64,000 nucleotides of DNA from Zygnema circumcarinatum SAG 698-1b (lineage: Eukaryota > Plantae > Zygnematophyceae): NCBI GenBank assembly GCA_037447605.1, contig CM074810.1, forward strand, positions 3,692,880 to 3,756,879. Direction: 5' to 3'. Shown here piece by piece: positions 1 through 64,000 of this stretch (position 1 is its first letter; every line of letters starts with the position of its first letter). The position numbers and the translations under genes were made by a program. The notes under the pieces are model-generated. The model searched no databases and was not told the DNA's origin. It worked only from the letters and a program-made list of their open reading frames with translations.

Positions 1-121
1 CCCTCTCCCTCCCCCCCCTCTGCTTCCCCCCCCGACCCTCCCTCCTCTCCTCCTCCTCCTAACACCGGCAAAATCTCAAATTCCCGCTTTACGGAACCGG
101 AAAATTCGCAAAATTTGACAG

Positions 122-891
122 ATTCGGAAGAATTTTTGACTATAAAAATGTTGAATTCCGATTGGATCAACGCAATTTTCGTGGTCGGAGGAATGCATTT
201 TTGGGGTTTCCTTGTGGCGTTGGCGCCTCCGTTGGTGGCTACGCTAACTGTTACCATGGAAAGGGTGGTCACATGGAACCCTAAAAAACTTGCGGTTTTT
301 ATATGGCTCGGATTTTTAGGGTTCAGTTTTTGGGGTGTTCGCATTATCGTCGATCTATTTCTCAAAATGTCGACATTTCGAGTACCGAAAAAATCTGAAA
401 TTCGAAAGGAAGTTACGGAATGTGGGACTGAAAATTCGAAGAATTTTACGGATTACGGTTTTTACGGACACATGGAAACGGGAGGAGGAGGTGGGGGCGG
501 ATGGAAATTGGAGAAGGCGGCGATGTTGGGCTCGTTAATAATTTCAATTTCGGCCCTCTCTTGTTTAAATTTTTCCTTATCTCTGATTTCGGAAATTGTT
601 CTCGTCCCTTTGACATTGCTCCTGAACCCCATTTCTTCAATTTCCGTTTTTTCAATTTTAGGGTTTGGGACGCAGCCCAGAAAAGGAGGGAGGAGAGGGC
701 TAATTTGGTATGTACTGGTTCCGATTGGTTTAGGAATTGGGAGCTGGGGGGTGCTGTACGGAGGGGAGGGTTTAGGGTTTCTTTGGGAGAGCATAGAAAT
801 GCACTTCCAGTTAGGCACAGCGTTGTACTTTCATTTGACGGTCATTGTCCTACCGTGGTGTTCTATGTTCTTACGGATTCTGTTTCAGTAA
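122..891 (+). CDS. Putative multi-pass membrane protein, probably the terminal exon of a gene starting upstream of the window
   Basis: Stop-free 258-codon frame that is not repeat-derived, with several long hydrophobic segments (e.g. LAVFIWLGFLGFSFWGV, YVLVPIGLGIGSWGVLYGG). Preceded by a pyrimidine tract and a TTGACAG acceptor at 121. No family recognised. Confidence 0.4.
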
Positions 892-1640
892 TTGAACATG
901 GGCCCTGCTACAAAGAACGGGGAACTGGAAGGACATGGAACAGCTCCTCCTGTAAAGTGATGGTGACGTATGTAGATTTGGACGTATGTTGTGGGTGACG
1001 TCACATCATGGTGTCGGTGCTGTTCAACATCGCGCGCTATGTGCTGCGAAATTGGTTTCACGGAACTGTGAACAGCATGGAAGCGTGGCCTTCCGTGAAA
1101 TGGTTGGACCAATTTAGAAAATAATTTTTATTAGGGGAAGGAAAAGTTTATCCCTAAATAAAAATCAGAACGAGTACTCTGGTTAGAACCAAGCTCCCCA
1201 CTCTACAGTTCGAATTCTTAATACGGAATGAAATTTCCAGATTTTCGCCAAAGGCTGGAACCCGAAGAGCGACTGCCGCAATGTCGCTTATCGGATGTCG
1301 CAGAACTATCGCACTATGGAGTTAACGTCGCTCAGCAGTCGCATATTGTCGCACTATGGACTTCCTTACAACCTCCGATCGTTAGGAACTCGTTTCGGTG
1401 TACAAAATCATACGGATACCTAATTTGTGTACGGAAAACCTTAAATCCTTTTTTTCCTTACGGAAAAACCCAGTTTCCGTAAAGGTTTCGTACGAATGTA
1501 CGGCCAGGTGTACATGTTCCGTACGGTCAAAAATACACGTAAGGTCGTTGCGGGCGAACTTGACCGACTGAAAAATATCTGCGGCGGTTCTCGCCTCCCA
1601 TTGGGCCAGGTGGCGGCTACCCCCCGCCAATATTTGCGGG

Positions 1641-1689
1641 GCACGTGGCGGCTCCGCAGCAGCCAACCCCGTCACTTGCAGGCACGTGT
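1641..1689 (+). promoter_or_regulatory. Two G-box/ABRE-like CACGTG elements upstream of DPE1
   Basis: GCACGTGGC near 1641 and GCACGTGTC near 1682, about 180-220 bp upstream of the DPE1 ATG. CACGTG is frequent across this window, so specificity is low. Confidence 0.3.
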
Positions 1690-1866
1690 CAACATCTCTC
1701 TCTCTCTCTCTCTTTCTTTTTCTCTCGCTCTCTCTCTCTCCCACTCTCTCTCTCTCTCCCTCCGTATTGCCGTCACTCTCCTCTCTACCACATTCCTCCC
1801 ACTCCTCTCCCTCCCCTCCTCTCTCTCCCCACTCCCCCTCCCCCCCCCCTCCCTACCTCCACAGCT

Positions 1867-9929
<8,063 letters not shown>

Positions 9930-10676
9930 AGAGAGAGAGGGAGGGGGGGAGGGGGAGAGAGAGAGAGGGAGGGAGGGGGGGGGGGGGGCGGATAAAGGGA
10001 TAAAAATAAAAAAATGGTTTAATTTTTTTTTTTTTTTTGTTTTTTTTTTATTGAGTGACATTTTATCGTTGAGAAAATAAGATGCTGTGAAGGAGGGGTG
10101 GAGGGAGGGTAGGAGGAGGGAGGGCCAAGTTTGTGATTGTTTTTTTTTTTTTTTTGAGGGAAAGTGGAGAGGCTCTTTTGTGGAAAAGAAAGGAAAGGAA
10201 AGTGTGATGTCATGATGAGAACGTGATGACGGCATGATGGCTCTGTCCTGGTTCCATTACGGATGTGTTATCGAATCAGTGTTCGCCACGTGGCAGTGTT
10301 GGGACTCGAGCTGGGACTCAACCGGCGGTCACAGCGGTCGACGGCAGCGACCCACATGCCCGCACGTGGCAGTAGATCCTCAGCACCCACGTGGCGACGC
10401 GAGATTGGAAAACGCCATCGCGTTCGGTGGAACTTGGCAGCAAAATCTCGCCATGTAGACAACACATAGACGCCACGTAGATGCCACGTCACTGCCACGT
10501 AGGTGAAACGCGTCATAATGGAACCGGAAATGCGTCGCAAACGACGCTAAACTGGTCCATGGAACCGCACTCCAATGCGGGGCGAAATGTCCACGCATGT
10601 GGATGAACGACGGCCGTAGGTTGGCCCACAACGGCGGCAGATTCATGTTCAAGTTGGGATCAGGGTGAGTCCACAG

Positions 10677-11946
10677 TAGGGATGGATTAGTTACGACTAT
10701 ATATTATATATTATATTATACAACTGTGACGACTAGATAACGGCTGATATACAGGCCTCTTCAAATAGGGGATTTCGGCTTAAGATAGGGGACTGTCCCC
10801 TAACTTGGTTTTGTAAAAACACGTAAATATGGACTGTACGGACGAAACCGTGCACGTACGGACGAGAATTTTGTGGAGACTTTGCTTCATCATTTCCCAA
10901 CACTGCTACTGTCGAGTCTGATTTTTCAGTAATTGGATGGGAGAAAGACGAGTTTCGAAAGAGGTTGACAGACTTTTCATTGAAGAAAGCATTCTTCTAC
11001 TTTACGAAACAGTTTGATAAGTTTGACACTTGAGGGTCTCTTTCAGTAGTTGCATCACTTCTATAACTGTCTTGATCAACCTAAAACTCCTAAGGGAGTG
11101 AGACCATTTTTCATTTCATTTCTAATTTTAGTTCCTATTTCAGTTTTTCTTTTGTGACTACACCTAGAATTTANGAGGTTATGATTTGGAATAGAGTTTT
11201 TGTGAGGGGGTACAGGCTATGATAGATTCTAAAGTCATACTTGGAGTAATTAATGATGGATGGAAAAGTAAATATAGAGCTTAGGATTGGATCTATAAAG
11301 TTTCAGTGCAATTGGGACTTGAATAAGCAACTATATGTTGTGATTACAATGCACAGTTAATTTCCTAAATGGTGGTAAAATTTACGTCTAAGGTCCAGAA
11401 AAGTTGCACCAGTTTTAAAGCGTGTTGTTATACCAACAAGTAAAGTTCATATACATCATTGCTATCGTGGTTGCAAATGCAATTCATTTCCATTTTGTTT
11501 TTAACCAAAAAAATGCTTTTTTGGGGCTTGTGTGGTATTTAAGTTGAAATCACGTAAACTAATCTCAAAATCTTACATAAATAAGCTATTTTCGATATTT
11601 AGGGGATCTCCCCTATTTGAAGAGGCCTGTTGATATATATTAATTTACAACGCCTTTACAACATGTACGGTCGCACGGTCGTACGACTGTACGGTATTAT
11701 GCGGCCCGAGCACGAGCAGGCAGAGTGAACCAGACGGACGCATTTCGCAACGCCAACGCCAAAACGACCTAATAATGGTATGGTACGACCGTACGACCGT
11801 ATGAGTACGGTCGTACGGTCGTTAATTGTTCAAAACGAGTGGGTATAATATATGTAATAAAGTGCTTAGTTTGTAATATATTATTAATTTTAAACCCGTT
11901 GTAAATTATATAATATATTCGGAATTTATAACGCGGGCCATCCCTA
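10677..11946. mobile_element. Non-autonomous hAT element with Ac/Ds-like ends (outer element)
   Basis: TIRs TAGGGATGG (10677) and CCATCCCTA (11938-11946). Exact 8-bp TSD GTCCACAG at 10669-10676 and 11947-11954. Repeated GTACGGTCG/CGACCGTAC subterminal motifs. An 8-bp TSD and TAGGGATG ends are hAT hallmarks. Confidence 0.85.
10752..11629 (+). mobile_element. Non-autonomous hAT deletion derivative, copy 1, nested in the Ds-like element
   Basis: TIRs CAGGCCTCTTCAAATAGGG and CCCTATTTGAAGAGGCCTG. 8-bp TSD CTGATATA/TTGATATA (7 of 8 match). Carries a transposase C-terminal remnant at 10866-11033 (FCGDFASSFPNTATVESDFSVIGWEKDEFRKRLTDFSL). Confidence 0.88.
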
Positions 11947-11993
11947 GTCCACAGTAGAATCAGCGGCCGTACAGACGTACCTCGCCACAGCGG

Positions 11994-12428
11994 CAGGCCT
12001 CTTCAAATAGGGGAGATCCCCTAAATATCGTAAATAGCTTATTTATGTAAGATTTTGAGATTAGTTTACGTGATTTCAACTTAAATACCACACAAGCCCC
12101 AAAAAAGCATTTTTTTGGTTAAAAACAAAAAGGAAATGAATTGCATTTGCAACCACGATAGCAATGATGTATATGAACTTTACTTGTTGGTATAACAACA
12201 CGGCTTNNNNNNNNNNCTCTTTCGAAACTCGTCTTTCTCCCATCCAATGACTGAAAAATCAGACTCGACAGTAGCAGTGTTGGGAAATGATGAAGCAAGG
12301 TCTCCACAAAATTCTCGTCCGTACGTGCACGGTTTCGTCCGTACAGTCCATATTTACGTGTTTTTACAAAACCAAGTTAGGGGACAGTCCCCTATCTTAA
12401 GCCGAAATCCCCTATTTGAAGAGGCCTC
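11994..12428 (-). mobile_element. Non-autonomous hAT deletion derivative, copy 2 (inverted, N gap inside)
   Basis: Both arms are the reverse complement of copy 1. Same TIR, with the last base changed to C. Exact 8-bp TSD CACAGCGG at 11986-11993 and 12429-12436. Confidence 0.88.
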
Positions 12429-14110
12429 CACAGCGGTCATCAAATTCCGCCGTACGGTTCAAGTGGCTACCGTACCGTACGGCCATCCACAACTGCACTG
12501 AGTCACGCGACTCACACGGGGGAAGGCCGCCACTTGTAATGGGTTCGTCGTGCTGCTGACGTCATCAGGATTTTTTCAGTCGCTTCAAACGAGCGCGAGT
12601 GCCATCCCGTCTGCGCAGATTTCGCGCATGCTTCGAGCCGGTTTGCCATTTGATGACGTGATCCAAAACCGGGTTTTCATCGGCGGGAAACTCGACTGGC
12701 GTTTGGCGACACGAGCAGCTGACGCCGCTTCCGCTTCGCAAAGGTCGGCGAAATTCCCTCTTGATTTTACTGACCAACCGATCGTACGGCGCGCCACTTG
12801 GCTTGCTGTCATATGACAAGGTGTACGATTGGGACCGGTTCGGACCGGACCGGACCAGATCGAGTCGTATCCAGCATTGAAGCCATCCAGATATTGGTTG
12901 TCGTTTCGCTAAGACCACCTGAAGATCTTATTGCCTGGCATTTGTCGCCAAGCACCGATGACAGTCGTTCTTGTCGTCTTCTGCTTAAAAACGGAAAGTT
13001 GCAATCTCCGCAAAACCCGCCGGCATTTCATTCCATCCAGACAAGAACGACGAACACGTGCCTTGCCATACAGAGGTTATTCGCACTTGTGGTCCACGGG
13101 TCACGCTCTACAAGCCTATACATTGTTGGCATTTTTGACTCACCAATGTCCTGCCGTATTTACACGTGTAAAGTCCTGTCGATTGGTTACGTGGCAGGCC
13201 ATTGTTCGTTGATTCTGGAAAGCCTTAAAAATTCTGCACCATCAAGTTTGAATGAATCTGGACCGTGGAAAATTTAATCTTTCACTGTCGGTCCACCAGT
13301 GGAGGGGGTGTCAACAAAATCTTACGAAAGCGTTACGAAATTAAGGTTGAAAAGGTCCTCCGCCGCAGGATAACCGCCTTGTCACTGAAGTACTTATTCT
13401 TTATTTAAACATACTAACACGCATACTGACGATTTTTATGTCTGACACCCTCCAGTGTTGGAAGGAGCGCCTGGTAACGCCACATGCGTAAAGCGACAAA
13501 GGGTCAACAGTTGTCACGTGTCGTTTTGTGCCGACAGCTTGTACGGTCCCCAATGTCGGCTGTCTGGTGGCAGTCTGACCGCCTGTCCACCACTGTCTGA
13601 CACGTGTCAAATGTCTCCATAGACAGCAACACGTGTCGTCCCGTACGTCGCTTATTTTCAAGCCATGCCACGTGGCATTGCGCGCCGACCATAAAGAGAT
13701 TCTTGAAGACTCGGGAACGCCACTCATATCGTGTCGTGTAAGAATTGTACACGTGGCATATAATCATTGGTGGGAGTTTCATCGCAGGCTATCAAAGTAC
13801 GCCACGTGGCATATCCGATCTGAACCTCTCCGCCGGTTATTCCCGGGAAGCGGAGGCACCCGACCAGCAACGACTGAAGTTTTTTTTTAGTCTGCCCGGG
13901 TTCGCTTCTTTCTTCCATTCTGGGACTCGGGCAGGAAAAAAAAAAGCAAGTCAGGTTTCAGCCCGCTGCTTTCGACCGTCCGATCTACACCAACGAACGG
14001 TTCAGGATGTTCCAATCGCTGCTGTACGGAAGTAGAAACGGTCGAGTTCTATTGCTCTCCCCAGACTGTCATTTCTAACAACATTTGGTTTTGAGAAACA
14101 AGTAAGGATG

Positions 14111-14265
14111 TGGCATTGATCTCACGCATGGCGAGGCCATCAAATGTACATGGCCAACATGGGGAACCACGAGGAACTGGGCGCAAAGGATCTTTTAGCT
14201 CAAAAGTAAAAAGCTATGAGCGTAAGACTACGCCTCGGCTCAACACCTCCCTCCCTCGAAGCTGC
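14111..14265 (+). repeat. Dispersed repeat with a 5' hairpin motif and a single 27-bp-type core unit
   Basis: ATTGATCTCACGCATGGCGAGGCCATCAAAT ... GGGAACCACGAGGAACTGGGCGCAAAGG ... ACTACGCCTCGGCTCAA. Homologous to 41298-41950. The hairpin motif recurs at 48916-48945 and 63965-63994 (minus). Confidence 0.75.
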
Positions 14266-14575
14266 CGCGAAGGTCGCCGATCGATCGATGTGCGGCACAC
14301 CACAATGCGCGGACGATGGTTCGTGGCACACTGCTGGCTGCTAGGGGATTTAGGGTTGGTAGGGATTGAGTCTGAAAGGAAGAAAGTCATGCGCATGGCA
14401 TGCGCGCACATGCATGCATGCATGCATGCATGTAGTACCATGACGATATCCATGCATCATGTATGCATGATGCTAATGGTAACATGACGTCATACCGCCA
14501 TGAACCCCACGTTTCATGACAAACGGACACAGCAACAGCAGGAATGCATACCGCTTTGGATGCACAAGTATTCAA

Positions 14576-14606
<31 letters not shown>

Positions 14607-15145
14607 GGGGAAGGCAAGCCACGGTCCAACTAAAAATACGCCACTTAGAAAATAGATCTCAAAGCAAGAGCAAAGCCAACCCCGACAAGTTGAATTAAAA
14701 CAAGTAGAAAGAACAAATAATTTGAAAAATGTATTTTCGAAAACAAACAATTGAAATCCCCTTCCCTCCGTCTCTCTCTCCCTCTCTCTCTCCCACTTCC
14801 CACCAATGGCGTCCCTTCCCTCTGGGAGATGTACCTGGACGCTACTCATGTCCAGGATCATTATTTGAATCGCAACAATTGCTAAATCTTTAGCCCCCGA
14901 AACTCTGAACCCTCCGTTGGCTTACGTTCCAGGGTCTCCCTTATTGGTCCGCCACCAAAAAAAAAATAGCAAAACCCTAATTTTCCAAAAGAAAAATCTA
15001 TTTTTCGCCCGAACCAAAGTCAAAGGAGGGCCCTCTTCTATGTACAAAGCGGCCCAGTTTCTTGTTTTTCAGAGCAGCCCACGATCGGACCTAAAGCTCC
15101 CTCCGAAAAAAAAAAGAGACTGGGACTCCCGTTCGCACTATCTCC

Positions 15146-15311
15146 AACTGAAAACGGAACTGGAAACGGAACTGGACACGGAACTAAGAACGGAACTGCA
15201 AACGTTACTAAGAACGAAACTGAAAACGGAATTGCAAACGGCCAAAAACGGAACTGAAAACGGAACTGAAATGGAAACTGCAGACGGGACTAAGAACGGA
15301 ATTGGAGACTG
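15146..15311 (+). repeat. 12-bp minisatellite (AAAACGGAACTG consensus, about 14 degenerate copies)
   Basis: Tandem AAAACGGAACTG/GAAACGGAACTG/AGAACGGAACTG units read directly. Confidence 0.8.
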
Positions 15312-15399
15312 TCAAGACGGCGTTCCATGTGTCAAATTTCTCGATTTAATAACAAATTTTCTTAAGCTTTTAAAGAGAAAAAGAAAAATGAAAGGAAAT

Positions 15400-16446
15400 T
15401 TACGCTCCCACAGCCTCCTGGAGCGTCGCCTGCTCGATTAAAAGGTGGCAGGACGGAGACTCTCCATGTGAGGCCTTGTAACTGAATTCCGTTGAACTGC
15501 CGTGCGAGCTGCTCTGTAGAGACGACGCCCCCGAAACGGTTTCCGTGTCCTCCGTTTTCTGAGGAAAACAGTCGCTCCCTAACAGAAACCGTAACAGCCG
15601 GTTTGAATCTTCCGCCATAGAACACGCTCTCCCTCCCTCCCTCTCCTTCCGCCTCTGCCTCTCCCTCTCTCTCTCCCTCTCTTCCGCCTCCCTCATCAGC
15701 TTCTCCTTCCACACTCTCTCCTTCCTCGCACTCTCCTCCCTCTCTCTCCTCTCCCTCTGCTCGCTCTCTCCCTCTCCCGACCCCTCACTCCCACTGCTGC
15801 TGCAGCTGCTGCTTCCATGGCTCCACTTCGACTCCGTACCGTCGTACGATCGTCCGTACTCCTTGACGAGAGAGAGAGCGCTCCCTCCCTCTCCCTCCCT
15901 CTCTCTCTCCCTCCCTCCCTTCCCTTCCCTCTCCGTCTGCAGCTGCCGCAACCACGCCAGCTTCACTTCCCACTCGCTCTCCCTCTCCTCACTCTCCATC
16001 TCCTTCTCCCTCTCCAACACCCTCTCCCTCACTCTCTCCACCTCCCTCTCCTTCTCCATCAACCTCTTCATAACCCTCTCCCTCTCCCTCTCCCTCTCTC
16101 CCGCTCTCTCCCCTCCTACCCTTGTCCTTATCCGGGGGAGGTTGAGCTCCGGCAGTACAGCCGCCGCCATGGCTGCCGGAGGAAACTTGCCAGGTGTCAC
16201 TCTCTCCTTGATCTCCGCCGCCACCGGGGCGGGCCCCACCATCACGGCACGTGGCATTCCGGGCAGCCCCAAAGATTTCAGGAGCGGCCCCACGCTGCCC
16301 CGGGCAGCACAAAAATTTTCCTTGTCCGCGCGGATGGGGACGGCTGGAGGGAGCACGGCCCGGCGGAGGGCAGAGTTGAGGCAGAGGGCACACGTGGCGG
16401 CTTGCAAGGGCCGCCGGGCGAGGTGGGCACACGTGTCAGGGGCCAT
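15400..16446 (-). CDS. Hypothetical protein with charged low-complexity/coiled-coil segments
   Basis: 348-aa ATG-to-TAA ORF with non-repetitive GC-rich segments (CALC, DKEN, LPELNLP, WEVKLAWLRQLQ) between E/R-rich stretches. Exon structure uncertain and no family recognised. Confidence 0.4.
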   Translation of the reverse strand: MAPDTCAHLARRPLQAATCALCLNSALRRAVLPPAVPIRADKENFCAARGSVGPLLKSLGLPGMPRAVMVGPAPVAAEIKERVTPGKFPPAAMAAAVLPELNLPRIRTRVGGERAGERERERERVMKRLMEKEREVERVRERVLEREKEMESEERESEWEVKLAWLRQLQTEREGKGGREREREGEGGSALSLVKEYGRSYDGTESKWSHGSSSCSSSGSEGSGEGESEQRERREREESARKERVWKEKLMREAEERERERERQRRKEREGGRACSMAEDSNRLLRFLLGSDCFPQKTEDTETVSGASSLQSSSHGSSTEFSYKASHGESPSCHLLIEQATLQEAVGA

Positions 16447-18334
16447 CTCTCTCTCTCCGCCCTCTCTCTCTCTCTCCCTCCCTCCTCCGCGTTTGCTTCA
16501 GCGACCACTCTCCACCTTCCCTTCCTCTCCCTCAACCCCCCTCTTCCACTCCTTTTATCTCTCTCTTCCCCCCCACTCCCGTTCTCCCCTCCCTCTCTCC
16601 CCCTCTCACTCCCTCTGCCTCCCCCTCACTCTCTCCCCCGCTTTTCCACCCTCTCCCCTCCTCTCACTCCCTCTCCCTCCCCTCTCCCACTCTCTCCCCT
16701 CCCTTTCCCCCTATCTCCGTCTCCCTCTCCCGCTCCCTCTCCCTCTCCCTCTCCCTCTACATCTCCCTCTCCCCCTCGTACTTCTCCCAACTGCAACCCC
16801 CGCCCGCCCCCACGACGCCGCTCGTACGGACGCGCCACGTGGCGCCCCCTCACGGGCATGTCGGTCACTGCCGTCGAGGAGCGCCGAACGCTCACACGAG
16901 CAAGGGACGGGCAGCATCAGGGAAACTTTTTCCTTATCGTTCGTACAACCATTGGAGCCGCCGTACGCCACGCCGCCGCTTCTGATTGGTTATTTGGTCT
17001 GCCCGTCCCGGCGGTCAGAACATAGAAATTAAAAATTAGAAAATATTGGGAACATGTTGGGAGTAAATTTGTTGTCATGGTGCCACGTGGCATTCAATGG
17101 AGGACCGTCGAAATTCAGTAACGTGTCGATGTCGAAAAGGACGACGACCGTTTGTCGATTTGCACGGAAAAGGCGCCGCAATTGGCGGCGCTGACCGGCA
17201 GCCTGTAGAAAATAATTTCCTGAAATTTAGGGCGACTTCTAGACGCTCGCTGACGCGCCACGTGTTTAATTGACCAGGAAAGTAAACATTTTCATTAGAA
17301 CCTACGGTACGAGGAATTTCCAGAATTGTTTTTACCTGCCCAAAATACCGATTTTCTTTGGCTGTTTCGTCTTGTCGTACAGCCATAGGCAGTTGTGCAG
17401 CGGATCGGTCATAGCGGGCAGACAAATTTACTTTTTTTTTTTCTCATTAATTTGGAGGCGTGGACGCATCAGCTGACAGCCTACACAGAGAAGTCAAGAG
17501 ACGCTCAGCGACAAAATGTCGGTGACATAAATGCAAATATCAGCAGCTGCGGTGTTTTTGTCTGACATCGACGGAGTTTGTCGTTTTGCTGTTGATATCG
17601 ATTCCACGATCGACATCTCCGTTTTGTCCGCAATAGAGAAACTCTCAGATAGCACAATCTACTGCATGTTACCATTTGTCGTTTTGAAAAGATACAAATT
17701 TTGCGGATTTCCAGGTAGAGATACCAGCTGGCAGGGTGTTCAATTAGACAACGACAAATTGACTGTACAGACGAACGGGGACAAACGGACGGCTTTCGCC
17801 CAAAAGTGTCCGTTGGTGGCCGCCCACGTTGGCGGCAACCGCGGAAACCGGCAGAAACAACAAGTCACGTCATCAGATCTGTCGTTTTTGGAAATTTCTT
17901 TTAAGGTCAACGTCACAGAACTTCCAACGAAATTCGCGAAGATCTAAAAATCCAAGAAAAAACATTTTCTGACCGGCAGTTGAGCAATTTCCTCCTATAA
18001 TATCAAGACGGACAGCGCTTCGAGCGTTTTTTAACTGCCCGGATATGATTCATTTTTCACGTACGGACAACACAATCGTTAATTTCGCCTGTCGCATTCG
18101 ATGTCCATTTGGACGCACCGAACAATCGAAACTCGCCACGTGCACAAAAAATCTGCATCGCTGCGTCCAACATGGATACGGACACGCCAGCCAAAATCCT
18201 GCGACCAATAGAAGCCGCCACTTAAAGTACCTNNNNNNNNNNCACGTCTACTTGGGAATCAAAGTCAACTCAAAATCCTACCAAAACGCAGCCGCTCTGA
18301 AGTCGCGGATGTAAATTCAGGTGGATCACATCAT

Positions 18335-18885
18335 TTGACTGACTACTACCCACGACCAATGAGTAAAGACACATTGGATGGTCTCCATATGCGGCTTCTC
18401 AATAGCTGCATCAGCTCTAATTTACCCTTTCGAGTGGTAGAAAACTCGCATTTCAAAGATTTTCTTGAACAGTTAAACCCTGCATACACATTACCTTCTC
18501 GGAGCACACTGACAAACACCATTTTTCCTAGGGCCTATGGTGATACTTGGTCAAAGACAATAGAGACGATATCCCAGATTACAAATGTTACTTTAGCATT
18601 GGATGGTTGGACCGATGTCTCTGGCAATCAAATTTTTGGATTTATGGCTTTAACAGGGGAAGGTAGGGGTCTTATCCTAAGTATCGAGCACCTGACAAAT
18701 AGGCCAACAACGGACAATCTTTTGACCCTTTTATCAAAAGTCATAGCTAAAGTCGGACTATCAGTTTCAAAGTCAGTTTGTGCTATTGTCACAGATAATC
18801 CTACTGTTATGACATGTCTTAGGGGGAGATTTTTGGAAGAGAATCCTGGTGTAGTCTCTATCAATTGCATTCTTCACACTTTTAA
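18335..18885 (+). pseudogene. hAT transposase, N-terminal/catalytic part, split by copia A
   Basis: RNase H-fold hAT motifs LPFRVVEN..F..FL..LNPAY.LPSR.TL, TLALDGWTD, AIVTDN and CILH (CxxH). The frame is cut at TTTAA 18881-18885. Confidence 0.9.
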
Positions 18886-20808
18886 TGTTAGTGTTAGTGT
18901 ATGATAGTTAGACATTGTATGGCACACACTAACTTGTTGTGGTACTCAGTTTGTAGAACATGAGATCTGCTAGGCGTAGTGCTCTTAGATTTAGTAATGT
19001 CGGTGCTCTGACTTTGGTGAGTGCGCCGCGAGTGCGCGGAGTACGAACGAGCGGCGCTGATTGGTCGCGGTGGTGACACAAGTAAGTAGAGTACGAATGC
19101 GCAACTTTGATTGGTCGGCGCTGCCGCTGATTCTCGCGAAAGTACAGACGCCAAGGCTACTTCGATTGGTCGCGACGCGCTGAACGCTGAGCCGCCAGTT
19201 GCGGCGCTTGAAATCCATATGGAAGAGAGCTGGTGAAGCGAACCGAACGCGCCACGCGGACCACCGCTGATGTGGGTCCGCTGAGTTCGGAGTGTACGCC
19301 GGTGATGCTACGGGCTTAAGATCGCTGGGCGAGCGCCGGGCGTAAAACTACGAAACGTAAAGCATCTGACCTTTATGTACGCATCCTAATAAGAACTTCA
19401 GGGCCGGCGCCGTAGGTGCTTGGTTTAGGCAGCTAGCTAGTCGCTATTTCTGAGTGCGCCCACTCAGACTCGGTGCATGGGTTTGCAATGGCGGACGGGA
19501 CGTGACATGTGTGTCACGTCACGGACGCCATATTATATAGTGCGTAGTTTTATTATGGAAAAACCCCACCTACACTCACTGGCCATAGTCTCGGTCTTAC
19601 TCTCGTAACTCCTGCTCGTAAGCGTTAGGGCGTTTGCCACTTCTGTGTCGTGTGGAGGTGAGTAAGAGGGACCTTGAAGTGGTGGGAGAACTTCATTGTG
19701 GGAAGACAGCTTTTATTATAAGGAGTTTTAGAGCCGTGAGCTTTCTCCTAACACTCTCTCATTGTGATTTCATTTGTGCTTGTCTTTTAGCTTCATTCTC
19801 AGTTGTTATGGGCTACGAGTGAAGTAAGATAGAGCTTTGAGTGTTTGAATGTCTTCATCGTGGGAACTCAAGTTCCAATGGAGGGCTTACACCCGCAGGT
19901 GGCGCTGAAGTGGGGAGTGGTGACCCCCGCCAACAAGTGGTATCGTGAGCCCAAGGTGGCGAGGAAGACCACGTGAAGTTCAGCATCCCAGCGTTCGATG
20001 GTTCGGACTACAAGGGGTGGAGATGGCGGCTGGTTCCCTTGCTCGAGGGCAAGGGGCTGTTGGGGGCACGCTGACGGCACCACGAAGGCACCGTGCAGCT
20101 CTGGAGGGGAGCTGACGCGCTGAGCAGCAAATGGAAGTTCTACACAGCCGCCAGATGGAGTGACCAAGGACAACAAGGCCCCTCACCTGCATCGCCATGA
20201 GCGCGAGGGGAAGTCCTCTTCCATGCCGTATGACCTTAAGACTTCACATGCTATGTGGAGATGCTTAGAGGAGATGTATGACGTAAAGGATAACGTAACG
20301 ATAGTCAGCCTTTACACGTAGCTTGGGAAAATGAAGATGTCCTCGGAAGAGAAGCTGGGTGAATATATGGTCAGATTTTACACCTAATGGAGAGACCAAG
20401 GCCACAAAACCGCGAGGGAGACCTCATAAAACCGCCAGTTTCTAGGGGACCGCTCGGCCGACTCATGTAGCGCGCTTGCAGCTCTTAGGACTGTTCTAAC
20501 AAACACCGTGATGACCCTTGAGCAAGTGAAACGAAGGATCAAGGAGGAGAACACTGTCCAAGACGTTGGAGGCATCGAGGAGAAGGTGTTGGCGCTTGCA
20601 CTCACGCATAAGTTCGGCGAGGAAGTGTGCGCCGGTGAGCGTACCGGTGGGGAACACTTGGCGGAGCCGCGTTACACGTAAGGCGAAGACGGGCCACTGG
20701 CCGAACAAGCATAAAAACAAGAACACCCAAGATCGGGGTGGAGGAGCATCGTCATCCGTCAAGAAGGGATTCAAGGGAATCTGCTTCAAATGCAAGAAGC
20801 GAGGCCAC

Positions 20809-23800
20809 TGTTGGTGGAGGGACTCCTCCACTGCTGCCGGCTTCTCCACTCGCATCACCTTCCATCGGAGTTCGCTGCCCACCGAGCAGTATGATATTTC
20901 CAAACTCTCACATTCACTCTGCGAAATTTCATTTTACTCTACAGAGTGAACCCTACGTATCATGCACAGCGAATAACAGAGAGAAAAAGGGATACAGAGA
21001 AAAGCTCTCGGCTCTAAAACTCCTTAATAATGATCTTAACACCACAATTGAGAGATCCCTTTAACTAGCCCAATAAACTCAAAAGCCCACTATCAGCACA
21101 GCTAAAGTGCAGAGTGTCAAGCAACATGGAGCAGGAGCCTCCAGAGTCTTACAACAGCTACGCTGGTGATCCGAGAAGTTAAGAAACAACCAAACAAAAA
21201 CAACACACTACATATGATGTCACAACATTTGCTGCACTACAGACAACGGTGCTACAGAAACACGGGTGAGCGGCCCCGTGGAAGGGCCCCATCCGGTCTT
21301 GCTGATCCCTTGCGTCGGATCCCCGTCGGCCACACGGATCCCTGTACTGTTTCTCGTCAGGTTTGGACCGGCCTCTAAGCTAATCCACGTCTGCGCGAAG
21401 GCACCGATGAGGTCTTCACACCATGACGCGCTAAGCTCCGTGGTTGTCACGCGATCGCACATCTGATGGCCGCTCCGCACATGAACGGCGATTGTGTGCC
21501 GACATTCTGACGCCGGATTCGCCGCCAAGTCCGGGGCTTGGTCAGCCGAAGTTGACTGCTGCCGCCGCCAGTTCGATCGCGCGCATTGCGCCGCTGCGTT
21601 AGCTTCAATTTGCCTTGCCGCCGCCCGCTGCCATACCGTTTTGAGTTTGCTGCCCGCGCCTCGCCACTTCTGACCCCGCCGCTCGTCCTTCCACGACTAA
21701 TGTCCGATCGCCGCGACCAACTTAGACGCGCTCACCGCGCAAAGGAAACACACAACACAAACACACAAAACTAATGTTCCAAACAAAAGCATGCTAACCA
21801 TCATACACTAACAATCCCCCTCTTTGTAAAGTCTAGTTTTGCGCGGGCCCCAGCCCGATCAACCTCCCCGTTGACTAACACTGTTTCCCACTATCCTTCT
21901 TTGTCACACATCTGCTGCTCTCTGGTGCCATTGGTTCCACCTCAATCAAGCCCCTCCTCGACCGGTCTTGGACGCAATGGCACTGCACCTGAATGTGCTT
22001 GGTCCTCTTGTGGAACACCGGGTTCCCCACCAGGGCAATCGATGATTGATTGTCGGTAAATAAAGTGATCGGATGTTGGTCCCTTTTGCATTCCCCAAAG
22101 AACTGCAAGAGCCAAACTCCTTCCTTCGAAGCATGACAAGCACCTGATGTACTTGCCCTCCGTGTTGAGAATGCCACCGAGTCCCTGCAACTCTGGAACT
22201 CCATGAAGTCGCTCCCTCCATTTAGGCAACAAAATCCTTGAAGTCGAGTGCTACCTATCCATTCCTCTTGAATCTGAGCCGCACAGCCAATTACTCTGGT
22301 GGTCCTCTCATACCTAATTCCAGATCGGTGCCCCTTCAACACACTTGAAATCCTCTTCACCGGCTCCTATGCTCTAGCCCGCATTCTCCATGAATCGGCT
22401 GGCCGAGCTCACCGCTTTCGCCAAGTCCGGACGCGTTCCGATCATCAAGTACATTAGACTCCCAATCGCGGATCTGTATGGCACTCCGAACATCTTCTGT
22501 GCCTTCGCATCTGTCGAAGGTGAAATCTCCTTCGATAGCCTAGTGCCTACCTCCATGGGGCTGGAGCATGGCCTAGAATCCTCCATTCGAAAACGGGCAA
22601 GCACATCTGAAGCATACTTCTTTTGACATAGAAACAAGCTTCCATCCTGCCCCCTCTTCAGCTGCATTCCTAGCAGATACTGCGCCTCCCCCAAATCTGA
22701 CATCTTGAAATTTGCTTGAAGCAATTCCTTCAAAGATCTGATTCTTTCAAGGGAGAGGCTCACCATGATGATATCGCCCAGACACACTCTGAACCGAACA
22801 TGATGCCCTGCCCCTCCTCTACACGGTACACCGGGTGAGGGACCCGTCCTCAAACCAGCAAAATCATTCTCTCTTAAAAATATTGTCACTCCTTTGACCA
22901 CATTTTTGGTGCCGGCTCCAAGCCGCACAGGCTCTTCACCAGCCAGACTAGGTGCTCCTTCCCGGGGACGACCTTCCCCTCCGGCTGCTCCATGTAAATC
23001 TCTTCCGTGAGATCACCATACAGAAATGCCGTCTTGATGTCCAATTGATGGACGTGCATTNCTTCAGCCGCTGCAANGGAAATCAAGGCTCTCAGGGAAT
23101 TGAACTTTACCACTGGAGCGAACGTCTCCATGTAGTCAATCCCACACGCTGCTGGTCCCTCCGCGACTAAACGCGCCGGCACTGATCCACGTTTCCGCCG
23201 CCTTCTGCTGACTTTGAAGACCCACTCAGCGACAGCCGCGCCCCGAGCAGCCCTCCGTGCTCCACGCCGTCCGACCCACCTGCCCATTCGCTATCAGTCG
23301 GAACCTTGCCATTACCGCGATCGGTTGCGTGCGCCCCTCAAGGCTCCGTGGTTCATCACTGAAAGAATGGGCAACTCCCAGCAGGTCAGCCGAATTGACG
23401 GCATCTTTCTTGATCAGATTGGTACCAGGCGAGCGACCGGCCGTCCTCGTGTCCTTGCCTCTCCTGCTTGCCTTTCGCACTCTTTGCCCTTCTGCAGAAG
23501 TAGAGTCCGGAACAAAACCTGGGGGCATGCTTCGTGAAGCACCTTGTCTCCCTCTTGGCGCTTCAAGATCCTTTGACTTGCGCGTGAAGCGGGTTGCCTC
23601 CATCGAGTTTCTCTTCACCACCGGAGTGAGTGTGAGGGGGGAACCGTCCCTGCCACTTCGCCCGCCTCCGCAGCGTGGTCGATCCTGCGCCTCTTCATCT
23701 ACTGTGTCTGCTGTTATCATCGCTGCCGCCGCTTGGCTCCTTCACGTCGACTGTGCCGGCATCCCCTGACAGGACCCATCCTCCTCCAAATCTTCTCCCT

Positions 23801-26800
23801 CCCTCGACACCATCTCCAGTCGGCCTCCACCAGGCAAGACCCAAGAGCCCCGCAACACGCTCAACCACACCATCTTCATCACTTGCACTGTCTCCGCCCG
23901 GAGAACCTCCTTCAGCCAGGGTTCCAAACCCGCAGGTGCGGCTGCTGGTGTTGTAGCCGAGCACGTAGCCCTCCACGGCTCGGGGGTCGAATTTCTTCTT
24001 CTGTCGCGCCTTGGGCAGTGCAGCCCAGCATCGCGCGCCAAAGGTCCTCAGGTGGGAAACTGTGGGCTTCCTCCCACTCCACATCTGCTCAGGGACCTGG
24101 TCTTTCAGAACAGAAGACGGACATCTGTTCCTAATGTAAGCAGCCGTAGAAACTGCTTCTCCCCAAAAGGAAGCCGGAAAGGGGGAATCAATCAACATGG
24201 TCCTGTGATGTCCCCCAATGTTTGATCGATACGTCAACCGTCCATTACTCTGTGGGGATAGGGGGCTGAGAATTCATGCCTACACGCGGTTCTTCAGAAC
24301 GCCTCATTCCTCTCGATTTGAGTCGCCATCATTGTCTGAAACGAAAGCCTCCAGCTTCAGTCCGTTCTGCCCCCTCGTCGTGGTTCAGCCAGTCTCGAAA
24401 GGCTCCAAAAGCCTCTGCACTTGTCTTCAGTGTAATCCAAATCTTCCTTGAAACCGCCAATAAAGGTGACGAAGATCGCGCCCGCCACCGGTCGGTGTAA
24501 CTGGGCCATACAAACCTAGATATTCCAACTTTCTCCGTGCGCGAGGCCTTGTCTCCACCTTCACGAATGGTCTCCTGAACCGCTGCCCTCCACACATTCA
24601 TGGCAATCTCAGTGCCTTTCTTCATTACACCGGGTCACCTACGACTAGCCCCCTCCCAGTCGAAAAAGCTTCATGCCTCCGCGGTGTAAGTGTTCAAGTC
24701 TACGATGCCATACATCCACATGGTTCTAACTGCATCTGCGCTGCTGGCTACTCTCCCCTCTATAATCAAGAGAATAGAGCCCTTCCCTCCTCATAACCCC
24801 TGAAAGACCCGTCTCCCAGCTTCTTGAGTGGATAAGTCATGCATGACTTCTCCTCAAACAGAACACTGTATCCCTTCTTGCACACTTGGCTCACAGACAT
24901 GAAATTCTGCATGAAGCCAGGGGTGTGAAGAACATCACCAATTGACAGTTTTTCCTCAATGTCTTTTTCATTGATGACTGAGCCGTCTTCGAGGACCATC
25001 CTCACGGCTCCACCTCTTGTCACGGTGACTCCTTCACCAGTTGCTGAATGGACTGAGTTTGTCTTCTCCACGTTGTCGAGCTTGGAGAACATCGATGTGT
25101 CCCTGCACATGTGTGTGGATGCGCCGGAGTCAATTAGCCACAGCCGCTTCAGGTCCTCTGCCTGAATCCTTCCCACAAAATCGTGCTCAGTATTCTCTGC
25201 CAGTATGAGGTTGCTTTCAACTGCTACCTTACAGTCTGAACTCTTGTGACCTCTCTTCCTGCAGTCAAGAAGGCCGCCGATGCTTCTTCTCCTCCCGATG
25301 AGTCGCGTTCCTCCCTCTCAGGACCGCCCGCTTGCAGCCGCGGAAGTAGCGGCCGGTCTGCCACATGTGAAGCATGTCACATTCGGGCGTTCCTCTGGCT
25401 GATTCGAGTGTCTTTCTCTTCGATTCGGTCAGTGTGTAAACTCAGACTTTCCCTTGGCCGTTCATCCTAAATTGAATCCCTCCTTCCTTTATTTGACGTT
25501 AACTTGTTCGAGTTGCCATAGAAGGTATTGGTCAGAACCGTCCCTCAGGTGCCATCTAAACTCCCAATCTTTGTAAACCCCTAATAGCTGGCTGTCATCT
25601 ATGGTCTGATCTGAACGGTTTCCTAAGGCTATGAATCTTCTATCAATGCATCAAATTTGCCATATAAGCTTCGAGTCTTCCTTTGAAGTCATCTTCATCT
25701 TGCCGGTTCAAGGTGTATGAACTATAGTCACATTGTCTTTCACATCATACATCTCCTCTAGACACTTCCACATAGCATGAGAGGTTTTCAGATCATACAG
25801 CATAGAGGATGGACTTCCTCTTACGCTCATAACAATCTGCGTCAGGGCTTTGTTGTCCTTGGCCTTCCATCGTGCGAGCGCCACGTCGTGCTCCGACTGC
25901 TGCTCCGCTGAGGCTCCAACCGGTAACTCCGGCGCCTTGATGCTGCCATCAACGTACCCAAGCAACCCTTTGCCCACAAGCAAAGGCACCAACCTCCATC
26001 TCCACGCTTTGTAATCCTGCCCATCGAACGCCGGTATGCTGAACTTGACGTGGTCCTCCGAGTCTCCATGAGCTCTGATACCACTTGTTGGTGCAGGGAC
26101 TCCTCCACTGCTGCCGGCTTCTCCACTCGCATCACCTTCCATCGGAGTTCGCGTTCCAATCGATGATGACATTTCCCAAACTCTCACATTCACTCATAGC
26201 CCATTTTACTCACAGAGTGAACCTCTCAGAACATGCATTGGATAAGCAGAGACAGAAAAAATACAGAGAAAGCTCTCGGCTCAAAACTCCTTAATAATAA
26301 CCCTATCAACACAAAATGAGAGACCCCCTCAAATAGCCCAATAAACTTAAATGACCGCAGCACAAGCAAGGAAGTTACAACACGAGCAGCAGCTGCCTGA
26401 GTTCACAGACAGCTACGCTGATTGAGAAGTTAAGATAAACAACCAAACAAAAACAACATATGATATACTATGTCACAACATCCGTGACACTACACAGCAT
26501 AGTTGAAGCTTATAGACACGGTGAGCGGCTGTAACCCATCCGATCCTGCATCCTGCGCGTCGCATCCTCGCGGCTTACACGGACCCGGCGCTTCCTCCGC
26601 CAGATCCACTGGCCAGGCGAATCCACGCCTTGCCGCTGGAGCATCGTCGTGCCAGATTGATGACGCGTCACTTTGCTGCATGCGATTGACATTGACGCCG
26701 CTGCCACAATGGACGTTGCGCCGCCGACATTTCGACGCGGATCGCCGCCAAGTCCGGAATCGCCCACCGAAGGCTGATGCCGCCGCCGTCAGTTCTGACT

Positions 26801-27030
26801 TTGCGCCACTTGCGCGCCGCGCCAGTCTTCAATCGTTGCCGCCCGCGCCATGCCACTTCCCAACTCGCGTCGCCGCTCGTCACTCCTGACCGTCGCGTCG
26901 CCCTTCCGGGACCGATGAGTGTCCGGCCGCCGGCATGAACTGAGGTGCGCGCACCCCGCCAATAAACACACAACACAAACACACAAAACTAATGTTCCAA
27001 CAAAAGCATGCTAACTATCATACACTAACA
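20809..27030 (-). mobile_element. Ty1/copia LTR retrotransposon B, nested in inverted orientation in the gag zinc knuckle of A
   Basis: 5' LTR 26086-27030. Canonical tRNA-Met PBS TGGTATCAGAGC (26072-26083, minus). Gag (KFSIPAFDG..Y..WRW), protease LIDSGASTHMC, integrase, RT (DYMETFAPVVK, LDIKTAFLYG), RNase H (TDNQSSIAL..NPVFHKRTKHI). PPT 21814-21826. 3' LTR 20809-21813. TSD GCCAC (20804-20808 and 27031-27035). Confidence 0.95.
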
Positions 27031-27053
27031 GCCACAAGAGCACGGATTGCAGA

Positions 27054-30000
27054 GTGGCGGTGGAGACGAATCTCATGCTGACTGAACATTCTGATTTTGT
27101 TGGGAAGATCCAGGTTGCGGATCTGAAGCGGCCATGGCTGATTGACTCTGGCGCTTCCACGCACATGTGTGGCGACAAGCGAATGTTCTCTACGCTGGAC
27201 ACCTTGGAGAGGACCAGATCTGTTCACTCGGCAACCGGAGAGGGAGTGACAGTTACAAAGGGAGGAGTAGTAAAGATGATCCTCGGAGACGGCTCTGTCA
27301 TCTACGAAGAAGAAAGAGAAGAGCGGTTGTGCATCGGTGACGTACTTCACACCCCTGATCTGAAACAGAACTTCATGTCAGTCAGTCAAGTATGTAAGAG
27401 GGGGTACGAAGTCACCTTTAAGGAGAAGTCTTGCGTAGCTACTCACTTGGAGTCGGGGAAGCGGCTGTTTGAGGGGTACGAGAAGGGAGGCCTATATTAC
27501 CTTCATTATAGGAGAGAAGAAGATGAGGGTGTGATGGCCGTAACTGAGGGTGCAATAAATCTCTGGCATCGTAGACTTGGTCATCTAAACCATAGGGGAC
27601 TGCAACAGCTTGCTACAAGGGGGCTGGTACGCGGGTTAGACATTGACATAGTTGAGAAGGAGCTAGGCTTTTGCAAAGAGTGTGTAGAGGGGAAGGCGCA
27701 TCGGAGACCCTTTTCGAGGAGTGGAGAGGAGTCATTTCACGCGCAGGAGAAACTAGAATTGGTACATACCGATTTGTGTGGCCCCGTGACACCGGCAACA
27801 AGTGGAGGAGCTCGCTACTTCATCACCTTCATTGATGATTTTTTGAGGAAAATTTGGGTGAAAATTTCAAAGAGGAGCTCAATTTTCAGCTTTCAAAGAA
27901 TTGGAGACCGACATGAGCGAGAGCGTTTAGAACTTGAGACACTGCCGCTCACACAACGGAGGGGCATTCAATCGAAGCAGTTTCGCGGTACTCTGAAGGC
28001 TCTGCAATAAGGATGGATGATCGCCCTGCTCAAAGTAATGGAGCTGCTGGACAGGGTCACATATGCTTGGGGGACATGGCACGAACCATGCTGATAGATT
28101 CCCCCTTCCCGGCATCTTTTTGGGGAGAGGCGGTGATGACTGCCACTTACCTTAGAAATAGATGCCCATCTTTTGTGCTTAAGGATCAGGTTCCTGAAGA
28201 GGTGGGCAGCGGGAGGAAACCCACGGTGTCCCACCCTGAAGACCTCCGGAGCGCGCTGCTGTCGACATGCCCCAGGGCGAGGCAGCAAGAGAAAGTTCGA
28301 CCTTGAGCGTGGAAGGGTACCTTCCCAGCCATCACTGGAGGCCGGACCCATCGGGTGCTGGACCCCCAGCAAACGAGAGCTGGATAGCTTTGAGCACGCC
28401 ACGGTGCACGCAGAAGAGTGGCTCAGCTGACAGGCTGAGACCGCACCCCAAGGCAGGCTTTGTAGTTTGTAGGATCCAGCATGTGGAGACCAGCGAAGAG
28501 GCATGGACGCCTTCCAGGCTACACCTGCGAGAGCAGACCACATGCCGCGACAGCGCGGAGCGAAGCCAAGCAACGCCGAACGTGGAGGCGGCCGTGGGAG
28601 TTGACCCCGAGGAGCCGCAAGCGGGGGAGCCGCAACCGTCGACGGAGACGACACCACTACACACTCACCTGTCCGACGAGGAGAACTCGGCCGAAACTGT
28701 ACCTTTGCATGGGCAGGAGTCTGAGGATTTGGAGACGGCTGAGAAAGAGGCTATGTTGTCGAGCATGCCTCTCGGGTTTGTCCCGGGGATTTTCTTCAAC
28801 ACGAGGAGCCGGAGAGCGCAGGGACCTTGGAGGAGCACCTGTGTGGTGAGGAGGCTTGTCATGAGAGGGCCTCCCAGATGAATCTAGAACAGGAAGGTGC
28901 CTGTACATGTGCTTGGACCTTTGCGGCTGCGGACGCTTCATGACCACCGAACCACAAACCTTTGAGAGGGTGACGACGGGGTCGACTGGAGAGAAGTGGC
29001 GAGAGTGGTTCCACAGGCGAGCTGGCAGAGGCTTGCTACAGACGGATGCGACTCGAGGGCCGCCAGGGAAGGAGGGCCATTGGATGCAAGTGGGTGTTCA
29101 AGGTGAAGCGAAAGGCGGACGGGAGCGTCGACCGTTACAAGGCGCGTCTGGTGGCAAAGGGCTTCAACCAAGCGTACGGAATCGACTACACGGAGACCTT
29201 CGCCCCCGTGGTGAAGTTCAACTCCCTCCGTGCCCTAATATCGATTGCAGCGGCCGAGGGGATGCACGTACATCAACTCGATATCAAGACCGCGTTTCTG
29301 TACGGAGATCTCGCTGAGGAGATCTACATGGTACAGCCCGAAGGGAAAGTTGTCCCGGGGCAGGAGCATCTCGTTTGTTGTCTTGTGAAGAGTTTGTACG
29401 GACTGAAACAGGCGCCCAGGATTTGGTACGAGAAAATTGATGACCTCTTGAGGAGTAACGGATTTGCGCGATTCGAGACGGATCATTCCGTCTACCGACA
29501 AGGGGAAGAGGCGGATCTCATGTACGTTGGGATCTACGTGGACGACCTCATAATGGTGAGCCTCTCATTGGAGAGAATCAATGATTTGAAACAGCTTTTG
29601 GAAGCTAACTTCAAAATGTCGAATCCTAGGGGAGGACAGGATTCTCTGAGGAACGTAGGCCAAGAGGGGGCAGTGGATTGGCATCATTTCCTTTGTTGAG
29701 AAGAAGCACGCCGAACACTTGCCAGTGTTTAAGTGAGGAGCCGCCGCCCGAGTCCCATGGGGATACTCGGAACGCCATTGTTGAAGACGATGATGGCCGC
29801 AGATGCGGAGGTACAGAGAATGTACGGAGTCCCGCAGATCGGCAATCGGAATCAACGTACCCATGGATAGGTACTCGTCTGACCGCGAGCGCGAGCCCAG
29901 GGAGAGTCGGCCACCAGAATCCCGGTCTGACATTGGGAGGCCGTGAACCGGATCTTCACATCGCTGAAAGGGACCCCTGGATCACGGCCCGATGTTCGAG

Positions 30001-30400
30001 AGGGGGCCGACTAGAAGTGATCCAGCACACCGATCACACCGGCAGGTGGACGTGGGTGTCACGATCGACGTCAGCATTCGTGTCCTACGGCAGAGCCTAC
30101 TCATGGAGTCGAAGTTACAGATTCGTGCGCTGCGACACCCAAGGAGAGTACATGGGAGCGTGCCACGCAGCGAAGGAGGGGATGTGGTTCCAACATTTCT
30201 TTGATGAATGTAAGCGACCACAAACACCATTGACTCTTTTTACGGACAACCAGTCATCTATAGCTCTTATGGAAAACCCTGTGTTCCATAAAAGAACCAA
30301 GCACATTAGGGTGCAATATCATTATGTGCGAGAGTTGGTAGAGGAAGGGATGATAGTGGTGAAGCTGAAGGAACAAAAGAGTAGGCCATATGCTGCATGA
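27054..30400 (+). pseudogene. Frameshifted copia pol of element A (protease, GAG-pre-integrase, integrase, RT, RNase H)
   Basis: WLIDSGASTHMC, LWHRRLGHLN, LELVHTDLCGP, YFITFIDDF, KWVFKVKRKADGSVDRYKARLVAKGF, YGLKQAPRIW, IYVDDLI, NPVFHKRTKHIRVQYHYVRE spread over several broken frames. Confidence 0.95.
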
Positions 30401-31487
30401 AGGGGGCTCACTGGTAGCACTACTAGTGAATAACAATGCCATTGGGCCAGGGCCCATGAGGAACCGAATCCCAGAGGGGATTGCCTGTAGTGTCAGGTGT
30501 ATGAGAGTTAGGACATCGTATGGCACACACTAACTTGTTGTGGTATCGAGCGAGTACACGATATCTGCGAGGCGTAGTGCTTCAGCATCAGTAATGTCGG
30601 TATTTTCCCGACTTCGGTGAGTGCGCCGCGAGTGCGCAGTACGACGAGCCGTCTACGGGGCCGGTGGTGACAGCAAGTAAGTGGAGTACGAATGTCGCAA
30701 CTTTGATTGGTCGAGGTGTGGTCGCTTGGATCTCGGCGAGTATGAGTTGCGCGACTCTGACTGGTTGCGATGCGACGCCAATGCGCAACTGGAACGCGGC
30801 TGACCACATGCAAAGACATCTGGCGCGAACTCGGAACGTGCGATGGACGACTGGATGGCGATCGATCAGTGTACTGTCGTATACGGCGGTCGACACCTGC
30901 GAAGGAGCTGGCTGAACGCAAAAGAGCACGGGAATCGGATGTACGACCCGCACAAAGAAACTAGGTCGGCCGCCGCCGGCAGACTCGACGCGTAGTCAGC
31001 CAGCTGCTATTTCTGAGTGCGCCCACTCAGACTCAGTGCATAGGTTTGCAATGGCGGACGCGACGTGACATGTGTGTCACGTCACGGACGCCATATTATA
31101 TAGTGCGTAGCTTCATCACTGGAAAAACCTGCACCCACATGACCCCGTCATAGTCTCGGGTTTACCAGAACGCCCGCTGCCAGGCCGCCCACACTTGTGT
31201 CGCGGTGAGGTAGTGAGTAAGAGGGACCTTGAAAGTGGTGGGAGAACTTCATTTGTGGGAAGACAGCTTCATCATAAGGAAATCCAGAGCCGTGAGTTTC
31301 TCCTGAGCATTTCTCATTGTGATTTCCGCGTGCTTGTCTTTTAGCTTCATTCTGTTGTTATGGGCGATGAGTGAAGTAAGATAGAGCTTTGAGTGTTTGA
31401 ATGTCTTCATCCGTGGGAACTCAAGTTCCAATGGAGGGCGACACCCGAGGTGGCGCCGGAAGTGGGGAGCAGACCCCTGCTTCAACA

Positions 31488-31764
31488 TTTAATAGCTTGA
31501 CCAAGGATATAGCAAGTTTGTCTTCAGTCAAGGAAGTGTTCAAGGCCAACCAGACGATAGTTTTCTTCAACAGGTCTCACTTTTGGAGTTCAACTCTGAA
31601 GAAATGGATGAAATTGGCAAACATCAAGAGGTGGCTTTCAACCTTTTGTGAGACATGTTGGTATTCTATCACCGCATGTGAAACATCGAAGAATTTGAGG
31701 AAGGATTCAAAACACTGCTTGTAGGTGATACAGACAATCCTAGTGCGGAGATGTGTAGGAAAAA
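31488..31764 (+). pseudogene. hAT transposase continuation after copia A
   Basis: Removing A restores CILHTFNSLTKDIA...FFNRSH...TCWYS (degenerate TRWxS motif). One frameshift follows, then the LTR at 31765 cuts the sequence. Confidence 0.85.
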
Positions 31765-32403
31765 TGTTACAGCCACTCGGGACGCCACGCGCACCACGAG
31801 ACCCGTACGGTTCACCGGCACCATCGTCAGCTCTGGTCGAAGTCGGGACTGCCCGGAGACCGACATACTAAGACGCGCGCGCACGGCACTGCCCGCGCTC
31901 GGCGGGCGCGCGCCAGAATGTCGGTGTCGTGTGCCCAGAGCTGCGTCTGCATGCGCGTGCGCACATGCGACGACGCCATCCTTGCGCTGGATGGCCTCGG
32001 CCGAGCGCTGAGCCACCGACGTGCGAGGCGCCACGGGCTACTCCAGCCACGCGGCGTCTCGCCAGTGTGGCCCTGCCTTCCGTCCCTCACGTGGGGAGAG
32101 TGTTCACGGGGAGTGCACAAGGGGCTGGGAACATGCCAGTGGGAGCTCAGCCCGCAACCAGCATCCCCCTCCTTCCCCTCCTCCTCGGCAGCTGTCAACC
32201 TGCTTCTGGGCCCTCACTACATTGGTATCAGAACCACTTTTCGGTCTTGGGGGATTGCTTCACTGTCTACCATGGTTACCACGCGCGCATGCGGAACTGG
32301 GGAGCCGGCACCATCGGACCCGCCGCCGTTACCCGTACCTCCTCCACCACCACTACCGGCACCTGCTGACCCCGCCATGGGTGGGGTTTGGGGTCATGTT
32401 TGA
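31765..32403 (+). mobile_element. LTR retrotransposon C (probably Ty3/gypsy): 5' LTR, PBS and gag start
   Basis: TGTTACA...CACTACA, 457 bp (31765-32221). PBS TGGTATCAGA 32223-32232. Gag-like start MVTTRA at 32272. Partner LTR not visible in the window. Confidence 0.7.
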
Positions 32404-33714
32404 TCAGCTGGTGGCACCACTGCCCGCCCTGCCCTGACCTCGCTGCACAGACCCTGCCGGCGGGCCCGAACCCTTGGTAGACAATAGAGGGACCTCCCTG
32501 CTGACACGGTGGATCCGGATGCCTGACCACCATGGCCACCGCTCCCATCGCTGGAGCCAACGATCCTCCCGCGCGGCGTGGAGGACCAGCGGGCCCACAG
32601 GCTGGAGCGCGAGAGGTCTCTCGCTGGGCTCCTCACGGTGACTCCACGAAACTCAGAACCGACGCCTGCAGGAGGACTTCAGGACGATCACCGCCTGACT
32701 TGCGGAGGCCCCAGTGCACCAGAGATCAGTGAGCTCATCACATCAGGAGCAGCCCCTCCTCGGGGCTGCTGCTGGCCGCTGGCTTGCTGGTGCGCTGAAC
32801 TGTCCTGCCCTCCTCCTGGTCCTGGCCCTTCCGGAGGTCCCTCACCGGTGCCCCCGATGGGGGTGACCCGTGACTCTGGTGTGCCCGTCGCTGTGGACAC
32901 CCCACCTGACACTCTTGGTCCGGGGCCACACCAGCTGCTTTGTGGCTGAAGTTGTCGCATCTCCCTGACTTGGGGTTGCGCAACGCGCCAGTCTCCCCCA
33001 CCTTGGCCCGGGAGCGCCTGCCATCGACCCTCGCGGCCCTCCAGCAGCTGGTGAGCAGTTGAAGAAGACTCATCAAACCCCTTCACGCTGTGCACACACA
33101 CTACACTTGAGTTCAGCAAACAGGGCGAGAGTGAGAGAGCTTCAGAGGGCAGTGGCGGAGCCCGGCCCAGGGGCTGAATGGAGACCGGGCACGTCGCTGG
33201 ACGAGAGCCACCCACGCCCCTTTACGCTTCCCCTGCCCATCCTCTGGACCAGGATGCAGGATTGCAGGATGCCTGCCCAGGCTGCAAACTGCCACGTGTC
33301 CTTTCCCCAGCGGAATGAACCAGAAGGTACAACCATGAACGTCAGCCGATTGCGGTGCTGGCGATGGCGCGGCTGCGCAGTCAGTCTGCATGGTCGATAC
33401 CGACGGCGGCGCGGCGCGGGGTCTAACTGACATCCTTGCCGGGCTATGGGGCCCGGAGGTGTACGGATGACCGCTCGTTGTAAAATAAGAAGCAAGAGAA
33501 CCACCCGTACCTCGATGACACCGTGACGCCACACATACATGTTCAGCATGCTTGTGGGTATTCCAACCTTGCATGGCTGATATCCCATTCCCAGAGGTGC
33601 TGCCTGTCTCAGGTGGCTCTGAACGCTTGGCGATTGCTGCTGCCCAGATGAGAGCACCAGACGGGGAGCGTGCTGCAGGACACCTCTGCGGGTGACTGCA
33701 GTGTTTTTGCTGAC

Positions 33715-35001
33715 ACCATGCCCCCTGTGAGACGTGGGAACGCCCCTCACGTGTGTAGAGGGCAAAGGCAGCTCGGAGCCCTGTCTGACGTCGCAGCCAA
33801 TTGTGAACCGGGAGGGCTCAGCCACAATCCCGTTAGTCCCTTTCTGAGTTGCGGTGGGGATTGGCCTAGGACCCCCTGCGGCCTGCCCTGCGGCCTCTGT
33901 GTTACTCTCCCAGGACAAGTTGATGAGCTCCTGGCAATTGTCTAAGTTGCCCTCGGCTTCCCATGTGCTATGTTCAACCCCATAGCCCAACCATTTCACG
34001 AGGTATTCGTGACGGGAAGATCGACCTTTTCTCACAATACGGTGGGCTCGAATGGTTTCAACTTCATATTGCAGCTTCACTTGTCAAGTTCCATGGGAGA
34101 GGGGATCCATCCTCCCATTGCCACCGCAGACCTTTACAAAACCCACATGAAAGACCGGATGCACCTTCATGTGGGATTGTAAATCCAACCTGTAAGCGAC
34201 ATCATTGATTCGCTTCACGACCTTGAAGGGTCCGATGAAGCGGGGCCACAGCTTACGTGTTCCGCCATAAGCTTTGAGTCTCAAGTTCGCCGTACTTAGC
34301 AACACTTCATCGCCCTCATTGAAAGTGAGTTGGGTACGGTGACGGTCAGCATAGGCCTTTTGTCGCGACTGGGCCGCTAGCAGGGTCTGCCGTGCCCTCT
34401 GCAGCGCCTCAGACATTAGCCGGACAAAAGATCTGACTGCGGGAGGTTGAGTCCCATCAGTCCCTCTCTACTTCCAAGGGTCGGGGGTTCTGTGGACGCT
34501 ATGTTCCACGGATTAGGGGGCTGATCCTTGGCTGAAGGATTTTACAGGGATGCTGACCGAAGTTCAGGAGACAGAGGTGGACGCAATGGACTCCTGGACA
34601 TTATTGATGGCAGACCACCACTGGGAGCAGCTCGTCCTGACCCCATCCGGGGCAGACTCTGCACACAACGTTGAGGGTTGAGGATCTGCTTACCCGCCGC
34701 CGGCGATCGGTTTGAGGAAGCTGCAGCCATGCGCCCGCACGATTTGAGCACTTCCGCCCGGCAGAATGGCTGGTGATCGTGGATTATGGCCATACACACA
34801 TCTCTCGCATGAAGACCATGCTGGTTCTCATATCGCCACAGCCGTGATGCTCTGGTTACGCTGCAGAGCCGGTGCAGCACCATCTTGTTGAGCCGGTCGA
34901 GAAGACCAGGGACGGAGTCATGCCCTCGAGGTGTCACAGGAAGATCTGCGATCAAGTCCATACCCACACTGTCCACTTTGAAGCAGGTGTGAGGGGGATG
35001 C
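33715..35001 (-). mobile_element. Ty3/gypsy chromovirus 3' portion (integrase plus chromodomain), truncated by a 100-N gap
   Basis: Integrase start VGMDLIADLPVTPRGHDSV, GPY/F region AQSRQKAYADRHR...KLWPRFIGPFKVVKRINDVAYRLDL...HPVFHV, chromodomain YEVETIRAHR...EYLVKWLGYGVEHSTWE. Likely PPT AGGGGG and 3' LTR start TGTCAGC at 33715 running leftward. Confidence 0.9.
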
Positions 35002-35101
35002 NNNNNNNNNNNNNNNNNNNNNNNNNNNNNNNNNNNNNNNNNNNNNNNNNNNNNNNNNNNNNNNNNNNNNNNNNNNNNNNNNNNNNNNNNNNNNNNNNNN
35101 N

Positions 35102-35339
35102 CCACGGCGCATCCCGCCATGCACGCTCCCTGAGCCGCGTTGCAGGCCAGTATGGCCGCAGGCGCTCCCCAGTCCGCCACCACAGTTCCTGCGACGGAGC
35201 CTTGCTCATCATAGCAGGCCACCCACACCGCATAGCACACGCGCTGGCATGCGGCATAGCTGAATAGGGCGTCCGCTTGAGGAATATTTTGAGCTGCAAG
35301 GAGGAGGAGTAGCAGCAGCACGGGGAGGACTTTCTGCAT
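35102..35339 (-). CDS. Small secreted Cys-rich protein, zygote-specific class V-like family (3' end lost in gap)
   Basis: Signal peptide MQKVLPVLLLLLLLAAQNIPQADA, then six Cys in YAACQRVCYAVWVACY...GAPAAILACNAAQGACMAGC. This matches the family pattern I recall, YGICQxGC...VACY...PAAILACN...GxCMAAC. Confidence 0.75.
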
Positions 35340-36256
35340 TTCTGAATTCGGAGTGAAGGGAAGAAGAAGGGGTATGTGCGGTGTGTGCGAGGAGGAGAGT
35401 GAGGAGCGCAGTACGCTGGTCAGCGAACAATCGCCTGGAACCCTAAATAGCTTTCTGACTCCCCCTGGCGAGTAAGCGGTGCTTCAGTTTGCATGCGGCT
35501 GCTTGCGTTTGATCGATCAGTCGTGCATTTGTTGCCGGCGTGGCCGCTTCAGCACATGGAGCAGCATGCATGCATGCATGGTTATGGCTGCATGGCATGC
35601 AGCGGCTGCATGCGGCTTATTTCCCGCAGTAAAAAAGCCATAAGCATAAGCACAAACATACACAAATGTTAAATGAACCGTAAAACATAAGCATAAAAAA
35701 TACGATGAATAACAAACATGAGCATTAACAACATGAACATAAATATGTTCTCGAATCACGAGTGACTTCAAAGTCGGAAGCAACGGAGCAACTTCCACAA
35801 AATCCAAACTGCCCGCCCAGGTCCATCCGCGCCATTGCAGAATCAATCACCGCCCGCCGATCCATGCAACGCTGCAGTGAACTGTACTCATTTTCCCGTA
35901 CAGACCCACAGGACCAAAAAGTGCGATGCCGTGTACAGCCGTTTTGTCGGCGGCCCCGCCCCTCACTTTCGGCGCGCTGCGTGGTCCAAATTCTCCCTCC
36001 CTCCCACTCCCTCTCCCTCTCTCTCAATACATCCCTCTCTTAATTGGGGGGGCGGGGCCTCATAGCCTCTTTTCCCTCCCTCTCTCCCGCCCTTCCTGCA
36101 ACACCGCTCTCACTGACACTCAGAATCTTACCTCTTTCTCTCCCCCTTCCATTGTTCCCTTCTCCTTTGTGTTTTCTCCCACTCAAGTCGCAAAATCTCC
36201 CCCCTCTCCCTCCCTCCCCCCCAACATCTCTAAAGCCAGCTCTAAGCGCCTCCACA

Positions 36257-36598
36257 ATGGAAAATCCCAACAACCCCAACACCAGCAAAACTCATTTTTC
36301 GAATTCCAACCCGCCCCAGAACACCAACGGGTACAAACCCCCTCCCGGCGAGCCCTACCGGATGCCGCCACCTGTCAACCCTCCAGATGCAGTGAACCCG
36401 GACGCCTCCACCCTGCGCGAGCAGTGGCGCTACGCCCAGAGGATGTACGGACGGTACTATTCCTACGCATGGGCCTCCGCCATTCTGGCGGGCCTCGCGC
36501 TGTACGGCCTTGGGCGGGCGGTCAAAGGGGGGGACCCTCTCTCCTCGAAGAAGGGGCCGGGTGAAGGAGAGGAGGCGGAGCGGCGAGTGGAAACATAG
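36257..36598 (+). CDS. Small single-pass membrane protein of unknown function
   Basis: Intronless 113-aa ORF, GC-rich codons, motif NPDASTLREQWRYAQRMYGRYYSYAWASAILAGLALYGLGRAVKG with one TM helix. Resembles a conserved small plant protein (from recollection, unverified). Confidence 0.75.
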   Translation: MENPNNPNTSKTHFSNSNPPQNTNGYKPPPGEPYRMPPPVNPPDAVNPDASTLREQWRYAQRMYGRYYSYAWASAILAGLALYGLGRAVKGGDPLSSKKGPGEGEEAERRVET

Positions 36599-36625
36599 GT
36601 CAAGGTGGACACGGACTTGTACAGC

Positions 36626-36966
36626 TTTAGGGTTTCGGGGTTGTAGGGTTTTAGGGTTTTGGGGTTTAGGGTTTTGGGGTTTTGGTGTTTCAGGGTATTA
36701 GGGTTTTGAGGTTTAGGGTTTTGGGGTTTTAGGGGTTTTGGAGTTTTGGGGTTTTAGGGTTGCAGGATTTTGGGGTTTTAGGGTTTTGAGGTTTTAGGAT
36801 TTTGGGGTTTTAAGGTTTTAAGGGTTTTTGGTTTTAGGGTTTTGGGATTTTTTGGTTTTAGGGTTTAGGGTTTTGGGGTTGGTTTTTAGGGTTTTGGTGT
36901 TTTAGGGTTTTAAGGTTTTGGGGTATTAGGGGTTTTGGGGTTGGTTTTGAGGTTTTAGGGTTTTGG
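36626..36966 (+). repeat. Degenerate telomere-like tract (TTTTAGGG/TTTAGGG/TTTTGGGG)
   Basis: Read directly. Lies between two convergent genes. Confidence 0.85.
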
Positions 36967-37278
36967 TTTCTTTTTGTAAATAAGGATGTCGAGAGCAGTC
37001 TCTGTGCACGTTTGTTTCCGTAAGAATTCTAGAAATCCGTTGAGTAATATGTGGTTGGGCTCAATTCACGCTTAACGGCAACATAGAAGCGTTGACCATG
37101 TATCCGCCCATCTTTGCCACATAGAAACCGTCAGGCCATCAAAAAGATCCGTCCAACAACTCCAAAGCTTTCTTCTAAAGTCCAAAGACCACTTTTGACT
37201 TTTATTCAATTTCAAATGGCTTTGTACCCTATTTACATTTCCTGCATTTTCTGAAAAAAAAAATTGCTCTATATGAAA

Positions 37279-40200
37279 TCAACACGAGCAGGTGCTGCTT
37301 GCTCCCAGAGAGAGCTCGTCTCCCTTCATTGGCCGTACAACAGCTCCTGCTTGAGGCGGCCCTTTCATCAAACTCGGCGTCTCCAAAATCTGCAAAAATA
37401 AACACACACAGAAATTAGAAACCCTAAAAAAGCCAAATCCCTCAAATTGAAAAACCCTCTTAAGCTCGAGACCTCCAAAAAACCCACAAGAGTCTGTTTA
37501 GGGTTTAGAAACCCTAACAGAATGCCTAAGAAGACTCTAACCCTAAAAAGGACCTTTTCTTTCCCTCGCTCCTAAGAACCACCTGCTTCCTCCAAAAAAC
37601 AAATAAAGATTAACTTGAATCCGAACTTAGTGCCTGCAGTGTTGAACCTTTAGCTCGACCATTCAACCTGGAGCTTCAACCCTGCCCAAAACCCTCAACC
37701 CCTATCTAGTTTCTAAACGTTTTTTTGATGATTTTTCCTGCAACCACTAAACGCTGGCTGTCAGCCTTTTTGCCGTAGACCTTGAATTGACACCTTTGAC
37801 ATTTTTAACAGTTTTAACATTTTTAACATTTTTACCATTTTTACCATTTTTACCATTTTTAACATATTTGTAGGGTTGACAACACAACACAACACAACAC
37901 AAGCAAGCAAGCAAGCAGTTACGCGCACCTTGTCTACGAGTTCCTGGAAGCAGTGGTGCACGTTGAGGCGCGTCCTGGCGCTGCACTCGAGGAAGAGGCA
38001 CCCTCGCCGCCGCGCGAACTCGAGCCCCTCCTCGCGGCTCACCGCGCGCTCGGCCTCCTGCCCGCCCTCCACCGAACCCTAATTCTCGTTGACCAACCTA
38101 AGAACCTCTCACGCTGACAAATCTTGACCAAGATTGACCAGGTTTGACCAAGTTTGACCAGGTTTGACCAAGTTGACCAAGGTTGGCCAAGTTGACCAAG
38201 GTTGGCCGAGTTGACCAAGGTTGACCAGGTTTAAGCAACAGTTGACCAGGTTTAAGCAACAGTTGACCAGGTCGAACCAATATTCGTCCAGGTTTTATCA
38301 ATCAAGTTTAACCAACATTTAACCAAGTTTGATCGCTTTTGACGATGTCTGTCCAGTTTGACCAAGTTTGATGAGTTTGGCAAAAGAAGCCAACCAACAC
38401 CTTCACCCCACAATATGAAGTCAACGAGAGTCAAGAACGGTCAACGAAAGTCAGCTCGGGTCATGATTACCTGGTCAACTTTGTTCCCGACCAACATCAT
38501 GACGCAGTCCTCGTTGGTGGAATACATTTCGACCTCCTTCAGCCAAATCTCCGACAAATCGAGGAAGGACTCGCGCTTCGTGACGTCATACACTGCCAGC
38601 CAGCATCACTGTGAGCATGGAGAGAGAGAGAGAGAGAGACGGAAAGAGAGAGGGAGAGAGAGAGAGGCAGTCAGAGGGAAAGAGTGACGAGAGGGAGAGA
38701 AAGAGAGAGTGAAAGAGTTGGAGAGAGAGGAGAGAGAGCACAGAGAGAGGAGCGAGCGAGAAACGAAAGAAAGAGTGGGAGAGAGAGAGGCAGATAGAGG
38801 GGGAGTGAGTGAAGAGAGAGAGGAAGAGAGAAGGAGAAAGAGTTGGAGAGAGAGGAGAGAGAGCAGAGAGAGAGGAGCGAGAGAGAAACGAAAGAAAGAG
38901 AGGGAGATAGAGCGAAAGAGAGAAAGACAGACAGACAGAGGGAGAGTGAGGCACGGGGAGGGGAGATGAGGGGGAGAGAGAGAGATAAAACGAGTGGCTC
39001 AACCAAACCATTCATGCCCATTCCCACCTCTTTCCGAGAGAGCCCTGGCAATAAATAAAAAGCATAGCCTCTAATATGGTTCCTCCCCCCCTCCCCCTCC
39101 CCCTCCCCCTCTCCCTCCCCCTCCCCCTCCCTCTCTCTCTCTTTCTCACTCTCTCTCCTTCTCTCTATCTCTTTCTTTGTCTCTCTCTCTCTCTCGCGTG
39201 CTCTCTCACTGGACAAAATGTAGCAAATTCTCACCAAGAATGATTCCATGTGCCCCACGGTAGTACGAGCTTGTTAGGGTTCTGAATCTCTCCTGGCCGG
39301 CTGTGGAAACGACAAAAGAGAACGATGTCAGTAAGTTAAATATACAGAGAGAGTAGAGTCGAAAAAAGCGAAACATTTTTTAGCTTCGTTAAGAAAAAAA
39401 ACGATAACTCAAAAACTATTCTATTTACAGCTTTTCTCAGACGATTTAGGATAAAAGCTTCTGCTTGTTTTAAGAAAAAGAAATTTAAGTTCAACTGCAT
39501 GCTTACCTGTGTCCCAAATTGTGAGCTTCAACTTTTTGCCCTTCATCGTCATCATCTTCAGTTTGAAGTCAACGCCTGCAAACGCTCGAATGCAAATGAA
39601 TGTGTGAAAGAGTGGGAGAGGGGGTTAGGAGAGAGTGGGAGAGAGTGGGAGAGAGTGGGAGAGAGTGGGAAAGGAAAAGGAGGTGACGAGTGGGATAGAT
39701 TGGGAGAGAGAGAGGGAAAAAAACAGGAATGAAGGGGAGAAATAAGAGGCAAAGCGAGCAGGAGAAAAGATCAGCGTCAACGAGCGTTGAAAAGTTAAAA
39801 GAAGAATAAAGGGAGTGGATGGGAGGCGGGAGGGGAAAGAGAAGGGGACAGGAACGAGAGAGAAAGAGACTGGGAGAGAGAGGGAGAGAGGGGGCGAGGA
39901 GAACAGCGTTTTCTCATGAAAACTGAGAGAAAACTATGCCTGCATCACTAAACGCGCTCCTTTGCACCCTAATTCATAAAATCAATGGGACGGGAGAGCA
40001 GAATGAGGAGAGACGGTGATCCATGAGAGAGAGAGGGAGAGAGGGATAAAGGGAGAGAGAGAGAGAGGAAGAAAGGGAGAGATCGGGACAGAGGGAGAAA
40101 GGGAGAGGGAGAGGGAGAAAGGGAGAGAGAGGGAGGAAGGAAGAAAGGGAGAAAAGAATGAGAAAAATCTACCTTAGCCCTTCTCTGAACCCTAAACCAT

Positions 40201-40470
40201 GAAACCAGCTTACAAAAGACTCGCTGCTTATTCCAAACATGCTGTAGACAGAAAACCCATTTCAGTCTGACTAACTTTGATTGGAAAAATGCTTCAAATT
40301 CCATTACAATATTTTAATTTACTGTAAAGTGTAAATTTGAAATTTTAAATACCAATAGTAGGCGACAAATCGTCGAAGGTATCTGTAGTGAAGCGCAGGA
40401 GGAGGCAGCTCTTCCCAACGCCTGAATCGCCAATCAGAAGCAGCTTCAACAGGTGCTCCGGCTCTGCCAT
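37279..40470 (-). CDS. RABC: Rab GTPase, RabC/Rab18 class
   Basis: Six phase-compatible exons: 40353-40470, 39507-39575, 39235-39300, 38471-38592, 37929-38057, 37279-37389. Motifs [55 protein letters not shown] and C-terminal CSC prenylation motif. Confidence 0.97.
38088..38365 (+). repeat. About 10-bp minisatellite ((G/T)TTGACCA(A/G)G) in a RabC intron
   Basis: 13 TTGACC cores counted between 38089 and 38362. Confidence 0.85.
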
Positions 40471-41344
40471 GCTGCCACGTGGCATGGGAGGTTTGGGGTG
40501 AAAGAGTGGGAAGGGAGAGAACGAGAAGATGGAGAACAGGGAGGTGGGGATGGGGGGAGAGGTAGGGGAGGGGGAGAAGGGAGAGGGAGAGGGAGAGGGA
40601 GAGGGAGAGGGAGAGGGAGAGGGAGAGGGNNNNNNNNNNAGAGGGAGAGGGAGAGGGAGAGAGAGAGAGGGAGAGAGAGAGGGAGAGGGAGAGGGAGTGG
40701 GAGAGCAGGGAGATGGCGAGAGCGTGTAAAACGGATATCAAGGAATAAAGGCAGTGATAGAAGGGCGGTAGCGAGAGAAGAAGAGATCGAGAAGGGAGTG
40801 AAATTGCGAGAGTGCACTGCGTTGAGAGAAGGAGAGGGAGAGGGAGAGGGAGGGGGGAGAGTGAGGGAGGGGGCGAGAGAGGCAGAGGGAGAGGGAGGAA
40901 GAGAGGTGAGGGAAGGCGCCACGTGCCTTGTCGACTGCTGACTGCCAAGTGTCGTAGACTCGTAGGCCATACGGCCTACTGTAGAGTAGTATCGTATCGG
41001 GGTACGATGTTGGTTTCTTATCGGTCGTATCGTATCGTATTGTTTTGCTGTATTGTACCTTCCGATATGGCGCAGGACGGAGGGACCATGAATGAGATCG
41101 CCAACTGTCGGCCAGCCATTGGAATGGCAATGGTTGGACGGCCAATGGCTAGCAACCATTGGCAATGGTTGGTCAAATGGTCCGAATTGTGCAACATTGC
41201 ATAGATTTTACCTAATGAGTGCAGTTGACCATTGGAATGGTCCGCCATAGAAGCAGAGTTCCGCTCCAAGATTTTCTTTCCAAGAGAGACGACAGGAGGT
41301 GGCATTACTCTCGCGATGGCGATGACATGGCCAACATCATCATG

Positions 41345-41866
41345 GGGAATCACGAGGAACTGGGCGCAAAGGAGAACCACGAGGAACTGGGCGCAAAGAG
41401 GAACCACGAGGAACTGGGAGCAAAGGAGAACCACGAGGAACTGGGCGCAAAGGGGAACCACGAGGAACTGGGAGCAAAGGAGAACCACGAGAAACTGGGC
41501 GCAAAGGAAAACCACGAGGAACTGGGGGCAATGGAAAACCACGAAGAACTGGGCGCAAAGGAGAACCACGAGGAACTAGGGGCAAAGGAAGACCACGAGG
41601 AACTGGGCGCAAAGGAAAACCACGAGGAACTGGGCGCAAAGGAAAACGACCAGGAATTGGGCGCAAAGGAAAACCACGAGGAACTGGGGGGCGCAAAGGA
41701 AAACGACCAGGAATTGGGCGCAAAGAAAAACCACGAGGAACTGGGGGGCGCAAAGGAAAACGACCAAGAATTGGGCGCAAAGAAAAACCACGAGGAACTG
41801 GGGGGCGCAAAGGAAAACGACCAAGAATTGGGCGCAAAGGAAAACCACGAGGAACCGGGCGCAAAG
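41345..41866 (+). repeat. 27-bp minisatellite, 19 units, ending in a 57-bp (30+27) higher-order dimer repeated three times
   Basis: Consensus GAGAACCACGAGGAACTGGGCGCAAAG. 16 x 27 bp + 3 x 30 bp = 522 bp, matching the span. Confidence 0.95.
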
Positions 41867-42967
41867 GACCTAAGCACAAAAGAAAAATGCTAGGAGCGGA
41901 AAACTACGCCTCGGCTCAAAACCGCTTGAAGCCCTCCCTCTCTTGAAGCCGCCGCTTTCAAAGTCATTAGTCCGGTTCACCATGTTTGCATGATCCTACA
42001 AAGTGGCCTTTGAAGCGCATTCAAAAACTCGACCACTCCACCAAAAGTGCCCGCAAACCCTAATTTTGTCTCCACTCCTCCCCCCTCCTCTCCCCTCCTC
42101 CCCCTCATACATCATCCAGCCAAAACGAGCATACTTTTGGAGACAACTCACACTTCCAGCACATTCAATCAAAAAATAAAAGCTTAAAACAAAGCCAAAA
42201 GCACGGTTACCTCCTCCTGTACACAACTAAAACCCTCGAACAAGGGAAATTTCCAAGTCCTGAAGTCTGAAAGCCTTTCTGCTTCACATCATAGTTGCTG
42301 CTCACACTCCATCTATACATTTTTTCACTTTCAACGTTTGTCTGCGGAAGTTTAGAGGTTTTCTGCAGCTCACCATTCAAATCCTTTGTAGCATAAATTA
42401 AACCTCTACAGATCTTCACGAACCCCTCGCCCTCCCCTGCCCCCTCTCTCTGTAACTCTCCCTCTATCTCCCTCTCCCTCTCCGTATCTCACACTCTCTC
42501 TCTATGTAGCTGTTCATGCTCCTGCTGCTGCATTTCTATCAACATACTTCCAGATATCTACACTTCCTCATCCAAAACTAGGACTTCCTGTGTTCCAAAA
42601 TTCAGGTTTCCAGATATCATGCCCCTACCGCACACAGTGGCGCGCTGCTCTCCCTTCCTCTCTCCCCTCCCTCTCTCTCCTCCCTCGCTTTCTCCCTGCT
42701 CACCTTACCACTATCCCCCTCACTTCTCTCCTAGCGTTCCTCCCTCCCTCCCGCTCCTCCCCCTTTCTCTTCCCCCTCCCTCTCCTTCGCTTCACTTTTC
42801 TCCTCTCTCCTCTCTCAGTCCTCCCTCTCCTTCCCCTCACTTGTCTACTCCTTCTCCGCCCTCTCCTCCCCCTCACATCTCACCTCTCACCCTCCAGCTC
42901 CTCCCTCTCCTTCTCCTCCTCCTCCTCCTCCTCCTCCTCCTCCTCCTCAGCCACAGCTGCCTTCTCG

Positions 42968-44026
42968 TCACTCCCCTCCCTTCTCTTTCACATGCGTCGG
43001 ACTCCTCCTTGGAACAGTCACAGTCACAAGCCCCTCTCTCACATCCATGGCTGCCGCACCTACCACAGCGTCTTCCGGCAGCTCCACCTTCCTCTCAACA
43101 CTCCCAAAGAAGCGCTCCTGCAGTAGTGGTTCAGCGCCCTCCACGCTGACATGTGGCAGCCGCCGGCTGGCTCTCAGCGTCAATGAGGGTCTTTCCCCTG
43201 CCTCGGTGGTCATGCTCACATCCATGGCCGCCGCATCCATCATGATGACGTATGCATCCGCCGCCTGCAGCACATCCAAAGCTATGGGGCCATGGCCATG
43301 CCCCTTCCACTTGTTCTTCATTTCATGATGTCCACGTCCATGTCCGTGTCTGTACCCATGGCCATGGCCATGCTTGAGCTTCCCATGCCCATGCCCATGC
43401 TCATGCGCATGCCCATACCCATGGCCATCATGACTATGGCCATGTGGGGATTCTTTTCCTTTGCCGTTGTGCTCGATCCCCTCCACCGACGATTCCTGGG
43501 TCCTCCCATCTTGCCCATGATGCTCATGTTTATGGCCATGGCCATGCTTGAGCTGCCCATGCCCATGTCCATGACCAAGCCCGTGCCCATGCCCATAGCC
43601 ATGGCCATGGCCATGGCCATGTGGGGCTTCCTCTCCTTTTCCTTCGAGCTTGGTCTCCTCCACGGAAGCTTCCTGGGTCCTTCCGTCCCGCGCATGATGC
43701 CCATGCTTATGGTGTTGGCCTCCATGCGGATGGCCATCCTGCATGAGGAGGGCGGAGGAGAGGCAGCCAGGACCGCGATGGTGGCCATGGCCATAGCCAT
43801 GGTGAGAATGCTTGAAGGAAGGGGGCCCATGGATGGGAGGAATGTCAGAGGGGGCATGGCCATGGCGGCAGCGACGGAGCTTGTGGGCCTTTTGATACCC
43901 GCCATGGCTGCCATGGCGGTCTCCATGGTGCAGGGAACCGTCGCGGCTGTGGGGCTCATCGGGAGACACGTGGAGGGCAGCCATGGCGGAGCTTGGAGGG
44001 GAGGGAGGGGAGTCCGTGGCTGTCAT
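42968..44026 (-). CDS. Small heat-shock (alpha-crystallin/HSP20 domain) protein with a long His/Gly-rich N-terminal region
   Basis: Intronless ORF (in-frame ATGs at 44134, 44026 and further downstream; stop TGA 42968-42970). C-terminal ACD: PIALDVLQAADAYVIMMDAA...LTLRASRR...QERFFGSVERKVELPEDA...GLVTVTVPR. Confidence 0.85.
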   Translation of the reverse strand: MTATDSPPSPPSSAMAALHVSPDEPHSRDGSLHHGDRHGSHGGYQKAHKLRRCRHGHAPSDIPPIHGPPSFKHSHHGYGHGHHRGPGCLSSALLMQDGHPHGGQHHKHGHHARDGRTQEASVEETKLEGKGEEAPHGHGHGHGYGHGHGLGHGHGHGQLKHGHGHKHEHHGQDGRTQESSVEGIEHNGKGKESPHGHSHDGHGYGHAHEHGHGHGKLKHGHGHGYRHGHGRGHHEMKNKWKGHGHGPIALDVLQAADAYVIMMDAAAMDVSMTTEAGERPSLTLRASRRLPHVSVEGAEPLLQERFFGSVERKVELPEDAVVGAAAMDVREGLVTVTVPRRSPTHVKEKGGE

Positions 44027-44970
44027 GGCTGCCGGAGGGAGACAGAGAGAGAGAGGGAAGGGGAGAGAGGTGGGAGAGAAGCCATGGGTAAGTCTCCACC
44101 CCATACTGAAGGGACCCTCGCTAGCAAACGCCAATCACGGCTTGCCACGTCATCACATTTAAAAAAAAACGGTTCCATGCAGTCCCAGTCGTATCCCACC
44201 GTTCTGGTACAAAGAAAGGGTTGAAGAACGGAACTTAGGTTCCATGAATCAGCAGTAAAACACGCCACGTCGGATAACGCATTTTTACTTTTCCTTTTCT
44301 TAAAAGGAAAAAATTGAAAAAATAGCGGTTCACGCCAAGTGGAAAAATTGACCGAGCAACAAGTGTCACGTGTAGCCCTGAAAAACTGGCCAATCAGTGA
44401 ATGCCACGCACGACCTCGGGGACCACGCCTTTTCTCCTCCACTCGCCACTTTCATTTCCCCTCGTGAACCACCCTCCCTGTTCACACGCGCAAAATAATC
44501 CCTTCACACATGGTCTACTGCTCGCCTTTACGGCGTTCACACGCAAACCAGTCAAAGATTTTTTTGGTGACGTGTCGAGCTGTCAGTGGTTGTCATGTCG
44601 GCACCGACAAAGATCGCTCGCCAGCCAATGGTGTTCCACCACGTGGATCCCCTCTACGTTGCCCTAAACCCTGCTCCCTTCGGGCCCTGTCGTCGATACG
44701 GACCCGAGGGGCCCCCCCTTACCGCGATTTCTCTCCCGCATTCAGACACGGGCTCTCCCTCCCCCTCTCCCTCTCTCTCCCCCACCCTCTCCCTCTCCCA
44801 CTCCATCCGTACGCCTTTTCCTACAATAAGTACCTGTCTCATTCCCTTCATCTCTCCTCTACCACCGTTCCTGCTCTCACCCACTCCTGCTTCTCTCCCT
44901 CTCTCGCGGCTCTCTCCCGGCTCTCTCCCGGCTCTCTCCTGCGCTCTCCCACTCCCGGGTCTCTCTCGCT

Positions 44971-47373
44971 ATGGCTCTCACAGCGCACTCCCAGAAGTTA
45001 CTATCCTCTACCGCCCTCTCCGCCTCCTCTCTCTCGCGCGCCTCCCCCCTTCCTTCGTCCTCCTTCACTCCCTCCAAGTCCCTCTCCTTTCCCTCCCTCT
45101 CTCTCTCCCCCTCTCCCTCTCCTTCTCCCTCTCCCTCTCCCTCCCTCTCCCGCCGTTCGATTTCCGCGGTCTCCTCCGCCTCCATCCCCGCCACCCCTTC
45201 CTCCGATGTCACGTCACCCTCCAACCCTGAACTCCACTCCTATAAAAGTGCCCCCGCGAAGATCAACAAAGAACGTGTAGTCCAAATTCACACGATTCGG
45301 GGCTTTGAAATGGCGCTGAAATTAGCGGAATCGAAGCTTGTCGTCGTGGAATATGCGAATTCCGAATGTGAAGAGAGCGCCAAGATATATCCGGCCATGG
45401 TCGATCTAAGCACGAGAGCCAAAGACGCAGTGTTTTTGTTGATCATGGGAGATGCTTCGGAGGAGACGAAGGAGCTATGTAGGAGGGCAGATGTGAAAGA
45501 ATTTCCGCATTTTGTATTTTATAAGGAGGGAAAGGTGGTCCATTCGGAGAAGAACATTGTTCCGGATATGCTCCTTGGGGGAGTGCTTTACTATGGGAAC
45601 AGCGATGCTCCGATTCAAGAGCTCTCTAGCGAAGGGGAGTTGGAGAGCTTTGTGAAGGTGAGGAGGTTTGGTTTGATGCTGGTCACGTGGAAAGTGGGTC
45701 TTGTTCAGAATTTGACTTAATTGTGGGAATTTGGGGGAAATTTGGGGGAGGTTTGGGAAATTGGAGGATATATGGGGGTTTGAGGCCGAGAATTGGGGGA
45801 ATTGGATAGAATTGGGGGAATTGGATAGAATTGGGGGAATTGGAGCCGGGTTTTTGGGCTTATGGAAATGAGATTGAGTGCAGCTGCTGGTTTTCCTGGT
45901 TTAGAGTGGAATCTGGCATCAAGGAGACTGACTAGGGACGCAATTTTGAGGGACTTTATCGGCGATTGGTTCCCAATTGGGGATCCGCTGCCCGATTGCT
46001 GATGTTGAATGAGGGAGGAAGAGGAAGAGGAAGGGAGAAGGGCGTGGGAGAGAGAGAGAGAGGGAGAGAGGGAGGATTTGCTCAATTCTTTCTTTTGCTG
46101 TTTGTTTAAGTAAATTGGAGAGGTTTAGGCTCAGATGGTGTGGTCTGCTGTCTCGTTGGAGTTGGTAAGAGTCAGAGAGAGACAGAGAGGTGAGGGGGAT
46201 GGGAGAGAGGGAAGGAACGAGAGAGAGATCAGTATGATTATTCCATGTTGGATAACCTACTGTTATCTCCTGCTATAAATTGCTGTATCAATTGTTGAAG
46301 GGTTTGTGGAATTGGGAAGTCTTTGAAATTAAATAATTATCCAAGCATCTGTTGGATCTATCTGCACTTTTCAGTCGCAGGTTAACTTGCTCTTCAATTA
46401 TGCTGTCCTTTGGGTCTTCTATTTCTTACCTACTACTGGGTACAGGATTGCCGTGCATTTTATCAGTTCTGGCCTTTTTTGGTATTGAACATGTATCTTT
46501 CTTTCCCCACAGGCCCCCCAAACAAAACTCCCTTCCCCTCCACTCTCACTCCTCCATAGCCCCGTCCCCACGTCCCGTCCCCACTCCCTCCTTCTCCCCC
46601 GCTCCTCCCTCCCCACCTCACTCAATCCCCCCCCCTTCCTCCCTCACTCCTGCTCCCTTCCCCCCTCACTCAACCCCCCTTCCCGCTCTCCCTTCCTCCC
46701 TCACTCTCCCCCCCTCCTCCCCTCCCCCCTCACTGAACCCCCCTTCCCCCCCTCCCTTCCCCCGCCTCACTCCCTTCTCCCCTCTCTCCCTCCCTCTCCC
46801 CCGCTCCTCTCTTCCCCCCTCACTCAACCCGCCTCCCCCCTCTCCCTTCCCCCTTCTCTCACTCCCTTCTCCCCTCTCTCACTCCCTTCTCCCCGCTCTC
46901 ACTCCCTTCTCCCCTCTCTCACTCCCTTCTCCCCTCTCTCTCCCTTCTCCCCTATCTCACTCCCTTCTCCCCTCTCTCCCTCCCTTTTCCCCTCTCTCAC
47001 TCCCTCTCCCCCTGTCTCCCTCCCTCTCCCCCCTCACTCAACCCCCCCTCTCCCCCCCCCTTCCCCGCAGGATCATGGAGCCGACCAGCGCCTTGTGGTG
47101 GTGGACGTGAGTCTCCGCCACTGCGGGCCCTGCGCCAAAGTGTACCCCGCCGTGGTCAACCTCTCGCGGCGCATGGCTGACGTGGCCGTGTTCGGGCGCG
47201 TGATTGGCGACAGCAACGAGTCCTGCGAGAGGATGATGCGTGCGCTGGACGTGAGGGAGGTGCCGACCTTCCTCTTCTACCGCGGGGGGGAGCCCTGCGG
47301 ACGATACGTGGGATCGGCGAAGGGGGATCTCATAGGGGAGGTGTTGAAGCATCAGGGGGTGAGGTGTACGTGA
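44971..47373 (+). CDS. CDSP32: Plastid two-domain thioredoxin CDSP32
   Basis: Exons 44971-45657 and 47071-47373 (phase 0). Ser-rich transit peptide. Domain 1 has [10 protein letters not shown]...VFLLIMGD...GVLYYG. Domain 2 has [10 protein letters not shown]...EVPTFLFYR...[16 protein letters not shown]. Confidence 0.95.
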
Positions 47374-48574
47374 GGGGAGGGNNNNNNNNNNGGAGGGAGG
47401 GAGGGAGGGAGGGATGGGGGAGAAGGGGGGGGAGGGAGGAAGGGATGGAGGGGGGTGATGAGGGAAGTGCAGAGAAGAGTCTGAGGGAGAGGAAGGGGAA
47501 GGAGGAAGGGAGGGGGTTGATGAGGGAAGTGCAGAGAAGAGACTGAGGGAGAGGAAGGGGAGGGAGAGTAGGGATCACGAAGGGGGAGGGATAGGGAGAG
47601 ATGGAGACAGAGATATGCAGAAAGGGGGACGTGGGGGTACGAAAGAGGGAGGCGGAGTGAAAAGATAATGTCGAGTGTAAGGAAAGATTCTCGTAAGATA
47701 GTGATTGTAAGTGAGAGAGTGACTTGGAATTATTAGGGTTGGTCGACTTGTACAGGTCTTGAAGGGCAGCCGCATAGTGACTTTGTCTTTTAGAAGCTCC
47801 AACAACTCTAGTTATGTCGGAAATTATATGTGTCTCCAGAACTTGCAACAGTAGAAACCCTAAATTCTTCAGAAGTGCAGCAGGCGAATGGCAGGCCGAG
47901 AATTAGAGGAAGAGAGGGGGGAGAGAGAGAAAGAGAGTTGTGTGTTAGTGTGCATAGAAAGGCGATAGTGATGTAACAGCTGGTTTTTTTCAAAAATAAA
48001 GAGATTTCTTTATTCAATTTAGCCTTCAGTTTTTTTGGGCAAAAACTGGAAGATGTGATGACGGCCTGACCTTGTCAATCCACTCTCTCTCGCTGTACCC
48101 CCCTCCCTTCCTCTCCCTCTCCCACTCCCTCTGGTCCTTTCTTTCTCTGATCCCCCCTTTGTTCCCCCATTCTTTCACTCTCCCTCCTTGCTTGTCGCCT
48201 TCCGCATGCTCTCACATTGACGGCTCGGCCTCCTCTCGCTCTCTCTCTGCATGCGGCTTAGATTTGTTCCATGCTTAAATTAATTAAATTGAACCTCTCC
48301 CTTCTCTCGTTTCTCTCTCTCTCTCCCTCCGCTCTGCCCTTTCCCTCTCTTCTGCCCTCTAACCCTCTCGCGCATCTGCCATTTCCGTCTCCCTCTTTCC
48401 CTCGCTCTCTTCTGCCCTCTCCCTCTCTCTCGATGTCCGTCTCCCTCTCCCCACCCTTCTTCCTTTCCCGTAGTCCCCACTCTTCCTCTCTCTCTCCCTC
48501 TCTCTCTCCCTCTCCCTCTCCCTCCCGCTAGTTGGACTCGCTTCGCTTCCTTCAATAAAGGTCGCACAGGTCCG

Positions 48575-48770
48575 GCCATTGGATCAACCATTCGCAGTGG
48601 TTGCGAACCATTGATCCGCAACACTGCCACCCATTGCCAATGATTCCAATCATTGGTTATTCCAACCATTGATTCGGCCAGCCATTGTCAATGATTCCAA
48701 CCATTGGTACAGCCAACCATTGCCAATGGTTCCAACCATTGGTACGGCCAACCATTGCCAATGATTCCAA
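48575..48770. repeat. Cluster of CCATTG/CAATGG quasi-palindromic repeats
   Basis: Repeated AACCATTG(G/C)CAATG(G/A)TTCC units. Similar clusters at 41115-41235 and 55565-55730. Confidence 0.7.
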
Positions 48771-49955
48771 GGATGCTTATGCTCCAGGTGTGTTTTGGAA
48801 TAAAGATCTTTTTGAAGAGAAAGGTTTTGTGTATTAATGCTGATCTGAAGTGTTGGAACTTGACTTTGCATTGAACTTGTTTAACACGTCTAAGAATCCT
48901 TATACGCAAACTTTCATTGAACTCGCGATGGCGAGGCCATCAAATTTACATGGGAAAGAAAGGGCAAGATGAGACACAAGTGATAAGTGAAGGAAGAGGA
49001 ACTCAGCCTAACAGAATTTTTTTTTGACCGTCTGCCCGAAACGTCTCAGTACGGAAAATTTCGGATGTACGAAAATATTGAAAAGTACTCTAGTAATAAA
49101 TAGGAAAACGCTATTTACACATAGTTTGTGGCTAAATACACACCTTTTTGGTAAAATAAACACGCTGAAAATATCTGACCCGAAAAAGGTGTGTATCTAG
49201 TCAAAAGGGTGTGTCATTAGCTTCCTTGAAAATAAATAAAACGTAATTAAATATACCGACGACGGGTGCACAACGGGCAGAAGAAATATTTCAGCTTCGT
49301 CAGCCAACGTGGCACACCACTCAGCCTTTCACCAATCAAAAATTGCCAACTCAGCATCATATGGACAAAACGCCAAAACACGTGGCGCATTGTTGTTTGT
49401 GACTGCCACAAGGACGACAGCTGTCGCATGCCAAATGTCGCCATGTGTTGGTTGAAGTGATAAGCGGTACTCGGCAGTACGTCCATCAGAACCGGTACTT
49501 GCGAGGAGCCCCCAACCCTAATCTGCCACTCCGGCAGAATTGGAGACAGCTGTCGGCGCCTCTCTCCCTCTCCATCCCTCTTCCTCTCCCTCTCCCACTG
49601 CTGTTTTTGGAGTGTAGGCACTGGAGGAGCACAGAAGCCCGAGACTTCTCTCTTTCGTGCATGTTGCTTTCCCTCATGCGTGAAGGAAATAGCTAAGGTG
49701 CCCATCTCCCCCACCCTCTCTCTCTCGCGCTCTCTCCCTCCCTCCTCTTCTCTCCTCCCGTCTGTCCCTCTCTCTCTCACCTTCCTTTCATCCATGAAAC
49801 GTCCTAGTCCAGTCAAGCAGCTCAGATTGAATGTTCTCCCTGAAAAGCCTTGTAATAAATTTTCGAGAGTTTTTATATATAATTACTAAGGCCGTAGGAT
49901 CTGATGCTATCTTTCGGACATTTACATGGAAAATCGATAAGCCACAGTTGAACGA

Positions 49956-49994
<39 letters not shown>

Positions 49995-50345
49995 CGTCTC
50001 CGTCTCCCTCTCTCTCCCTCTCTCTCCCTCCCCCCTCTCTTTCTCTCCCTCCCCCCTCTCTCCCTCTCTCCCCACCCCTCACTCTCTCCAACTTTCTGCA
50101 ACCCTCAATCGATCTTAAATATGGCTCTACAATCTCTATACCTCTCATCCTCACCTATTGGCTCGTCTTCCTTAAACGAAACTAAACTTCTCCGCGCATG
50201 TTCCGATCACAGCTCTCCTTGTCGGATAAAGTGCTTACGTGGCAAGCCTTTATTGGGCCAAATAATCGAAAGGTAAAAAAATGGAGTGAAAATAACCTTG
50301 CTCTCAATCTCACAATCATTGCTTGGGGGCGTTCCATGTGCAGAA

Positions 50346-50832
50346 ATGTGGGAAATTGTGCAACTTGTCTTCAAAATCGTGGACGGGCTGACGTGGCCGT
50401 TCCGTGTGGCTGCATGGTGGGCCTTTGCGCTCTACATCGAATTCATTTTGGGCTGCGGAAAAATGATAATTTGGGTCCTCACTCTCCCACTGCGCACAAT
50501 TGGAGCTGCGATCAACGAAGGGATGGTAAGCAATAGCAGGCATCCTCTCCCTCTCACTTTTTCTTTTTTTCTCTCTTCCCCCCCTTCGTCCTCTCTACCT
50601 CCTCTCTCACATCGGTCTTCTCATCCCTTTCCCTTCCATCTCTCTCTCCCCCTCTTGCGTCGTCCCCTCCCCTTCCTTTTCCCTCTCTTCCTCTCCCCTC
50701 CCCCCCTTTCGCCTCTCTCACATCGTTCTTCTTGTCAACCTTTTCTCTTTTTCTCTCCCGCTCTCCCATGTAAACTCGTCTGCTGTCCGTCTTTACTATA
50801 GGTACAGCCTCTCCTCACTTCTCTCTCGCTCT

Positions 50833-50892
<60 letters not shown>

Positions 50893-52196
50893 ACACTTCT
50901 CCCTCTTTCTCCTGACAGGTCCGTAAACGCCTGCAAGGACTTCAAGTAGAATTCGACCGTTTAACGGATTCCGTCCAACAACTTGAAACTAAATTGGAGA
51001 ACGAAAGGGAGAGGCACTGGCACACAGTGGAGAAACTGCAAAAATCGCTCAACCAGAGGAGATTCTTGAAACAGCGAGTTCAATCTCTGGAGGCGGAGGT
51101 AAGCATAAAGAATCTCCTAGTACTGCTTGTCAAACTTTTGAAAATAAGTTCAAGATAGGAAATGTTGGAGAAAAAGTGATTTTTTTTTTTCAGGGGAATA
51201 GATGACAGTCTGAGCAGGTTGAGGGAGGAGGGAGAGATACACTCAGAGAGAGGCGAGGGAGGGAAGAAGGGAGAGGGAGGGAGGGTGAGAGAAAGGGCAG
51301 TAGGAAAGCGAAGATATGGAGAGTGAGGGAGGGGAGAGAGTGTAGGGGGAGACACTGAATGTGATATGTATGGTATATGGTGTATGAAAAATGAGGATTT
51401 TTTGCAGATTTCGGAACTGAGAGCTGCGCGAGCTCAGGCAGAGGAGAAGGCTCAAGCAGCCAAAGAAGCAGAAGCTATCGCAGAAGCGGATGTTATGAGA
51501 GCAGGCCGGCTTCTCTCTCACTACTTAGAGAAGCGAGAGGGAGTGGTTGAGGAGATAGAGGTGGAAGTGGAGGCTCCGAGTGCTTCCCAGCGCACTTCTC
51601 TCCTTCCAGACGAGGAGCAAGAAGAGGATAGAGAAGACATGTTTGAAGGAGGAGCAGAAGGAGAGGAGGGAGGAGGAGAGGAAGAGGGAGAAGTGGTAGG
51701 AGCGGCGAAAGGGGTTTTGGGGTCCTTGAAGGAGACAAAATTTGAGACGTTCAGAAAGACGGTAGATACAAAAACTCCTCTTTCTGAGCCGTGGAGGCCC
51801 CAAGGAAAGGGAGCTTTAAGGAGGCCCTTAGCTTTTTCGAGCCTCCTATGTGCCCTAATGTCTTTGGGAGCTGCTTTCCTTCACGGCAGAAACGAAGGAA
51901 GAATCGGTACTGCGAACTATTCGTGGCTCTTCTTTTCGATAGCGTTCGGATCTCTTGCAAGTAACTGGTTCATATTTGGGAGGAAATCGTGGTCCAAGGC
52001 GGTTTTGATTCAAAACTTGATGTGGGCCCTTTTTGGGCTTTTTCTCGCCATGGTGTATTTTTCGGTCGGAGAGGGGACGGGCGCTTCTAAGGACTTAGCG
52101 GTTCCTTTGAAGGGGAATGGAGAGGGGGAGGGAGTGGGTGTGGGAGGGGTTTTGTTTTCAGATACGAACAGTACAGCAATCGTCAGTGTAGGTTAG
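50346..52196 (+). CDS. Membrane protein with a central coiled coil (possibly At5g45310-like)
   Basis: Phase-0 exons 50346-50525, 50919-51098, 51408-52196. N-terminal hydrophobic helix ending LTLPLRTIGA, a heptad coiled coil, an acidic linker and three C-terminal TM segments. Family call is from recollection only. Confidence 0.7.
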
Positions 52197-53227
52197 GGTT
52201 TTACATGGGTAGTGGCATAAGGAGCTTTCTCTCTTTCTCTTCTTCTTTGTATTTCCGTTTTTTCCTCAGGGGGGGTGGGTGGTAGGTATGTAGGATGTTT
52301 TGAGGAGTAGAGCTCGGCCTCACACGTGTACCATATCTTTTTGTTTGGTTATAAAGTTTTAGAGGGAGAGAGATACGAGTGAATCTGTCGTGTTCTTTCC
52401 TATTTTTGCCATACAATCATTCTCGAAGTGATACCCCTTCCGCTTCCCACACTCCCTCTTCCCACTCCCCACTCGCCTCACTCCCCTCACCTCTCCTTCC
52501 ACTCCCCCTCCCCTCCCCCTTCCTTCCCCCCCACCACTCCACTCCCCCTCACCTCTCTCCCTCCCCCACCCAGTCCGCTCCCCCTCCCTCTCCTCCTTTC
52601 CCCCCACCCCACTCCTCCCCTCTTTCCCCTCACTCCACTCCCTCTCCCCTTCCCCCCCCTTCCTCCCACCTTCCCGTTACCCCCATGCCGCCACACTCTC
52701 ATACCATAGGTTACTCCACAAATGTCCATTTTCCAACAAACAGAACCAATACTCGGCTCCGCCACGGCAGATTCTCTGCCGAACGGCTCAGAGATACTTG
52801 TTCGATAATGCGGCAATGCGCAGTTTTGACCCAACTTGCAACACTGTCTACTCGGGGAACACCACCGTTCAGTTCTCCCTCCCACACTCTATCTCATGCA
52901 AACACCGCACCATGTGTGTGCAAAAGAACGGCGGCGATTCGTGATATGGACCAGTCCTCCCTAAAAGGATTTCTGACTTAAAGAAAATGTGCCTGTAATA
53001 AAGACGTAACATGCGCTTTCCAGGTAACAAATGACCTCGAGATCAACCTCTCTCTGTCCTCAGTTTCTCAATCACTCTCTCTATGCCTTTCTCTCTCTCA
53101 GCCTCTCCCAACAATCTCTATTGTGTTTCTCAATATCTCTCGCCTTCTCACCCCCCTCCCCCGCTCTCTCTCCCTCTCCCTCTCCCTCTCCCACTCACTT
53201 CCCTCCCTCCGACTCCACTCCCTCTCT

Positions 53228-55305
53228 CTACGACACGGGAGCGAGAGGAGGCTTCTCTCTCACGATTCCCACGTGCGAGTCATAGTCAGGGTCCACCTGC
53301 GCCCACTCCTTCCTCAGAGCTTTGTCCTTCTCAATTTCTTCAAACGATTTTGCGGTTTCTGCGGCGTGAGTTTGCGCCAAACTTGCGTAATTTTCCGCCG
53401 ACTTTTTTATAAAAGCGGATTCGTCTTCAGTGAGGTTTCGCAGGAACTTCGCGGGAGAGCCTGCCCAGATCTGCGGGCATCCAAAAAAAAAACGATTCTC
53501 ACAAACAGTGTAAGAAAACTGAACGGAGGGAAGCGCGAACTCTAAAGACTTAAAAGCCCAAAAACTCGAAAACCAAATGAGGTTTGAAACCTTTGAAACC
53601 TTTCCTCCCTCCCTTGAAACAGAACTAACATTACTTCAACCCCTTAAAGCCCTTAAAACTAACTAAACAAAACAATAAATTGTACCAAAAAAAACCCTAA
53701 ATTCTTCACCTGGCCTGTTGGAATCTTCGTCTTTTGCAGAACAAGTGCTCCTGCAGCCACCATGGCTCCCTTCTCCACTACCACTCCGTCCAAGAGAGTG
53801 GCTCCCATTCCCACAAAGCTCTCATCCTCTACTGTGCATGCGTGCAGCACAGCGTTGTGCCCTGCAGGAAAAAGGAGACAGGCATAAAAGGAGGCCATAA
53901 TTTCGACCCTTGTAAACTCCTCTTCATTCTCTTTCCTTTAACAATGTAAACTTCCGCCTATTCAACTACTCCAGTTTTTAGGGTTCCTGTTTCCCTCTCT
54001 TCTCCTTGTTGGCATTCGTTCTATCTGAACTTTCGTCGATAATGTCTTAATTTAGAGGTAATTTCTCACCGACAGTCACATGCTTCCCGATGATAGTTGG
54101 AGCGACGTTTCCGCTGATGTTGGTTTTGGCGACGTGAACGATTGTGCCATCCTGAATGTTGGTTCCTTCGCCCACACTGATGCTGCCGACATCGCCTGCA
54201 AGAGAAACAAAACATGCCATTGGATGGACAGCATGCGAACATGCATGCGTGCATACATACATGCATGAATACTATTTATATTTCCACTTTCCAACCCTAA
54301 ATCCCTCCAACGTTCTTGTTTTTGAAGATCTTGAAGAGAATTAACGGCAACAGGAAGGCATTACAGATTCCTGAGCGTGTGGGGATGGTAGGAAAGCCAT
54401 GTTGAGGGAGGGAGGGAGTAAGAACTCCTGCTAAACAGAAACCAGGAGAAATTCCAAAAACCAAACTGCCCAGGTTTTATGGTTTCAATAAGTAAAAAAA
54501 AAAAAAAGGGGGGGGGAAAAAGACTGCTCTTACCCCTTAGCACGGAGCCGTACCAAACCGACGCCTTTGGGCCGATGCTGACGTCACCGATGACGGCAGC
54601 ATTGGGAGCGATGAATGCGTCCTTTGGGACCACCGGCATTTTGTCGAAAAGATTCATCAAAGTGCGATGCCTTGAAACTATTAAAAAAAACGAAGGGAAT
54701 GGAACGACATTCAGAATGCAGTCAGATGCAGAATATGTGACGGCGTATTAGGGTTACCATCTTTCATCTCCTTTTTCTGTATGCCTTCCTCTCTTTCTCC
54801 CCCTCTTTTTGTGTGCAAATGCTTCCTGTGTAACTCGAACCTTCACTCCTGATCAAGCAAACCGAACAACACAACAATGCCTACCCTAACCTAAAAAAAA
54901 TCTATCCTTCACCCTAACCCAAATCCAAGCCTTTACCCTGAGACCCTAACTCTAACCCTAACCATAACCCTAATCCTCACCCTCACCCTTATCTTGAACT
55001 GAATATTAACCCTGAAACTCGCATTATAACCTTGGCATTCCTCTAGTTCCTGACCTAAACTTAATCATGAGTTATAATCCTAACCTTGACACCCTAACCG
55101 GCCTCCTAACCCTACCACTAGCCCTACCACTAACCCTACCCCTCCCGCTACCCCTGCCCCTCCCCCTATCCTAGTCCCAGATCCACTCACGCTGCTCGCG
55201 GAAGGCGTACTGTCCCTGCATGCGGCAGCCGAGCCGGTCGAGGGCTTGCCCAGTTTCCCGCACCCAGAAGCCCACAGAGTACAGCAGCCGCCCCAAGCTG
55301 CCCAT
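53228..55305 (-). CDS. GAMMACA: Mitochondrial gamma carbonic anhydrase (complex I CA-domain subunit)
   Basis: Exons 55191-55305, 54534-54677, 54070-54195, 53710-53861, 53228-53470. MGSLGR...ETGQALDRLGCR, SRHRTLMN, hexapeptide repeats and WAGSPAKFLR. All three Zn-ligand His are present (IVHVA, VGHNAVLHAC), so this is CA-type rather than CAL-type. Confidence 0.97.
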
Positions 55306-56370
55306 GGCGGAGGAAGAGAGGGAGACTGGAAGGGGGGGGAAGAGGGTGAAGGGATAAGGAAAGGAGAGGTAGAGTGCAAAGGGGGAGAGAGGGAGGGGGG
55401 GAGGGGGAGAGAGAGGGAGAGAGTGATGAGAGTGGGAGGGAAGGGCGTGGGAGAGGGAGAGGGAGGGCGCCGTACCGACCACGTGCGCTTTCAAACCCTA
55501 ACTGCGTTCGCTGTCGCAACGAAGCGTAATATGGGACGAGCGAGAGCGACCAACAGTTTGTTGGTCCAATGCTTGGCAAACGTGCCAATGGTTGGCAGCA
55601 ATTCCAATGGTTGCCAGTGGTTGCAACCATTGACTCCAATGCTTGGCGATCACAAGCAATGGTTCTTTGGTTCTCGAATCAGTTTTTGGAAACCATTCCA
55701 ATGGTTGGCGGCAACCATTGAATCCAATGGTTTCTTTGTTGTTGCGTCACATGACTCCAAACCCGCAGCTGAATTTCGCTGCGAAGGCGCTTTAGAACGA
55801 AAGTTGAATTTCAAAACATTGATTAAAACATTGTTTGTGCATGAGACCACGCTACAAGGCATGAAAGGCCAATGTTTTCATGTTCTCAATGCCTGCATGG
55901 GCCTTAGGACCGTACGATGTGAGGGCATCGTAACGGTCCACCTTCCAACTTGGCATACATTGTACATGAATGGTAACAACAACAACAACAACAACATGCA
56001 ACAACAACATGAAACAACAACATGCAGCAACATGCAACAACAACAACAACATGCACATCCTCCACAGACGAGGTTGGCCATTTCAGCTTGATATGAAAGT
56101 CCTATGGCAGAGGAAAGTAACCAAAAGAACACTTGTAATCTCTTATAACAAAAATCCTGGTTAAAAAAACCAAGCAATCTCCTTTTATACAGTTAGAGGG
56201 CCCCAAAAAAACAGTAACTTCTCTTCACATATTGTGAAGAGAAGTTTTCGCAGTGCCATGAAAGGATTCGCACGATTATAATAAATATAGAAAGCCACGC
56301 AAAATTTTAGAGCTTCATTCAGGCCAATGACCTCGACATTAGGGGGGGTTTCATGTCCCATCATGTCGCG

Positions 56371-57358
56371 TCACACCTTCACACTACCAGATGCTCCCTG
56401 CAAACTGCATTGCAGTCGCCACAGCTTCAGTCCAACGCCCATCTGCACAAGAGCACAGCATATGTGCAAAGAGAAGAGAGTGAGAGCACGCGAGAGAGAC
56501 GGGGGAGATTGAGGAGAAGGGAGGGGGGAGGGGGAGGGGGAGGGAGAGGGAGGGGAGGGGAGGGGAGGGGAGGGGAGGGAGGGGGAGGGGAGGGAGGGGG
56601 AGGGGAGGGAGGGGGAGGGGAGGGGGAGGGGGAGGGGGAGGGAGGGGAGGGGGAGGGGAGGGGGAGGGGAGGGAGGGGGAGGGGAGGGAGAGGGAGAGGG
56701 GGAGGGGAGGGGAGGGGAGGGGAGGGGAGGGGAGGGGAGGGGAGGGGAGGGAGGGGGAGGGAGAGGGGAGGGGAGGGGAGGGGAGGGGAGGGGGAGGGAG
56801 GGTGGAGGGAGGGGAGGGAGGAGGGGAGGGGAGGGGGGAGGGGGAGGGGGAGGGAGAGGGGGAGGGGGAGGGGGAGGGGGAGGGGAGGGGGAGGGGGAGG
56901 GGGTGGTGGAGGGAAGGGGAGGGGGTGGTGGAGGGGTAGGGGGAGGAGGGGGAGGGGAGGGGGAGGGAAGGGGGAAGAGGAGGGGGAGGGGGAGGGGAGG
57001 GGGAGGGGAGGGGGAGGGGGAGGGGAGGGGGAGAAGGAGGGGGAGGGGGAGGGGAGGGGGAGGGGGAGGGGGAGGGGGAGGGGGAGGGAAGGGGGAGGGG
57101 GAGGGAAAGGGAGGAGGGAGGGGAGGGGAGGGGAGGGGAGGGGGAGGGGGAGGGGAGGGGAGGGAGTGGAGAGAAAGAGAGAGCGAGAGAGTGAGTGAGA
57201 GAGACCATTGGATGTGAGCGACTACAACAGTTTTTGAAGAAACTGGTGAAGAGTTCAGATTTGAACCTCGCAGAGGTCCCTTCACTTGCGAGGAGGTGCA
57301 GGTGGAGGGGTCTTGGCGAGGGGAGGAGGGCTGCGTTTAGGGAGGCCATGGCTGCCAC
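56371..57358 (-). CDS. Possible short gene with a plastid transit-peptide-like first exon
   Basis: Exon 57206-57358 (MAAMASLNAALLPSPRPL...) ends at a GT donor. A pyrimidine-rich intron follows, then a TGTGCAG acceptor near 56445 giving MGVGLKLWRLQCSLQGASGSVKV. No recognisable domain. Confidence 0.3.
56515..57190 (+). repeat. Nearly pure polypurine (GGGGA/GGGA)n tract
   Basis: About 670 bp almost entirely G and A, with G3-G5 runs. Confidence 0.9.
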
Positions 57359-58586
57359 CGGGTGTCCCTATTCAGTCAACACACGAACAAGAAGGAGAGT
57401 TAACAACACGCTGCACGCGCCCCTTGGTGCGAGGCAACCACAAAATGAATAAATCATGACGAAAACATGACTAAAACGTGACTAAGTCCTAAGCAGGTCT
57501 TCGGAAGAGATTGAGACGAGAAGCTTTGGTTCAACATCCAATGCAATACTTAAGACTTACAAGGGATACACGCCTTCTTGTTGGCCGAAGCTGCGTAACC
57601 AGAGTTGCATTTGCAGGTTTTGGTTTTCAAGTCACATGTGCCTGCTCCTGAGCATATTCCCCCAGCTTGAGTGACGTCACAGAAGCTCTTGCATACTGAG
57701 AGACTTTTTTGAGGCTGATCCGGGTCATAATAGTCGCAATATGAAGGATACTCATCCCAAAGGCAGTTATATATGGAACGGGGGCTGAAGACGCAGTTCC
57801 CAGAGTAGTCCACGACTCCACCGATATCTGAATAAACAAACCACAAAAGTGAAATAGGGCCCGTCAAGTAGTTGTTCGCGAGGTACATGTCGACCCCCTT
57901 CATCGAGAGCATGTCAACTCCGCCAACGAGGAAGTTGTTGTTCAATGTTCTGCCACAAAAAAACAGAAAAAAAAAAAAAGAAAAAAAAAACACACACACA
58001 CACACACACACAAACATTCGCAAGCAAGTTTTCTCAGTTTCAGTTTGACGGTAAACGGTCAACATGACAGGTATGATACATGAAGAAGGGGGTGCCTAGT
58101 TCTAGAGAAGCTCCACGTGGCCTGGAGACATTGGAGAGAGAGTGGAAGGGTGAGAGAGAGAGAGAGAGAGAGAGAGNNNNNNNNNNGGAGGGGGAGGGGG
58201 AGTGGGAGAGAAAGAGAGAGCGAGAGAGTGAGTGAGAGAGACCATTGGATGTGAGCGACTACAACAGTTTTTGAAGAAACTGGTGAAGAGTTCAGATTTG
58301 AACCTCGCAGAGGTCCCTTCACTTGCGAGGAGGTGCAGGTGGAGGGGTCTTGGCGAGGGGAGGAGGGCTGCGTTTAGGGAGGCCATGGCTGCCACCGGGT
58401 GTCCCTATTCAGTCAACACACGAACAAGAAGGAGAGTTAACAACACGCTGCACGCGCCCCTTGGTGCGAGGCAACCACAAAATGAATAAATCATGACGAA
58501 AACATGACTAAAACGTGACTAAGTCCTAAGCAGGTCTTCGGAAGAGATTGAGACGAGAAGCTTTGGTTCAACATCCAATGCAATAC

Positions 58587-63418
<4,832 letters not shown>

Positions 63419-64000
63419 GTCAGCCATCAGTTCTCACACCCCCCCCCCCACCTCTGAGCCGCCAGTTCAGTCACACGCAACAGCCATGGAACCCGACACC
63501 TGCCTCAGCCCGCTCACCGTGCGAGCGCCTCTACATTCTTTCCCTCCGCCATCACTCTTCCTCCTCTTCTCGCCCTATAGTCCTCTTTCCCTCTCTCCCT
63601 CTCTCTCCCTCTCCCTCTCTCCCTCCCTCCCTCCCGACTGTCCTCGCTGTAAAGGAGATGTTTACCGCGTGAGCCTTATCTGTTATCTCATCCCCCGCGC
63701 TTATTACCGGCACCGCCTGTTTGGCGCGTAGCGCGTTACGGTCCCTCGCGGTCTCGCGCGGTCCCGTTCGGGTCAACTCCCCGTGGTTCCTTTGCCGCCG
63801 GCCGTACGGAAATGATGGGCTTCTCTCCTCCACTAGGCCGTATTGCTACTTTGCTAGGCGCAACAAAAAGTCGGTGGTACGTGCTCGTCAGCACGAGTAC
63901 CACAGTACAGTATTACGACGGTACAGTACCACATTACGCAAAATCAAAGAGAAATCTGATGATGATTTGATGGCCTCGCCATCGTGAGATCAATACTGTA

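What the first reader, a model, noticed from the sequence alone, without database searches (positions are those of the whole stretch)
42968..44134. Small heat-shock protein fused to a very large His/Gly-rich domain
A C-terminal alpha-crystallin domain follows roughly 230 residues holding about 57 His (hand count), mostly as HG dipeptide runs. They are organised as two internal repeats (GRTQEASVEETKLEGKGEEAPHGHGHG.. and GRTQESSVEGIEHNGKGKESPHGHSH..). Typical sHSP N-terminal arms are short and hydrophobic. Poly-HG tracts bind Ni/Zn/Cu in proteins such as SlyD, HypB, Hpn and some dehydrins. Because ACDs oligomerise, this could be a multivalent metal- or pH-responsive chaperone, metal sponge or condensate scaffold. 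I know of no described sHSP class with this architecture. The His-rich part is codon-diverse, not a simple DNA repeat.
Basis: partly seen in the sequence, partly recalled or inferred. Interest (0 to 1): 0.72.

Follow-up and report, generated by a model that had tools for sequence, protein, structure and literature searches.

The report
Small heat-shock protein with histidine-rich arm
An alga carries a transcribed gene for a small heat-shock protein whose long, floppy front part is almost one quarter histidine; a few relatives and many uncharacterised fungal proteins are built the same way, so this looks like a recurring but unstudied chaperone design that may respond to acidity or metals.

Summary
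The minus-strand ORF 42968-44134 encodes a C-terminal alpha-crystallin domain. AlphaFold2 gives it pLDDT above 90, and all top PDB matches are small heat-shock proteins. About 250 predicted-disordered residues precede it, with 57 His in 237 residues, an internal 59-residue duplication and charge swinging from +3 (pH 8) to +57 (pH 5).

RNA-derived contigs from three studies run colinear across the whole ORF with no splice.

- An exhaustive search found five relatives with 190-344-residue arms of 12-16% His. Two are complete transcriptome ORFs, one is from a metagenome and two are RNA contigs. They group together on the domain tree.
- Pezizomycotina fungi hold a separate, large family of long His/Gly-armed sHSPs, annotated only as hypothetical.
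- I found no paper describing either group.

The "codon-diverse" claim is also only half right. His is CAT in 50 of 60 codons, and the tracts are decayed palindromic CATGGC hexamer repeats.

The target lacks the C-terminal IXI motif, an aromatic arm and any upstream heat-shock element. Metal binding, pH switching and condensate formation remain inference; the nearest precedent is zinc binding by the HSPB5 N-terminal region.

Verdict: a real gene and a new variant of a known kind.

The parts
42968..44026 (-). Most likely coding sequence: 352 codons plus stop from the ATG at 44026, giving 37.8 kDa and pI 7.3. Alternative in-frame starts are at 44104 (378 aa) and 43984 (338 aa).
   Evidence: ORF and ATG positions come, mass and pI. 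Relatives begin with a similar short Ser/Pro leader before the His-rich part. The start codon itself is not shown experimentally.
43001..43285 (-). Alpha-crystallin domain, residues 248-342 of the 352-aa model.
   Evidence: AF2 gives pLDDT >90 with seven strands. The first 50 Foldseek PDB hits are all sHSPs, with TM by target 0.49-0.82. The motifs ERxxGxxxRxxxLP and P-x14-G-L-V-T-V-T-V-P-R are kept.
43265..43975 (-). His/Gly-rich arm: 237 residues, 24% His, 22% Gly, only 2-3% aromatic, predicted disordered.
   Evidence: Composition is. AF2 pLDDT is <50 over most of residues 1-245. Computed net charge is +3 at pH 8, +8 at pH 7, +32 at pH 6 and +57 at pH 5.
43544..43720 (-). Internal repeat unit 1: acidic spacer GRTQEASVEETKLEGKGEEAP, then an HG run, then QLKH.
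   Evidence: Pairwise alignment of the two 59-residue units.
43367..43543 (-). Internal repeat unit 2: GRTQESSVEGIEHNGKGKESP, then an HG run, then KLKH.
   Evidence: One difference between runs (43394 C>T in run X6) falls on a third codon position, GGG to GGA, and is synonymous.
42971..43000 (-). Short C-terminal tail SPTHVKEKGGE with no I-x-I/V motif. The stop is at 42968-42970 and a (GAG)n microsatellite follows at 42898-42948.
   Evidence: Alignments: P0039 has IEI, P0004 has IKM, L001 has ISM, and the target has none.
44027..44457 (-). Transcribed leader upstream of the start, as the minimum extent seen in a contig. It carries several upstream ATGs. One 51-codon upstream ORF starts at 44178 and has its stop at 44023-44025, overlapping the ATG at 44026 (ATGA).
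   Evidence: Contigs are colinear to 44457 (X1) and to 44741-44746 (X6, X2). Contigs cannot show the true 5' end or the strand.
44367..44645 (.). Region shared with the divergent thioredoxin-like gene. It has two CACGTG G-boxes (44367, 44640) and three CCAAT matches, but no three-unit heat-shock element anywhere in 44000-44850.
   Evidence: Regex scan allowing one mismatch. These are consensus matches only.

Best explanation
SHOWN:
- This is a real, transcribed, intron-less eukaryotic gene. Earlier notes of this scan call the host a streptophyte alga.
[quoted passage not shown] A folded C-terminal alpha-crystallin domain follows an intrinsically disordered N-terminal arm of about 250 residues with 23% His and 21% Gly.
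- The arm grew by a 59-residue duplication and by expansion of a palindromic CATGGC-type hexamer.
- The protein belongs to a small clade of relatives that all keep long His/Gly/basic arms. Arm composition is retained over a distance at which the folded domains are only 33-45% identical.

INFERRED:
- The arm replaces the usual short hydrophobic client-binding arm with a titratable one. Near neutral pH it is almost uncharged, and it becomes a strong polycation as the cytosol acidifies. The same imidazoles can chelate Zn, Cu or Ni.
- I therefore think the protein is a stress-gated sHSP. Protonation or metal loading of the arm would switch its self-association and its binding to clients or polyanions, while the ACD supplies dimerisation. 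This would give reversible assemblies or a histidine-based metal buffer under acid, desiccation or oxidative stress.
- With no IXI motif and few aromatics, it is probably not a classical large-oligomer holdase.
For: Fold and family.

Arm composition, charge curve and repeat.

Transcription without splicing:
- Contigs of runs X1, X2 and X6 come from three studies. They are shown to be RNA-derived by a canonical GT-AG junction, 45657 joined to 47071, in the neighbouring gene.
- The same runs lie colinear over 42962-44457 (X1) or 42962-44746 (X2), with no joint.

Relatives with arms:
- P0004 (309 aa) and P0039 (461 aa) are complete ORFs in Trinity transcriptomes.
- L002 is a roughly 309-aa ORF on a metagenome contig.
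- L001 and L003 are RNA-like contigs.
- Arms of the four full-length ones (L001's is cut short at 67 aa, 9% His) are 190-344 aa with 12-16% His. Sixty other sHSP arms have a median length of 38 aa and a median of 0% His.
- The five group together on the ACD tree (SH-aLRT 86), and shuffled labels never do as well.

A shared 'HGY-x-K' stretch near the arm start suggests that the arms are homologous and not merely similar in composition.

Precedent: human HSPB5 (5% His) binds zinc with high affinity through its disordered N-terminal region and is cross-bridged by zinc (PMC12803927).
Against: - No experiment or computation here shows metal binding, pH response, oligomer state or chaperone activity.
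- The His tracts are decayed microsatellites, so part of the composition could be mutational drift and not selection.
- The arm has 2.8% aromatic residues. Aromatic and Met residues of the N-terminal extension were required for client binding in tested sHSPs (PMC9458469).
- The IXI motif is absent, and the Pfam score is just below its cut-off.
- There is no heat-shock element upstream.
- The leader carries many upstream ATGs, so translation and the true start are uncertain.
- Contigs give neither strand nor transcript ends, and depth is only 2-6 times that of the neighbour's intron.
- Support for the clade is moderate (33 in one tree, 86 in the other).
- The organisms of the relatives are unknown.
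Confidence: 0.45

Rival explanations
1. The gene is a real sHSP, but the His/Gly arm is mostly a neutral by-product of microsatellite and tandem-repeat expansion. On this view it is a tolerated low-complexity spacer with no specific metal or pH role, and any function lies in the ACD and short flanking segments.
For: - There are period-6 arrays, 15 CCATGG palindromes and His = CAT in 50 of 60 codons.
- The repeat units of the relatives differ from each other (P0039 has its own SRSHxHHHERDxHGRHGE unit), so the arms expand independently in each lineage.
- Positional conservation in the arms is poor.
- The genome around the gene is full of simple repeats.
Against: - His-rich composition is kept in all five relatives, although their ACDs are only 33-45% identical to the target's. 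It is also seen in a separate fungal family.
- The repeats are decayed and interrupted by conserved acidic spacers. They are not a pure microsatellite.
- The reading frame that gives His is kept continuous with the ACD.
Confidence: 0.2
2. The arm works mainly as a hydrophilic protectant or sequestrase-type scaffold, like LEA proteins, dehydrins or Hsp42. It would drive condensates or vitrified assemblies during desiccation or heat by multivalent weak contacts, with metal binding incidental.
For: - The arm is long, disordered and Gly-rich with alternating acidic and His/Lys blocks.
- Yeast Hsp42 is an sHSP/sequestrase whose literature centres on a prion-like domain, and C. elegans sHSP sequestration depends on the disordered N-terminal extension (PMC9458469).
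- G-box/ABRE-like CACGTG motifs lie upstream, with no heat-shock element.
Against: - The features tied to sequestrase activity in tested sHSPs (aromatic and Met residues in the arm, and an IXI-bearing tail) are missing here.
- No expression data under desiccation could be read, because run metadata are coded and the contigs are not quantitative.
Confidence: 0.2
3. The annotated architecture is wrong. The His-rich stretch would be an untranslated leader, or translated in another frame, and only a short ACD-only product is made. Alternatively the locus is a decaying pseudogene.
For: - The leader has many upstream ATGs.
- Other frames on both strands are also open across the hexamer repeats.
- The ACD is divergent and sits on a long branch, scores under the Pfam cut-off and has no IXI tail.
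- The relative L003 carries a frameshift in its ACD.
- The exact protein is absent from the 15-billion-protein collection.
Against: - Two relatives are complete ORFs with the arm in frame in assembled transcripts, and L002 has the same layout on a metagenome contig.
- The ACD is modelled with very high confidence and keeps the family's near-invariant residues.
- The His frame runs uninterrupted into the ACD.
Confidence: 0.1

Closest known systems
Canonical plant, algal and bacterial small heat-shock proteins (HSP20/PF00011; e.g. pea class II HSP17.7 5ds1, wheat HSP16.9 1gme)
   Same: They share the alpha-crystallin beta-sandwich, the ERxxGxFxRxxxLP and P-x14-G-V/L-L-T-V motifs, and a total size within the 12-43 kDa range.
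   Different: The arm is about 250 residues where the median is about 38. It is 23% His where the median is 0%, and it is poor in aromatic residues. There is no C-terminal IXI motif and no heat-shock element upstream.
Human HSPB5 (alphaB-crystallin) as a zinc-binding sHSP (Janowska et al. 2025, PMC12803927)
   Same: In both, an sHSP's disordered N-terminal region uses histidines. In HSPB5 it binds zinc tightly and reversibly, and zinc cross-bridges the oligomers.
   Different: HSPB5 has 9 His in 175 residues (5.1%), while this protein has 59 in 352. There is no orthology. HSPB5 has an IXI tail and forms large oligomers. Zinc binding is untested here.
Yeast Hsp42 and other sequestrase sHSPs (PMC9458469; the Hsp42 papers listed)
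   Same: A long disordered N-terminal extension is attached to an ACD and gives the protein an assembly or sequestration role beyond plain holdase activity.
   Different: Hsp42's extension is prion-like, and tested sequestrases depend on aromatic and Met residues plus the IXI tail. The arm here is His/Gly-rich, aromatic-poor and lacks IXI.
Uncharacterised Pezizomycotina 'SHSP domain-containing proteins' (e.g. Penicillium angulare P0095, P. roqueforti P0126, Cladophialophora P0164, Dothistroma P0211)
   Same: They have the same layout: a 150-350-residue Gly/His/Pro/Arg-rich arm with internal repeats and acidic spacers, followed by an ACD.
   Different: - Their His content is lower: median 6% and maximum 11% of the whole protein, against 17% here.
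- Their ACDs form their own clade, with a conserved N-terminal box and IXI-like tails such as V-D-V-E.
- A joint clade with the algal-type group is not in the best tree but is not rejected (p-AU 0.15). Convergence and common descent are both open.
His-rich metal-binding tails and proteins (Hpn, HypB, SlyD, His-rich dehydrins) and His/Gly/Tyr-rich pH-responsive coacervating proteins (from my own knowledge, not tested here)
   Same: Runs of His alternate with Gly or small residues, which is chemistry suited to Ni/Zn/Cu chelation and to pH-switchable charge.
   Different: No sequence homology was found. None of them carries an alpha-crystallin domain. The comparison rests on composition only.

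Membership tests
Small heat-shock proteins (HSP20 / alpha-crystallin domain, PF00011) | Alpha-crystallin beta-sandwich fold | tested here: met
   The AF2 model has pLDDT >90 over residues 248-342 with seven strands. The first 50 Foldseek PDB matches are all sHSPs, with probability 1.00 and TM by target up to 0.82. The alignment used for the model consisted of sHSPs, which favours this fold.
Small heat-shock proteins (HSP20 / alpha-crystallin domain, PF00011) | Significant sequence similarity to ACDs | tested here: met
   phmmer against 1.84 billion representatives gives 74 hits at E<1e-3, the best at 3.2e-10. The best PDB hit is a pea class II sHSP at E 2.9e-5. The Pfam PF00011 score of 19.3 bits is 1.5 bits below the gathering cut-off of 20.8, so by Pfam's own rule it is a borderline non-call.
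Small heat-shock proteins (HSP20 / alpha-crystallin domain, PF00011) | Conserved consensus regions (ER..G.F.R...LP; P-x14-G-V-L-T-V) | tested here: met
   The near-invariant columns E304, G308, R312, L316, P317, G332, L334 and P339 of a 69-sequence alignment are all kept in the target. The target reads QERFFGSVERKVELPEDA...EGLVTVTVPRR.
Small heat-shock proteins (HSP20 / alpha-crystallin domain, PF00011) | C-terminal I-x-I/V anchoring motif that builds large oligomers | tested here: not met
   The tail after the ACD is SPTHVKEKGGE, with no such motif. The relatives have IEI (P0039), IKM (P0004) or ISM (L001). The motif is also absent from some accepted sHSPs such as C. elegans Hsp-12 (PMC9458469), so it bears on oligomer type and not on membership.
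Small heat-shock proteins (HSP20 / alpha-crystallin domain, PF00011) | Short, hydrophobic/aromatic N-terminal arm used for client binding | tested here: not met
   The arm is 249 residues, with 2.8% F+W+Y, 8.4% I+L+V+M, 22.9% His and 21.3% Gly.
Small heat-shock proteins (HSP20 / alpha-crystallin domain, PF00011) | ATP-independent holdase activity, dynamic oligomers, stress induction | not testable with these tools
   Only the presence of RNA-derived contigs could be shown. No canonical heat-shock element lies in the 850 bp scanned upstream.
Hsp42-type sequestrase sHSPs | Long disordered N-terminal extension with prion-like, aromatic- or Met-rich composition, plus an IXI tail | tested here: not met
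   A long disordered arm is present. Its composition is His/Gly-rich and aromatic-poor, and the IXI motif is missing. The feature list is taken from PMC9458469.
His-rich metal-binding proteins (Hpn / HypB / SlyD-tail type; HSPB5-type zinc binding) | Dense histidine clusters able to chelate divalent metals | tested here: met
   There are 57 His in 237 residues, with runs such as HGHGHGHG, HGHGHKHEHH and HAHEHGHGHG. This is composition only.
His-rich metal-binding proteins (Hpn / HypB / SlyD-tail type; HSPB5-type zinc binding) | Measured metal binding, or homology to a known metal-binding protein | not testable with these tools
   No family other than HSP20 was found by Pfam or by the protein atlas. 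Binding needs ITC or ICP-MS.

The most novel reading that the evidence does not exclude
His-armed sHSPs would be a distinct functional class found in a small algal-type clade and, independently or anciently, in Pezizomycotina fungi. In this class a titratable poly-His/Gly disordered arm turns the alpha-crystallin scaffold into a chaperone, sequestrase or oxidation-resistant zinc/copper buffer that is gated by pH and metals. It would switch on when the cytosol acidifies or free metal rises during desiccation, heat or oxidative stress.
Probability: 0.3. Interest if true: 0.75.

Novelty: new variant of a known kind. Interest (0 to 1): 0.55.

Why it matters
Small heat-shock proteins are tuned mainly through their disordered N-terminal arms, and how those arms sense stress is an open question.

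This protein is a natural extreme: an arm with about 60 titratable imidazoles whose computed charge moves by more than 50 units between pH 8 and pH 5. It would be a clean model for testing two ideas. One is pH-gated chaperone assembly. The other is the recently proposed idea, from HSPB5, that His-rich, Cys-poor sHSPs act as oxidation-proof metal buffers.

A compositionally similar arm recurs in a large, unannotated fungal family. That suggests a general design and not a one-off. The fungal family offers genetically tractable organisms (Penicillium, and possibly Aspergillus relatives) in which to test it.

For algal biology, it adds a candidate stress protein in a lineage studied for the move of plants onto land.

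Tried and rejected
- A word-indexed search for full-length kin of 195-616 aa using the ACD region found nothing.
- A profile search with the six-sequence alignment was swamped by low-complexity candidates: 8000 were scored and only P0004 and P0039 were recovered, plus the lead to the fungal protein P0095.
- Exact look-ups of the target with three alternative starts found it absent from the protein collection. I therefore cannot say whether any public annotation calls this gene.
- P0004 and P0039 have no contig on record, so their organisms stay unknown beyond 'EukProt, Trinity transcript'.
- A metagenome scan with ACD patterns returned only ordinary bacterial sHSPs.
- Paper searches for His-rich sHSPs in algae or fungi, for HG repeats and for the SRA run numbers gave nothing relevant, apart from the HSPB5 zinc paper and the sequestrase papers. 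Two searches failed on term format.
- The scan for a heat-shock element was negative.
- No second ACD lies in the window.
- Earlier findings of this scan hold nothing on this gene or on HSP20.
- I considered and rejected an apicomplexan origin, my first impression from the low-complexity sequence, after the earlier notes and the plant-like best hits.
- I rejected the opposite-strand and alternative-frame ORFs (MAMAMA and PW frames) as products of the palindromic hexamer.
Full report
**What is in the sequence**

On the minus strand, 42968-44134 is open for 388 codons counted from a TTG. In-frame ATGs lie at 44104, 44026 and 43984. Residues 54-290 of that ORF hold 57 His and 53 Gly, with 33 HG and 26 GH dipeptides. 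The last 99 residues hold only 2 His.

The two internal repeats are real. Each is a 59-residue unit made of an acidic spacer (GRTQE[A/S]SVE...GKG.E.P), an HG run and a (Q/K)LKH end. The units are about two thirds identical as protein.

'Not a simple DNA repeat' needs qualifying:
- His is CAT in 50 of 60 codons.
- The 711-nt arm holds 15 CCATGG palindromes.
- Tandem Repeats Finder reports four period-6 arrays at 74-86% match.
- Such hexamer runs occur nowhere else in the window.

CATGGC is close to its own reverse complement. This is why frames on both strands (the 'MAMAMA' and opposite-strand ORFs) are also open. ORF length by itself is therefore no evidence for the His frame.

**The C-terminal domain**

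- Pfam HSP20 (PF00011) matches residues 290-382 at 19.3 bits, just under the 20.8 cut-off.
- Against PDB sequences the best hit is the core domain of a pea class II sHSP at E 2.9e-5, followed by bacterial and yeast sHSPs.
- An exhaustive phmmer search of 1.84 billion representative proteins with the 110-residue domain gave 74 hits at E<1e-3. The best was 3.2e-10, and no close or self hit appeared.
- AlphaFold2, run with a 69-sequence alignment, models residues 248-342 of the 352-aa protein at pLDDT >90 as a seven-stranded sandwich. Almost everything before that is below 50.
- The first 50 Foldseek PDB matches are all small heat-shock proteins.
- The near-invariant family positions (ER..G...R...LP and P-x14-G-L-V-T-V-T-V-P-R) are kept.

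So the domain is a genuine but divergent alpha-crystallin domain.

Two family features are missing. The tail after the domain (SPTHVKEKGGE) has no I-x-I/V motif, and the arm has only 2.8% aromatic residues.

**Is it a gene, and is the His region in the transcript?**

Contigs of runs X1, X2 and X6 come from three studies. All three contain a loose end at 45658 whose continuation matches 47072 in the window. The skipped stretch, 45658-47070, begins with GT and ends with AG. These runs therefore hold spliced RNA of the neighbouring thioredoxin-like gene.

In the same runs, single contigs of 1484-1859 nt lie colinear with the genome from 42962 (42976 in X1) to 44457 (X1) or 44741-44746 (X6, X2). 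They show no joint across the ORF and no length difference in the repeat.

Limits of this evidence:
- Contig ends sit at CT- or GAG-rich simple repeats, so they do not mark transcript ends.
- Contigs give no strand.
- Depth is a poor measure: 73, 215 and 321 over the gene, against 37, 35 and 75 over the neighbour's intron.
- A fourth run (X7) held none of it.

The transcribed leader is at least 350-430 nt long and carries several upstream ATGs. One 51-codon upstream ORF has a stop that overlaps the ATG at 44026. This may mean translational control, or that the true 5' end is further downstream.

The 850 bp upstream contain two CACGTG boxes but no three-unit heat-shock element.

**Relatives**

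The word-indexed search for full-length kin found none, and the exact protein is not in the 15-billion-protein collection. Among the 74 exhaustive hits, however, those nearest to the target carry the same kind of arm.

| Sequence | Source | Notes |
|---|---|---|
| P0004 | EukProt Trinity transcript, complete ORF | 309 aa; 45% identical in the ACD by phmmer, 39% by BLASTP |
| P0039 | EukProt Trinity transcript, complete ORF | 461 aa; its own SRSH.HHHERD.HGRHGE repeats |
| P0059 / L002 | ENA metagenome | the ORF from MAVIF... is about 309 aa |
| P0002 / L001 | Logan contig, A-rich 3' end | partial arm |
| P0027 / L003 | Logan contig, A-rich 3' end | carries a frameshift inside its ACD |

The four full-length relative arms (L001's is partial, 67 aa, 9% His) are 190-344 residues with 12-16% His and 16-18% Gly. 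The arms of 60 other sHSPs from the same search have a median length of 38 residues and a median of 0% His, with a maximum of 9.4%.

On maximum-likelihood trees of the ACD alone, the five armed sequences fall on one side of a branch. SH-aLRT support was 33 in the first tree and 86 in the second. None of 500 label shuffles did as well. The pair target+L001 had support 94 in the first tree and P0039+L002 had 99.

A short 'HGY-x-K...' stretch near the start of the arm aligns in the target, P0039 and L003 (a similar stretch in L002 is not placed in those columns). This hints that the arms are homologous and not only alike in composition. The second refutation test, that orthologues lack the arm, is therefore also not met. 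The organisms of these relatives remain unknown.

**A second, much larger set**

The profile search turned up Penicillium angulare P0095, a 516-aa 'SHSP domain-containing protein'. It has a roughly 340-residue arm full of GHHGP, HGHG and GRHGRK runs and acidic spacers.

Searching with its ACD gave 169 proteins of 284-575 aa at E<1e-5. They come from Penicillium, Cladophialophora, Phialophora, Venturia, Dothistroma, Hortaea, lichen fungi and many unnamed contigs. All are annotated as hypothetical or merely as HSP20 family.

Whole-protein His in these is 1.4-11%, with a median of 6.1%; 25 of 120 are at 8% or more. They form their own clade (support 100). Forcing them together with the algal-type group costs 29.8 log-likelihood units but is not rejected (p-AU 0.15). 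Convergence and deep common descent both remain open.

I found no paper describing either group. The held library is incomplete, so this is not proof that none exists.

**How it most likely works**

Shown: a folded ACD, a long disordered arm, an extreme and conserved His/Gly composition, and transcription.

Computed: the arm's net charge goes from about +3 at pH 8 and +8 at pH 7 to +32 at pH 6 and +57 at pH 5, while the ACD stays near -1 to -4.

Inferred: the arm is a switch. Protonation during cytosolic acidification, or chelation of Zn, Cu or Ni by the imidazoles, would change its self-association and its binding to clients or polyanions. The ACD would provide at least dimerisation.

The best experimental precedent is human HSPB5. 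Its disordered N-terminal region, in a protein with only 5% His, binds zinc tightly and reversibly, and its oligomers become cross-bridged by zinc. The authors propose an oxidation-resistant zinc reservoir (PMC12803927).

Against a classical holdase or sequestrase role: tested sHSPs need aromatic and Met residues in the arm, and the IXI-less Hsp-12 proteins tested negative for sequestrase activity (PMC9458469). This protein has few aromatic residues and no IXI motif.

My confidence by level:
- About 0.85 that the architecture is real and expressed.
- About 0.45 for the pH/metal-switch mechanism as a whole.
- 0.2 for a neutral low-complexity expansion.
- 0.2 for a protectant or condensate role without metal specificity.
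- 0.1 for a mis-modelled or decaying gene.

**Comparison and novelty**

By fold, motifs and size (37.8 kDa) it is a member of the sHSP family. Its N-terminal arm has a composition not described in the literature I could search.

It is not unique. A handful of close relatives and a large fungal family share the plan, and all are uncharacterised. I therefore rate it a new variant of a known kind. It is of moderate to good interest, because it offers an extreme natural test case for pH- and metal-gated sHSP function.

**Housekeeping**

Earlier notes of this scan supplied only the lead that the genome is a streptophyte alga. I did not test that here. None of them concerned this gene.

Noticed in passing
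P0095-P0215 (public proteins): Pezizomycotina fungi (Penicillium, Cladophialophora, Phialophora, Venturia, Dothistroma, Hortaea and lichen fungi) hold a large family of 284-575-aa sHSPs. Their N-terminal arms are His/Gly/Pro/Arg-rich and repeat-bearing. All are annotated as hypothetical, and no paper was found on them.
   Followed up: partly
window 41219-41893: A 27-bp tandem repeat of about 25 copies reads NHEELGAKE on the + strand and is open in several frames on both strands. It lies about 1 kb beyond the 3' end of the sHSP gene, and RNA contigs reach at least 42000.
   Followed up: no
window 44812-47101 (+): A thioredoxin-fold gene (PF00085) runs divergent to the sHSP and has a Ser/Pro-rich N-terminus. 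Its exon ends at 45657 and a canonical GT-AG intron spans 45658-47070. Its contigs are far deeper than the sHSP's in all three RNA runs. The two genes share about 700 bp containing two G-boxes.
   Followed up: partly
window 44023-44178 (-): A 51-codon upstream ORF in the sHSP leader has its TGA stop overlapping the candidate start ATG at 44026 (ATGA). Eight further upstream ATGs lie between 44746 and 44105 (and one more between 44104 and 44026). This could mean uORF-controlled translation, if the leader is really this long.
   Followed up: no
L003:161-1296 (Logan contig of SRR8128903): This relative has a 217-residue His/Gly/Lys-rich arm. Its reading frame shifts inside the ACD near L003:955, which is either an assembly error or a broken copy.
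   Followed up: no
window 27054-28010 (+) and 33142-34080 (-): There are retrotransposon pieces. One ORF has Pol beta-barrel and GAG-pre-integrase domains (copia-like) and another has a chromodomain.
   Followed up: no
window 56000-62000: There is very strong purine skew (GC skew up to 0.69, AT skew up to 0.67), with ORFs of 600-740 codons open in several frames on both strands. This suggests a long simple or tandem repeat.
   Followed up: no
window 43394: Run X6 reads T where the window has C. On the coding strand this changes GGG to GGA, a synonymous third-position change in the second His repeat. It lies 35 letters from a contig end, so it may be an assembly effect.
   Followed up: partly
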